Assembly (NCBI GenBank): GCA_963575745.1
Contig: CAUYUJ010000116.1
Location: 1-64,000 of the forward strand
Direction of reading: 5' to 3'
Length of the DNA stretch: 64,000 nt
Origin: Prorocentrum cordatum
Lineage: Eukaryota
Shown here: positions 1 through 64,000 of the stretch, piece by piece
Layout of the letters: every line of letters starts with the position of its first letter
How positions within the stretch are numbered: position 1 is the first letter of the stretch
Position numbers and translations under genes: made by a program
Notes under the pieces: generated by a model
What the model saw: the letters and a program-made list of their open reading frames with translations, nothing else
What the model was told of the DNA's origin: nothing
Databases searched by the model: none

Positions 1-154
1 AGGAGGGCGGGAGGAGGCCCGCCCGCGCCGCCTCGCGCGCGCGGCGCTGCCGCGAGGCCGCCAGCCACCAGGCGGAGAGGCAGGGCGCGAGCAGGGGGCT
101 GCAAGCCTGTCGCGCGGAGAACAGCGCCGCGCACGGAGCGGCGGCGCCGCGCGG

Positions 155-287
155 ACGACGGCGACGACGACGAGGAGGAGAAGGAGGAGGACGAGGAGGA
201 AGAGGAGGAGGAGGTGGAGGAGGACGAGGAGGAGGACGACGATGACGAGGACAATGACGAGGACGACGATGACGAGGACGACGATGA
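155..287. repeat. GAC/GAG/GAT trinucleotide low-complexity tract (left LINE flank)
   Basis: Direct reading; the same tract resumes at 6278-6432. Confidence 0.9.
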
Positions 288-1295
288 ATTTTTCCCCGCG
301 CGGGCGAGCATCAATATTCCATCCAGGTCCGCACACCGCGAGCAGCTGCGGCGCGGCGGCGAGCGAAGCCCGCCACCATCCATATCGCGCAGGAGGGGGG
401 GGCAGCGGCAGCAGAGGGGCAGCGAAGGGGAGAGAAAGGACAGGGTACTGGATGCCCGCGCACAACGGGTGGCCGATCTTCGCCCACCCGTGGGAGGTGC
501 CGAGGTACCTCGCGCGCGGGGCGGGGCGGGGCAGCACTGCCCGCACCGATCCTCCCGAACGAGAGTCCTCGGCAGCGGGGGGGCGCACTCGGTGACGGGG
601 GAGGACAGAGTCCATGCCCCGCAAGCCTCGGGCGCTTGCAACCCAGGCCACCGTCACCACGACCCACAACCCAGGCACGAAACACGCCTAGACAAAATCG
701 AGAGGCAGGCACCCTACCTCCCAGAGAGGCGCAACGGGCACAGTTGATCAGGCCGTCGACGGGGCGGGCGGCGGGGGCGGCAGGGAGCGGCGGGGCGGTT
801 GCACGCGCGCCCCCGCGCGCACTCCCCCAGCCAGGCGGGGGCCCAACCCCAGCAGCGCCAGCACGCGCACGGAGGAGCAAGCAGCAGGAGGACCGAGGGG
901 GCGGGCCGGGAGAAAGGCAGGGGAAAGAGGGGAAGGCAGGGGCGGGCAAAACCGAGGACACAACAACGCCCACCCCGCAGGGGAGGGGCAGCGGGGAAGG
1001 CAGGGAGACGGAAGACAGCAAGCGACAGGAGAGGCAAGGGAACACAATGACAAGCACTAGAGCACACGCGCGAGAGGTGAGAGGGGGCGGTCGCACTCAG
1101 ACAACATCACTTCACGAGGCATCCCACCCAATACACTGTGCCCAGAACTGCCGTGCCACAATCAAATCACGCATGGCGTCAAGGATCTGCTCGGTGTCCC
1201 TCTTGCCCTCTGCGCATGTACTGGACTTGGTGCACAACGGGAGGCCGATCTTCGCTCACCCGTGAGATACCGAGGTGCACTCCGACGACATCCCT

Positions 1296-4200
1296 TCATG
1301 TGGCAGCACGCCCAGTACGCCGTGCCCTGAACTGTCGTGCAACACCAGTATACCGACGAGCCAGAAGACGCAATCGTGCCACGAAGACCTGGGACGAGGG
1401 GACCTGTGTCAAACGTCGATGATGGGCGTGCGTCTTAAGACATGCATCGATGAAGGCAGCACAGGCAACGTCGCGGTCGAGCCCCCAGGAAGGTCCCATC
1501 AGACATAGACAGGTAAGCCAGGTGTCACGGTGCTGCCACATCTCCCTCCACGGCGTGGGTAATGCTTCCAACCCAGGGAGACGGTGCAGTGCAAGGTCAC
1601 GGAATCCATCGCAGATTTTATAATGGTGAAGGTCATCGGGGGCCACACGCCCAAAGCAGAACCCACGGTCATTCGCATGAAATCGTGCCGGAGTACAAAC
1701 GCCCCTGGACAGTGCACGTAGAACGTTGGTAGCCAGATGGGTGCACGCGGCACGCTCCACTGCGCGCAATATTGTCCGCAGGCGGAACATATCCTCAGGA
1801 GATGCAGCAACTGACCACCTCGATACCCGTACACTCAGACACAACAAGGGAGTGGCAGCCATACGAACCGACCGTAAGTGCCTATGGACCTTGGCCTGGA
1901 TAAGCCGGGCAGTTCGACCAATTGGAGAGTTCGCGAGGTCCGCAGCATCCTCATTCGTCGTGCGCATCATCGAATGGCACCACCACCCAGGGAACATACG
2001 GGCAGGGATAAATTCATCATCAGCCAAGCCACTAGATAAGCCATCTAACTCATACGGCGCCACATCTAATGCCTTGCACCGCACTATCACCCGGAATTTC
2101 GTAGCTTCATCGTGCAGTCCCAGGTCCACGAATTCAAGCGAGATCCCAAGGTCACGTAACTGGGTGAGCATAGTGTAGTTCAACGCGTGCCGAGGTCCCG
2201 CTGTTAGTATCTGCAATGCTTCCCTGTACTGACGACGAACCCCTGGGGTGACCCTCGCCAGCTGAATCCGATACTGCAAGACTGAGAGGCAATGAGAGTG
2301 GAACATGCGGGTGGTGGTCGCCAAGCCCAGCGAGAGAGAGAGCGAAGAAGACGAGATCGCTGCCAGAACTTATCCATCGTTTCCACCCAAGCCACCTCAT
2401 GGGCCGAAGGGCCCACCCAGAATCCGAGGTGCAAAACTCTGGTGGCGAAACGAACTGATGCGAAACGGCTGCATTTCCGAGTCATGTGAGCAGCGAGGGC
2501 ATCTCCACTCAACGCCCCGCAGATCAGGACGCAGCATTTCCCCACATTCAATGAGAGACCAATCGCGGAAGAGAGCAAGTCAAGAAGCAGCCGGGCGGGC
2601 ATGAGATCGATGAGAATGTCACATAGACCAAAGCAGCAGTCATCAGCGCACGCCAATTGCATACCTACCCGTTCGACGCGGCGGGGACGGATCCAGCGCA
2701 GTACGGGGTCCACGGCCAGTGCAAAGAGGGCCATAGACGCAGGGCCCCCCTGCCGTGCACCCCGTTCCACAGGGAAAACAGTTTCGGCAGCGCCCTCAAA
2801 GCAAACCGGGGCCGCGTTGTTGGCGCATAGGGCTTTGAAGAAGCCCACGGTCTCACTGGGGGCCCCCATGGCCACCAAAACGGCAACAATCCACTCAGCC
2901 AGGATCGAAGGGGACGCCGCCTTGAAGTCGGCAAACAAGGCCCCCGCCTTATCTCTCCCACACATGCGCTGGATAAGGCCCCATCTTTCTACTTCCACGA
3001 CATTGTCTAGAATGTTACGCCCACGAACCCCACCACGCTGGGAGACCCCCACTGTCTCAGGAGCGACGTCGTTGAGCCCCAGACAGAAGGCATCGGAGAG
3101 CATCTTCGCATCCGCATTCGCCAGGGAGAGCGGGCGGGTGGAGGCAGGTGCACGAGAGACAAGTCGCTGCGATCCCTGGGGTCGCTGCCCTTCGGGAGGA
3201 ACACCATCCGACTAACCCGACATTCAAAAGGGAGAGCCCCTCCTCCACTGTTGAAAACCTCATCGTAAACCTCGAATAACGCATCGGTCGCCTCGGGGAC
3301 CTTCCAGCACCCATACGGGATCCCGTCAGGGCCAGGAGCAGAATGAAACTTATGGCCGACACGGCCCCGAAACTCATCCGCGTCAAGTTTCCACCGTGGG
3401 GCAGTAGTACAGCCGCCAATAGTCTGAACATGGGTCAGTATTTCTTCCCAATGAGTCGGGCCGTAATCAACCCGCGCAATAACCTTACTCCAATGGGCAA
3501 CCAGTGCCGCAGAAGCCGCTTCTGGGGAGGCACACGGGGTCCCGCTCTCGTCCAGAACGCCTTGCAGCCCAGTCCTCCTCCTCATGAGATCCCACCCACG
3601 CCTAAAAGCAACCTGCCTCCGCCTCTTCTTGGCCCTGACCTCCTCCACTTGGTTGCTATGACCCACCTCCTCCAATTCCGCATCAAACCAGCGCCCCTTC
3701 AAGGTTAGTGCCAAACTGTCGAGGCCATCAGGATCAGCGCGCACTCCGCCGTCGACGTCGAAGAAAGGCAGGAGAGAGGCGTAGCAACGGATGGCGCCAA
3801 GACAGAGATGTCACTGCCGACCCCTCCGCCCACGGTATGCCATGAATGCAAAGTGTAGCCGTTCCGCATCCTTGTCCGCTGGCCGACACTTAAGGGTCTT
3901 CTTAAATTCCACAGCTGCCGTACCAAACACTTCTTTCACCCTCGCGAGTTTCTGAGCGGGGCCCGATGGGAGCGTAAGCTCCCGCAGCTGTTCGGAAACC
4001 AGTATGTGGTAGTCGGCATGCTGGCTGATCCATTTCGGAACCGAGAAACGACCCTTCGGGGTCGGGAGGGAAACCGCGGCAGCCGCGGGAATGTGATCGG
4101 AGGAGGCCCCTGGATGCATGAGGGCGCCGACAGCGTTGACAACAACGGTCATCTCATTGAGAATACCTGCAGGAAGGGTCGTGTAAACCCGATCTAACCT

Positions 4201-5058
4201 GGCCAGCCCCCTCAGTTCCCGATTCACAATATACCTTCTGGTCGGGTCGGGTTGGTACAATTCACACCAGTGGCCACAATGCTCCTGAAAAGCATCACAT
4301 TGCAAACGGTCCCCAGGCCCAACCTCCCCGGATACAAGAGACCGGCCATCCTCCATCGTACAGAAGTTCCAGTCTCCCAGAATGAAAACCATGGTACGCG
4401 CTGCCGCAGGAAGATCGGCACTGATGAGGCGTAAGTACTGATGATAGATACGAACGTCATCGCACGTGTTAGGCATATGAACATTGACCACTACCAAGTC
4501 GCATCGAGGTCCCCGACAATGGACAAGTAACACTCGCCCAGGAACGACCGTGCTCCGAGCGATCGAGTCGAAGCAGTCACAGAGTTCCGAAGACAGGGAG
4601 GCGACCACTCCCCCCGCGTTTCGATCCTCCAGAAAGCACCCAAAAAATTGCCCAGTCTGCATTTCGTCCCGAAGGATAACCAAGTCTGCTTCAGATCCGT
4701 GCGTCTCCTGTAAACACATGACCTGATACTGTGAGAGCAGCTGCTTGGCCCGAAGGAAGCGCGAACGTGACCGAGATGAGCGAGACGAGAGAGAGGCGAA
4801 GAGCGCGCGCGTGTTCCAACTGCAGAGAGACAGCGGACGGGCAGGACGGTAGATGCCACCAGCTTCCCCAGCAGGCGGCGAGAAGGATAGAGCACTGTCA
4901 CTTGCATGGGGTGCATCAAACTGGGCGGAGAGGGCGGACGAGCACTCAGTAGTAGAACCCACTGGACTTCCCCCCGCCGCACACTCACCTGTCGAACTGT
5001 CCGGATACTCACCGAAAGGAGCGGATCTCTGCGAACCTGGCGTGCAGGCACTGCGCAT
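1296..5058 (-). pseudogene. LINE ORF2: APE endonuclease, reverse transcriptase and C-terminal domain, broken into 4 frames
   Basis: APE motifs SWNTRAL, CLQETH, GDWN, RLDRVY, SDHIP (3811..5058). RT motifs APGPDGIP and VFLPKG (3007..3744), then DFKAA, GARQGGPAS, ACADD, LSLNVGKC, HLGF (2204..3103). Cys/His-containing C-terminus (1296..2324). The YADD motif reads CADD. Confidence 0.92.
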
Positions 5059-6098
5059 GCTGCTGCCCTCCCACTTCCGTCAACCAATCAATCTCGACGC
5101 CACGCTGCACTGTACCCGCGGCTGGGCCATCATCAACAATAGAAATCTTAACCACAGGCGCAGGGACTCCGTTGTCCTTCATCACATACACTGCACCGCC
5201 TAGCCCCGTGGACCCCACTTTGTCCGCCCCGAAGATTCTGGAGACATGCTGTCGCATATTCCCGAGGTAGTAGAACAACTTTCTCGAAGAGGGGGGAAGA
5301 TCGCGTCGGGCCCGTAGCTGTAAGTCGGGCCCGCTCTCAGGGTTCGGGAAAGGGAACGTGCCCACGGACGACGCCATCCCATGGAACGTTGTGGTCTCTA
5401 GGTTGGAATCAAAACCCAGGGAATACTTTCTTACTGCAATCGAAGGCCTTGACATGGATCGAACCCTGAGACGAGGACGGAGCACAGCGGGAGATGATGC
5501 TTTGGGCGGCTTCACGGAGCGTTTTCTCCATCAGCGGCCTTGGAAATCCAAGAACCACAAGACGCGAGGGGTTCCCCACAAGCCCAGACTCAATCTTCCG
5601 ACGGACTTGCCTTTCTTCTTCCCCACGAGGTGTCGGGGACCCAAGCCCGACGACTTTCTGAATATCCTGGATCTCGTCACGCATCGTCTGGATCATTCTT
5701 TTGAGCTCATCCCGAAGGGCAGATTCAGCGGTCTCACGGTCCTGGATGCGTTGCAAGAGGGCCCGTTCGTGGATCGCACGCATCTGCTCGAAATTCGATG
5801 CTGTCTGCTTTGCCAGTTCCGCGCGTGCCTGCTGAAGTGTCTGGAAATTCTTCTCGGCTGCGATCATCTGACCCTGGATTCCCGAGATCTGTTGGTTTAT
5901 CTCTTGCACCCCACGATTCACCTGACTGGATAAGCTGGCGACCGACGACGACAGAGGAGCGATCATGTCATGCATGGCAGCGGGGATCTTATCGGTGTCC
6001 CTCACTCCCTCCATGGTCGTACCTCCAGGGGAAGCAGGCGGAGTGGAGGCTGGCGGAGTGGTGGCAATCGATTCAGGCCAGCTATCTTCAGACGGCAT
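5009..6098 (-). pseudogene. LINE ORF1 (coiled coil plus putative RRM-like region), one frameshift near 5430
   Basis: ATG at 6098 (MPSEDSW...). Heptad-rich segment VASLSSQVNRGVQEINQQISGIQGQM...ELKRMIQTMRDEIQDIQ followed by RLVVLGFP. Continues in ORF 5009..5515 to a stop that overlaps the ORF2 start. Confidence 0.75.
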
Positions 6099-6239
6099 GG
6101 CCAGGGAGGGGAGGAAGGCGCGGCCGCGGCGGGCCGAGGAGGAGCGGCCCCGCGGGGCCAGGGGAGCGCGTCCGCTCCCGGCCTTGGTGCCTGGCCACCA
6201 GGCGCCTCGAGCGAGGTTGGGAAGTTCAGGAGAAGGCCC

Positions 6240-6254
6240 CTTGAGCCAAAATGG
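6240..6254 (-). other. Relict spliced leader (15-nt 3' part)
   Basis: Minus strand reads CCATTTTGGCTCAAG directly after the full SL, exactly the part of the SL downstream of its internal AG. Confidence 0.95.
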
Positions 6255-6277
6255 CTTGAGCCAAAAATGGCTACGGA
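6255..6277 (-). other. Full-length dinoflagellate spliced leader (DinoSL) copy, with one extra T
   Basis: Minus strand reads TCCGTAGCCATTTTTGGCTCAAG versus the established DinoSL DCCGTAGCCATTTTGGCTCAAG. Confidence 0.95.
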
Positions 6278-6432
6278 TGACGAGGACGACGATGACGAGG
6301 ACGAGGAGGACGACGGGGACGACGACTGGGACGACGACGACGAAGTGGACGACGAGGACGAGGAAGATGACGAGGACGACCACGACGACGACCACAAGGA
6401 CAACGAGGACGAGGAGGACGAGGACAACGACG
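6278..6432. repeat. GAC/GAG trinucleotide low-complexity tract (right LINE flank)
   Basis: Direct reading. Confidence 0.9.
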
Positions 6433-7229
6433 GGCACCACTTCCGCCCAGACTCGATCCCCGGACCGCTCCCGAGGACCACGGTGGCAAAGTTTTTGTTT
6501 TGCAATCCGCGTATCCAGCCGTGGCGACGAGAACCTCCCAAACAGCACCCTCACGAACCTCAATGAAAAGTTCCCCAAACAGTGCCTACACTGAAAGGGT
6601 CCCAGCGGAAATTGAAAGATGTGGCGAACATTGCCCGCCGATTTTGGTGGCCGGCTGGGTTCCGGGGTTCCCGGTTTTTGGTTTCCTTGTTCCTGTGGTC
6701 ATTGGTTCCGGTCCGATTTAAGTATGCTCTGGGTTCCCGGGTTCCTGGTCGATCTCCTTGTCGATCTCTCTATCGATCCCATTTCAAACCATCCAGTGAT
6801 TGGGGCTTCTCTCTGGTGTAATGTAGGAGGGCGCGCCGCTGGATGTCCCCAAAGGGGGAGGGGGGGAACCCTTCCCTCCCCCTCCCCTTTCCCCGATCCG
6901 TCGTCGGGGGACCCCCCCCCTCCCCTTCCAGGTCCGTCGTCGGGGAACCCCCCCCTCCCCTTCCCCCCCTTACCGGTCCGTCGTCGGGGACCCCCCCTCC
7001 CCGCCTCCCCCCTTTAAAATGGGGGGGGGTCCGAATCACCCCCCTCCTTTGGCCGCCAAATTCGACCCCCCCCCCCCCCTCACTCCCTTCGGCCCTGGCG
7101 CCCCCTGGCTGCGGAACCCTCCCCGTGCCACCCCGAACGCTAATCCTCATCCATAACCCTAGCCCCTAATCAAAACATCAAGCCCAAACCTTAGCCCCAA
7201 GCCCCTAATCAAAACATCAAAACAAAACA

Positions 7230-8422
7230 CTATTCATTACGCACTACTCACTCCCCACTACTCACTACTCGCTATTCACTACTCACTTCCCACTACTCCC
7301 TACTGACTACTCACGACTCACTACTCACTAAGCACTACTCCCTACCCACTACCCACTACTCTCGAGCCACTACTCCAAATGTACCACTCCCTACTCACGA
7401 CTCACTACTCACTACCCACTACTCGCTACCCACCACTAATCACTATGCACTTCTCATTACTCACTGCCCACAAGTCACTATTCACTACTAACTGCCCGCA
7501 TGCCACTACGCACTACCCACTACTCGCTACTCCCTACTCGCTACACAGTACTCCCTACTCACTATTCAGTACTCACCACTCCCTACTCCCTATTCGCTAC
7601 CCAGTACGCAATTTCACCAACCACTACTCACTACTCATTACTCCCTACTCCCTATTCCCTAGTCGGTACTCACAACTCACTACCCAGTACTCACTACTCG
7701 TTACTCATTACTCACTCCTCACTACTCACGATGCACTATTCTCTACTCCCTACTCACTATTCACTACCCACGAGTCGCTACCCCCCCCCCCCTTTTCACT
7801 ACTCACTACCCACTACTCGCTACTCACTGCTCGTTACTCTCGACTCAACACTCGCTACTCCCTACTCGCTACTCGCTACGCCGTACTCACTACGCGCTAC
7901 CGACTGCTCACACTTCTCTACTCGCTACTCACAACGCCCTACTCGCACCTCACGACTCACTACTCGCTACTCCCTACTCGCTACTCACTGCTCACTACAC
8001 ACTACCCACTACCCACCACTCACTACTCACTACGCACCAGTCGCTAGTCACTACTCCCTACGTTGTACTAACTACTCACTACTCACTGCTCAATACTAAA
8101 TACTCGCCATTCACTACTCTCGACTCAGTACTCACTACTCACCATGTACTACCAACTAGTCACTACCCATTACTCGCCACTCACTACTCACTCCACAGTA
8201 ACCACTACTCCCTACTCCCTACTCAGAACTGGCTACTCACTACTCACTCACTACTCGCTGATCACTACTCACTAATCAGTCCTCACCACTCACTATTCGC
8301 GAAAATCTGCTCCCGACTCCCTACTCCGAACGCCGTACACACTACGCACCACCCAATACCCACGACTCACGGTTCACTACGCACTACTCTCTACTCACTA
8401 CTCCCTACTCCGTACTCCCTAA
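7230..8422. repeat. Degenerate (CTACTCA)n heptamer satellite
   Basis: About 1.2 kb of CTACTCA/CTACTCG/CTACTCC units. Confidence 0.95.
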
Positions 8423-9261
8423 CCACCTTCTCCGTCGCAGAAAAGAGAAGCGGGGAAGGCCTCCTCCCCGGCCCCCTGTTCGGCGAAAGTGGGGGAAGGG
8501 GTGGGGGGGTCCGACCCCCCCCCTTCCAGCGCCAAGGGGGGCACAGCCGCAACACACCCGCCCGAGCGCGTCCCTGGAGGGAGGCCAGAAGGGAGGGCAG
8601 GAAGGGCCGCAGCCCTCAGATGTTGCTGCCGACGCAGAATGTGTGGCCCGGGAGTTCCCCAGGTTCAGGTGTGAGCGATGATATAAAGGGGAAAAGAAAA
8701 ATCGTCATGCGTCGCATCGACCTTGTTGCCGTTGAGAAAGCGTGCAACATCGTATGTTCATCGATTTTCCAGCCCGTGCGGGGCTCTCCGTTCAGTGACT
8801 CGTTCCCCGGCGGGATGAAGTCCGATTGAGCGGGACTGATCCAGATTGGGCAAGTTTCCGACCAGGGATATACCAGCGCCAAGTCTGAACCCAGGAGTTG
8901 CATCCAGATACTAGGGATGACGCGGCGGACCACAGCGGCAGGGCTTCTAAGAAGGCAGGGAGCCTTCTTGGAAGGCCTCAGAGGCTTCTGCGAAAGCTTC
9001 TTACCAGCCAGGCGGGCTACTCAGAAGCACCCGTCCGCCCTCTCAGAAGCTCTCCCCCCTCGCGCCCGGCATGGAACAAACAGCTGGCCCTGGGAAACAC
9101 AAAACAGCATAAACATAATATTGTTGAAATCTTTGCCGACTTCTTAGATCTGCGCCGCAGGCGGCGCAAGGTGGGCCCCAGCACCAATCCAAGAAATCCG
9201 CGCGGACCTCCGAGTCTCTATGATTATATCATTAATCGTTCTCGAACTTCTGAGTGGGTCC

Positions 9262-9790
9262 ATGATGATGAGGATGAGGATGAGGATGAGGATGAGAATG
9301 ATGATGACGGTGATGATGATGTTGATGATGATGATAATGATGATGCGGATGAGGATGATGATGAGGGTGATAATGACGAGGATGGTGATGACGAAGATGT
9401 TCGTGATGATGCTGATGGTGATGATGAGATGAATGCAAATCATGATGGCGAAAAAACGATGCTTCTGATGCTGATGATTAGGATGACGCTCATACGGATG
9501 ATGCTGTTGAGGATGATGATAATAAGGACAATGATGATGACAATGATGACGATGATGATGGTGACAATGATGATGCTAATGATGATGCTGATGATGATGA
9601 TGATGGTGATAATCATGATGATGGATGTTGATGTTGATGGTGCCATTTATGATGCCAATGATGAAGCCGCTGATAATGATGCTGATGCTGATGAGGATAA
9701 AGATGAGGATGAGGATGGTGACGATGCTGCTGCTGCTGCTGATGATCATGATGATGATGATGATGATGATGGTGATGGTGATGGTGATGG

Positions 9791-9827
<37 letters not shown>

Positions 9828-9832
9828 GATGA
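9262..9832. repeat. (GAT)n microsatellite, degenerate
   Basis: Direct reading. Confidence 0.95.
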
Positions 9833-10709
9833 AGCGGTCGCGTTTTCGGTGTACGGGCCGTACGGGGCCGTCTGGCGACCCACGATTTCCTGGAACCCGC
9901 GAGGAGCAGCCAAAAGCCTTGGGGATCTCGGGCATACTGGGACGTGCTGTTATCATGACGTACAGCTCCTCTGACATAGGGTGCAGCTCGACGTGAACAG
10001 CCCGAGCTTCTCAACTGACACCCCCAAAGGGCCCCAAGACGCCCCCAAGGCATACAAAAAATCCGAAACGGTCCCCAAGAGCCCACAGGAGATCCAAAGA
10101 GGCTCCCCGGAGATTCCCAAGAGACGTCCAAACTGCCTCCTGGGGGTCGGGGGAATAGCGTATGCCGCTTGAAGAAAGCGTAGCTCGGCATGAAAAAGCG
10201 CCAGCTTCTCAACTGACGCGACGCAGACTCCGCGGTGCAAGTGGGCGCGAACTGATGGGAGGCAGTCGTATTTTTTGGGGGGGAGCAGCGGGGGCTGCAG
10301 AAAAGGGGCCCTTCAGGGCCCCAGAGGAGGCCCTGAGGACCAGAAAAGGAGACCATTTCTTCCCCCCTCCTCCCCCCAGTAATTCGCGCCCAATGCAAGC
10401 AGCAGACCCGGGCTGCCGTGCTCCCTCTCCCCCCCCTCCCTGCCTGTGCCGCTCCCTGCCCCACGAGCCCTGGAGATCCTGTGCCTCGGAGCCCGTGCTG
10501 TCACGTTACCCGTCGCGCTGGCGCCCGTTGACTGCACAAATCCTGCCGAGAGCGCCTCGGAACGAGCCGTCGCCATCGCGACGGCCACGCTGCAGCATGC
10601 TATATCATCGCGACGCGTCGTCGTCGCTGCACGCGTCGCGATCGCGCGCAGATCCGTCGATCGCCTGTGGCTTCTGAGGGCCCAGCAACGAACAAACCAG
10701 AAGGGAATG

Positions 10710-10863
10710 ACCAGCCTGGAACATATCCCTATCCCTATGCTGGGCACCTCCTCATCACGATGCCAATCTTAGGGATTCCCTTATTCTTTGAGGGCGGATC
10801 CCTAAGATTGTCATCGCCTTTTGGCGTGTCAATCTTAGGAATAGGGATACGTTCGAGGCTGGT
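10710..10863. mobile_element. MITE family C (TIR approx. CAGCCTCGAACNTATCCCTATCCCTA); related copies at about 31428-31578 and 47445-47598
   Basis: Terminal inverted repeats ACCAGCCTGGAACATATCCCTATCCCTA / TAGGAATAGGGATACGTTCGAGGCTGGT; AAGGGAA on both flanks. Confidence 0.6.
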
Positions 10864-13042
10864 AAGGGAACAAAAACAGCATGAGCATACACTTGTTGAG
10901 CTCCGCGCGGAGTTCTTGGATTGGCACCGGCCCCCCTGGCGGCGCTTCCGGCGCCGCACACTGCGCGCTCCCCGGGCTCCCCGCCGGTAGCCGACCCTGG
11001 ACGGCCCCGAGGCCCAGCGAGGGCCCCCAGAGGCCGAAACTGAAATTGACAAAAACGACGACGACGACGACGACGACGACGACAACGACGGCAGTGACGT
11101 CGACGACGAGGAGAACGACGGCGACGAGACGAAGACGACAGCGATGATGTCGGCGGCCACCCTCCGCGCGCTGCTCAACTCGGCGCGCTTCTCGAGCGGC
11201 CTCAACCTGTCGTAGTGTGTTGCTCTTACTCCCAGCCGTCTCAATGTAAGACGCTGGACCTCTTCTGAGGTGCGCTCCAGCAAGACGTTCGAGGCGATCC
11301 CAGCCGTGGCGACGAAGAGGGCCCCTCCGAGGCCCATGAACCGCGGAAAAAACAACAACTCCAATCCGTGATGGCAAACTGCGGAAAACAGCAATCTTGA
11401 TGTGTTCCCGACCACGCTGTGGCGTTCGGTCTGCATCTTGGAAGAGGTAGCGCCCCGGATCTATTTCCTTCTTTTCTTCCCTCCCGCTGCCCGCTCCCTC
11501 CTCCAATCCCTGCCTCTGCGCTCCGCGCCAGCCACATGAAGCTCCACTGAAGGCCCCAGAAGCGACGTTCGCACGCCTTTCCCCCACCCGTTACGGCCCG
11601 CACCCCTCACACAGTTCGTGGCACCGTAGGGAGCCCCACCGAAGGCCCCCGTGGCGACGTCCGCATGCGCCTCCCCCTCCCATGGCAGCACACTCCTCAC
11701 ACGGCCCGTGGCCCAATATGGAGCCGCACCGAAGGCCCCCGTGGAGACGTTCCCATATGCGTCTCCCTTGCCCACTGCGCACCCTCTCCACGGCTCGTGT
11801 CCCCGCAGGGAGCGCCGCCCGAGGCCCCCGCGGAGCCGTTCGCAGGCGTCTCCCCCCGACACACACCTCTCACACGCTTCGTGGCCGCATGGAGAGCTGC
11901 AGCGCTTCGGTGGAGCTCCCTATGGGGCCACGCTCCCCGCGAGGGGTGTGCCGAAATGGCCTAGGGCCGCCATGCGAACCCTGCCACTGGAGGTCTTCGA
12001 CGGAGTCCCCTATGGGGCCACGATCCTCGTGAGGGGTGTGCCGAAATGGCCCGAAGCCGCCCTGCCGCAGCAAAGGCCTCAGTGGCGACGTTCGCATGCG
12101 TCTGCCCAAATTCACTTCGGCAGACCCCTCACGCGTTTCGTGAAGCCCATCCGCATGTCCCGAGCCCCATCCTTCCCACGGCGCGCTATCCACGAGAAGG
12201 TGATCCTACCCTGTGTGATTCGCAACTGCACAGGGCTGGGCCCTTCGCCAGGATTTTTTCTATGAGAGGTAGCTGTGTTGTTAGATTCTGGAGTGTGCAC
12301 TTGCATGGAAGGGGAGGGGGGGGGGGGCGTGGCGAGGCCCGAAAGGGAACCTGGACTTCACGCCAGCAGGGACTCACTTGCACGCCTCTTCGCTCAATCT
12401 TGCTCGAAGAGGCGGCACCGATGGCGAAACCAACTGGCGCCGATGCCGCTACTCTCCAGACTTCTCCTCGGGTGCGCTCTGACCAGAATAAGGGGAAGCC
12501 AGCGGTGGCGACGAGGGCCTCCCAGGAGGCCCAACATCGAGGAAAGCCAGGGAAGGGCAGCAGTAATGGAGCACGTATTCCTGCCTCCCCTGGGGAGAGG
12601 GGAGGGAGGGGGGCGGGCGGGGGGAAGTGCCCTGCGAAGGGCCTTCTGAATCACCCTGACTGTCTCGATTGAGCAGGGACGGACCGTCCCGGCACTCCTC
12701 TAGGCCTACCACCGGGAACCCACAGCTGTCCTAAGATCAAGAGCCATGTGTTCAAAACGTGAGCCCGATGTGATAAAACAAGACAGTCCCAGCCAGAAAT
12801 GTTCCAAGAGCAGCTCGTGGAAACCACCAACAGTTCTCAGAAGAGTGCGTCGTAGGCCCATAGGCACGCCAGGACGCCTCGCCGCTGCTCGACTCGAGGG
12901 GAGGCCCCCAGACGAGGCGGCCGCGCGCAACAGGCGCGGGGGGAGGGCGGGGGGGGGGGGGGGCTCGGGGCTGGCCGCAGGCCTCGCCGAGGGCGGCCGA
13001 GGCGATCCTCCGCGCCTGGGGGGGCGCGGGGCGGGCCAGGGC

Positions 13043-13176
13043 TTAGGTCGGGCATGTCCACGTAGAGGCGGATTCTGACATACTCAGAAGGTCTCAAGCA
13101 CAGTCGAACAATCTCCCCCTGAGTAGTTTTGACTCTTGTGGAATATTCCTCCTGTTTTGGGACAGGCCCGACTTAA
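13043..13176. mobile_element. MITE family A (hAT-like), copy 1
   Basis: TIR TTAGGTCGGGCATGTCC / GGACAGGCCCGACTTAA; 8-bp TSD GCCAGGGC/GCCAAGGC. Confidence 0.85.
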
Positions 13177-13184
13177 GCCAAGGC

Positions 13185-13323
13185 TTAGGTCGGGCATGTC
13201 CCCGCACAGGCGGGTTCTGAACGAAAAATTAGAAATAGCCAGAACATACATAAGAAAATCGTCCCCCGAAATGTTTATGACTGTTTTGAACATTCCCCCT
13301 GTAGAGGGACAGGCCTGACAAAA
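13185..13323. mobile_element. MITE family A, copy 2 (tandem to copy 1)
   Basis: Same TIRs and AT-rich core; separated from copy 1 by one TSD-length spacer. Confidence 0.8.
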
Positions 13324-13439
13324 GCCCCGGCCCGAACGGCAGGGTGCAGGGCCCTTATCCGCCCGTTCCTGATAAAAAAAAAGCCCTGGTGGGCTCCCGC
13401 GCCTTGCCGGCACCTCGGCGGTGCTCCCCTGGCCCCCGC

Positions 13440-13562
13440 CTGCCCCCCTCCTCCTCCTTCTCCTCCTCCTCCTCCTTCTCCTCCTCCTTCTCCTCCTCCA
13501 CCTCCTCCTCCTCCTCCTCCTCCACCTCCTCCCCATCCCCCTCCCCCTCAACCTCCCCCTCC

Positions 13563-13593
<31 letters not shown>

Positions 13594-15380
13594 CTCTCTC
13601 TCTCTCGCGCTCTGGGCCGAAGAGTCGTGCGACGCGGCCACCTTCTTCTCCTGCTCCTGCTCCTGCTCCTCCTCCTCCTGCTCGTCCTCCACCTCCCTCC
13701 CTCCTCCTCCTCCTCCTCCTCCTCCTCCTCCTCCTCCTCCTCCTCCTCCTCCTCCTCCCCCAGCCTCCTCCTCCTCCTCTCTTCCTCCTCCTCTCCTCCT
13801 CCTCCTCCGTCCTCCTCCATCTTCCCCCCTCCTCCATCCTCCCCCCCTCCTCCTCCCCCCTCCCCCCTCTACCTTCCCCTCCTCTCCACTCCCCTGGCTC
13901 CCTCGTCATCACGGTGCTCGCCCCCTCCTCCTATTTACCCTCTCCTTCCCCGCAACCCCTTCCCGTTTCCTTCCCCCTTCCCCTCTCCATCACGACCCCC
14001 CCCTCCCCTCCCTTCTACTCGTCCCGGGCCCATTACCATCACGAAAGTCCACATTCCACTTCACAGGCTCCCTCTGCTTCCTAGTGAATCAGCACGGCGG
14101 ATCTTGCCGTGACGACGGATGCGCCACACACGGCCCGAGCAATGCACCCAGCACTCCCAGAACGACCTGCGCTCGACCCTTGAGGTGGGACCGTAAGAGG
14201 TGGGAAGGAGGAGGAGGAGGAGGAGGAGGAGGAGGAGGAGGAGGATCAATTGACCTGTTTACCTGCAAGCCGTGGTTACCTGCTGCATCGGCGGGGCACG
14301 AGCAACGCAATTACAGGTCAGGGAAAACACCTTCAGACTTAGTAGGCAGCCCTCACGACAATCTGCTGAGCACTTCCTTCCCAGCTTTGGTGGGGGGGCC
14401 GCATTCGCAACGCAATCTTTGCGGGAAATCGCACAGCACCTGCCGCACACCTGGCAAGACAGTACCCCACGGATGGAGGCGAGGGTGTGCGACGCATGGC
14501 GCTGGCCCCCAAGAGGATGATCCATCCCCCCACCCACTCCGCCCTCCAACGGCCCGAGATCATCAGGCGGGAGCTCCTCACGATTCCTCGTGTCCTGCAC
14601 CGCTCGAGGGGGGAGGGCTTGAATTCGCCGGGCTATCTCTGACCTGGGCCTGCAAGGGCCCTGGGGAGGAAGAGGAGGAGGAGGAGGAGGCGGAGGAGGA
14701 GGAAGAGGAGGAGCAGGAAGAGGGAGGAGGCGAGAGGGGAGGAGAAGGAGGAGGAGGAGGACCGAGGAGGAGGACCGAGGAGGAGGAGGAGGAGGAGGAG
14801 GAGGAGGAGGAGGAGGAGGGAGCCCCGTGGTCCAAGAGAGGCAGGGGAAGGACGGAGGGGCCGGCGCGCCAGCAGGCCCCCGCGTACAGCGGCCGCCCCG
14901 CCGCGCCGCTCCTCGGCCAGCAGCCAGCGCCCGAGCCGCGCCTGCGGCGCTTCTCTCATTGTTTCGGTTGTTGCGGCGCGCGCTCCAAAGACTGGTCCGT
15001 CCACGGGCGCAGGAGGGCCCTCCTCGACCACCCTCTCCTCCTCCTCCTCCTCCTCCTCCTCCTCCTCCTCCCCTCCCTCCTCCTCCTCCTCCTCCGCCTC
15101 CTCGCCTCCGCCTCCTCCTCCTCGTTCTCTCCCCTCCTTCGCCTCCTCCTGCGGCTCGTCCTGCTGCTCCTCCTCCTCCTCCTCCTCCTCCTCCTCCTCC
15201 TCCTCCTCCTCCTCCTCCTCCTCCTCCTCCTCCTCTTCCTCTTCCTCCTCCTCCCCCTCCTCGTCCTCCTCATCTCTCGTTGTGGCGCTCTGCCAAGATT
15301 GGTAGCAGGCAACGGGCAGACTCCTGCTCTTCCTCCTCCTCCTCCTCCTCCTTCATCTTCATCTCGTTCCCCTTCTCCTT
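13440..15380. repeat. Cluster of (CCT)n/(GGA)n/(CT)n microsatellite tracts
   Basis: Direct reading; accounts for the poly-L/P/S/E/R ORFs in the track. Confidence 0.9.
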
Positions 15381-17962
15381 CTCTATCTTCTCTAAATTCA
15401 CCTCCTCATTCCTCACCGTTGGGAAGAATGAGCCCCACGCGCCATCATTCCGTGCATAGCGAGCCTGGAGGGGAACGACACAGCCATCCGCCGAAATCGT
15501 GCGCACGCCGCGCGTGCAGTGTTGCATAGAAGACACCACCCACCCGATCACCTGTCCCCACGGCGCCTGATACCTATGCAGGTTGTGTAAGAGGGCTCCT
15601 CCATATCCTCCCTCTCCCGCCGCCTCCTCCCACCAGTGCCTCAATCGGCCGCTGCCGATTTGACGCGCACTGGGTGTGCAGTCACGCAGCGCAGCCTCCG
15701 TGGTGCAGGCAGTGCCGCGCGAACACCGCAGCGCAGGCTGCGTGGTGCAAGCGGTGCGGCAGGGCCGTGAGTGTGCAGGCAGTGTGGCGCGAGGGATGTG
15801 TCGACAGCTGTGTGGTGCAAGCCGTGCGGCACTGTGGCGCAGGCCACGCGTGCGCCCACGATGCGCTCACGGCAGGGCACCCGCCGAACAGTCCGCAGCC
15901 CGAGCCAGCCAGCGCACGGGGCGCCCAGGATGCCCCCCACGGCTGGGCACCGGAGGAAAGCCCGGAAGTCGTGCCAGATTACTTACGCAAACAACTAAGA
16001 TCCCAGAAGTGCGAGCGCCAGGCGGGGAATGGAAAGCATGGCCCCACCAGCACGGGCCATGTCCAGGACGAGTCGCCGACCATTCCGAGTGGCCAGACTG
16101 AGCGAGCTGACGGCCGCCGTGGACGAGACGCACCGCTTCTGAGCTTCCCTGATCTCGGGCGAGGGGTAAGACGGGGGGGGACCTACATGGGGGGTGAAGA
16201 GAAGTGTCCTAATTACCAGATGGGGCCTTTAGGGCCCCTGTTGGAGCCAGCAGGGGACCAAGAGGCCCCTTAGGGCCCGGTCCTCCACAAGCAGAGCCCC
16301 AAACCAGCCTTCCTGCGCCGCTTCTCGAACCTGATCGATCTGTGAGGGCCCCGGGGCCCGAGCCTGGGCGAACAACCCCCACTGCGAACAAATAGCGCAA
16401 CGCCCGGATCTGAGCGTCCTGCCTTCAGCTGCCCCCCCCCTGTCGGGAAGTCACCGCGTAGCTCAAATGACCAAGGACCCCGCGAACCAAAACATTATCG
16501 ATAACAAAGTAAGAAGCAAGCAACCGCAAGAGCATAAGGGGGTAAGCGGAAGCTGGCGGAAGCAGCGGGGGAAGAGCTAAGAATCATAGGGGGCTGCTGG
16601 ACTGGTCGTCTACTTGCCCAGGGCCTTCGCCGCTCTCCGTCGCTCCTCGCCGTGGCGCTCGGGGCCCAGGCCTGTCGAGGCCCGAGCGCGGAGGCGCCAC
16701 GCCGCATGCGGCAGTGCACAGCACCGGCAGCCCCCCATGCCTCCATCGCCCCCCCTTGCTCCCCCCCCCCCCTTCCCCCCCCCCCCCTCCCTTCCATCCA
16801 TTGCCCCCCTCCCCCCCCCCGCCCTCGCCCCCCTCCCCCCACTCCCTCCCGGCCATCCCCGCCCCCCTGCCTCCCCCTCCCTGCCTCGCCCCCCTCGCCC
16901 CCCTCGCCCTGCCTGCACGAACGCGCGCCCCCGGGGGCCTCCGCCGGCGTGACTGCGAGGCGGCCCCAGGGGACGAAGGCGTCCCTGAGCACGGCGCGCC
17001 TGGCTCGAGAGGGAAGGCGGAGGGACGCAGCGAGCTGAAATAATGCAAGGCTCATCATGCGTATCGACCTGGGAGAAGCCGGGTTGAGCTGAGTTGAACT
17101 GAGTCGAATGAGGCAAGCCCCTATTGTAGTCCTCAGCGAACACCTACAGCGACGCCAGCACTGGGACAACGTCGGACCAGGACAGATCGTCCCTCAGGAC
17201 GCGCTCTAAAGCCAACGTCGCAGCGAGAGAATGAGAGGAAGTTTGCCGGCGTGCATCCCGGACAGGAAGTTATCGCACCGTGGATGCGCAAAGGATGTGA
17301 TGCAACAGCGTCTCCGCGGTCGTTGTTCGAAGAGCAAGTCTGCGGCATGTGTTCCGTCAGCGGCGAGGCGGCGAACTCCTCTCCACCGAGAAGCTAGATA
17401 AAGGCACTAACTAGCGAATTGGCCGGAGAGCAAAGGGAAGGGGGACGGCCGAGAGGAAGAAAGGACGCTCAGACGCCGACGAGTTCGACAATGAGCAGCC
17501 GGGGGGGGCAGCAGCAGCCAGGCGCGCAGGGTCAGAGCGCGGTATCCTCGGGACACACCCGCAAGAGCAACGGCAGACAGTGTGGCGAATCATCGGGACA
17601 CCGGTTCAATTCTCCAGAAGAGCAAATGGGACCCTACGTACTCTTTGGGAATGAGCCGCTTGGGCGAGCCTCGACGCACCGCGGCGCGGCGTGCTCGGTG
17701 GACGAGCTATGACGGCCACGTCTGTCTTCTTTCCCGCCACCTGTGGGCACCTGAACACGTCTTTGATCAGCGGCGAGCTGGATCCAGCAAGCGGGCGGCC
17801 ATCGGCGGGGCGCGTCGGAATTGAATGGGGCACAGTGGGCATGGCAGGCAGGATGGGGCAAGAAGGGGCGGGCCGCGCGACGGCCTGAGCACCGCCAGGT
17901 CGTGCATAGCTTCGGGATGCGCCCAGGTCGGGCTCAAAAGCTCGAGCGCAATCTGGCACACG

Positions 17963-18173
17963 TGGTGCGCCTGTTTTCCACCGCCACCACCAGGAAGTAT
18001 GAAGGGGAAGGGGGCCTCCTCCTCCTCCTCCATCCTCGAAATCCAAAGAAAACCCCGACCCTATCTCCTCCAGATCCTCCCTCCCGATCGTCCTCCTCCT
18101 CGTCCTCCTCCTCCTCCTCCTCCTCCTCCTTCCCCCCTCCAACTCATGGTGGTGGTGGAAAGCAGGCCCATGA
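17963..18173. mobile_element. MITE family B (introner-type), degenerate copy
   Basis: TIRs GCCTGTTTTCCACC / GGTGGAAAGCAGGCCCATGA around a CCT core; no TSD discernible. Confidence 0.7.
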
Positions 18174-18636
18174 AGAACCCATGCATATTTCCACGGCCCT
18201 CCCAGACGCAACAGAAAAACAAGGTCGACGCCGACACGTGCCTCGAATGAGCATCGTTTAACCGATCCCTATCCCCACTCGCGTGGCCTGGGCCCCACTG
18301 GCCAGTGTACCCCCCCTAGATGGGGATATAGGCAACTTCTGTCAAATGTCGAAGGGTATATCCCCACCTGGGGGGGTGAGATGGTGGGGGTCTAGATGGG
18401 GATGGGGATGGGGATGGGGATCGGTGAAACGATACTGATCGAAGACGAGAGCTGAAGCGAAGAGACTTGAACCAGACCAGCATCGCCCAAGGCAACGCGA
18501 ACGCGACCGACCGAACGCGCGAGCCGCGCCCGACAGCCGCCCGCAGGCCAGCACTGAGCGGGCGCAGCGGCGCGCGATCAAGGTCAGAAATCGGGGGAAA
18601 GAAATCAATAGTAAAGCAGACACCGACTGACTACCT

Positions 18637-18793
18637 ACCAGACCACGTCAAGCCAACCCGAAGGCCCGCATTTCGGGTCGGGGGGGTTATGAGCTTCATA
18701 CATATGTGTTTTTCCAAGCTTCCCGTCCCCCCACCCCCAAAACTGGAAATGGAGGGCAGGTCGGGGCCTTCGGGTTGGGTTGGGTGGTTTGGT
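18637..18793. mobile_element. MITE family E (CCAGACCACCCCAACCCAACCCGAAG TIR); copies at about 27757-27905 and 46190-46352
   Basis: Three dispersed approx. 150-bp copies with inverted ends and a shared core CTGGAAATGGA(G/A)GGCA. Confidence 0.65.
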
Positions 18794-19679
18794 AAGCGGG
18801 GGCTTACATCCAGACTTCCACGGCTGATTTCCATTGCTTTTGGCGCGCCCGAGACAAATAGTTGTTCATTCGGATACCCGCCCAAGTTTCGGGGTCGCAC
18901 GCGTAGTCCCGATATTACCCCATGGAAGCATTGAACAGTGACAAAAATCCACCCTGGAAATCCACGACCTGTTCAACTGAATTCTTCACGGTCGGACTAA
19001 GGTGGTGCGCTGGAGCTCTCAAGCCTCGGATACCAATAATCGCCACATGCCTTACTTCAACCGAACAAATGAGAGACAACCTCTGCCCCAACCAATATCG
19101 CAATGCGGCAACCGGCCACCGCAAGCTCCAACCAATACCACCACCATCATCCGTCCATAATCACCAACACCATGTCTATACCCCTTTGCAGGGCAAACTG
19201 GCTCCACCGCCAACGATCGCCTCTGCAATAACGCGAAGCGCCAGTCCAAACGTGCCGACTACTTCGAAGTCAAATTAGGCAAATCATTGCGCACGTGGGT
19301 TGTGCCATGATGCCCTGTGTTCGCGGGCTGTATATGAACGGCACGTTTGATGAACCGTCACGGTGACAATATGTATACACATATATCTATATATATATAT
19401 ATGTAAAATGTATCGACCAACGAAAGCCACGATGAACATGTTTCTAGCAATACGATCGCGCAACACGTGTAGCACGTGGCGCGGTGCAACTCAAACAAGT
19501 GGCATACATGCGATGCAACACACGTGGTGCAACACATGCTTCGCGACCCGTGTTGTGCAACCCGTGTTGTGCTATGTATGTCCTACGACCCACGTTATAG
19601 GATCTATGTGGCGCGATCCATGTTGTGCAATTACTTTTGTTCGTGGTGGATTCTCAACTCCAGTGTTCGCGCAACCATC

Positions 19680-22340
19680 CCAACCAACCACCCGCAGGTT
19701 TGTCTACAAAACCCATGCGGCGATGATTGCGATGGCAGCTTGGTGTAGGCTGGCGCGTCGATGCGGCCGCGCTGGCGCGCGCAGGCTCGCGCGCAGAGCA
19801 GCCAGCCAATCTGGCGCGACCAACGCGGCCGCATACATGCATATTGCATTTCATGGTATGGGGTGTCGAGCCCGGTTTGGCTTGGATAATCTGAATTCAC
19901 GATGAGAAAGGAAAAAAGGGCAACATCGTGTGTAAACTGCGCGTCTCCAAAAACGGTGTCGAGAATCCCGGCTTCGGGGTGGCGGTGGACCAATTCTTTT
20001 GGTTGATAATGTGTACTTTTATGTACGCCAATGCATATAGATATCCATATACATGATCTATGTGTTATGTATAACTATAAATGTATATGTACATACAGAC
20101 ATATGTGAATATATGTACATACGTGTATATATATACATATATACATATATATATATTATATTATATATGTGTAGATCGATATGTTTATGTATAATCTATA
20201 AACCTAAGTATGCTGTACAAATACCTGTGGTGCAAGCCGCGTGGTTCCATACATGGTGTGCGACCTAGGTAGTGCCATTATGTTATGCCCGCGACGAACT
20301 GTCAATTCCACGCTTTGCTCCCGCATCCACCCCACCTACCCACCGGCAACTTGGATTGCAAAATCCATTGGGCAATGATTGCGGTGAATGCTTGGTGTTG
20401 GCTGTTGCATCCCCGCGGCCACGCTAGCCCGCGCATGTTCGCGCGCCCAGCGGCCAACCACTTTGGCGCGACCGACGCGGCCACGGTGGCGCTGACCGCA
20501 CGGCACATCCCAACGGGCACTTCACTGCGAGTCGACGACTTGGGCGGGCGCGGTATCATGGCAACGTCGACAACGGTAAAAACGATGATGATCGTAGCGG
20601 TGCTGGCGTCGATGGTGACAGCGGCGACGGCACGACCAGTGACGGCGCCGATGCTGATCACTCCGACGACGGTGGTGGAAATGTTGGAAGGAGTTTGACC
20701 TGCGCGCGCGGCCGACGCGCGAGTGGCCCGACTGGTATTATTTGACACGGATCGCACCCCCCCCCGCACGCGCGCAAAGGCGTCCGAATGGTTTTGGCAC
20801 GCGGCGTGCGAGGACCGCTTGATTGAAAACCATGAGGATGTCGAACAACAGCGACTGTGTTTTCATATCTATATATATAGATATATCGGTATATGTATGT
20901 GTGTATACGCAAGAGCGCGAGCGCAGTTTTTTTGAAAACGAACGTTGCGAAACTATGGTTTGACCGTGGCCTCGAGAGACTTGGTTTGGAAATCCCCACG
21001 GTTCCAAAATGTTTGACGGATTGCGGCATCCGCGCGCGACCACGCGTGCGTGTGCACTTCGCCCCGTTGGTTGCAACGGGTTGTTGCGACAGGGCGCGCG
21101 CAACGGCGTTCGAACGATTTCGACACGTGCGCGCGAAACCCGTTTGGTAGCATTGTTACGTACATGCGGGACAACATGTGCTCTGAAGGGTTCGCAAGAA
21201 CGCAAGCGCTACATGTTTGAATCGTTTTTTTTTGCGAAGCCAAAAGGCTCACGGTTTCTGAACAATTCCAAAATGCGCGCGCGACGACGCGCTCTTGTGC
21301 TCTTCGTCACGTTGTTTGGGAGGGGCGAATGAGATCCATGATTTGTGATAAGCGAACGCGCGCGTAGTATTTTTTAACCAGAAGATGACGGGGGGGGGGG
21401 CGATACCAGGCTGGCTGGGATGGTACGGGCCCACATTTAGGATGGACGCTGGGGCGGAATCGTATGAAATTGCAACGAACAGGGGTGCGGATAATCCCAG
21501 GGGGTACACCCTCGTGCTTTTGTCCAAAAGGAATCTACGCTGTGCACTCTACGACGCATGATATATGTTGTGCAAATCTACGTCGTGCAACCTACGCGAT
21601 TCGACCTGCGCGGTGCCATCTGCGTGGTGCAGTTCTACGCGAGGCATGTTGTGCGGTGCAATGAGTTCTCGAAGTTTTGGGGTTGTCAACTACACTGCTC
21701 GCGCAATCATGCCACACACACACCCGGAACTTGGCCTGCTAAGCCCATGCGGCGGCGATTGCAAGGAGGGTTCGGTGATGACTGGTGCATCTCTTCGGCC
21801 GCGCTAGCCCGCGCATGTTCACGTGCACATCGGCCAAATAATTCGGCGCGACCGATGTGACCGCGGTGGTGCTGACCGCTGGGGCCTTCCAAGTGCGCCC
21901 TGCAATGCAAGCCGCGCTGACGCGCGGGCACTTCACTGCGAGTCGGTGACTTGGGCGGGCGCGGTCTCATGGAGACGTCGACAACGGTACACACGATTAT
22001 GATCGTAGCGGTGCTGGCGTCGATGATGACAGCGGCGACGGCACGGCCAGTGACGGCGCCGATGCTGATCACGCCAATGGCGGTGATGGTGTCCTCGCGT
22101 CGGTGAAGAAAGTTGTGTGTGGATTTTGTTACGCACGCGCAGCCGACGCGCGCGAGTGGCCCACATGGTATCATTTGACGATGGTCGTGCCCCGCCCAAC
22201 ACGCGCAAATGCGCTCGAATAATTTCAAATGATTTCGACATGCGCGCGCGCGAGAGGCCCGCTTGGCCGAATGTGAAAAATTCGCAACAAACGCGCGCGC
22301 AGACCACATTTCGAAAACTGGGATTGCAAAACAATGTGTT
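19680..22340. repeat. Dispersed repeat family (core GGCGCGACCGACGCGGCC); three local copies, related copies at about 53500-54900 and 56600-57200
   Basis: Recurring similar blocks near 19720, 20380 and 21740, interspersed with (TA)n tracts; class not determined. Confidence 0.6.
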
Positions 22341-23756
22341 TGTTCATCCGTGTTCGGGACACCCACTCCGTTTTGAACTCTTCACAACATCGAAATGTTG
22401 AAATATGTGGGCATGCGCGATGGACTTCGCGCGCGCGTACTTCGTCCCATTGGTTTGCAAGGGGGTTGTTGGAAACTATTGATTTGGAATGATCGAATGT
22501 ATACGGGATGGTGCGGGGTCGAACTTGGTCTGGCTCGGGCGGTATGCATTCTTATTTCGGATGGACGATGGGGCAAAATCATATGACAATTGCACTGCGA
22601 ATTGACGGTTAGATAATTCTGCCCTCGGGGGGGGGGGTGAGAGACCCCGATTTTTGGGGGGAGGCGAATCTATGAGAGGCGGCGACGGGGCGGCGACGGC
22701 GAGCACACACCCGCAGGCCCAGACGACGAGCGGCGGCGAGGCGGCGACGCGGCGGCGACAGCAAGCACGTTGCCGCCAGACCGGCCCGCAGGCCCAGACG
22801 ACGGGCGGCGACGAGGCGGCGACGGGGCGGCGACGGCGAGCACAGAGCTTCCAGACCGACCGGCAGGCCGAGTCTCTGGAAGTGAGAACATACATGAGAA
22901 CCTCCTCAGAAACAGACAGCGCGCCACAGGAAACCGAGCTAAAGGAGGGGGTGCCCCCCCTCAGCTCCCCCCCCCTTCAACCCCCCCAACCGGCCCTCTC
23001 CTCCCCTTTTGTTCGAGTTCCAGAGACTACCCCCGCCCTACCCCCATTCAGCTCCCCTACCAGACCACCCCCCTCTGCCCCCCATCCCACTGCGACCCCT
23101 GCAAGCTACTCCCCCTCTCTTTGACCTCCCCGGTCCGAAGACGCCACCCCCCCTCCCCCCCTTGCTTTTCGCCCCACGGAAGCTGCCCCCACTAGGAGCC
23201 GAAAGGGGGAGGGGGGTCTGGCTGTCGAACAACCCCATCTTCCCCCCCTCTGCAGCCGAGGAGGTGGGGGGGACGCTTCCGAAGCCCCTCGTTGCAAAGA
23301 TGCTCCTTGGCATACACCAGCTTCGAAATAAGGGGGGCTTCCGAAGCCCCCCCCAACCCTTTTCAGAGGAGGGCCTGGGCTTCCCAAAGGGAGGGGGGTA
23401 GATTCGAAAGCCCCCCTCCTGTTTGAAAGAAGAGGGTAGCTTGAAGCTGCCCCCAACCCTTCACTATTCCCGCCTCCAGAAGCCAACCCTTTCATATGTA
23501 CATATACAACGGTCCTATGCGTATGCATCTATACCTGTAACTCTGTACACAAACATCTCGTTGCATGCCCCTGTATGTATGAAGCTGGATACATACGTAT
23601 ACGCCTATGTAAATATTAGTCTACGCTCGCAGTGGCCGAGCATACAACTGTTTCCCGAGTGCGGCTGCGCACTCTCGGGTCGACCCCGCTGGGCTCCGCC
23701 GAGAGGCCACCTTAAGCTCTGGCAGAAGTAGCTCAACGTTCAACCCCTTCTAACAT

Positions 23757-23920
23757 TGATGGGCCCATTTTCCACCACCACCACCACCACCACCATATGT
23801 AGGAGAGGGGAGAGGAGGAGGAGGAGGAGATGGAGGAGGAGGAGGAGGAGGAGGAGGAGGAGGAGGAGGACCCCCTCCCCATCCAACTTATGGTGGTGGC
23901 GGTGGAAAGCAAGCCCTTCT
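23757..23920. mobile_element. MITE family B (introner-type), copy with 5-bp TSD AACAT
   Basis: TGATGGGCCCATTTTCCACCACC...GGTGGAAAGCAAGCCCTTCT around a (GGA)n core; AACAT at 23752-23756 and 23921-23925. Confidence 0.8.
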
Positions 23921-26489
23921 AACATGACCCTCTGCCTCTGAAGCTGGTCTGCCCACGAGAAAAAAAAAAGAAAAAAAAAAAAAAAAAAGGAGGGGCCAGG
24001 GCCGGCCGCGGGGCCATCACGGCCCGAGTCCCGCCCAACAGCTGCACGCCCTCCTCTCGCAGGCCTCGCCCCGGAGGAGGAGGAGGAGGAGGAGGAGGAG
24101 GAGGAGGGACACCGCCAACGAAAACTTGAACAGGGACCGACGGTCCCAGGATTCCTAGTTAGTCCTGCCACGAAGTGTTCTTCGAACCCAGAAACAAACA
24201 AAAAAAACGCTCTTGCAACATAAGCCCGACGTGCTAAAACAAGAAAGTATCAACCAGAAATGTTCTAAGACTATTTCGTGCCCGTGAACCCACCCGCCAT
24301 CCGGGCGTACGCGGTGGAGTGTCAAAGCCCTTCCGCCCCCCATCTTTCCAATTCGGGGGGACGGCCACCACTGCTCCTTGATAATAAACACCCTCTCCAA
24401 CAATGGACAGGCCGGCAGCCAAGACCCGTGCCAGCACTGAGGAGGGGGAGGGGGGAGGGGGAGGGACGGGGGGTGGGAGAAGGGGGAGGGGGGAAGGGGA
24501 AGGATGTGGGGGAGAGGGGTGGGGGGAAAGGGGTGGGGGAAGAGAGGGGTAAATGGCAAGCCATGTGCGCTCACGCCATATCCGACATCCTACCCCTCCC
24601 ACTCATCCCTTCCCATTGCGCTGGTTTGTCTCTATCCGGCGATGGCTGTCATAGCGGACATGGAACCCCCAAGATAACCGCACCTCTTCGTGTGGAACCA
24701 GAACCGGGGAGATGTGTACATTGGAAGGAGAAGCGGAGGTGGCGGATGAGCATGAGGATGAGCAGGAAGATGAGGATGAGGAAGGAGTAGGAGGAACAGA
24801 AACAGCAGAAGCAAGAACACGACGAGCACCAGGAACGGAAGGACCACGGGAAGGCGGAGGAGATAGGAGGGGGGCGATAACCTCGATGAAAGACTCTGAT
24901 CCAGAAATGTTTCCCCGCCGAGTAGACAACGCCATTCTGAACGACGGGGGGACAAGGGTGATCCTGAAGAGAGGCCACGCCTGCGACGGGAACACCCGTT
25001 CCAAAACCGAACGGAAGAACAACGCCTCGATCGAACCGCACCACGAATTCAATCGTTGGCTGAATACTGATCCGTGACTGTACGGTATGCGGGACAACAA
25101 AGTGCTCCCGTCCAGGCAGAGCATCTGGGAACATATGACTGCAGCGGATATCCATATGCATCTACATTTGTACACACATGTATACAGATTCGCATCTGGA
25201 ATAACAGCTGGGGAGAGGGCGATGGGAGGAAGGGTGGGAGAGGGCGGGGGAGAGGATGGCGGGCGGGAGGATGGCTGGGCGGGGGGGGATGGGGGGAGGG
25301 ATGGAGTTGGGAGGCGGGGAGGCACGGCCGAGGGGGGAGATTCTGGAGGGACAGAGGGAGGAATGGGGAGAGGGCGGGAGGGGCGGGAAGGGGATGGTTC
25401 GGGGATGGACAGACCCCCCTTTAGTAAAACGTGGTTTAGTGAAAACGACCTGAGGTCCAAACCTGGCGGGCGCAAGCCTGGAAAATAACGGTCACGGCGC
25501 CCTCTCGAGAACCGAAAACGAACACTTCACTAATCGACGTGTCACTGTTGGGGGTTCTGTCCACCCCCGAAAGGTGGTGGGGGGGGGATGGCGGGGGCGG
25601 GGGGGGGGGGGATGGAGTGGGGAGGCGGGAAGGCACGGTCGAGGGTTGGAGGGCGGTCATACACACGAGAGAAGCAAAGCATGTATCCTCAGGGCGCAGG
25701 GAGCAAGGACCCCACATGGCGTGGGGGGGCTGGGGAGGGGGGGGATGGTGAGGGGAGAGGGCACGGTATAGGGGGGGGGGTCGGCAAGAACAACTCAAGG
25801 AAGAGAACATTTTCCGACAGGATGCAGAGAACAGGATCCTCCAGTCTAAGGCTGGGCGGGTTCAACCTACCCAGCTAGTCGCGGTCCTATGCGCACATCA
25901 GCTATCGCGGCACAGGAGGCCCACAGGAGAGGGGGTTGAGAAGAAGGGGAAAGCGAGGGGAGGGAGATGAAGACGGGGAGTGGTAAGGTCGCGGAGGGAG
26001 AGCGGGGATGGAGCACGAGATCACGAGCGCGAAACCACAGAGCCCCAGACTACCACCTGTCTCAGAGAAGGCACGACGGTCTAAGGAAATGGGGATACAG
26101 CATCAGAGTTTCTCCTCACTTTCTCAGAGTGGTGGAGCCTCTAGAAATGTGGCTTCCTAGCTTTCCACGTGCGCGCGGGCACCACTTCTTCTCGACGCCG
26201 GCGCACGTCAGCAGAAGCGAGATCGGGACACTCAAAGGTTCGGGGTCCTCTTTGGGGTCCCACATCTGGACGGAACAGCCGCGTCCACCAAAAACGCCAA
26301 CCGCAACATCCCCAAGTGAGCGTTTTTCCCTACCTAGGCTCTGCCTAGAAGGGTTCTTACTCGGTTTGCTTACAAGGGCCGGGCAGTGCTACGCGCCCCG
26401 GGCGGTTCCCCCGGTCCCCTGGGAGCAAGCAAAAAGAACAGCAAAGGTAAAAACAAACGCGCGGTTCCCCCAGTGGCGCTCTCTGGGTG

Positions 26490-27083
26490 CCAAGCAAAAG
26501 CAAAAGCAAAGGCAAAAGTGAAGGCAAAAGCGAAGGCAATGCAAAAGCATAGCATAGCATAGCATAGCGCAGCAGAGCATAGCGCAGCATAGCATAGCAT
26601 AACCTAGCATAGCCTAGCCTGGCCGGGCCTAGCCCAGCATAGCATGCTATGCTATGCGAAAGGCAAAAGCAAAGGCAAGAGCAAAAGCAAAGGCAACGCA
26701 AAGCAAAAGCAAAACCAATGCGAAGTTGTAGATGTAGATGTAGATGTAGATGTAGATGTAGATGTAGGTGTAGGTGTAGTTGTGGATGTAGGTGTATATG
26801 TAGATGTAGATGTAGGTGTAGATGTAGATGTAGATGTGAGTCTCGCTGTTGATGTAGATGTAGATGTAGATGCAGGTGTAGATGTAGATGTAGCTGTGAT
26901 GTATATGTAGGTCTAGATGTAGATGTAGGTGTCGATGTATATGTAGATGTAGATATAGATGTAAAGAACTCCCCAGTGCCCCGCCCTCATCTCCGTGCCG
27001 GCTTGTTTTTGCTGCTGTCTCGGCGGCTTGCTGCCTGCTTCTGCTGCTGCTTCACTTACGGCGTGGCGTCGGCGGTTCTGGCG

Positions 27084-27115
<32 letters not shown>

Positions 27116-27128
27116 GCTACTACTACTG

Positions 27129-27171
<43 letters not shown>

Positions 27172-27174
27172 AAT

Positions 27175-27258
<84 letters not shown>

Positions 27259-27292
27259 CGCTACTGCTACAACTACAACTACAACTACGACG
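26490..27292. repeat. Adjacent microsatellites: (GCAAAA)n, (GCATA)n, (GATGTA)n, (CTA)n
   Basis: Direct reading. Confidence 0.95.
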
Positions 27293-29613
27293 ATGAGGAG
27301 AAGGAGGAGGACGGCGTTTACCGCTCCTACTAATGTTGCTTTCCTAGAGGCTCCAACTCCTAGGTAGGGTCGCACTGGGATAATCTTATTCAGCATTTCG
27401 ACATTGAGCGAAGAGGGGGAGGAGGGGGGGGGTCTGGTTCCGGACCTCTGCTTAGTGCGACTGTTTGCAGCAGTGCCTCCTGTGAGGAAGGCTCCACCTG
27501 CTCGAAACAGGCGCCGAAAACAGCCAAGATCTACTCCATGGGAGGGGGGGAAGGGGGGTTGAGAGGGCCTGCGCCGATCGGCAAAACAACGAGTAAAAAA
27601 ACGATCACCAGTAAGATGATGGAAACCAACCGCTGCTTCGGCCAGCGCCCTCAAAGCGCACGAGGCGCCCACGAGGCGCCACACGGCCGTGCACCGAGCG
27701 AACAAATCCAGGGACTACCGGAGATCCGCGCGGAGCCCCGAGAAGGTACAGACTGACCCAGACCACCCCAACCCAACCCGAAGACCCGAATTTCGGGTTG
27801 GGGAGGGTACGGGTTCCATTTGTATTTTCTCAATTTTCCCCGACACCCCCCCCCACTGGAAATGGAAGGCACATTGAGGCCTTCGGGCTAGGTTGGGGTG
27901 GACAAACGAACATCCTTGAAAAACACGGGTCCCTCCGCCGGCCCGACTCGAAGAACCTTCGAGAGTACCCTCCCCCGGGATGCATAAGAACCCCTGGCAG
28001 GCACGAAGAACAGCAGGGTACCCTCTCCGAACTGACCTCGATTTTACACCTCGGCCCGACTGTTTGTCTATGTCTATGCATGTTTTGCCCCTCGCCTGAT
28101 GCCACTGCCACAGCTGCACGCTGGACCTCCAATGCCCATGCGGGGGGGGGGGGGCCTCTTGGGCCCTCGCTCCGAGCGACGGCCTGGCATCTGGACACAA
28201 CCGAGGCGTCCTGCCCGCTCGATCATCTGGCACAGGCGGGGAGGGACGAGGAGGCTAAAAGGGGGAGGCTGGGAAGCCGATGAAGAGGCTAAGCTGGATG
28301 AGGACAAACGTACCCAATATTGCACGCCGGTCGGAAGAAGTACGTAAAAACACGAGGCAGGAAGGCGGATGAAGAAGGTTAGGCTCAGGCCCTCCCAGAG
28401 GATAACAGAACGCAGCACACTCATACCGATTATGAAAGTAGGAGGGCGCTACAAAAAGATTGGGATCTGCGGATCCAAAGATACCTTACATGTCGCTCAT
28501 TTCTACTCGTGCTCATTTCTGACTGTGCTCGTTTCTAATTGCTCCTGGCCCCCTGGTGGCCAGGAAGAGGCCCAAGATAGAACGATCAGAAATGAGAGGA
28601 TCCTGGCACCCCAAAAATCAAAGTACAAATGAACAATACCTACTTTAGAACGGGACGGGCACGGTCTGAAACGTTTGCCCGGCGTGTCGCGGCGCCCCCC
28701 CCCCCCCCAGCGCAGCGACACGCTGCGCCGCGCCCTGCGAGCGGACAGCGTGCCGCTCCGCCCCGCGGGGCGGGGGGCTCGGAGAAGCTCTGGACGTGGA
28801 CCCCTGGGGACCCGAACGTGTGAGGGGAGGCGAAGGGTTATGTGGCAATCCATGGGAGCATCTCACGCCAGCTTGCTGGCTCTTGCGAATCGGCGCTAGC
28901 GAATGCTAACCGACGCTCGTCGACGCTAAATCGACCCGAAGTCCATGCTTCCCCATCGATTACCAAACGCAGGCGCACACGAGTGCACTCTGCAAACGGA
29001 ATCTCGAGGACACACCAGGCACACAGGAGCTACCACGGAAGGGGAAGGCTAGGCGGCCGATTAAGGGACTAAGCCCGACTCAACATCAGGCCAGACCAGG
29101 CGGCAGCTGGTTTTCCCTTTTGCCTTCGGGCGCGGGAGGAGTTAACGCGCCGAGGATTATCCCCCAGCGGCGGGGCAAAAACCGGCTGCGTGCAGCTGCT
29201 TTCGTACCCCTCCCTCCTTTCTCGGTTTCCCCCACTGCGTCCTGCCCGAGGGGCGGGGGGCGGCCCGCGTAATTACGTCAGAAACCCGTGCCTGTCGCCA
29301 AACCGCCTGGCCGAGCTCGAGACCAGTAGCCTACTCGACAACGCTACACTTGCAAATTGCGTCGATCCGGCAAGTGGGGCTGGGGGAAGGGGGGAGGAAG
29401 GAGGGGGAGGAGGCAGAGGAAGAGGAGCCGCATGAGCAGCAGCACGAGCAGCAGCAGGATCAGCAGCAGGAGCAGGAGCAGGAGCAGCAGCAGGAGCAGG
29501 AGCAGGAGCAGGAGCAGCATGCAGCAGGATCAGGATGGGGGGACTGAGGCCTCGACTCGGCGCGCACGTCCGTGGCGGCAGGGCCGGACAGGGCAGGAAT
29601 ACCCACGCATGCG

Positions 29614-29673
29614 TCAGATGTCCAGGATCCTCCTGCATGCTCTGGTCGGGGTGGCCGCCTCTGTGTGGTCGTC
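29614..29673 (-). CDS. Secreted modular protein, last exon (DDHTEAATPTRACRRILDI*)
   Basis: AG acceptor, phase 0; joins ...VGGLLGE to give GGLLGEDDHTEAATP, a coherent C-terminus for the GDPH (vWD-like) domain; TGA at 29616-29614. Confidence 0.8.
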   Translation of the reverse strand, partial: DDHTEAATPTRACRRILDI

Positions 29674-30106
29674 CTCTGGACGACGCCAACCCCAGAGATC
29701 CGATGTCGTGATTGTTTCACTGCGCGGTCCCCGGAAATCTCGACGCATTCCCCAGGACCGGTTTTTCATCCTGAGCCGTTTCTTGACGGTCCCGCGGCCA
29801 GGCGAGTGCCCCTAGTGGCCGAATTTTGCGAAAGACCTCCGCCTTGTTTTTTTCAACACGTTGGATCTCTGGGACGATGCACCGACGCCGCGCCGGGCCG
29901 CGCTTCTGGCTCTTGCCGGTTCAGAGTGCCCCCCCCCCTGAGGAGGGGAGGACTGGCATAATGGGGGATGCATCGACCCGGACTCGGCGATACCTCGCCG
30001 ATAGATGAGCGAGATGTCCCTGATGGTGAGTCCGCACCTTCCTGGGCAGGTCGAGACTATCGGGCCCCCATCGTTGCATCCCCCCCTGTACCTATCCCCC
30101 CTGTGC

Positions 30107-30286
30107 TCAAGTCAGGACTGTCCCCCTACAGGGGGATCTTCGACGAAAAATTGAAAAAAAAAAAAAAAGGATCCAAAAATAGTCCAAGAATGGTGTGGGG
30201 ACTGTTTCTTAATTTGTTTTACCCTTTTGGGGCATTTGGTTATTTGTCGTCGGAAATCCCCCTGTAGGGGGACACGCCCGACATAG
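30107..30286. mobile_element. MITE family A, copy 3
   Basis: TIRs; perfect 8-bp TSD CCCTGTGC. Confidence 0.85.
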
Positions 30287-31860
30287 CCCTGTGCCTATCC
30301 CCCCCCCATCGCTGCCCTTGACCCCCCCCCCCGCTCTCGCCGCCAGTCTCGCTCGAGGCCGGGGCCGCCAGAAGGGCCCCGCCCCGCCCCGGCCCCTTCT
30401 GGGGGCCGCGGACTCCTCCTCCTCCTCCTCCTCCTCCTCCACCTCCTCCTCCTCCTCCTCCTCCTCCTCCTCTTCCTCCTCCTCCTCCACCTCCTCCTCT
30501 TCCTCCTCCTCCTGTGCCTAGATCCCCCCCATGCCTATCCCCCCCAATCGTTGCCCCTGACCCCCCCCCCCCCCCCCCGCTCTCGCCGCCAGTCTCGCCC
30601 GAGGCCGGGGCCGCCAGAAGGGCCCCGCCCCGGCCCCTCTGGGGGCCGCGGACTCCTCCTCCACTCCTCCTCCTACTCCTCCTCCACCTCCCCCTCCTCC
30701 TCCTCCTCCTCCTCCTCCTCCTCCTCCACCTCCTCCTCCTCATCCTCCTCCTCCGCCTCCTCCTCCTCCTACTTCCTGGGGTCTGCGCGTGCTGACGACG
30801 AGGGAGCCCGGCCGCAGCGCTCGGCTGCACGCTGAGGAGGGGACCCAGGCAAGGAGTGACCTTTGGTGCGCGGCTTCCTGGCCGCTACGGGCGATGCGAC
30901 ATCAGCGGCCTGCGCGCTTTGGTCTGAGGCAAATTCTCCTTCGACTCTGGCGTCTTTGCTTGCATGGAGGGGGGAGGGGGGGGGGGCGTGGTGAGGCCCG
31001 CAAGGGAATCTGGACCGGGACTCACTGGCGCACCTCTTCGGGCCAGCATTGCTTGAAAAGGCGGCAGAGGGGGGAGGGAGGGGGGGGAGGGGGAACTGCC
31101 ATGCAAGCAAACTTGCCTGGGTCTAAAGAAGCCTGCCTTTTGGTTTGTCTCCGCCTCCCCTCCGCCGCGCCCCTGGAACCAGTGCACTAGAGGTCCCTCC
31201 GGCGAAGGGCCACTCTAACGCGCAGCCCACACATCCTACCGCGGACGTAGCGGCCTCCTGGATGGGGTCAGGGTAGATGGGGTCGGAGGATCGCGTCACA
31301 TCATCGACAAATCGGCAATGCGTCGGCAACGTCGTCGATGCATCGGCGACGTCGACATGGCAACAACCGGGCCCAGCATGAAGCCGCATGGCTAATGTAC
31401 CGGCGATGCGGCGCGATCTGGGATTCCTAGCTTGAAGCATATCCCCATCCCTATGATTGGCGCCACCTGATGCCGCTGCCGATCTCGAGGATCCCGCCGT
31501 TCCTGAGGGCACATCGCCAAGATTCTCAGCGTCTTTGGCTTGCCGATCTTAGGGATAGGGATAGGTTCGAGGCTGCTTACCCAAACATGCGACGTCCTGA
31601 ATGTTTCAGGACGGCGTCCCTGGAAGTCCCGACCCTTTCCCCGGGACCGGCTTTTTATCCTGATCCGTTTCTTGACGGCCCCGAGGCCCGGCGAGGGACC
31701 CCAGGGGCCGAAAACGACCAAAAACCTGCCGTCCTGACTTTCCCGCGACGCGCTCATGTCTGGGTGGGGGAGGCCTGCGCAGCACGTCCGCCCGGGGGCA
31801 GCGGACGGGCCCAGCCGGGCGCGGCGCCGGCGCACGGCGGGCGCCCCTCCCCGAGGGGTC

Positions 31861-31935
31861 CTCCCCGAGGAGCCCGCCCACGAGGCAGCCCGCCTCCCGG
31901 AGGTTGCGGACGAAGAAGTTCAGGTAGGGTCCGCC
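31861..31935 (-). CDS. Secreted modular protein, penultimate exon (GGPYLNFFVRNLREAGCLVGGLLGE)
   Basis: High GC3; continues ...LKVVHGRTQGG from 43521; GAG|GA donor. The acceptor position is uncertain. Confidence 0.75.
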
Positions 31936-32834
31936 ACCGCGGCTGCAGCGGGTGTGGAGGGCAACCCATAATAACCGCCCCGACACGCGACGCGGTTTAC
32001 GAAACGCCCCCACTGGAGGAATCGAGCAGGGCAGGGCTGTTTCAAAAACGCCCGAGGCCGTTCAATAAACGCCGATTGTCCGGCGGTCCGGGTGGTTGTT
32101 CCTTCCTTGAGGTTGGCGTGCGTCGGGCCCTGTCGCCTTTGTCAACGCAGTCCCAGACAGGATCGCGCCGTACAGAAAGAAAACCAGGACGGAGTTGGTT
32201 GTGTTGCTGTTCTCGGCCCCGGGGGGTCTTCGCCGGGCCCCATGGGGCCGTGAAACAAAGACTCAGGACGAGAAGCCGGCCCCGGGGAACGGGTCGGGAC
32301 TTCCAGGGGCGCCGTCCCGAAAAAAAGTCAGGGCGTCGCAGGACTGGACTCGCAAGGGCCACCCGACGCAGCGAGCCCCAGATGCGCTCCTCTTGCGGAG
32401 CAAGCAGACCAGGGGAACGAACAATGACATAAACATGATAACTCGGGGGTCCGCGCGGACTTCTCGGATCGGCGCTGGGGACCCCTGGCGGCAGCGGCGT
32501 TTGTGGAGCAAGCAGAATAGGGGAACGAACAATGACATAAACATCTCGGATCGGCGCTGGGGCCCCCTGGCGGCGCCTCCAGCGCCGCCCCTGGCGTGCT
32601 CCGCGCGCCAGGGAGGGGGGGTCAGCGCGGATCCAAGAAATCTGCGCGGAACTCCGAGTTTTTATGTTCATGTCATGTTTCGTTCCCCATGCAAGAGGGC
32701 ACCCCGACACATCGAGGCCAAGATGCGCTCCTTGTTGTGACCAAGCCCCTGCGCTGCTTGCCCTCCAGGCAGAAAACGGTCCCCAATACAAAGCCTGTGA
32801 AGGGAAGTTCGGTGGCCCCTCCCCCCCCCCAAAA

Positions 32835-32917
32835 AGTGAGACGGTAGATCGTCTCTCCTGAAAGTGCCTGGACTCCGTCGATAGTTGCCATCGCCGGCAT
32901 TAGAGATGTGAAAAACA
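32835..32917 (+). repeat. 5' LTR (internally deleted), followed by a PBS-like sequence
   Basis: GTGAGACGGTAGATCGTCTCTCCTGA..GTGCCTGG.CTCCGTC and TGCCATCGCCGGCATT are shared with 43264-43437; ends in CA, then GGTAATGAGCCCA at 32920-32932. Confidence 0.7.
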
Positions 32918-35900
32918 GAGGTAATGAGCCCAACGCTTTTTGCAACAAGATCATACTAAGCTGGCGTTGGCAAAACAACAGCGAGGACCACTGCAACAAC
33001 AAGTGGACTAGTTGTGCCGCGTCTGCGGCGGCGTGGGCAATGTGTGGTGCGAAGGCTGCAGGAAGCTGACGCATGCGGAGTGCAGTTCGCTTCATGGTGG
33101 GTACTATGTGATGTGCAATGCTTGCGCAGTGGACTGGTACAACATGACCGGCCAATGGCTGACGCCGAACGACCAGGAGGTCTTGCGAGGAAGGGCTCAA
33201 GAGCGTCTTCGGCAGATACATGGAGTTGCCCTCAGAGCTGGCGTCCTCACGGCGGCGCCTGAACAAGCGGCCCGGATGATGCTCGGAAGCGCCGCGGCTA
33301 GGGCGGCGAGGTCGGCGACAGCGTTGGCTGGCGGCATCTCGCAAGGAGACCGGGCGGTGTGGCAGTCGGGCCGACAACGCCCGGCAGCACCGTTAAGGAC
33401 AGAAGGGATGCCTGCTCCGAACGCTGAACAGTACCAAGAATGTGACAGTGCAGGCGCTGTTCACCATGGTTGCGGTCTGACGTTGGAGACTGAGAACGAA
33501 GACCTCAATAGAAGATTGGCGGAGATGCAGGAGGAGCTCATCCGTGCCCAGGCGCAGGTGGCGTCCACCTACGGGCTCGCGCAGGACACTGCAGATGATC
33601 AGGGTGGAGAGGCTGCGGATGGATATGCTGGACAGGAGGAGGCTGCAGCAGAGCCAGGACTCGATCTCGAAGAAGCCCCGTTTCCAGATCATAGCAGCTG
33701 TGACCAGGGGCGTGAGGGCAGGCTCCGAGAAGAATCTGAGCTGATAGACGAGGGGCCTCAGTTGGAGCCGAAGGGAAAGGGTACATGGGGTATGTCACTG
33801 CAGGGTACGAGTAAGGATGAGGTCATCAAAATGATCATGGCGGGCGACCAACAAAAACCTACCCATTTCGGTCAGAAGAGTGTCGTCTTCGGCGGCGGCG
33901 CAAATTCAGCAGCCCATGCGTGTGCCGCCTCCGCCGACGCATTTTTTCGGGCAGAGCCCTTCGAGGGCGCCGCCACCGGCGTCGCACTTCATGGGCTCGG
34001 GCTTGGTGGAGAGGGGCATGGACGAGCTCACCGTGGATGGCCTGAGGAAGATGATGCTGCCGAAGCTCACGTTCACGAAGCAGAAGAACCGTGCGCAGAT
34101 GTTCAGGGATTGGCAGCGGCAGGTCACCGTCGAGCTGGACAGCGTGGGCTCCGTGGTTAGCGAGTCCTGGGCTGCCACGGTGGACCTCGTGGAGCAAACA
34201 CACGCGCAGTACGTTCTGCCGGGGGTCGCAGAGAGGACTTCCTTCAGGATCAAAACGCACGCTAGGGAGGATCTGAAGCAGTCGGGCCTGAAAATGACGC
34301 CCCTTCTTATTGCAGCTGTACCAACATATTCGCAGGAGCAGCTGCTTGCAAAAGGGACTCCCACGACCGCGCAGATATGATTTGAGGATTGTATCGAAAG
34401 CGATCCAGGCGGCGTGGACGACAAGCAAATCACTATCAACAGCTCGCAGTATCCGAGAGTGGCTACATCGGCGGACGACGCATTGCGCTTGCTGCACCAG
34501 TGGAGGCAATCGTGGTCGAGAGCGGACGAGCTCCACACTGCACGGCCCGATTTCACTTTACTGTACCATGGGTTGAGGCAGATGGTGGGCCGATTGGAGA
34601 AGCAGTACCCCGAGTTTTGCTTTCGTTTGGCGACTTTCGTGAATACCAACAGCATGTCGCATTCTATCAACGTGGGCAAGGTCCTTGCCTTCTGGGAGTG
34701 GTTGTTCGGCGAGTGTCGCGAGTTAGTTAATGGGGCTGCAAGTTTCCGGGTGCCTTGAGAAGGGGGCTGCTAGCACTTGCTGTGTGCGTCGGCAAGGGAA
34801 AAACAATGATAATGAAGGGGCAAGACGAGCGACGGCGCCGGACACGCCAAGACGGCTTGCAACTTCTTCATGACGGCTAGGGGTCGCAAGCGAAGACAGT
34901 CTTGCCCGTTCAGGCACGCGGAAAGGGGGTGATTCCGGTCGGTGCTTCACGTGCGGATCCACGGAGCACCAATCGAAGGATTGCCACGCCCCGAAGAAAC
35001 GGAGGAAGGACCAGATCGCGTCGGACGCGAACAAACCCTCTGGGAGCCAGCATCCAGCGTCATCGCCACAAGTACCTTGGAAGGAAGGGCGTCTGCGGCC
35101 ACTGCCACCGGCTTCACAGGCAGCTGACAGCGCGCTCTCTACAGCGTTTCCATCGGACTCCGCGTCGGCCATCGACCTGGACGAGAGGATTCGCGCCGCT
35201 GTGGCCAGGGTGCTGAGGGACGGCGACTTCGAGGTCAACGCTCGCGTGGAACAATCATTTCGACGGCTTCTAGAGCACAGACAAAAACGGATTTCATCTT
35301 GCTCGATCAAAGACGCTGCAGCTGGGAACATCGGTGGAGGGTTTACTTCCACTGACATTTCAACTGGCAATTGGTTCGTGCCTCGGCTGGCGGCCAGACT
35401 GTTTGGGTCGAGAACATCGAAGGTTGCGCCGAGGTGAAGCCGATCATACCACTGGGAAGATACATCAAGAAATACACTTTGGAGATGAAGTGCAACATGG
35501 AAGGGGTGGTTTTGAGAAAAGCCTTGGTACTAATGGGGCCTTCGAAATCGTCCTGACAGGAGGACTGCTTTACGTGACCAGGCGCACGTATGACCAGATC
35601 CAAAAGATGTGCGAGGTCCAGGCTCGCGCGGCGAGTCTGGCGGAGCACCGTCACAATGGGCATGTACCTTACCACCCGAACTCCCCGGACTGCGTGCAGA
35701 GCGTGGGTCGCAGACAGGCGCACTATCGAGTTGATCAAGTGGCACGGTAATGAGGAATTCTGGCAGAGTTGGGCACGTCGTGCAATGTGCTGGAGGTTAC
35801 GTAGTTTTTGAGGGGAAGTGTTTCGACCGCGGCGCGAGGCGACGGTTGAGCGCGACCTGAGGCTGACGGAAGGCAGCCAGAGCGACGTCGAGCGTAAGGA

Positions 35901-38900
35901 GGTGCTCGACCAGAAGCACAGCAAGGCGGAGGTGTACGTAAAACTGCTGCGCACGAAGGGTGCGTCGGAGACGCTGGTGAAGCTTCAACAGATCTCGGCG
36001 CAAGTGAATGCCACGCACGAGGCGAAAAGAAGGCTCTAAAGTTACACTATGATCGCGGAGGTGAGTTCGTGAACGCGCAGCTGGAGAAGTCGGCTGCCGA
36101 GAATGAGTTCCATCCCACCACTACTGACTTTTTCCAACGTGACAATCAGCCAAGGAAAGATTGCATGACTGATGCGAACCCAAAAAAGTGTTGATCAACC
36201 GGGCCAAATCTCCAACGCGAATAAGCATGGCAACGGCAAGATGCGTATGTCACTGACTACCTCTTGGAGGCGGTGTGGACATGAATTCGGCTATGCAGAG
36301 ATGATGGTTCCGAGAGGCGGCTTGCGAAAGGTTCGATGCACCAATCGAATCGGATGTAGACAAGTTGCATGCTTATGTTAAGATACAGCGGTGCTGGCCC
36401 ACGCTGGCGGCGTGGGCTAAAGAAGTGAGGGAGAACGCACGGGAACCAAGCCCGCTCCATGGTACACCGCGAAAACGATGTCTGAAGAGTGGGCGGGGGG
36501 GGGTCGGAGAACCCGGGGGGGCCCAGGAACGCGCCCAGGAGGAAGGAAGGGAGCGAGGGGAGGGGAGGGGAGACCACGAACAACATGCCGCTCAGGCGTC
36601 AACCTGCCGACCTGGAGTGTCTGAACGGAGCCCAGTTCACGCTCGCGTGACGTCCTGTCAGGTCTGGCGGCACGTTGGCTTCCTATCAAAGACTAAGGTG
36701 CACACCGAGTCCGCATCTAAACTGAACTTACGGTACAAATGGTCAATTCGCACCTCGATGACGGACTGGCGACTTCGCAACCGCTCAAATGCGGCCAGCG
36801 TGCGCCCGTAAGCTGGCCTCAGCACGGTCGACGTGCAATTCCGACTGTAGCTGAGCTGACGGGCCACCAGTAGAGAACCCAGCAAGAAGCGGATCCGCGG
36901 AGCAGGGCCTATCAAGGCATGCTCGACGGAGAGCTGCACGCCTGCATGCGCCGCCTCGCTGTCGGTGGAGCCCCCAGCTGGCCGCACGTCTGCCGCATGT
37001 CTTAAGAGCGGACGCTGCCGCACGGTGCGCGGCGCGGCCCCTGCGGCGCCTTGACGGCGGGCGGCCCCGTCGGAGGCATGCACCGCCCACTGCGCGCCAA
37101 CTTCGCTCTCGCCCCGCGCCTCTCTGACCGCGTGAGCTCACGACGGCTACCAAGCAACCATGGAGGCGCCGCACGGGGCGAAGCATGTCATCTTGAGAGA
37201 AAAAATGGTGGCCCTGCAAGAGTAATCGACGCAGCCGTGCTGTTGCACTCGTGGACGCCAACACCTGCTGGATTCCCCAGCCGCCCCCGAATTTTGCCTG
37301 GAACCAAATCTGCAGAACTGTCAACCGAGCATTCTCGGGAGACAGGTTGTTGCGCAGGGATGGCGCGACAGCGCATGTGCCACGATGCGCAACGCTATCG
37401 TTAACAGGCGAATGGCAGAAACAAAATGGTAACACGTCCCTGCCTGACACGGGTGCCATGCGGTGCGTTGTCATGAAGGGGCCCTGGGACACACACATAA
37501 GTACACACATAACAGGATTCCCCATATGTTCCATTTTTTTTGATTTCTGTCTTCCCCCCACTTCCCATATTTCCCAATATTCTCCTGGGAGTCGACGATT
37601 AATTGTGCCTGTGTGTTTCTTTCCCGCCTGGTGTTACCTCGCCATGTAATATCCATCGCATGAGCGGCATCTGATGCTCGCCCAGCACAGTGGAGGGCAT
37701 GCAGGACAAGGCGAGCTGCACCGGCTGCCACCGCACCCCTCGTGCAGCCAGCCAGGCCTCGACTTACTGCCGGGCAATGCGTTCTTTTGCTGCGCGCATC
37801 CTCTGGTACAACAGACGGTAAACACATCCCACCACGAATGAAGGCGGTGATGCAGTGGGAGACGTATTGGCCGAGAGGTTCGCAGGTCTCATCAAGCAAA
37901 CGGCGCGGGTGGTGCTCGTGGCGAGCAGTTTATATTGTTGGCAGTTCGCGGTGAAGTACGCGGCGCTCGTGAGGAGACGGGCAACTCAAGGGAAGCCGAT
38001 CTCCACGAAGGTGGTGTTCGGCGCGCAGGTGCACGCGCGCCTGAAGGAGCCCTAGAGAGACGACGTCAAGCCTCGCGATGTCGAGGAGGTCTTCTTGGGC
38101 TTCGACGACGGCATTCGCGAGGCCGCCTGTTTTGCACGACACCGGCTACGTGGATACGAATTCAGTCGTCAGGGAGGAGGCTGGGCGACGTCGTGAGGAA
38201 GAGCTGCGCGAGAAGTATCATCAGGCCAGAGGACCTTGTCCTGAACCAGGAGGTGCCCGTGCCCGAAATTCAACCAGACTTCGACGTGGAAGAGCTTCTA
38301 TGGACTTGCTGGGCGTGCTTGGGTAAGCACCGAGCGCGCACGCGGAGGCCCGGCTGCAAGCTCGCTGAGGAGAAGCCAGTGGGCGAGGACAAACCGAGTC
38401 ATTTGGATCAAAAGGGGTCGGCTTCGGCAGAGGAGGTCGCGGCCTCGGGCACGGAGTTCAGGGCAATGGACGGCGTCGTCGGCCCGGCGAGAGGAGCGGC
38501 TGCTTCGGCGGAGCTGGACGAAGATGGGTCGGACGACGAGTTGCTGAAGCAGGTCAGGGACGACTTCAGGCAGGCCGGGCTGCAGACCGTCTCGCAGAAG
38601 TATGTACGTCAAGGGCACCAGCGGAAACGAGCGGGAAGAGTGGATGCAGGCCCTACAGATCGATGCGGATTCTCTTCGAGACGGAGTTTACGATACAGCT
38701 ATATACGGACGAGGAGAAGAAAAGAGGAGCGGAGTGCTGCAAGTGACGAGCAAGATTGCCTGGGCGACGAAGCCAGTGGACAGCAACGCGGAGTTCCGTC
38801 GTCGGAAGGTTCGCATAGTGGTTTGCGGTAACTTCGCGAACCACCAGGGCCTGGACCTCGCAAGCGGACGGACGCTACGAGCTTCAGGGCGATCCTGCGG

Positions 38901-39110
38901 TTGGCGGCTGGGATGGGCTGGACGATCGCGCTTCTGAACGTGAAAACTCATCAATCGGCGCTCCTCAACGCGCCGACTGATGAGGATGTCGTTGTGCTAG
39001 TCCAGCCGCCGGCCTTCCTGGTTGCTGCTGGGCATGTCACGAAGGACGAGGTGTGGAAGCTTCGGCGGGCCATGTCGGGCTCAGGACCCGGCCGAAGATG
39101 TGGCAGAATG

Positions 39111-39530
39111 AGCGTCACAGGAAAGTGAAGGCCCTCAAGCTTCCCGATGGCTCAGACCTGCAATGCATGAACGTAGACGAGTCTGTGTGGCGCATCAAGA
39201 ATGCGAGTGGCAAGCTGCTAGGGGTCATCGCCACGTACGTGGATGACCTCCTGGTCGTGGGCCCCACCGACGTCGTCAATGACCGAGTCGAGGTGCTGGA
39301 GGGAGTCTGAGATACATCTCAGCGTCACAGGAAAGTGAAGGCCCTCAAGCTTCCCGATGGCTCAGACCTGCAATGCATGAACGTAGACGAGTCTGTGTGG
39401 CGCATCAAGAATGCGAGTGGCAAGCTGCTAGGGGTCATCGCCACGTACGTGGATGACCTCCTGGTCGTGGGCCCCACCGACGTCGTCAATGACCGAGTCG
39501 AGGTGCTGGAGGGAGTCTGAGATACATCTC
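39111..39530 (+). repeat. Exact 210-bp tandem duplication inside the copia RT
   Basis: 39111-39320 is identical to 39321-39530. Confidence 0.95.
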
Positions 39531-40699
39531 TGCCGGAGTTCATCCTGTTGGAGGGCGTCGGCGCGCGCATCAGGTTCTGCGGGGCCGTCGTGGTTGGGGT
39601 CGAGAGGGGGAGGGCATCAATGTCGACCAGACCGAGCAAACCTCCGACGTGCTACGGAGGCGGGGACTGAGCATGTTCTGAGGGTGGAGGGCTCAGGGTG
39701 GAATCCATGTGGGCTTTTGCACCTCGACAATCAATCCGCCTTGTGGTTCACCTTTTGCAGATTCAAGCCTCGAAAATCCATCGAAACGGCATTTCAGATT
39801 TCACCCTTTGCCCTCCACCCAGAGAAAATGCTCGGGGGGGACATGGGAGGAAAAACCGACCCTCTTCAAATCAAAAGGGGTCGGCTTCGGCGTTGGCCAT
39901 GGCAGCAGCTCCGACGCCCCGGGGATGTCTCAGCGGACGACGAGGCCGAGGCGCGGGAGGCCCCGGTGGGTGGGCCTGCGGCGAGGACGAGACCCCGAGA
40001 CGACGGGGGGCACGGAGGAGCTGGCCGACGTCAGGAGTGCTCAGGCTGTCGCGCTGGGGCGCTCAGCTGGCTTTCGGTCCGGACGAGGCCCGACATCGCG
40101 CGCGCGGTTTCGAGGACGTCCTCGTTCACCACGCACCCCAAGGAGACGCACAGGCTGGCGAAGAAGGCGTTACGGTACCTGGTGCACTGCGGCGGCGAGG
40201 GTATCTTCGTGGGAAGGTTCCAGGACGAGGCTGACGTCACTGTCTACACGGACGCCAGCGTCGCGCCGACTGGCCACAAGTGTCGCGGAGGGCGTCAAAG
40301 CAGCAGATGATTGCCCTGAGCACGGCGGAGGCGGAGCTTCAAGCGATGACAGCAGGGATGCAGATGGCGTTGGTGTTCCAAGACTACTTGCAGAAGTTCG
40401 GCATAAAGTCGAAACTCGAGATCTGCCCAGACAATCAGGCGAGCTCGTGGCGGTCGTGCCATTACATTTCGGTCGGGCATGTCCTCCTACAGGCGGATTT
40501 TGGAGAACAAACGAAAAATTGTCGAATGAATTCGCCGGCCCAACGGGCCAGAGGCGTGCTCAGATCTCCGGTAACTGCTAAATAATACTTCTACTTCGCG
40601 CGCGCGGGGCGGCCCCTGAGGGTCCCCGGACGAAAAGTACCCCGGGCGATCCCCGGCGGGGTCGGGTCAGAGATGGTTTTCCTCCTGGGCGCCGCCCCC

Positions 40700-41940
40700 G
40701 TGGCCCTCCAGAGAGCCCCAAGAAGGGCCACGAGGCCGCCAAGAGCCCTCCAAGATGGTTCAAGAGTGCTCCGAGATGCCACACGATCGTTCCAAGACGC
40801 CCAAGATGGCCCCCAGACGCCCCAAGAGGCCTCCAAGAGCACCCCCCAGAGGGCCCCCAGAGGCAAAATTCATTACTTTTCCTAAGGTTTTGGGCAGATT
40901 TTGGCGTGTCCATCTTTTCGGCTTCCCGACGCCCCAAGACGGCCCAAGAGGCCCCCAAGATCGCCCCAAGAGGGCCCAAGAAGCTCCCAAGAAGGCCCCA
41001 AGATGGCCCAAGAGGGATCCAAGACGGCCCCAGAGGCATCCAAGACGGCCCAAGAGGGGCCCAAGAGGGCCCCAAGCGATGCCCCAAAGGGGGAACACAA
41101 AACAAAACTTCGAGCCCTCGGCCTTAAGAAGCCCCCAGGAGGCCTCAAGAGGCCCCTGAGAGGCCCCAAAAGCCCCCAAGAGGCCCTCAGGAGGCCCCCA
41201 AGCGACGCTGAAGAGGCCCCCCAGCGGCCCCAAGAGGCTCAGTCATGCGAAATGGGCCGGCGGAATGAGCGAAGCGATTCAATAACCGACAATAATCAAA
41301 ATAGTCAAAGGACCGTCCCCTGAATAATCCCACCAGCCCTTTGGGCGTGAGTGGTTTAGGGAGCTTTCTCTGTTCTCAACCCCCCAACCCCCCTTCTTCC
41401 CCTTCGGGGAGGGGTTTACCCCTCCCCCTACCCCCTCCCCCTGGACCTGGAGAGGGCGCCCCGCGGGTGGTCAGGGGGGTCCGTTTCGACGCCTGGGAGG
41501 GCCAAAAAACGACGACCCTCACGAGGATTCTGGCCCCGACGGGGGGATAGAGAAAAAACCCTCTCCTCTTCTGTGAAGCCAAAATCATTGATTTTACTAC
41601 GGTTTTGGCCCCATTTTGGCCTCCTCAGGGGGCAGCGCTCCTCGTCCTTGTTCTCAGAATCATTGATTTTACGCAGGTTTTGGGCTCATTTTGTCTTTCT
41701 CAGGGGGTAGCGCTCCTTTGCGCTTCTGGGGAGGGCGCAAGAGGCCCCCAAGAGGCCCCAAGATGCCCCCAGGAGGCTCCCAAGAGGCCTCCAAGAGGCC
41801 CCCAAGAGGCCCCCAAGAGGCCCCCAGAGGCTCCCCACGAGGCCCCCAGAGCCCCCAAGAGGCTCCCAAGAGGCCGCCAAGAGCTCCCCAAGAGGCCCCG
41901 AAGAGGCCCCAAGAGGCCCCCAAGAGGCCCCCAAGAGGCC
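40700..41940. repeat. CCAAGA(T/G/C)GGCC-type 10-11 bp satellite; other blocks at about 10020-10140, 44380-45180, 48510-49620 and 61060-61360
   Basis: Direct reading. Confidence 0.85.
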
Positions 41941-41944
41941 CCAC

Positions 41945-42345
41945 GAGGAGCCCGAACGACTCACACCAGGACGAGGGGCCCGAACGACTCACACCACGAA
42001 GAGCCCGAACGACTCACACCACAAGGAGGGGCCCGAACGACTCATACCAGGACGAGGCGCCCGACCGACTCACACCACGAGGAGCCCGAACGACTCACAC
42101 CACGACGCGGGCCCCGAACGACTCACACCACGAGGAGCCCGAACGAGTCACACCAGGAGGAGGGGCCCGAACGACTCACACCAGGATGAGGGGCCCGAAC
42201 AACTCACACCACGAGAAGCCCGAACGACTCACACCAGGACGAAGAGCCCGAACGACTCACACCACGAAGAGCCCGAACGACTCACACCAGGAAGAAGGGC
42301 CCGAACGACTCACACCAGGACGAGAAACCCCAAACGACTCAAATC
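41945..42345. repeat. Approx. 25-30 bp tandem repeat GCCCGAACGACTCACACCA(C/G)GA...
   Basis: About 14 units. Confidence 0.9.
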
Positions 42346-43263
42346 ACGAGGAGCGCTTTCTCTCCCTCCTCCTACGCCTCGTCCTTCTCCCGCTCCCCCC
42401 ACAAGGAGGATTCACAAGGAGGCGGGAGGAAGGAGGGACAGGGGAGATATACGGAGCCCAGCGGACACACGCCTGAAAAACACAGCTGTCGACATGCTTC
42501 GCGAGAGCTGCTGCTGTGAGATGGGCTGGTGGGGATACGCGAAGCGTAAAGAATTTTTGACTACTCTTGAATGTTCCTCCTGTAGAGGGACACGCCCGAC
42601 TTAACATTGCATGGTCAAGACTGTGGGCTTGATCTCGCTTCATGCTGCGCGTTCCTTTCGGCAGAAAGCGGACGTGCTGACAAAGTGCCTTCCAGGGCCC
42701 GCCACGAAGAAGATTCGACTCATGTGGGGTATGGCAAACGTCAGTTAACTAGACATGTGGCGCGAAGGTTCGAACCGAGCGCTGGTGGCGCTGCAGGTGC
42801 AAAGCCGCCTGCGGCCGCCGTCGGAACCGATCCAAGTGGATCACACTGGGTCGTAGTCGGCCCTCGTCACCAGCTTGGTGCCGCCAGTGTGGCACGTGCC
42901 CTGGATGCTCCAGAGTTGGGCGTTCGCCCATGGCGTGTATCACACCGCACGCCAGATACGTGCAATGAATGTTTTGTTTTCCGGCAGGGCCTGGAGGTGG
43001 GGACATGATCGGGGAGACGTAAGACTCGGGTACGGGGGACTCGGGTTGGCCCGACGGGGCCATCATAAAAATGACGAGGCCCAATCTGAAATTTGACGCG
43101 AGCTCCCGCTGCAGACATCCCACGAAAACTGAACCGTCAAAATCCAGGACGCGCTCGTCAAAAAAACGTCGGCAAACCCGAGTTCCGGCTTACTCGGGTC
43201 TTGCGTTTCCCCGACATGAGCCGCCAGTGCATCTTGTGGACGGACGTGAGCCCTGGCAAGGAG

Positions 43264-43447
43264 TGTGAGACGGTAAATCGTCTCTCCTGAGGGTGCCTGG
43301 CCTCCGTCCGTGGTCATGCAGGACCACCAACAGAAACGCTCGAGCCCGAACACAAGAGAACGCAGATCCATCTATCTCGCACTACTCGCTACACCTCAAC
43401 CTTTCCTTCGCTGCCATCGCCGGCATTCGAGAGATGAGCCTCGGACA
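43264..43447 (+). repeat. 3' LTR
   Basis: Starts with TG after the purine run GGCAAGGAG; matches the 5' LTR blocks; end position approximate. Confidence 0.7.
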
Positions 43448-43520
43448 AAAGCTCCCAAGCCCCCCCCCGCTCGCCCGCCCGAGCGCGGTCGCGGAATCGC
43501 GCGGCAGCGCAGCTGGATAT

Positions 43521-44242
43521 TCCGCCTTGGGTGCGGCCGTGGACCACCTTCAGCCGCACGGTCCCAAAAACCATCCACTTGGTGCCCGTGTGGGCTGCTC
43601 CGCTGCCCGCCGTGTAGTACAGTCCCCGACCCTCGGCCTGCCCGAGCGCGTGGACCTTGGCCTCCACCCACTTCCCCGTGATGTTGACGCTCATGAAGTA
43701 GGTGTCCGCGCAAGCGCCACCGACCTGCTGGGCGTCGGCGTCCACACGAAGTAGCACGTTTGACAGCCGCGCCTTCATGGGTATGTGAAGGAGGGCGTGC
43801 ACACCTGGCTGCATCAAATCGAAGCGCTGTCCCTGCACGTTGACCATGTGTGGGTCGCCTACTGCGCTCGACTGCACTGGCGCCATAGACCCAGCAGCAG
43901 ATGTTGCTACCGGCGCCACTGGTGTGGTAGGTGCAGGTGTAGGTGCAAGTGTAGGTGCAAGTGTAGGCGCGGGTGTGGGCAGAGGTGTTGTTGCCACAAC
44001 TATGGAGCCCGCTGGAAACGCGAAGGTCAATGGCGAGTCCAACACGATAGATCCAAAGCTCACGATCGCGTGGACTTCTGAGTGCCCGCCGCCAGAGATT
44101 AGGATGGATTGCCCTATTGCGAAAACGGACTCGGTCGACACTACCACCCGTTCCGCTCCGGGAGATGCTGGAAGCACCAGCACGACTCCCGCTGATGTCG
44201 TAAACGGCGTCATCCCAGAAGCTGATGACGTGGCCATGGGTC
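43521..44242 (-). CDS. Secreted modular protein exon: beta-rich module, PT repeats and start of a GDPH (vWD-like) domain
   Basis: CCAG|GA acceptor in phase with the upstream exon; ...FAIGQSILISGGGHSEVHAIVSFGSIVLDSPLTFAFPAG...PTPAPTLAPT...AVGDPHMVNVQGQRFDL... The 3' boundary is uncertain. Confidence 0.85.
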
Positions 44243-45533
44243 CTGGCACCACCCAACCAAAACAACAGCGTCAAAAGAGTCAGTATGCCTTGACAGTTCG
44301 CCATGCAACACATGTTACGACACAAACAACACAACTCAAACTCACAAGGCCCTGGGCCAGGAAGGGGGGGTACCGAGGCGTTAGAGCGTCCAAGATGGCC
44401 CAAGATTGCTCCAAGAGGGCTTCGAAGTCGCAAGATGGCCTCCAAGATGGCCCATGCTACTTCAAGATGGGTCAAGATAGCCTCCGACATGCCCCAAAGA
44501 GGCCCCAAGGCAGCCCCAAGACGGATTCAAGTGCCCTTCGAGCCCTCCACGGCGCCCTCCAAGATGCCAAAACCGTTCAAAGACCTATGGGAAATCCATG
44601 TTTTCGGCATTATCGCCGTTTCGCTTCCGATGGGCTTTGGAAGCCTCACGATGGCCCCAAGATGGCCCAAAAGAGGCCCAAGAGGGGCCCAAGAAGGCCG
44701 AAGACGGCCCCAAGATCGCCCAAGAGGCGCCCAAGAGCGCTCCAAGAGGGCCCCAAGATGCCGGTTGAGAGCCTCCGAGGGGGGCCCGAATTTCTCCCCC
44801 CCCCCCCCCCCTTTTTGAGCCATGGTGCCCAAGACGGCCCCAAGAGGCCTCCCAGACCCCCCAAAGCCCCAAGAGGGCTCCAAGACCTTTTCTTTTTGAG
44901 CCATGGGGCGATCCCAAGAGGCCTCCCAGCCTCTCCCCAAAGACCCTCCACCCCGCCCTGTTTGGCCCAATATGACTCCAAGAGAGCCCTAGATAGGCAG
45001 ATCAGGTTTTCAAAATGGCCTAAGATAGCCAAGCATGGCTCAAGATAGCCTCCGACAGACCTCCAAGAGGCCTCAAGGCAGCCTCAAGATGGTCCAACAT
45101 AGCCGAGCATGGCTCAAGATAGCCTCCGACAGCCTCTAGCCGAGCACGGCTCAAGATAGCCTCCAAGAGGCCTCAAGAAAACTGGCAATCGATTATGGAT
45201 GGGCTGGTGGTCAAGAATTGATCAAGCACCTCTACCGCAGTTAATCTGACAAATGACAAATGTCAAATGTCCGATGGGAAGACACAAAAAACAACTTTCA
45301 GGACACACGTAAAAAACCTCCAACATCTGAGCATCATCGAGAAGACACAGACCCGGGAACCGACCAGGCAGCAAAACTCTCCTTCGTTCGGACGTCCATT
45401 CCCCGTGAATTAGCAAATTTCGTAAGTGAACTGTTCCGCAAGATGAGCCAAAATGCTCCTCGATGGTCCTCGCCGAGGAAAAAAAACGTGCGAACGATGC
45501 CAAGAGCAGAGAGTCGGCACGGATATCCTGCGC

Positions 45534-46033
45534 CTGCAACTGCAGGTCCAGTTGGCGGCGGACTGGTTGGCGCCACTGTCGGTGAGGGCGTGGGAGCGCT
45601 TGTTGGTGCAGATGTCGGTGCAGCTGTAGGCGTAGCTGTGGGTGCAGAGGTCGGCTCGTCGGTCGGCGCGGCGGTCGGAGACGATGTCGGTGCAGCTGTC
45701 GGCGCACCCGTCGGCGTCTCTGTCGGGGCAGCCGTGGGCGCGCCCGTGGGCGCACCCGTCGGCGTCTCTGTCGGGGCAGGCGTGGGCTTGCTCGTCGGTG
45801 CGGCTGTCGGCCTGGCTGTCGGCGCAGCTGTCGGGGCGGCCGTCGGTGCGGCCGTCGGCGCGGCCGTCGGGAAAGCTGTCGGTGCGGCCGTCGGGGCGAC
45901 CGTCGGGAAGGCCGTCGGCGCCGCGGTGGGAGCTGCCGTGGGTGCCCTCGTGATGCAGGTCCGGCTGCCCTCACGGGCAAAGAACGTGGACGTCCCGGCC
46001 ATGGCGAAGTTGCGGCCCCACTGCTGGATGTAC
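45534..46033 (-). CDS. Secreted modular protein exon: YIQQWGRNFAMAG plus long (PTAA)n mucin-like stalk
   Basis: GAG|GT acceptor and GCAG|GC donor, phases compatible; PT repeat with varied synonymous codons. Confidence 0.85.
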
Positions 46034-46595
46034 CTCGCGGAAGGTCCCCGGGACCTCCGGAGGTCTCCGGCAGTCCCACTTCCAAAGTTCCCCGCTGGCC
46101 TCCGCAGGGCCCCCGGCCGAGAGAAACATCAGCGCCCCAGAGCCTCGATCCTCGATCCTCCCAGTCCTCGCCCTCGTCGATTGACTACCTACCAGACCAC
46201 CCCAACCCAACCCGAACACCCGAATTTGACCTGAATTTCGGGTTGGGGGGGTACGGTCTCCACGTGTTTTGTTCAGTGTTCCCCGACCCCCCCCCCCCAA
46301 CTGGAAATGGAGGGCAAATTGAGGCCTTCGGGTTGGGGTTGGGGTGGTTTGGTGAGCGGAGATCGATGGAACCCAGGCGGCTGCCAGGCGCTCCTGGGCA
46401 CTCTCGAGCGCTCCCTGGGGCTTCCGAGGCGCTCCCAGGCACTCCCCCAGGCGCTCCTTGGGCGCTCCCAGGCGCCCCCCAAGTGCTCCCCGGCCGTGTT
46501 CGGCGGCCTGCTCCGGAGGTCACCAGAGGCCTCTGGGGACCTCGCCTGCAAAGGGCCACGAAGCTTCCAAGAACGTTGATCCTCGATCCATCGTC

Positions 46596-46692
46596 CTTCG
46601 GTACTCCTCGGGCTTGTCCGTCAGGATCTTGAACCCGACGCTGAACTCGCTTGTGTCGGAGAACTCGGCCATGAAGCACCGCTTCGCCTCGT
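46596..46692 (-). CDS. Secreted modular protein exon (DEAKRCFMAEFSDTSEFSVGFKILTDKPEEYR)
   Basis: High GC3; GCAG acceptor; AG|GA donor in phase with the 46033 exon. Confidence 0.75.
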
Positions 46693-46900
46693 CTGCGTGC
46701 CGGGGCGGACTAAGAGGGGCGGGGGATCGCGAATGGGGGGGATAGTGAGACCCAGCTGCGCGCAGCCGAAAAATTCTGGCGCCTGCCACCGTCGGAGGCG
46801 GCCGTGCATCGAGGACAGAGTCTGGCGGCCAGAAGCGGGTGCGCGTTCAGCAGGTTTCGCAGGTTACCTTTCTTTCTTCCTCGCGTAACGGCGGTTACCC

Positions 46901-47060
46901 TGAAGTCGGGCCTGTCCCTCTACAGGAATATTCAAAAACAGTCACAAAATAGTATGGGGACGATTCTTCAGTGTTCTCTGACTATTTGTGAATATTGTTC
47001 GACTTTTTTCCTTATGTTTTTCAATCAAAATCCGCCTGAAGGGGGACATGCCCGACCAAA
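46901..47060. mobile_element. MITE family A, copy 5 (reverse orientation)
   Basis: TIRs; TSD GGTTACCC/GGTTCCCC. Confidence 0.85.
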
Positions 47061-49926
47061 GGTTCCCCAGGGGGGGGGGTCGGGCGGGAGGGTCACGGCA
47101 ACGGCGGCCGCGGCGCGCACCCGCCAAAAGATGCGTCTGCGCCACTGGCGCATCCAGTCGCCCGTGTGCACCACGTAGCATATGTGCGGGGGGGAGGTCC
47201 GGGCCACCACCCCCGGTAGGATCGCTAGCGTTGCCCAAGGGCCCTGACCTTCCAGGAGGGGAAAAATAGCACCAGGACCTCGACACCTAAATTCCTGTCG
47301 ACGTTTTAAGCAGTCCAGATAGGTCTATCGGTCTGGAGGGCTATTTGTAACGCTCTGGAAGGTAAGGGGGGAGGGGGGGGGGTCCGGGGCAACGGGCGTT
47401 ACGCTGGGGAGGGAACAAACCCAAAAAACACGCTCGCCAACATTATCAGTTTGAAACATATCCCTGTCCCTGTGTTTGGCATCGCCTCACCTCGATGCCG
47501 ACCTTACGGATTCCCTCAGTTTCTGAGGGCACATCCCTAAGATTGTCCTCGCTTGTGGCTCGCCCATTCTCAAGGGTAGGGAAAACTTCGAGGCTGGTTA
47601 CAACAGCCCCTCTCCCCGCTCTCGTCCTCCTCCGACCAAGTGCCGCTATCGCCGCCGCCGCCGCCGTCTCCGGGCCGCCGCCCGCCACCGAGGCTCGCCT
47701 GGTCCACGGTCTCGGCCGTCTCATCGGGGCACGTGATGTTGATCAGGTGGTTCTGGTCCTCGGGAAGAGAGGACACGATTGCAGGAGAGAGCCCAGAATC
47801 GAATCGACAAGTCGGACCGGCGATCGACAGGAATCGGATCGGCGGAAGGATCGGCAGCCGAGTCGGCAGAAATCGGCAGGCTAGTGTGCCTCCAAGACGA
47901 ACTCGGACCCCCAAATCGGAATCCCAGGTCGAATCGAGTCGGAATCGGAAGCAATCGAAATCGAATCGAAAATCGAATCGGGGGAATCGAAACGGGCCCC
48001 GTGACTGCCGACGTCGACCGCCCTCCCTCGGGGCCCACGGAGGAGGCCCCCGAAGGAGGCTCCAGCCCCGAAGCGCCCCAGGGGGCCTCCAAGGAGAGGC
48101 CCCAGAGCGGCCCCCTCCAAGGGGCTCCCAGAAGGCCCCACGACAAAGATCCTGAGATGGCTCCGGTGAGGGCATTGGCTAAGGAACCGGTGGAGAAGGA
48201 ATCCAGGCTCTGGGAGCCCGTGTGGAACTCCAACTGTGGACTGGCCACAGATGCCACAGCCCCCCTCATCAGATGAGGAATCCTCCAGGGTCTGCAGCTT
48301 CCTGGGCACATTCCTTAACCAACGTAACCACCGTATGATTTGCCACTTGTCTACCTCTGTGGTCTTGCCACGGGGGTGCACGTCGTGCCAAATTTCTGGG
48401 AGGTCCTGGTTCTCTTCTGAAGAAATCACCGTGGGAATCGGCCCAGCCCGCCCGCCACCCGAAAAGCCACCGAAAATTCCTGGGCCGTCTGTCTTCCCTC
48501 TTCAGACGGCAGTAAGATGGCCTCCAAGACGGCCAGGGTGGGCTCCAAGACGGCCAACATGCCCCCAAGAGATCCCGTGGTGGGTTCAAGATGTCTCTAA
48601 GATGGCCGAAGATGCATTCTAGATGGCCTCAGAGAGCACCGAAATGGCGCCCAAGAGGCGCCCAAGACGGCCCAAGACGACTCCAGGAGGCCCTCGAGGA
48701 AGTCCCGAAGAGGCCAAACGCATTGATCTTCCGAGGGCCCAGGACGGCCCAAGAGGCCCCCTGGATAGCCCCAAATTCGCCCACGCGACCTCTGAGATGG
48801 CCCCGGCTTTGCCATAAGGGTGCACAGCGTGCTGAATTTTGAATGGCTGTAGATCTTTGTTAGTTTTCCAAAGGAGGAGGAGGAGGAGGAGGAGGAGGAG
48901 GAGGAGGAGGAGGAGGCGGAGGGGCCGCGGCCCAACCCCCTTGCCACCCAGAAGACTGGGGCACAAACGAGAACTCGCCTCCAAGACGGTCGAGATGGCC
49001 TCGACGATGCCTCGAAGAGGGCAGAGAGAACCCCAGTAGTGCCCAAGATGACCCCAGTCTGCCTCCAAGACAACCCGAGGTGCACCCAAGACGGCCCAAG
49101 ATGGCGAACCATGGCCAAAGGCGGTCCAAGTGGCCCCCAAGAGGGTTCAGAGACGGCTGGAGAGGTCTCCGAGAGAACCTCCTGGAAGGCCCCAGGATGC
49201 CAAAGTTTGTGGTTTCCCACAAGTGTTGAGAGGATGTGTGCAGTTGCTCCCTGTCGGCTTACCGACGGCCCAAGTCGGCCCAAGAGGCCACCAGGATGAC
49301 CCCAAGAGCGCCCAGGAGGCCTCCAAGAACGCTCCAAGACGGCCCGGGAGGCCCCCGAGACGGCCCCAAGAGGGCCCAATGCGACCCAGGCGACCTCCAG
49401 GAACCCCGCAGGTGGCCTCCAGGAGGGAAAGAGTCGGCCCAGAGGAGGGGCCTCCAAGACGGCTTCCGACGGCGTCAGTCCGGTCAGGAACGCCCAAGAC
49501 GAGCGGAAACAGCACCGCGCACGCCCCCGAGAGGCCCAGGGAGGCCTCCGCAGATGGCCTCCAAGAGGCCCCCGGGAGACGCCCTGCAGGCCCTGGAGGC
49601 ACCAAGAGGTGCCTCAACAGCTCCCGAGCCCCCCCCCATCTTCCTCATCCTCTTCCTCCTCCTCCTCCTCCTCCACCTCCTCCTCCTCCTCCTCCCCCTC
49701 CTCCTCCCCCTCCTCCTCCTCCCCCTCCTCCTCCTCCTCCTCCTCCTCCGCCTCCTCCTCCTCCTCTGTTCTCCCTCTCGTTCTCTTCTTCCTCCTCCTC
49801 CAAGTGTTCCCCGACGGGTTGCTCCAACGGCCGGGGTGTAACAGAGTCCGACAGAATGGCCGAGCTCTGGCCACGACCTTCGGCCACATAGCTGCTTCCT
49901 GAAGGCAGGGGGCGGCGGTGCTTCGC

Positions 49927-49957
49927 CGTAGGCATCTTCGATACCGGCACAGGTGCC
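49927..49957 (-). CDS. Tentative 31-nt micro-exon (GTCAGIEDAY) of the secreted protein
   Basis: AG acceptor and GC donor supply the phase needed to link exon 1 to the 46692 exon. Confidence 0.4.
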
Positions 49958-50087
49958 CTTCCCTCGAGTTCACATGCCTGGGCCTCCCCGGGGGCCTCGT
50001 CGCCACAACCGGATCCACTTCAAGATCCTGGCCAGAACGCATCACTGGAGAGGTCCGTGGGGCAGCGGCCTAAATACGCGATTGCTC

Positions 50088-51188
50088 CCTCGAGTCCGTT
50101 GGATTGTCGCAGCCGTGGCCGTACATCCGCGAGACGGTCTTAACTCCAAATTTGCCACCCGAGCTGGCTGAGTACCTCCTGGAGTTCCTGCCTGGAACCA
50201 GAGTCGGAATCGTTTCTGTGACGTAGGACAACGGAACTGGCGTATCGTTTACGACCGTGTCAAACTCATACAACTCCATATCGAAATCGATGTCACCGTC
50301 GACTGTGTAGACTGCGCTTACCCCGTCGAGGTACAATACCTCGTTCTCCCCATCCTTGTAATGGTCGATGTCACAAAACGTGATCTTTGGCAGGATCGGC
50401 TTCTCGGGGCAGAAAGTGTGGTTTCTCACGAACTCCCCTCTGAGAGTGGCGAATTCCCCAATAAGGAGATTCACAGTCGCCTGGGCCCCGCTTATCGTGT
50501 TCCATTGGGTGTTCCTGGGGACATACGCGCTCGTGTTGACAAAGACGATGTCGACGTTCACACCATTAGAAAGCTTGCCGACTCCATAGTATCTCAGCTC
50601 TTTGGGCTTATGGAATTCTGGACCAAGTCCAGCAAGATTTGAATGGGATGCCCTCCCGAAGCCATCCTCATTCGAATCCGCAAAGTGGATCCAATCCTCA
50701 CACCCTTCAGGATTATCAAGTGTCTCGCTCTCTTTGCACTCTTCTGGACAGACGCAGCACATTGTTCTGGAGGTGAAATCGTCATCGTCATAATAAGGGT
50801 CCATGCAAATACCTGTATAGGGCTCATCAGGATCGTGCGAATATACTTCGCACGAGTGACCAAACCTGTTCGTGGCCCCATTGGCTGTATCTACACAGGT
50901 CGGCGTCGTGACTGGTTCTGACTGCGTGGCGACACGACGGCTGCGTCGCAAATCGGCGTAACGCTCCGCCCGCGTCATCGTTCGATTACTTCGCGAACGA
51001 AGGGCATGATGCTGCAGGCCACCTTGATCTTCGTGCGATACGTCCACTGAGGCCTGCAACAAAAACGAATCCAAGCATCCGACATGTTCACACGTATGTA
51101 ATTGATGGTGTGTGCCCCTGGCCATGGCGCCAGCGTCACACAAGAAGTATAGGGTGAGTAGGGTGAGTGAGACCAAAGACATTGTCAT
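50088..51188 (-). CDS. Secreted modular protein, first exon: signal peptide, Cys-rich module, core domain
   Basis: 372-aa non-repetitive ORF; hydrophobic N-terminus MTMSLVSLTLLTLYFLCDAGA; CVDTANGATNRFGHSC...YDDDDFTSRTMCCVC; HSNLAGLGP...DID...GCDNPTD. Confidence 0.88.
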
Positions 51189-51613
51189 CTGGCCTGGGCG
51201 TTCAGTATCTGGTCAAGCTGGCTCGACCATCAAGGTGCATGAGTGCCCGCAAGGATGTTGGGCAGAGGGACGGCTATGAAAAAGGAAGGCGAGGAGACTG
51301 CGCAGAGCTGCGAAGAGAAGGAAAAGGGGGGGGGATGAGGACGAGGCGGCGGAGGAAGACGACGACGAGGACAGCAATGACGACATCGGCCACGAGGCAG
51401 GAGGAGCAGCAGCAACAACAGGAGCAGAACAGTCGGAGTCCGAGCAGGAGGAGACGAGAAGTCATTCCGAGCAGGTTGGGGCATTCAGGGGGGCATTTGT
51501 CTCGTGCCTCGCCTCTGCGGCATGACCGGCCAAGAACAGCAGGAGCGATCTGCGCATGCTGGCTGGAGGGCCATGAAGGGCGGAAAGAAAAGCAGGGCGA
51601 CGAGTCCCCAGAG

Positions 51614-51761
51614 TTAGGTCGAGCATGACCGCCTACAGGCGGCTTCTGGAACGAAGAATTTAACAGAAACAAGAAATGCTACAAAACGCTCGAAATCGTC
51701 CCCTGACTATTTTTTGACTATTTTTGAACATTCCCCCTCTAGAATGACAGGCCCGACTGAA
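51614..51761. mobile_element. MITE family A, copy 6 (intergenic)
   Basis: TIRs; perfect TSD CCCCAGAG. Confidence 0.85.
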
Positions 51762-51906
51762 CCCCAGAGCCGATGGCACACACTGCCGCACAAATGCATG
51801 TCAGACAGCGCAAGAGGAGCCCCCCGACCGCTTTCCTTTGGGGGGGGCCTCGCCAGCCGACGCCTCTGCCTGGTTAGACCCTGAGGGCCCGCGTCCGGCA
51901 GGGCTG

Positions 51907-51975
51907 TCAGATGATCTCCATCCTGGCGGTGTGGTAGAACATGCTGATCCTCCGCGTGTCCCACAGCCGCCTCAC
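51907..51975 (-). CDS. JmjC/cupin-like protein, last exon (VRRLWDTRRISMFYHTARMEII*)
   Basis: CAG acceptor, phase 0, high GC3, TGA stop. Confidence 0.8.
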   Translation of the reverse strand: MRRLWDTRRISMFYHTARMEII

Positions 51976-51976
51976 C

Positions 51977-52138
51977 TGATAGGCCTGTTTTCCACCACCT
52001 CCACCACCAAAAATTGGAGGGGGAGGGGGTCCTCTTCCTCCTCCTCCTCCTCCACTTCCTCCTCCTCCTCCTCCTCCTCCTCGTCCTCCTCCTCCTTGCC
52101 CCTCCAACTTATGTTGGTGGTGGAAAACAAGCCCATCA
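51977..52138. mobile_element. MITE family B acting as an introner (intron 51976-52142)
   Basis: 23-bp TIRs with 2 mismatches; 5-bp TSD TCACC (51972-51976, 52139-52143); the GT...AG intron equals the element plus one TSD. Confidence 0.9.
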
Positions 52139-52142
52139 TCAC

Positions 52143-52409
52143 CGTCCTCACCCAGACGCTGCGTGCGGCCAGCACGTCCCGGTCGCCCCGCGCGAACATG
52201 TTCGCGGCGCGGTTCCAGCCCATGCGGCCAAACTTCGGCTCGAAGAACGCGTTGATCCCGACACGGTGCACGTCGCGATTGACGACTCTGTGCTTTGCCC
52301 CGCTGGGGATGACGACGCCCTGGCCGGGCCCGAGCTCCAGGTGGAAAAAAGGCGCTCTTGGCGTCCCGAATGGCATGCTATTGGTGGCCCACTTGATCAG
52401 TCCGGCGTC
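52143..52409 (-). CDS. JmjC/cupin-like protein exon with the distal His (LELGPGQGVVIPSGAKHRV...VGINAFF)
   Basis: Matches the JmjC L-x-PG-x-x-x-x-IP-x-G-x-x-H-x-V motif; in phase with both neighbouring exons. Confidence 0.88.
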
Positions 52410-52733
52410 CTCGTGGACTCATTGTTCCAGGGGAAGGAGGGGGTCAGAGGCAGCAGGACGACTGACTCGGCGATGCCCCCGTGGAAACACTGGGCCACCT
52501 CAAATGCCGCAAACACACCACACCCCACTTTTGCATTATTCGCGATAACGCACGTGACTTGCCCTGCCCCCTCTGGTCACGTCGCGGTTCGCGTTGGCGC
52601 CGTCTGGGCGTGAGCTATTCTTAAGCATTCCCAGACGGCGCCGGCGCGAATGGCGACGTGACCCCCATCCTTCCCCCTCGGTCACTTCAGTTACCGCCGG
52701 GGGAGAAAGACGGTCTCATTGAAGTGAGGCGTC

Positions 52734-52797
52734 CTCGTGGATCTTGGGGCACAGCAGGAAAGAGCAGTTCGGCGGGAACACGAGCACGTCGACCCGC
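52734..52797 (-). CDS. JmjC/cupin-like protein exon (RVDVLVFPPNCSFLLCPKIHE)
   Basis: CAG acceptor in phase 2, matching the 58243 donor; GAG|GA donor; supplies the expected ...LxFPP segment. Confidence 0.8.
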
Positions 52798-55700
52798 CTG
52801 GTAGACTATGAAGGATAAGTTGGCAGCGAGTACAGCAGGGACCCGATCACAAAAACCTTCCACAAAAAAAAACAACCCCGAGATCCCAACAGTGTCCACT
52901 CGTTTTTGGTGCGGGAGAGTCACGCTCTCCATGGCAAAACCATCGAAGCCCAAAAAGCCCAGGGCACCCTGGAGGCAAGCAGGGTGTTTCTTGGCATGCG
53001 TGCGCGGCAAGCATGAGCACCGCGAAAACCTTGAGGAAATCCAGAAAACCTCGCGGCAAACATATTGCGCCGCGCCCTCGTCAACGCCATGCACGAGTGG
53101 AAGAATAGCGGGGCCCATCTCGAGCATAACGCATGAAAGATGAAAAACCCCGCGGCCTGCAAGACACCGCGCGCCGCCACTGGGCCAGCACAAAAATGAC
53201 GAACGGCATGAGGTCTGAATGCTTAGACTGCAAATTTGATTCCCACCCGCCCCCTTAACAAGGAAGGAGCTGGAGCAGGGAAACCCACCCCGACCCCTCA
53301 AAGATGAAGGCGCCCAATGTTCATTGGAATGCGGGTACCGCTGCTAGCCAGCGTGAACACAACAGCAAGGTAAGGCGCAGAGGTATTACAACGCATGTGA
53401 TGCAAGCTACGTGGCGCAAGCTAGATGGCGCAAGCTACGTGGTGCCATTCATTTCTGCCAACTGATGGTCCCACTGCTCGCGCGATCATGCCACCGTCGT
53501 GCCCGCAACTAGGTTTGCAAACCGCGCGCGGCGGCGATTGTGATGCGCGTTTCGTCGCGGCGCATCTCTGCGGCCGCGCTGGCGCGCGCGAGCCCGAGCG
53601 CAGAGCCGCCAGCTGGTTTGGCGCAGCCGACGCGGCCGCGATGGCACTCACCGATGGCAGCGCCTCAGCGCTTGTCAAAGGCACCGCCCGCGCGCGGGCA
53701 TTACAATGCGGCTCGGTGTTTCGGGCGGGCGCGGTATCATGATGACCCCATCAGCAGCGGCAACGAAGATGATGATGCCCATGACGCCAGCGACCATGAC
53801 AACGACGACTGCCAGGCCAATGACGTCGCAAATGCTAATCGCGCCGGCGACAAAAATGATGACGTTTACGTGTCGAACATGAGGAACATTGAGCGATGAT
53901 GGCGGCAAACGCGATGCGGCGGCGCCACTTAGGGTCGCGATGAGGAAATGCGCGCGTGCGAGAACCCGAGAATTCCGGCAAACTTGCTGGAAAACATACG
54001 CAACCTCACGCATGTTGGAAGAACTGCATTCTGAAACGCATCGAGCACCAAGGGTGTACTCCCGTGGCGGCGTGAGCGCGTGGCCCACGCGGTGGTTTGT
54101 GATGCGGACTCGCGCGCTGGACTCAGGCTGGGCCAACGCGGATGCACCGCGCGGTTAGATCAGAGTGAAGGTCACGAACGAGATGCGCGAAGGATTCCTT
54201 CGCATCTCAGCAAATGCGCGCGGGCAAAACGATTGCAAGATCTGCGGTTGAAAACCGAATGGCGTTTGAAAACACCGGTGGGATCGTTGCCGAACCGGCG
54301 TGCTTGACCTGATTTCGACGTGTGCGCGCGCGGACGCTGTGGTATTGGGCGTGCAAGGGAAACCACAAGGGCATCGCTTGCGATGAACAAACGCACCTAC
54401 TACTGTTTGACGAAAGTGGCGGGGGAGGGACGGCGATCGCTGGCGCGCCTGGCCCCGCATGGACCGTCGCGGGCAATCAACTGCCAGGAACAGGCGTGCG
54501 CAACTTGCAATGTCACAGGGGGCGTCGATACGTCCAGGGGTGTCTTCTTTTGAAGCAGCACTATGTATGCGATGAGAATTACGCGGCGCTGCGAATTCTT
54601 CCCAACCAATGACTCGTCGACCCCACCGCTCGCTCAAAAATCCCACCCTCACACCCGCAACGTCTTTCGCAAAACCTCTACGGCCGCGAATGCGGCGACT
54701 ACTCGGCTGCGGCTGGCGCAACTCTGTGGCCGCGCTGGCGCGCGCAAGCTCCAGCGCAGAGAGGCCAGCTGGTTTGGCGCAGCCGACGCGGCCGCGATGG
54801 CGTTTATCGATGGCGACCCCCCTTTGGCGTCAAGAGCACCGCCGGCGCGCGGGCACCTCAGCGCGGGTCGGTGAGTCGCGCGAGCGCGGCTTCATGATGT
54901 CGCCGAGAAGGGCGGTGACAGTGGTGATAGTAGCAGCGGCGGGAGCGATTTTATTGGAGAGAAGCGCTAACGAGGATAACTCGTTGATCTCGGGAGAACA
55001 AGAGATTGCGAAGCCCGTCGCAGAGAGCACGTCTCTCGCGAGACCCCGCACGGGGGCGACGCTCGATGAGCGATGCGCAGGGAGGCGAGCAAGCCAGAGA
55101 GCGGGGGGATTATCCACGCAGACAAAATTCTGCTCACTCATCTGCAGCGAAAAAGGCCTCGTGAAAATCAAGGGGCTCAGGGGCGGGAGGCCGCTGCGTG
55201 TCACGCGCCGGTCTGGTCGCGCACATCGCGGCGGCGGAGCGCGAGGGGCAAGCCTCAGCGCTGCGCGCGCTGGGGAAGGAGACGAGGGCGAGGGTCTGGG
55301 CGGCACCTGGGTCGGAGTCGACATTGGGATCACCTCGCCACGCACTGACATTAGAAGCCGGTGTCCAGCGTCGCCAGCCAAGGCCCAGCGCCGTCCTCGA
55401 GCCGGTCGGCTGGGGCCAATCCGACATGATGGGCCACCTCGCCTTCGGATTTGAAGGCCCGCGCGATCAATACCCTGCCCTCCCACTCGGGAGCTCCAGG
55501 GACGGGCTTCATCTTCTCCGTGCCGCGGCAATTCACAAGCCGTGCGAAGCTGATCTTGTCGTCGTGGACGCCCTCGTCGGGCTGGCTGGTCGCGCGCGGG
55601 CGCTCGCCGATCTCGAATTCGCGCGGCCCTCCAGGGTCGCGAGGTCCAAGCTGGGCGCCGAGGAGCCGATGTTCTTCATCCTCGGTCTGTCCTCCGCCGA

Positions 55701-57261
55701 GCCGTGGCGCAGTGAGTACAATGTTGCTTTGTAGCCCTCCAGCTCGTTGCTCGCAATGTCGATGACGGGGTGGGTCTTCTCGTCCGTGTATGCGTCCGTC
55801 ACGAGCGAGATGCTGAGCCTCGCCCTGTGCGCGGTCTGTAGCGCCAGCTTCAGCGTCGACTTCAAAAATGCAAACAAAATGTTTGTCCTTGCTGGACCAC
55901 TGCTTAACGGAATGCCCCCCCCCCTCCGCCGCGTCCGTCGCCCGCCTCAGCGCTTCCCGCGTTGAGGATCTGCGCCTTCATCCTTGCCCGTGCCGTCGCC
56001 CATGTCGTGCGCGCCACCCTCCAGTTCGGCGGCGGTGGGACCGTCGGCCGCGGCTCGGCCACTGGAAGCTGAGCGGGTCCGGATCCTTCGCCAGGTGTCA
56101 CCGAGCCTTGCGGCGAGTCCACTTGGAGGCGCCAAGGTGCTCGAGTGTTCGGGGGTGCCTTCTCGTCGCTACGGTTGCTGGCCGCTGGCTGTCGCGGGGG
56201 GGGGGGGGCTTTCTCGGGCATGAAGTACTCGCGGCAGACTAGGCGCAAATTTAAAAGATGTGGTCATTATTGGTTGGTTGGCCCAAGGTGCTGCCGGCGT
56301 CCGAGAAGCCCGTCGAGGTCGGAGCCCATGAGGCCGTAGAGGGTGAGCTGTCGCAGCGCCTCCTCCGCCCAGTGGCTTGTCAATTGATCGTCTTACCTGT
56401 TGGCGAACTTGCGCAGTGTCGCGCATTGGCCGAGGTTGCGTTGGGGCTGGAGGCTGCGGTGGCGCCGCGCAGCTCGAAGGTGCAGGTCGCGTGGTGACCT
56501 CACGCCTGAATGCAATCGGAAGCTTCCATCCGACATGACGATGACGGCGGAAAAGGCCCATCTCACGGCGCTGATGCAAGTGACGACGATGACGATGGCG
56601 ATGACGATAACGATGTCAATGTGTCGGTGGTGAAGGTTCTTGAATGATTATGGCAAAATGGCGGCGATTGCCGATGACGATGACATGATGAGCTCATAAT
56701 GGTGAAGGCGAAGAAATGCGCGCGGTAATCCAAGAAGTCTGACAAACACTGGTGTTGAGGCACATGTGGTTTTCTTACAGGTTTGAAGAGCTCTGTGATG
56801 AAATGCGTCGGCAACCCATGATTTTTGAAGAATTTTGGCACGCGCGCGTGGCGGCGCGCTCGCGTGGCCCACATGGTATGATATGATACGGACTCGCCAG
56901 CTGGGCCTATTCTGAATCAGCGCAGACGCACCCCGTGGTGGAATGAGAATGCTGACCCTGAGCGAAACTGCGAAGATTAGATGGATTCTGGTCGATTTCA
57001 GCACATGCGCGCGGGTAAACACTGTGCAAGATCTTTGATGAAAGCCCAAAAGAGTGCTTCAAGTTACTAGGCCGCCACATGTGCACGCGTGGACATCGCA
57101 CCGTGTTTTGTTGCGAAAGATTCTGGTATATCAGATCTGCTGCGATAAGCGAACGCGCGCGCACAGCATAATTTGAAAGGGATTAAAGGAGGAGGGGGGG
57201 CGATGCCTGACCTGCCTGGTATAGTATGAGCTCATCTAGGAAATGAGCGATACGGCATGAT

Positions 57262-57415
57262 TTGGGTCGGGCCTGTCTCCCCACAAGGAGATTCTGGACA
57301 CAAATTACAAAAGGCCATCAACGACCCCAAGTATGTTCAAAAGTGGTCAAAATATCGTCCACCGACTATGTTTATTTTTGCACATTCCTCCTGTAGAGGG
57401 ACAGGCCCGACTTAA
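57262..57415. mobile_element. MITE family A, copy 7
   Basis: TIRs; TSD GGCATGAT/GCCATGAT. Confidence 0.85.
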
Positions 57416-57989
57416 GCCATGATCAGGAAAAGAAAGCGGCTTCACGCGAGATGACACAGCAACCTTGCGCAACGGCCCACGCGGGCCCCCAGCGCGGCAC
57501 GCCACATTGGAAACGAAGGCGCATTGCGCGCGACCTTACGCAGGCAGCGAGCGCGCCAATGTCGGCGCAAAGGACCCCTTCTTGTTGCGTCGCTCGTATG
57601 GAACATGAGCGATGAGGCATAACCACATGTGATTCGCACTGACCTAGAAGGGGTCGGCAAGTCCGGGAGGGAGAGATTGGTAGACTCGATGCTTCTCCTG
57701 ACAGGAGGAATCGACGTGATGCAAGCGCAATGTGATGACGCGACAACGGGGCGACAACAAACAGCGCTCCCATAGGCAGCAACGGCCCGACAACGGCGGG
57801 AACAGACCGGAACGTGGCGAACCCCCGGGACACCCCCGCAGGCCACAACGGATGGCAACGGGGGCGACAACAAGACCGAACGTGGCGAGTCCCCGGGACA
57901 CACATCCGATTCCAAAAACACACACACATGAGAAAGATGAGAAACCGTACATTACAACAAGGAGAGCGGTACAAACAGAAACTTTCGAC

Positions 57990-58112
57990 GGTCCGCGCGG
58001 ATTTCTTGGATCTTCGCTGGACCCCGCTCCTTGGCGCGCGGAGCGCGCCAGGGGCGGCGCCGGAGGCGCCGCTGGGGGTGCCCAGCGCGGATCCAAGAAA
58101 TCCGCGCGGAGC
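57990..58112. mobile_element. MITE family D (TCCGCGCGGATTTCTTGGATC TIR); related copies at about 32448-32652, 9135-9208 and 10900-10990
   Basis: Inverted ends TCCGCGCGGATTTCTTGGATC / GATCCAAGAAATCCGCGCGGA. Confidence 0.7.
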
Positions 58113-58242
58113 CCAAACAGTTTGTTTATGGCTTTTTGTTCTGCTTCGATGAAGCCAGGCACTGCTAGGGGCAACATACATGCCTTCAACGACCGATGGC
58201 TATTGTCTGTGCAGTGTCTCTTTTGTGGTCCCGCCGGCGCGC

Positions 58243-58291
58243 CCTCGCAGCTGGATCAGCATGTTGTCGTAGGGGTCCACGTGCCACTGCC
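58243..58291 (-). CDS. JmjC/cupin-like protein exon with HxD iron ligands (QWHVDPYDNMLIQLRG)
   Basis: Matches the H-x-D-x-x-x-N-x-x-x-Q-x-x-G motif; GC donor. The acceptor could be at 58291 or 58286. Confidence 0.85.
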
Positions 58292-58819
58292 CTTCCGCCG
58301 CCGTGGACGTCCAGCGACCCCGAGGGCCAGGATGCCCAGACCACCTCCTCCTCCTCCTCCTCCTCCTCCTCCTCCTCCTCCTCCTCCTCCTCCTCCTCCT
58401 CCTCCTCCCGACCAAGCACGAAATGAGCAACTACAACTGAACACCTACGTTGGCTCTTGTGTGTATCTCTATGTATGTTCCTACACGCGGCAGGCGCATA
58501 CGACGGGACACACTGCGGCAGGAAGTCTGGGGACACACCGCTCGCCACTCTCGAGCTCCGTGGGGCGCCAGTCGAGCACAACCACGGCCAAAACGTACTC
58601 ACGGCAGAGGTCGGTGGGGCCCTCCCGACTACCTCCTCCTCCTCCTCCTCCTCCTCCTCCTCCTCCTCCTCCCCCTCCTCCTCCTCCTCCTCCCCCTCCT
58701 CCCCCTCCTCCTCCTCCTCCTGCTCCACTCGGTTGTGGCTGTGGCTCTCTGTTGCGCCTGGGCCGGCGGGAGCCAGAGCCCCGACGCCACGATCTTTGTC
58801 ATGGCGTCGACGCCCAGAG

Positions 58820-58980
58820 TTCGGTCGGGCGTGTCCCCCTACAGCCGGACTTTGGGCAAAAAATAAAAAAATATCCCGAGCAAGTGCAAACAGAGTAAGA
58901 ACAAACAAAAAAAAGTCCCCTGACTTTTTGTTTCTGCTATTTCTGAACATGCCTCCTGTGGGGGGACAGGCCCGACATGG
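58820..58980. mobile_element. MITE family A, copy 8
   Basis: TIRs; TSD GCCCAGAG/CCCCAGAG. Confidence 0.85.
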
Positions 58981-59504
58981 CCCCAGAGGTCTCGACCCCT
59001 TCCCTGGGACTGTTCTTCATGCGGAGTCTTGTCTGTTGACGGCCCCGGGGCACTGCGAGGGTCTCGGGCAGGGCCGGTGCTCTTGCTCGCCGCCGAAAGC
59101 CGCCGTACCAACAACACCAGCGCTACCGCTCGAAACTTCCTCCCGTTTTACCTTGGACTGGCGCGGTAGTCTTTCCCTCATCGGCGCCGCCCCAAGCAAC
59201 AACAACGCTCCCGCTCAACCCTCCTCCCTTTTTCACTCAAAGCGGTGCTCCTCCTCGCCGCCGAAAACCGAGGCCGAACATAAAGAAACATCTCCCGCCG
59301 CGATCTGCCCAGGACCCGAGGAGGTCCTGGGGCGGGGAATGGCCGGCCTACAGATTGCAGCCGCCTCCCCGCCCGCCTAGACTAAAGGGGCCCTGGGACA
59401 CACAATTACCCTGTGACGTACCCAACCCATTTGTATCAATGGAAACGAGGAGTTGGCCGAAACTTGTATGGACAATCAACTTGATGTGTAAGCTACTTGG
59501 GAGG

Positions 59505-60577
59505 CGTCACTGTGCTGGGCCCCGCAAGCAGGCCTCGAAAGTGGCGACAGTTTAACAGATCGCAGCCCCCCAGGGATGGCGAGGTCTAGTTTGAATCTGC
59601 GTGTGGCGTCACTGTGCTGGGCCCCCCAGGCAGGCCTCGAAAATGGCGACAGTTTCACAGATCGCAGCCCCCCAGGGATGGCGAGGTCTAATTTGAATCT
59701 GCGTGTGGGTACCCACTATGCTGGGCCCCTCAGCAGCCCTCGAAAGTGGCGACAGTTTCACAGATCGCAGCCCCCCAGGGATGGCGAGGTCCCAATGAGT
59801 CTGCGGTGAGTGCCCACTGTGCTGGGCCCCTCAGCAGCCCTCCAAAGTGGCGACAGTTTCACAGATCGCAGCCCCCCAAGGATGGCGAGGTCCCATTTGA
59901 GTCTGCGGTGAGTACCCACTGTGCTGGGCCCCCCAGCAGGCCTCGAAAGTGGCGACAGTTTCACAGATCGCAGCCCCCCAGGGATGGCGAGGTCCCATTT
60001 GAGTCAGTACCCACTGTGCTGGGCCCCCCAGCAGCCCTCGAAAGTGGCGACAATTTCACAGATCGCAGCCCCCCAGGGATGGCGAGGTCGAATCGAGTCA
60101 GTACCCACTGTGCTGGGCCCCCAGCAGCCCTCGAAAGTGGCGACAGTTTCACAGATCGCAGCCCCCCAGGGATGGCGAGGTCCCATGTGAGTCTGCGGTG
60201 AGTACCCACTGTGCTGGGCCCCTCAGCAGCCCTCGAAAGTGGCGACAGTTTCACAGATCGCAGCCCCCCAGGGATGGCGAGGTCCCATTTGAGTCTGCGG
60301 TGAGTACCCACTGTGCTGGGCCCCCCAGCAGGCCTCGAAAGTGGCGACAGTTTCACAGATCGCAGCCCCCCAGGGATGGCGAGGTCCCATTTGAGTCTGC
60401 GGTGAGTACCCACTGTGCTGGGCCCCCCAGCAGCCTCGAAAGTGGCGACAGTTTCACAGATCGCAGCCCCCCAGGGATGGCGAGGTCCCATTTGAGTCTG
60501 CGGTGAGTACCCACTGTGCTGGGCCCCCCAGCAGGCCTCGAAAGTGGCGACAGTTTCACAGATCGCAGCCCCCCAGC
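59505..60577. repeat. Approx. 100-bp tandem satellite, about 11 units
   Basis: GAAAGTGGCGACAGTTTCACAGATCGCAGCCCCCCAGGGATGGCGAGGTC recurs about every 93-103 bp. Confidence 0.95.
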
Positions 60578-62102
60578 TGGCACGCAGCGACGAGCGAGGC
60601 AAAAGGCAAGGGGGAAGAGAGGGGCGGGAAGGAAGAAAGGAGACGCGCGAGCAGTGCTCTATTCAAAACGAGAACCCAACGCAGGAGGGTTGGGAATAAA
60701 TCGACACAAATACCAGGATTCCCAATCTTTCCCAATATTTCCTGGGTGTTTGTCTTCCCCCACACTTCCCATATTTTCCCATATCTTCTGGGGAATCGAC
60801 GATTAATCCCACCAGCCATCTTGGCGTCGGTGGTTTAGAGCGTTTCCTCTTCCACCCCTCCTTCTTCCCTTTCGGGGAGGGGTTTACCCTCCCCCTACCC
60901 CCTCCCCTGGACCTGGACGGGGGGGGGTCGCGAGGTGTCAGGGCGTCCAAAACGGCCTCGGCGAGGAAGCCAAAATCATTGGTTTTACTATGGGTTTGGC
61001 CCCATGTTGACCTCCTGGGGGGGACCCTAATTGACGCTCCCCTCTTGTTTGATCGATCTCCTCCAAGATGGCCCCAAGAAGCGCCCAGGAGGCCCCAAGA
61101 GGTCCCAACATGGCCCCAAGATGGCCCCAAGAGGCCCCCCCCGGATGCCCCCCGGAGACCCCCAAGAAGCCCCAAGAGACCCCCCAGAGGCACCCAAGAT
61201 GCTCCAAGAGGCCTCGGCGAGAATGCCAATTCATTGATTTTACAAGGGTTTTAGCCACGTGTTGGCCTCTTGGGGGGGGGCACTGATTAAGATGACTCCA
61301 AGAGCGCCTGGGAGAGCCCAAAATGACCTCCGAGATGGCTCAAGATATCCCCAGATGCCTCATAATGGCTTCCTCTGTGTGCTGCCCACTTCCCTGATCG
61401 AGGCGATTCCTTTGGGCATCGTTTCTGGATGGTCTGGTGGGGATCCTTTTTTTTGGTCGCGGCCGCAAGCGAAGGCGCAGGCGGCGGGTCGGTAAGTCCG
61501 GGGCGCGGTCCTTACTAATTTACAGCGAGCAGCAAACTAGAGCGGATCTGGTGGGGATCCGCGAAGCGTCAACAATTGTGTACGTGTTTCTTTCCCTCCT
61601 GATAGATGCCTGAACTGGGTACGGAAAAAATGGGCGCGGTGCCCAACAACAAGCATTGTCCCGAACCGACAGCGGCCACTGTTGGGCAGGCGGCCTTCTG
61701 TCTCAGATGGGCGGCGTCCGTCGCGGCACCGACGGCGAAGCCTGTCCAAAGTGGACAGGAACTGCTGTTGGACAGCACCGCCCGACGTGATTTTTTCAGG
61801 ACCCGAGAGGGTCTGGGACTCCGTGGGCCCCATTAACGGCAGAACCGTTGTTTTAAGCACTTCCGAACAAGTGTCTCTTGAAAACGGAAGCGGCCCAACA
61901 AACGGCGACTGGAAACGGCAGAATAAGTGCTTCAGGATTGGAGCCAGAACCGGAACTGGTGAAAAAATAGCGACGGAACCGGTGAAACATAACGGCGTTT
62001 GAACCCGCAACAGAACGTCGAAACGGAACAAGTAAAACAACAGCCCTGTCGTTCCAGGGCCCAATGAGGGGAATGCCGTCGCGGGACCTTCCACAACAAC
62101 GG

Positions 62103-62254
62103 TTAGGTCGGGCCTGTCCCCCTACAGGCGGATTTTGAACGAAAGATCAAACAAAATACTCAAACGAATCTTTAAACATAATGGAAAATCGTCCCCAGAT
62201 TTGTTTTTGACTATTTTGGAATATGCCTCCTGTAGAGGGACATGCCCGATTCAA
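62103..62254. mobile_element. MITE family A, copy 9
   Basis: TIRs; perfect TSD AACAACGG. Confidence 0.88.
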
Positions 62255-62324
62255 AACAACGGCTCAGGGTGAGGAGCCGGTCGGGGCTCTTCTGACCGGG
62301 GTCAATCCAGACCCGGGTCAGTCA

Positions 62325-62472
62325 GGCCTTGCAAGATCCTGCAAGATCCTGCGCCCAAGCCCGGGTCAATGCGAAGGATCCCGCAGGATCCTGCAAGATC
62401 CTGCAGGATCCTGCAAGATCCTGCGCCCAAGCCCGGGTCAATGCGACCCTGCCCCTGCAGGATCCTGCAAGG
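62325..62472. repeat. (GATCCTGCAA/G)n short tandem repeat
   Basis: Direct reading. Confidence 0.8.
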
Positions 62473-63646
62473 TCGGGCGCTCTGGCTGACCCCCGTTTGC
62501 ACTGACCCCCGTCTCAAGGCTCCCGAGCCGGGCGGGCGCTGGGGGCGCCGGGCAGCCCCGGAGGGGCCCGGCCCGAAGACGGAGGCCGTGGACAGGGATT
62601 GGGCGAGGGCAGCGGGGGGCCTCACGAGGGAGCTGCGGGGTCGATGCGATTGAAGTGGGTGTGGAAAGAGAGCGAGAGAGAGAGGTGTGCATTAGCTCTC
62701 CCCCTGAGCCTCTTCCTTTTTTGCACAAACAATTCACAACAATAATTATAATAAAGATCGGCCACGCAAAGAGCCTCGCAGGCCGCCCAAAGCCCCCTCC
62801 TCCTCCTCTCCCCCGCCCTCGACCCCCAAATGGCGCTGGACACGCTGTAGGGCGCACGTGCGCGCCGGGAAGTGCGGAGGGACCGGCGAGAGTCTAACTG
62901 CGCTTCACCTTCGTGAGTCCGAGTTTGTGGAGACGGTCTGGTCATAGGACAGGGAACCGTTAGAGAAGGAACCCAGGGTCTGGATGCCAGGGGAGCTCCA
63001 ATCGTGGACCAGCAATGGCCATGACCGCCGCCCTCGTTGGATAAGGACTCCTCCAGGGTCTGGCGCCTCCTGGGACTATTCCTCAAGAAACGCCTCCACC
63101 GTATATACTGGACCAGAGCGTTCAGACATCAACCAAACAACAGCACACAACAGCACAGGAACAACAAAACCATACACGCGTGTGGTCGGCGGCGACTTGT
63201 GTCCACAAAGCGGTCGGGACCACGGCAGGACGCGTGCGCAGCTGACTGCGGCGAAAAGAAGGGAGGGGCAAGCGGGAAGGAGAAAGCGGCCGAGGAACGG
63301 CATGGGAGTTCTGTACACAACCACACACGAAGAACAAACGAAACTTAACGAACACTCCATCTATTTACATACAGTGCGGGCGCGGCCGCAAGAAACCCTC
63401 GCAAGGAACCCAACCCTGAGAACCCGTGCTTGAGGTGCACCTGAGGGGAAACCTGGAACACCCTGAACGCAGCAGCTCCTCCAACGGCAGCGGGAAGTCA
63501 CCGCGCAGCGCGGAGAGCGAAGAAACCCAGGACACTCTGACGAAAAACATATGGTTTCTTGATGCGCACCCCCACTGTATACATATACGGACATGTACGT
63601 ACAACTTGGCAGCCCTCGCCCTCCGGGTGGGCCAGCCGCCCGCGGC

Positions 63647-63712
63647 CTCTGTCACGCCGAGCCAGAGGAAGCTGTGCACGTGCTCGACCTCCGCCTCGAT
63701 CCCGAGCATCGC
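63647..63712 (-). CDS. JmjC/cupin-like protein exon (AMLGIEAEVEHVHSFLWLGVTE); gene continues beyond the window
   Basis: CCCCAG acceptor, high GC3; LWLG matches the xLWxG motif that precedes HxD. Donor position uncertain. Confidence 0.7.
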
Positions 63713-64000
63713 CTGGGGAGGCCGCCCACGGTGCGCGCCGGAGCACCCACGCCCCCAACGCACTGAGAGACAGCCTTCCCCGATAAGAGACAGGGTGCGA
63801 GCCCCGAGGGGGGTACCTCACTGGGAAAGTGAGATGGTTACCGAGGGGGGGATCAACCAGAACATTTCTCTAGACACGAGAAATCAAAAAACGATAAGAA
63901 AATGATAGCAGCATCGATAGCCGCAACAGTACTACAACACCAACAGAAACAACCACAACAACATCACCAGCAACAGCATCAATACCACCAATATCAACAA

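Follow-up and report, generated by a model that had tools for sequence, protein, structure and literature searches.

The 64,000-nucleotide stretch of Prorocentrum cordatum DNA analysed here (the window) contains a decayed LINE whose 5′ end is a DNA-encoded dinoflagellate spliced leader (SL, DinoSL), the short sequence trans-spliced onto host mRNAs, followed by a relict leader, both lying inside the target site duplication (TSD) that bounds the insert. We consider it likely that this is a dead LINE capped by the leader of its own mRNA and expressed from outside the element, and that the arrangement represents a general habit of dinoflagellate LINE and reverse transcriptase (RT) elements; in that part of the explanation which the DNA itself shows, our confidence is high. 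The features on which the argument draws are as follows (window coordinates).

288..6277, minus strand: whole inserted LINE, 5,990 nt, non-LTR, decayed, bounded by the TSD
270..287, no strand: left TSD copy, 18 nt, adjoining the element 3′ end
6278..6295, no strand: right TSD copy, 18 nt, identical to 270-287 and adjoining the SL 5′ end
6255..6277, minus strand: full spliced leader, DNA-encoded, DinoSL with a fifth T
6240..6254, minus strand: relict leader, 15 nt, SL from the base after its internal AG, single in the window
6099..6239, minus strand: 5′ UTR, 141 nt, GC-rich, from the sequence and from run X1 family contigs
5009..6098, minus strand: ORF1, frames 6098-5409 and 5455-5009, with relative P0002 aligning across both
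3811..5058, minus strand: N-terminal part of ORF2, AP-type endonuclease (APE), Pfam Exo_endo_phos
1296..3585, minus strand: RT and C-terminal part of ORF2, in overlapping pieces 3585-3007, 3103-2204 and 2306-1296
288..1295, minus strand: 3′ UTR, ~1 kb, ending ...GGGGAAAAAT, without a poly-A tail

The coding capacity of the insert is that of a two-ORF LINE. The 415-aa ORF at 5058-3811 matches Pfam Exo_endo_phos (E 4.8e-09, 36.7 bits vs. a cut-off of 24.5) and the ORF at 3103-2204 matches RVT_1 (E 1.9e-08, 34.7 bits vs. a cut-off of 29.6), with a CADD motif seen in the RT translation. ORF1 consists of a 229-aa piece (6098-5409) and a 148-aa piece in another frame (5455-5009), separated by one frameshift near 5410-5450; the relative P0002, of 380 aa, spans both frames, indicating that an intact ORF1 would measure ~360-380 aa. 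The ORF2 frame is broken several times, and with both ORFs frameshifted this copy is dead. Neither ORF1 piece reaches the cut-off of any Pfam family, no long direct or inverted repeats (LTR) were found flanking 288-6277, and the 64-kb window holds no second copy of the element. We therefore class 288-6277 as an APE-type non-LTR retrotransposon on its endonuclease, its RT and its TSD; a poly-A or simple-repeat tail is absent, the element ending ...GGGGAAAAAT directly before the TSD, which is no bar to the class because LINEs of Symbiodinium lack poly-A tails (PMC5890265; here and below, statements on the literature refer to excerpts of the cited articles). The 3′ UTR contains an internal 47-nt repeat (460-506 vs. 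1232-1276, 87 % identity) with its copies ~770 nt apart, one of them just after the ORF2 stop, and such 3′ UTR repeats may reflect internal duplication or a repeated 3′ recognition element. A further stretch of 50 nt in the 3′ UTR (1161-1210) is 76 % like the start of ORF1 (5962-6011). With three relatives of ORF1 and one weak relative of the APE, the family is barely represented in the protein collection. The closest ORF1 relative, P0001 (79 % identity, 55 % of the query covered), stands in a eukaryote protein set under the green alga Pyramimonas sp. and may be a dinoflagellate sequence within that data set.

The borders of the insert are decisive for the status of the leader. A reading made from the sequence alone (the sequence-only reading) had claimed that the target duplication begins right at the SL 5′ end, and this is borne out: 270-287 equals 6278-6295, and a self-abutting duplication of at least 18 nt was present at 0 of the 281 positions tested in two acidic triplet tracts, where the maximum was 15. 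A shifted register gives a TSD of 27 nt (255-281 = 6278-6304), and the 15-nt periodicity of the target leaves the register (18 or 27 nt) ambiguous. The sequence on either side is part of a single GAC/GAG-type triplet tract, which rejoins seamlessly when 288-6277 is excised together with one TSD copy. The plus frame then stays open; since this GC-rich tract is open in several frames, an open plus frame is no proof of a host gene or its strand, and a Pfam search of 28 large ORFs elsewhere in the window found nothing that fixes the direction of a host gene. Since the SL array lies inside the TSD-bounded insert, it is part of the inserted cDNA.

The DNA around the insertion site is itself repetitive. 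Three copies of a 36-44-nt C-rich repeat (CCCCTCCCC... GTCCGTCGTCGGGG) are present at 6862-7009, just beyond the site, and 7173-8100 is a long tandem array with a 7-nt period (46 aligned copies, spacings mostly 14 and 21 nt) that is open in two plus frames as YSLLTTH-like peptide repeats. A candidate repeated module combining the UTR with an acidic tract was dropped, the comparison of window positions 1-150 with the 5′ UTR giving a score of 28 vs. 23 ± 3.7 (maximum 39) for shuffles.

Read directly on the minus strand, 6277-6255 is TCCGTAGCCATTTTTGGCTCAAG, a DinoSL with a fifth T in its T run (6267-6263), and CCATTTTGGCTCAAG at 6254-6240, directly 3′ of this leader, is the exact 15-nt relict in the form given in PMC7245778 and PMC12014239. 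The proposed order of SL and then relict at the element 5′ terminus, followed by a 141-nt UTR (6239-6099) and the ORF1 ATG (6098-6096), is thus found in the DNA, with one amendment to the description of the leader as full: a DinoSL is present, at 23 nt rather than the 22 nt of the canonical form DCCGTAGCCATTTTGGCTCAAG (PMC7245778). A later indel, slippage of the RT or a variant form of the leader could account for the extra T. In run X1, contigs with about half of the summed depth at 6263-6267 lack one T, most of them being other leader-bearing loci, and five-T decayed relicts are also seen in loci of the survey described below (e.g. L011). The relict 15-mer occurs a single time in the window when up to one mismatch is allowed, vs. 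0.02 occurrences expected from shuffles (2 of 100 shuffled windows had any such match). The first leader base is ambiguous and may belong to the SL or to the TSD.

The exact form of the two units bears on how they were acquired. The outer unit ends precisely at the exon end, the inner one begins right after the AG of the SL, and no SL-intron bases follow the leader. An RT that jumped twice onto free SL donor RNA, as in U6/L1 chimeras, could place leader sequence at an element 5′ end with no trans-splicing at all, and SL RNA is presumably abundant in the nucleus. Against this stand unit boundaries that coincide precisely with the exon end and the internal AG, a form that is expected from splicing and that is the same in the surveyed non-LINE retrocopies, and we regard such double jumping as very improbable. 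SL sequence adjoining a LINE end would also be seen if the element targeted SL RNA genes and the leader were target sequence. For the window copy this is excluded by the flanks, both of which are the triplet-repeat tract and duplicated as the TSD; no SL intron follows the leader, the endonuclease is of the APE type, and the flanks of the survey loci differ and are often microsatellites, making SL-gene targeting the most remote of the alternatives, with a probability close to nil. Nor did an Rfam search of 1-7000 (E up to 1) detect an SL RNA gene, a ribozyme or another Rfam family; its five matches to miRNA models all lie far below the gathering scores, and a novel ribozyme would escape such a search. 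A ribozyme-made 5′ end is without support in the Rfam search of 1-7000.

The reading that we prefer is a sequence of trans-splicing and retrotransposition rounds. Because the TSD-bounded insert opens with a DNA leader at its precise 5′ terminus, its template RNA must have started with that leader. From the relict it follows that the parent copy already held a DNA leader whose AG served as the splice site, and hence that there were at least two rounds. In the first round, an ancestral copy would have been transcribed and given an SL by trans-splicing, its RNA copied by the RT to the first SL bases, and the cDNA integrated by target-primed reverse transcription. In the second round, a daughter with a DNA-encoded SL would have been transcribed and trans-spliced at the AG inside that SL (CCGTAG/CC, the slash marking the splice site), yielding an RNA with a new SL and a relict that was fully reverse-transcribed and inserted in the triplet-repeat tract. 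Use of a 3′ splice site depends on a branch point that precedes it. For the AG at SL positions 6-7 this would call for an outron, so that the round-2 precursor probably began in flanking host DNA and not at an internal promoter firing at the first base of the element, which lends logical support to the proposal of the sequence-only reading that an internal promoter may be dispensable. The element would accordingly be expressed from outside, by read-through or from an upstream unit, with its 5′ end made by trans-splicing; the retroposed SL would serve as a portable acceptor, and each visible relict would stand for one such round. The accepted origin of relicts is likewise that a retroposed SL is re-spliced at its internal AG (PMC7245778, PMC6050394). 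Trans-splicing of the element RNA is inferred here from DNA, and the dependence of element expression on read-through, while well argued, is likewise a deduction from the form of the leader units. The earlier proposal that the RNA of this LINE went through two or more rounds of trans-splicing and complete reverse transcription is upheld by the SL and exact relict within the TSD-bounded insert, and gains further ground from the same architecture in unrelated LINE/RT elements of public contigs.

We next consider whether the leader units and the element body belong together. DNA sequencing runs matching the window numbered three (shares 0.26, 0.06 and 0.05), and Logan contigs of four runs, thousands of them at ~200 nt each, cover the whole element at roughly 85-96 % likeness, from which it follows that the family is multi-copy over its full length. 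One 190-nt contig of run X1 is collinear over 6018-6207, from the ORF1 start into the UTR, with eight differences, and other contigs cover 6219; as the X1 contig covers both the UTR and the ORF1 start, the 5′ UTR belongs to the repeated family. Family contigs of run X1 also cover the 3′ UTR down to ~469 and are thin at 235-468. The peak in contig depth at 6085-6552 reflects the ubiquitous SL and triplet repeats, and among the ~200-nt contigs of the four runs none was shown to bridge the junction of UTR, SL and flank. A scan of metagenome contigs with ORF1 gave 380 pattern matches, of which 0 were confirmed. These data bear on a chimeric origin, in which a host mRNA or retrogene would have supplied both leader units and some or all of the UTR, either through a template switch of the RT or because the LINE inserted shortly after the start of an older retrogene. 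LINE RTs do make chimeras with other RNAs (PMC11838501), and the UTR lacks recognisable features. Yet the TSD brackets everything from the SL through the 3′ end as a single insert, the family contig of run X1 keeps the UTR and the ORF1 start collinear, and the layout, including the short distance to the first ORF, recurs in independent elements whose UTRs are unrelated. We therefore give a chimeric retrocopy little credence.

Recurrence of the architecture was assessed in a survey of public metagenome contigs, which were scanned for two perfect tandem relicts and yielded at least 117 loci; the two-perfect-unit requirement biases the survey to multi-round copies, so that it shows recurrence and not the share of LINEs with an SL. 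Long flanks were taken for the first 80 loci among the matches listed; there, the sequence downstream of the array measures at least 400 nt in 70 loci and at least 1300 nt in 45. Pfam was run on 117 of 130 sense-downstream ORFs among the matches listed, and at E up to 1e-5 it found an APE and/or RVT_1 domain in four loci (L035, L043, L055 and L069). Together with one locus below the cut-off, all sense downstream of the array, these are:

L035: RVT_1 5e-16, Exo_endo_phos_2 2.5e-06
L043: Exo_endo_phos 2.1e-06
L055: RVT_1 2.2e-12, Exo_endo_phos 2.9e-06
L069: RVT_1 2.8e-14, with APE at 1.5e-05 in a looser pass
L049: weak RVT_1 at 2.7e-05, below the cut-off, with a QGDP...FADD motif

As a control, the longest 148 of 211 upstream or antisense ORFs among the matches listed contained RVT_1 or APE in 0 cases. 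ORF2 of L035 matches human L1 ORF2p structures (2e-08), and the L049 ORF has no PDB relative by sequence. In tblastn, the APE of the window element hits L055 (5e-15), L037 (1.5e-08) and L045 (5e-05), in each case downstream on the leader strand, and the ORF1/APE protein of L055 is matched by L037 (9e-48) and L031 (4e-06). Beyond the four Pfam loci there are ~5 further LINE/RT loci on weaker evidence among the matches listed, with L031, L045 and L049 included on weak similarity alone. In the LINE loci, the distance from the array to the first long ORF is 33-239 nt. L031, L037, L043 and L055 have a full leader as their outer unit; in L035, L045 and L069 the outer unit is truncated, and L035 and L069 contain additional decayed leader units. 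The survey contigs end before the element 3′ ends, and the TSD is known from the window element alone. The tandem-relict motif was found in 0 viral contigs and in one prokaryote-MAG contig, which has 11 nt downstream of it.

A pair of loci on different contigs, L049 and L077, deserves separate mention. At 99.7 % identity over 3079 nt the two are close copies that encode an RT-like ORF of 1730 aa, and within the first ~160 nt they differ by one 16-nt leader unit, L049 having four units and L077 three. Such a difference is just what stepwise addition predicts; an additional round of trans-splicing and retrotransposition would account for it, as would misassembly of the tandem array.

Two other survey loci have a noteworthy layout. 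In L003, two divergent genes (1-3912, minus strand, and 4857-6821, plus strand) each combine DnaJ with an RNase H-like domain (RVT_3), an unusual domain pair, and the leader array sits between them and heads the plus-strand copy. With such a gene on both sides of the array, L003 was rejected as a retroelement. L069 carries, at 3-6545 on the plus strand, a 2181-aa ORF without a Pfam family, in the same orientation as the array at 7001; it ends ~455 nt upstream of the leader array of the APE and RT element, with a (CATA)n tract in between. The L069 layout would fit expression by read-through.

The survey also gives information on target choice. The 24 nt upstream of the leader array (loci L001-L118) are a near-perfect microsatellite in 12 of 70 distinct usable flanks vs. 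4 of 1280 control windows, and among the matches listed a microsatellite lies directly upstream of the array in four of seven LINE loci. The abutting repeats include (TA)n, (GT)n, (CT)n, (CAA)n, (CAT)n, (CATA)n and (AGAC)n, at LINE and non-LINE retrocopies alike. The target of the window element is likewise a triplet-repeat tract, and together these flanks suggest one integration machinery with a preference for simple repeats. Since microsatellite targets are common to the non-LINE SL retrocopies, there is modest support for a LINE as the source of the RT behind SL-bearing retrogenes.

The serious rival is that the tagging is incidental: the LINE would have its own promoter in the 141-nt UTR and ordinarily produce unspliced RNA, with SL-bearing copies as rare by-products of read-through that are irrelevant to its life cycle. 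Trypanosomatid LINEs do use the Pr77 promoter and give unspliced RNA, a preprint on two Symbiodinium genomes reports that SL-relict genes and RT genes do not overlap in function (10.1101/783902), and a survey selected on SL arrays does not give the share of SL-less full-length copies. On the other side, arrays of two to four units on several unrelated elements indicate that SL-bearing copies were repeatedly successful parents, every relict demands transcription from outside the element, and SL-relict genes are enriched for 'RNA-dependent DNA replication' (Song et al. 2017, PMC5585692). On balance we regard incidental tagging as unlikely, and more of a contender than the other alternatives. The stronger version of our own reading, in which dinoflagellate LINEs in general have a host-made 5′ end and no internal promoter, relict counts equal generations and LINE machinery makes the SL-tagged retrogenes, is tentative, and we would place it somewhat short of an even chance.

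An SL-capped LINE with a TSD would mean that LINE RTs copy trans-spliced RNAs to the very first leader bases, that they do so repeatedly, and that the copies are integrated by target-primed insertion. Dinoflagellate genomes are rich in SL-tagged retrogenes, and a LINE RT is a concrete candidate for their maker, with a testable signature in the TSD length and microsatellite targets that retrogenes should then have in common. The arrangement further points to a way for a retrotransposon to survive in a genome where recognisable promoters are scarce, as trans-splicing would cut a capped, translatable RNA from any sense transcript. If the number of relicts tracks transposition rounds, it provides a rare internal generation counter for a transposon family. 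If the stronger version is true, dinoflagellate LINEs ride on the read-through of unidirectional gene arrays with the SL as a portable trans-splice acceptor, and the thousands of SL-tagged host retrogenes come from the same LINE machinery, with its landing sites in microsatellite-like DNA.

How does the window element compare with known systems? Closest in form are the DinoSL-relict retrogenes, which are 'recycled' processed cDNAs (Slamovits and Keeling 2008, as described in PMC6050394 and PMC7245778). Both have a full SL and the 15-nt relict CCATTTTGGCTCAAG at the 5′ boundary, in both repeated rounds would lead to tandem relicts, and in both the retroposed SL supplies the AG acceptor. Unlike in these retrogenes, the cargo here is an autonomous retrotransposon with its own APE and RT, a TSD and no poly-A. 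In the excerpts, SL relicts are described for host retrogenes, with the source of RT left open or an LTR element favoured (PMC6050394, PMC12014239, PMC3942190), specifically LTR Ty1/copia favoured or the RT undecided in PMC6050394 and PMC12014239. RT genes are treated there as helpers or as independent of SL-relict genes and not as SL-capped elements (PMC6050394, PMC5585692, 10.1101/783902); Song et al. 2017 read the enriched 'RNA-dependent DNA replication' as a helper activity (PMC5585692). Our literature search, with subscription-only papers and supplements outside its scope, found no description of DinoSL or leader arrays at the 5′ ends of dinoflagellate LINEs.

Among LINEs, the nearest counterparts are the SymbioLINEs of Symbiodinium, whose 5′ and 3′ UTRs are conserved and which carry TSDs and lack a poly-A tail (de Mendoza et al. 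2018, PMC5890265). The window element resembles them in being a two-ORF LINE with Exo_endo_phos and RVT_1 domains, TSDs and no poly-A tail, and differs from SymbioLINE-Dnmt in that Pfam finds no DNMT (cytosine methyltransferase) domain in either ORF1 piece. The terms 'spliced leader' and 'DinoSL' are absent from the text of that article. A precedent for the idea of SL-bearing retrotransposons is provided by flatworms, where a genome-encoded leader joined to LTR and LINE elements was read as integrated trans-spliced element RNA (PMC12582326; Schistosoma mansoni, PMC5832876). In contrast to the present case, the excerpts on these flatworm loci contain brief remarks made during SL-gene filtering, with no analysis of junctions or TSDs and no relict arrays, and the authors of the Schistosoma mansoni study also allow for assembly chimeras (PMC5832876).

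Other LINEs obtain a precise 5′ end or a spliced-leader neighbour by different routes. R2 carries a 5′ ribozyme, and SLACS, CZAR, CRE and NeSL-1 are LINEs that insert in SL RNA genes. In the trypanosomatid L1Tc/ingi elements, a Pr77 internal promoter is combined with an HDV-like ribozyme (PMC1874656, PMC3185411, PMC3383444). The window element has in common with L1Tc/ingi and R2 that the exact 5′ end of the LINE would come from RNA processing of a longer transcript, and with L1Tc/ingi also that the host has polycistronic-like transcription. Those elements are self-cut by a ribozyme and have unspliced RNA, whereas here, with no ribozyme family detected, the processing would be done by host trans-splicing. 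SLACS, CZAR, CRE and NeSL-1 likewise adjoin spliced-leader sequence, but in their case the leader is the target and the flanks are halves of the gene, whereas here the leader lies inside the TSD and is part of the cDNA.

Follow-up and report, generated by a model that had tools for sequence, protein, structure and literature searches.

An inverted-repeat transposon with a microsatellite core very probably created an exactly spliced intron in a dinoflagellate cupin-like gene

The DNA analyzed here (the window) is a stretch of 64 kb with a G+C content of about 52-65%. Its minus strand carries the last two coding exons of a cupin-like gene, separated by an intron of 167 nt that is taken up almost entirely by a short repeated element, which we call copy A. 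A second intron of the same gene (intron 2) precedes the penultimate coding exon (Table 1). Upstream of the element, the minus-strand frame reads ..RAPFFHLELGPGQGVVIPSGAKHRVVNRDVHRVGINAFFEPKF..DVLAARSVWVRT, and downstream it reads VRRLWDTRRISMFYHTARMEII and then a stop codon, with the exon frames ..WVRT and VRRLW.. flanking the intron. The designation "cupin-like" is a loose label, since the Pfam scores stay below the curated cut-off: the exon alone gave cupin matches that were all sub-threshold, and a homologue of 222 aa (P0001) matched Cupin_8 with E = 3.3e-5, below that cut-off. Directly downstream of the gene and on the same strand lies an uninterrupted ORF of 380 aa (50073-51212). It has 14 relatives with 38-66% identity, and all the named ones are from Prorocentrum cordatum (51-62%). 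PF04886 is present in several of these relatives, and the source of one gives it the name cellulase. No protein identical to the 380-aa ORF is on record.

Table 1. Positions of the host gene features, of copy A and its parts, and of the two other element copies in the window
Feature	Position	Strand	Basis or remark
Penultimate coding exon, cupin-like gene, ..RAPFFHLELGPGQGVVIPSGAKHRVV..SVWVRT	52143..52409	-	upstream boundary according to the GA..AG reading of intron 2
Last exon, coding part, VRRLWDTRRISMFYHTARMEII + stop codon	51907..51975	-	translation, contigs
Intron, 167 nt, phase 0, GT..AG	51976..52142	-	contig joints in four runs; cut enumeration
Intron 2, same gene, 324 nt, GA..AG	52410..52733	-	contig joints; frame enumeration
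Copy A, non-autonomous TIR element, 162 bp	51977..52138	-	inverted-repeat search, alignment with copies B and C
TIR 5' arm of copy A (gene sense), TGATGGGCTTGTTTTCCACCACC	52116..52138	-	inverted-repeat search
TIR 3' arm of copy A, GGTGGTGGAAAACAGGCCTATCA; last A = A of the AG acceptor	51977..51999	-	inverted-repeat search
Microsatellite core of copy A, (TCC)22 on the plus strand = (GGA)n in the transcript	52030..52096	-	Tandem Repeats Finder
TSD of copy A, upstream copy GGTGA; first G = exon end, GT = donor	52139..52143	-	
TSD of copy A, downstream copy GGTGA; first G completes the AG acceptor, GTGA opens the last exon	51972..51976	-	
Copy B	17963..18173	+	more diverged; 48-nt insert in the core; without TSD (2/5 flank bases match)
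Copy C	23752..23925 (element 23757-23920)	+	TSD AACAT at 23752-23756 and 23921-23925

Read directly, the minus strand from 52150 to 51965 is ...TGAGGACG/GTGA-TGATGGGCTTGTTTTCCACCACC...(GGA)n...GGTGGTGGAAAACAGGCCTATCA-G/GTGAGGCGG..., the slashes marking the exon boundaries. An inverted-repeat search revealed terminal inverted repeats (TIRs) of 23 nt that are 91% complementary (21/23) as well as a second, subterminal inverted pair with arms of 30 nt (80%). Together, they make copy A palindromic over arms of about 50 nt, which enclose a non-palindromic core of 22.3 TCC copies with 87% matches. A perfect target-site duplication (TSD) of 5 bp (GGTGA on the minus strand, 5/5) abuts the TIR termini on both sides, and these termini were set independently by alignment with the two other copies found in the window. 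At 162 bp, copy A has no coding capacity. The intron is composed of 4 nt of the first TSD copy, the element itself and 1 nt of the second TSD copy. That leaves 4 nt on one side and 1 nt on the other between the termini of the element and the splice sites, and the intron is coextensive with a repeated element. The original prediction, made from the DNA letters, had described a TIR element with a microsatellite core and a 5-bp TSD GGTGA that supplies the GT donor, the AG acceptor being formed by the last A of the element and a G of the TSD; the anatomy found here agrees with this description in each part.

We then turned to transcripts. Twenty sequencing runs contained part of region 51700-52800. 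None of them held at least half of the words of this region, and the best value, about 0.4, is what exon-only sequence would give. Contigs of four runs from four studies (X1, X5, X13 and X15) were aligned to 51600-53600. Poly(A) RNA is the recorded source of run X15; for X1, X5 and X13, no library kind is recorded, and they leave the introns uncovered as transcriptomes do. The uncovered parts of the aligned stretch, namely, the introns and the upstream region, were kept out of the evidence. Each of the four runs yielded one contig (902, 720, 804 and 1017 nt) that matched without a single mismatch, joined position 51971 to position 52139 and skipped 167 nt. This joint has 5 ambiguous letters and hence six equivalent cuts, only one of which (CT..AC at cut +4, corresponding to GT..AG on the minus strand) has canonical ends. 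It removes 51976-52142, leaving the junction 52143/51975 in phase 0. Beyond the coding part, the contigs run on as 3' UTR at least to 51840. Both the junction and the intron length, given in the original prediction as the 162 nt of the element plus 5, are therefore reproduced by the contigs of all four runs. Being assembled, these contigs establish that the spliced form exists; splicing efficiency, retained forms and minor isoforms are beyond their reach.

The target region contains the motif GGTGAGG twice, 9 nt apart (52152-52144, minus strand). The upstream one offers a stronger-looking donor, G/GTGAGG, with its GT at 52151-52150, i.e., 9 nt upstream of the donor in use, and splicing from it would remove three codons in frame. 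The contigs show the exact junction only and not this upstream donor, minor isoforms being outside their resolution.

The RNA of the 167-nt intron folds into a hairpin of -71.45 kcal/mol (z = -7.43), and none of 200 shuffled sequences folded as well. Its unpaired ends are 4 nt (5') and 1 nt (3') long, which places the two splice sites side by side.

The protein encoded by the spliced form was compared with its homologues. P0001 aligned through residue 199 to the first part of the gene product with 53% identity and from residue 201 to its last residue to the downstream exon with 64% identity, the two exons abutting at adjacent columns of P0001. A search of 1.84 billion representatives with P0001 gave 114 relatives, and an alignment was made of P0001 and the last 100 residues of the best 26 of these 114. 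No gap interrupts any of the 26 at the junction, which falls within the conserved motif ..LW[VL]....LWDT..., and all share an identical C-terminal end point. The spliced product is colinear with each of them, in line with the expectation that WVRT-VRRLW would be restored without a scar. Left unspliced, the frame would continue through the element for 56 unrelated residues and stop in the second GGTGA, so that the conserved C terminus would be lost.

The contigs that skip the 167-nt intron also skip the 324 nt of intron 2, here with 14 ambiguous letters. A perfect 14-nt direct repeat, TCCACGAGGACGCC, is present on both flanks of intron 2 (19 nt at 89%, within 52404-52741). Because of this, its boundaries slide over 15 frames, of which only GA..AG (52410-52733) combines a 5' G with a 3' AG; one other frame is TC..AG. 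This 14-nt duplication would be compatible with insertion by a retroelement-type process or with the "identically repeated intron boundaries" described in dinoflagellates. We considered intron 2 as a second member of the family of copy A and rejected it, as it is without a terminal inverted repeat and has no other copy in the window. It does contain an internal palindrome with 34-nt arms (52575-52663), nested in an inverted pair of 14-17 nt. Farther upstream, the summed contig depth of each of the four runs is very high (up to 2518, in X1) over about 60 nt of the large upstream intron (52940-52998), and many different contigs continue from there into similar loose ends, ..GGCCTCCACTGTA... Apparently, this segment is a short repeat carried by many transcripts. 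No second copy of it is found in the window, and Rfam gave no match.

At the other end of the window, a tandem spliced-leader relic, CTCAAG-CCATTTTGGCTCAAG, is located at 6240-6260 (minus strand). It shows 3 mismatches to the 21-nt sequence that we take to be the spliced-leader motif, with a chance expectation of 0.00. The relic suggests a retroposed, trans-spliced mRNA near an ORF of 429 aa (5412-6698, minus strand), beside a LINE. In addition, the GA donor of intron 2 is dinoflagellate-like according to the available portions of published work (Roy et al., bioRxiv 10.1101/2020.10.14.339549; PMC11453091). With the spliced-leader relic, the GA..AG ends of the neighboring intron and the Prorocentrum-named relatives of the neighboring ORF, the premise of the original prediction that the DNA comes from a dinoflagellate holds.

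Given these data, could the contigs stem from an allele or paralogue in which the element had never inserted, with the copy in the window being a disrupted, unspliced pseudogene? Dinoflagellate genes are often multi-copy, the library kind of three of the four runs is unrecorded, and no DNA run containing the locus was found, no run holding half or more of its words; all three points leave room for such an empty site. However, the same contigs are also without the unrelated 324-nt intron, so that the putative source would have to lack two independent insertions at once. Moreover, they match the window without a mismatch throughout the exons and for 104 nt or more of the 3' UTR, the runs leave introns uncovered in the manner of transcriptomes (X15 being poly(A) RNA), and a canonical GT..AG is present in precisely the frame that restores the protein. 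We therefore consider this explanation improbable.

That copy A entered, or replaced the interior of, an older intron that it did not create is a second explanation, and MITEs commonly land in existing introns. However, nothing other than the element and 5 nt is found inside the intron. Furthermore, both splice sites lie in the TSD or at the boundary between TSD and element, and the TSD is perfect and directly adjacent to the TIR termini. Because the intron holds nothing but the element and 5 nt of TSD, transposition is the likely origin of the intron itself, and we regard an older intron at this position as very improbable.

To place copy A in a family, we searched the window for its termini. 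The 23-mer TIR, with up to 3 mismatches allowed, gave four matches against 0.00 expected by chance, and a degenerate form of the TIR gave six; the chance expectation for TIR matches was 0.00-0.01. These matches correspond to three elements, copies A, B and C, with copy B being the most diverged of them. Brought into one orientation, the three have in common the termini TGAT...ATCA, a TCC core, the run TTTTCCACC(A/G)CCACCACC and the subterminal pair TTGGAGGGG/CCCCTCCAA. In total, about 50 nt of terminal and subterminal sequence are shared, and the flanks are unrelated. Two of the three copies are bordered by a 5-bp TSD that differs in sequence, GGTGA for copy A (minus strand) and AACAT for copy C. 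A TSD of constant length and variable sequence is a hallmark of cut-and-paste DNA transposons.

Among the 15 GGA/TCC arrays of the window, inverted repeats flank only those of copies A, B and C (z = 10.2, 7.3 and 9.5, with z = 4.0 for the next best array). The family is thus defined by its inverted repeat and not by its microsatellite. The twelve other arrays (at 13.4-15.4, 30.4-30.8, 49.6-49.8 and 58.3-58.7 kb, among others) comprise up to 73 units each, and some lie within long low-complexity ORFs. Although GGA/TCC arrays are this common, a palindrome that arose in place around an expanding GGA microsatellite, without any mobility, is hardly credible, given that only 3 of the 15 arrays have inverted repeats, that three copies at unrelated sites share their terminal and subterminal sequence and that two of these have flanking 5-bp duplications of different sequence.

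One of the three copies in the window, copy A, is a demonstrated intron. The TSD of copy C is unable to give splice sites, and neither copy B nor copy C could be spliced through its flanks. The direct repeat flanking copy C is 12 nt long in its extended form, CCCTTCTAACAT (23745-23756 and 23914-23925), and takes in the final 7 nt of the right TIR, which ends in ..CCCTTCT as opposed to ..CCCATCA. Either the TSD is the 5-bp AACAT and a mutated terminus happens to match, or it measures 9 bp and the TIR is truncated by 4 nt.

Of the 289 window ORFs that reach 110 aa, 54 with a length of about 200 aa or more were scanned with Pfam, which detected no DNA transposase. It detected a LINE only, with RVT_1 at 2207-3211 and Exo_endo_phos at 3814-5079, both on the minus strand. 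Rfam gave no match at gathering score over the whole window.

The family extends beyond the window. In runs X1, X5, X13 and X15, transcript contigs with three other flanks match the element. Two of these flanks were searched for in the window and are absent from it, indicating that further family copies exist and are present in RNA assemblies. An alternative isoform of the host gene was rejected as the origin of these two loose-end strings, since their absence from the window assigns them to other loci. In one of these further copies, which X1 and X15 both contain, the 6-nt flank GGTGAG is the same as in copy A, and the sequences part beyond it. As a single locus, it is a hint that the element may prefer certain targets or that donor-like flanks are selected for.

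We also searched public metagenome and viral collections with an 18-nt degenerate TIR pattern and obtained at least 119 metagenome stretches and 16 viral stretches. None of the 135 loci among the matches listed had the TIR in both orientations. The best look-alike among them (L032) was rejected, as by our own reading it sits in a bacterial ABC-ATPase-like reading frame. Since we estimate a few hundred chance matches to an 18-nt pattern, this search makes no statement on the family outside this genome.

Taken together, these data make it very probable that copy A is an introner, that is, that the insertion of a MITE created an exactly spliced intron from its own TSD in a dinoflagellate cupin-like gene. 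In the sequence of events that we propose, a non-autonomous TIR transposon of 162 bp would have inserted into the coding sequence ...ACG GTG AGG... and duplicated its target GGTGA. Positions 2 and 3 of the upstream TSD copy provide the GT donor (G/GTGA), and the terminal A of the element forms the AG acceptor with the first G of the downstream TSD copy. The spliceosome takes out the element together with 5 nt, 167 nt in phase 0, and restores exactly the frame that preceded the insertion. Removal of the element and one TSD copy implies the pre-insertion sequence ...AGG ACG GTG AGG CGG..., the uninterrupted empty site being ...ACGGTGAGGCGG.... Transposition would accordingly have made the intron, as opposed to the element having landed in an older one, and copy A was presumably moved by a transposase encoded elsewhere. 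The long TIR hairpin may aid splicing by bringing the splice sites together. We infer the gain of the intron, and its age, from the anatomy of the element alone.

A splice-competent flank is by itself not decisive, since by our own calculation an element with T...A termini and a random 5-bp target would give GT..AG by chance in about 4% of cases and G-H..AG in about 9%. With such termini, it can be derived that the targets GGHNN (the one seen here), AGGHN, NAGGH and NNAGG would all give G-H..AG in either orientation; for NNAGG, the last G and the first T of the element would form the GT donor. The original prediction had gone further and proposed that any exonic target beginning with GG(T/C/A) would serve in either orientation, so that the family could give rise to introns prolifically. 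The symmetry of the termini (T...A) in the three-copy consensus would permit this, but in the window one copy of three is such an intron.

The creation of introns by a transposon, with splice sites drawn from its TSD and its own sequence, is a known mechanism, and copy A is a new example of it. The algal introners of Micromonas and Aureococcus, reportedly described by Huff et al. in 2016, belong to another lineage and are not known to have sequence similarity to copy A. Closer to our case are the dinoflagellate introners of Roy et al., a later version of whose work is said to have appeared in Curr Biol in 2023. In the available portions of the preprint, these introners have TIRs and TSDs of 3, 4, 5 or 8 nt, their splice sites lie within the TSD, within the element or across the boundary between the two, and duplication of the donor is given as the origin of the exonic G-H that follows the acceptor (Roy et al., bioRxiv 10.1101/2020.10.14.339549). 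As far as these portions go, copy A resembles the introners of Polarella glacialis and Symbiodinium in being a non-autonomous TIR element with a short TSD, recruited splice sites and exact removal. Class 12 of Roy et al. is described there as having a 5-nt TSD, the frames NAGGH / NNAGG and an initial C in the element (bioRxiv 10.1101/2020.10.14.339549). Copies A and C share the 5-nt TSD with this class, for which the comparison is with a description only, but the frame of copy A is GGTGA (GGHNN) and its element starts with T. Neither a microsatellite core nor arms about 50 nt long are mentioned in the same portions of Roy et al.

Other studies define "introner elements" by pattern, which the sections available describe as hairpin-forming, with inverted repeats (8-20 nt) and direct repeats (3-5 nt) located no more than 30 nt from the ends of the intron (Farhat 2021, PMC7789003; Dougan 2023, PMC10666404). 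By this pattern, 2.4% of the introns of Prorocentrum cordatum were flagged, according to the section concerned (Dougan 2023, PMC10666404). The intron formed by copy A fits the definition as worded there: a perfect 14-nt run within the TIR lies 14 nt from the 5' end of the intron, and the direct repeat, of 5 nt, overlaps both boundaries. What these studies define is, however, a pattern and not a sequence family, and their available sections describe no P. cordatum consensus, copy inventory or splice-frame analysis. Hairpins are proposed there to bring splice sites together in Amoebophrya (Farhat 2021, PMC7789003). Unlike most Amoebophrya cases in that account (PMC7789003), copy A has canonical GT..AG splice sites.

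The same range of splice-site recruitment is found in the accessible text of Gozashti et al. (2022, PMC9860276), where MITE-like elements co-opt a splice site from the TSD and leave the mRNA length unchanged. Two surveys by Gozashti et al., one of them PMC9860276, removed candidate families dominated by low complexity or simple repeats, and Prorocentrum is unmentioned in the parts available. An element built like copy A could have been removed by such a filter. In the literature on introners and Prorocentrum, we found no published description of this TIR family with a microsatellite core, and a search with the 12-nt TIR core returned four papers, all on unrelated vertebrate topics as judged by titles and abstract openings. 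Introners with a microsatellite core may be a blind spot, under-counted by surveys that filter low-complexity families. We tentatively raise, as possible but rather unlikely, that the family is a dedicated introner missed by surveys that discard microsatellite-rich candidates, able to use all four frames in either orientation and perhaps with a preference for GGTGAG-like targets. If so, many of the variable-length introns of dinoflagellate genomes that are large and G+C-rich could be due to it.

In copy A, the element supplies no complete splice site of its own. This arrangement leaves the picture of how introners work unchanged. It adds to this picture a transcript-supported and base-exact case in which a transposon very probably created an intron, in a dinoflagellate genome that is large and rich in G+C.
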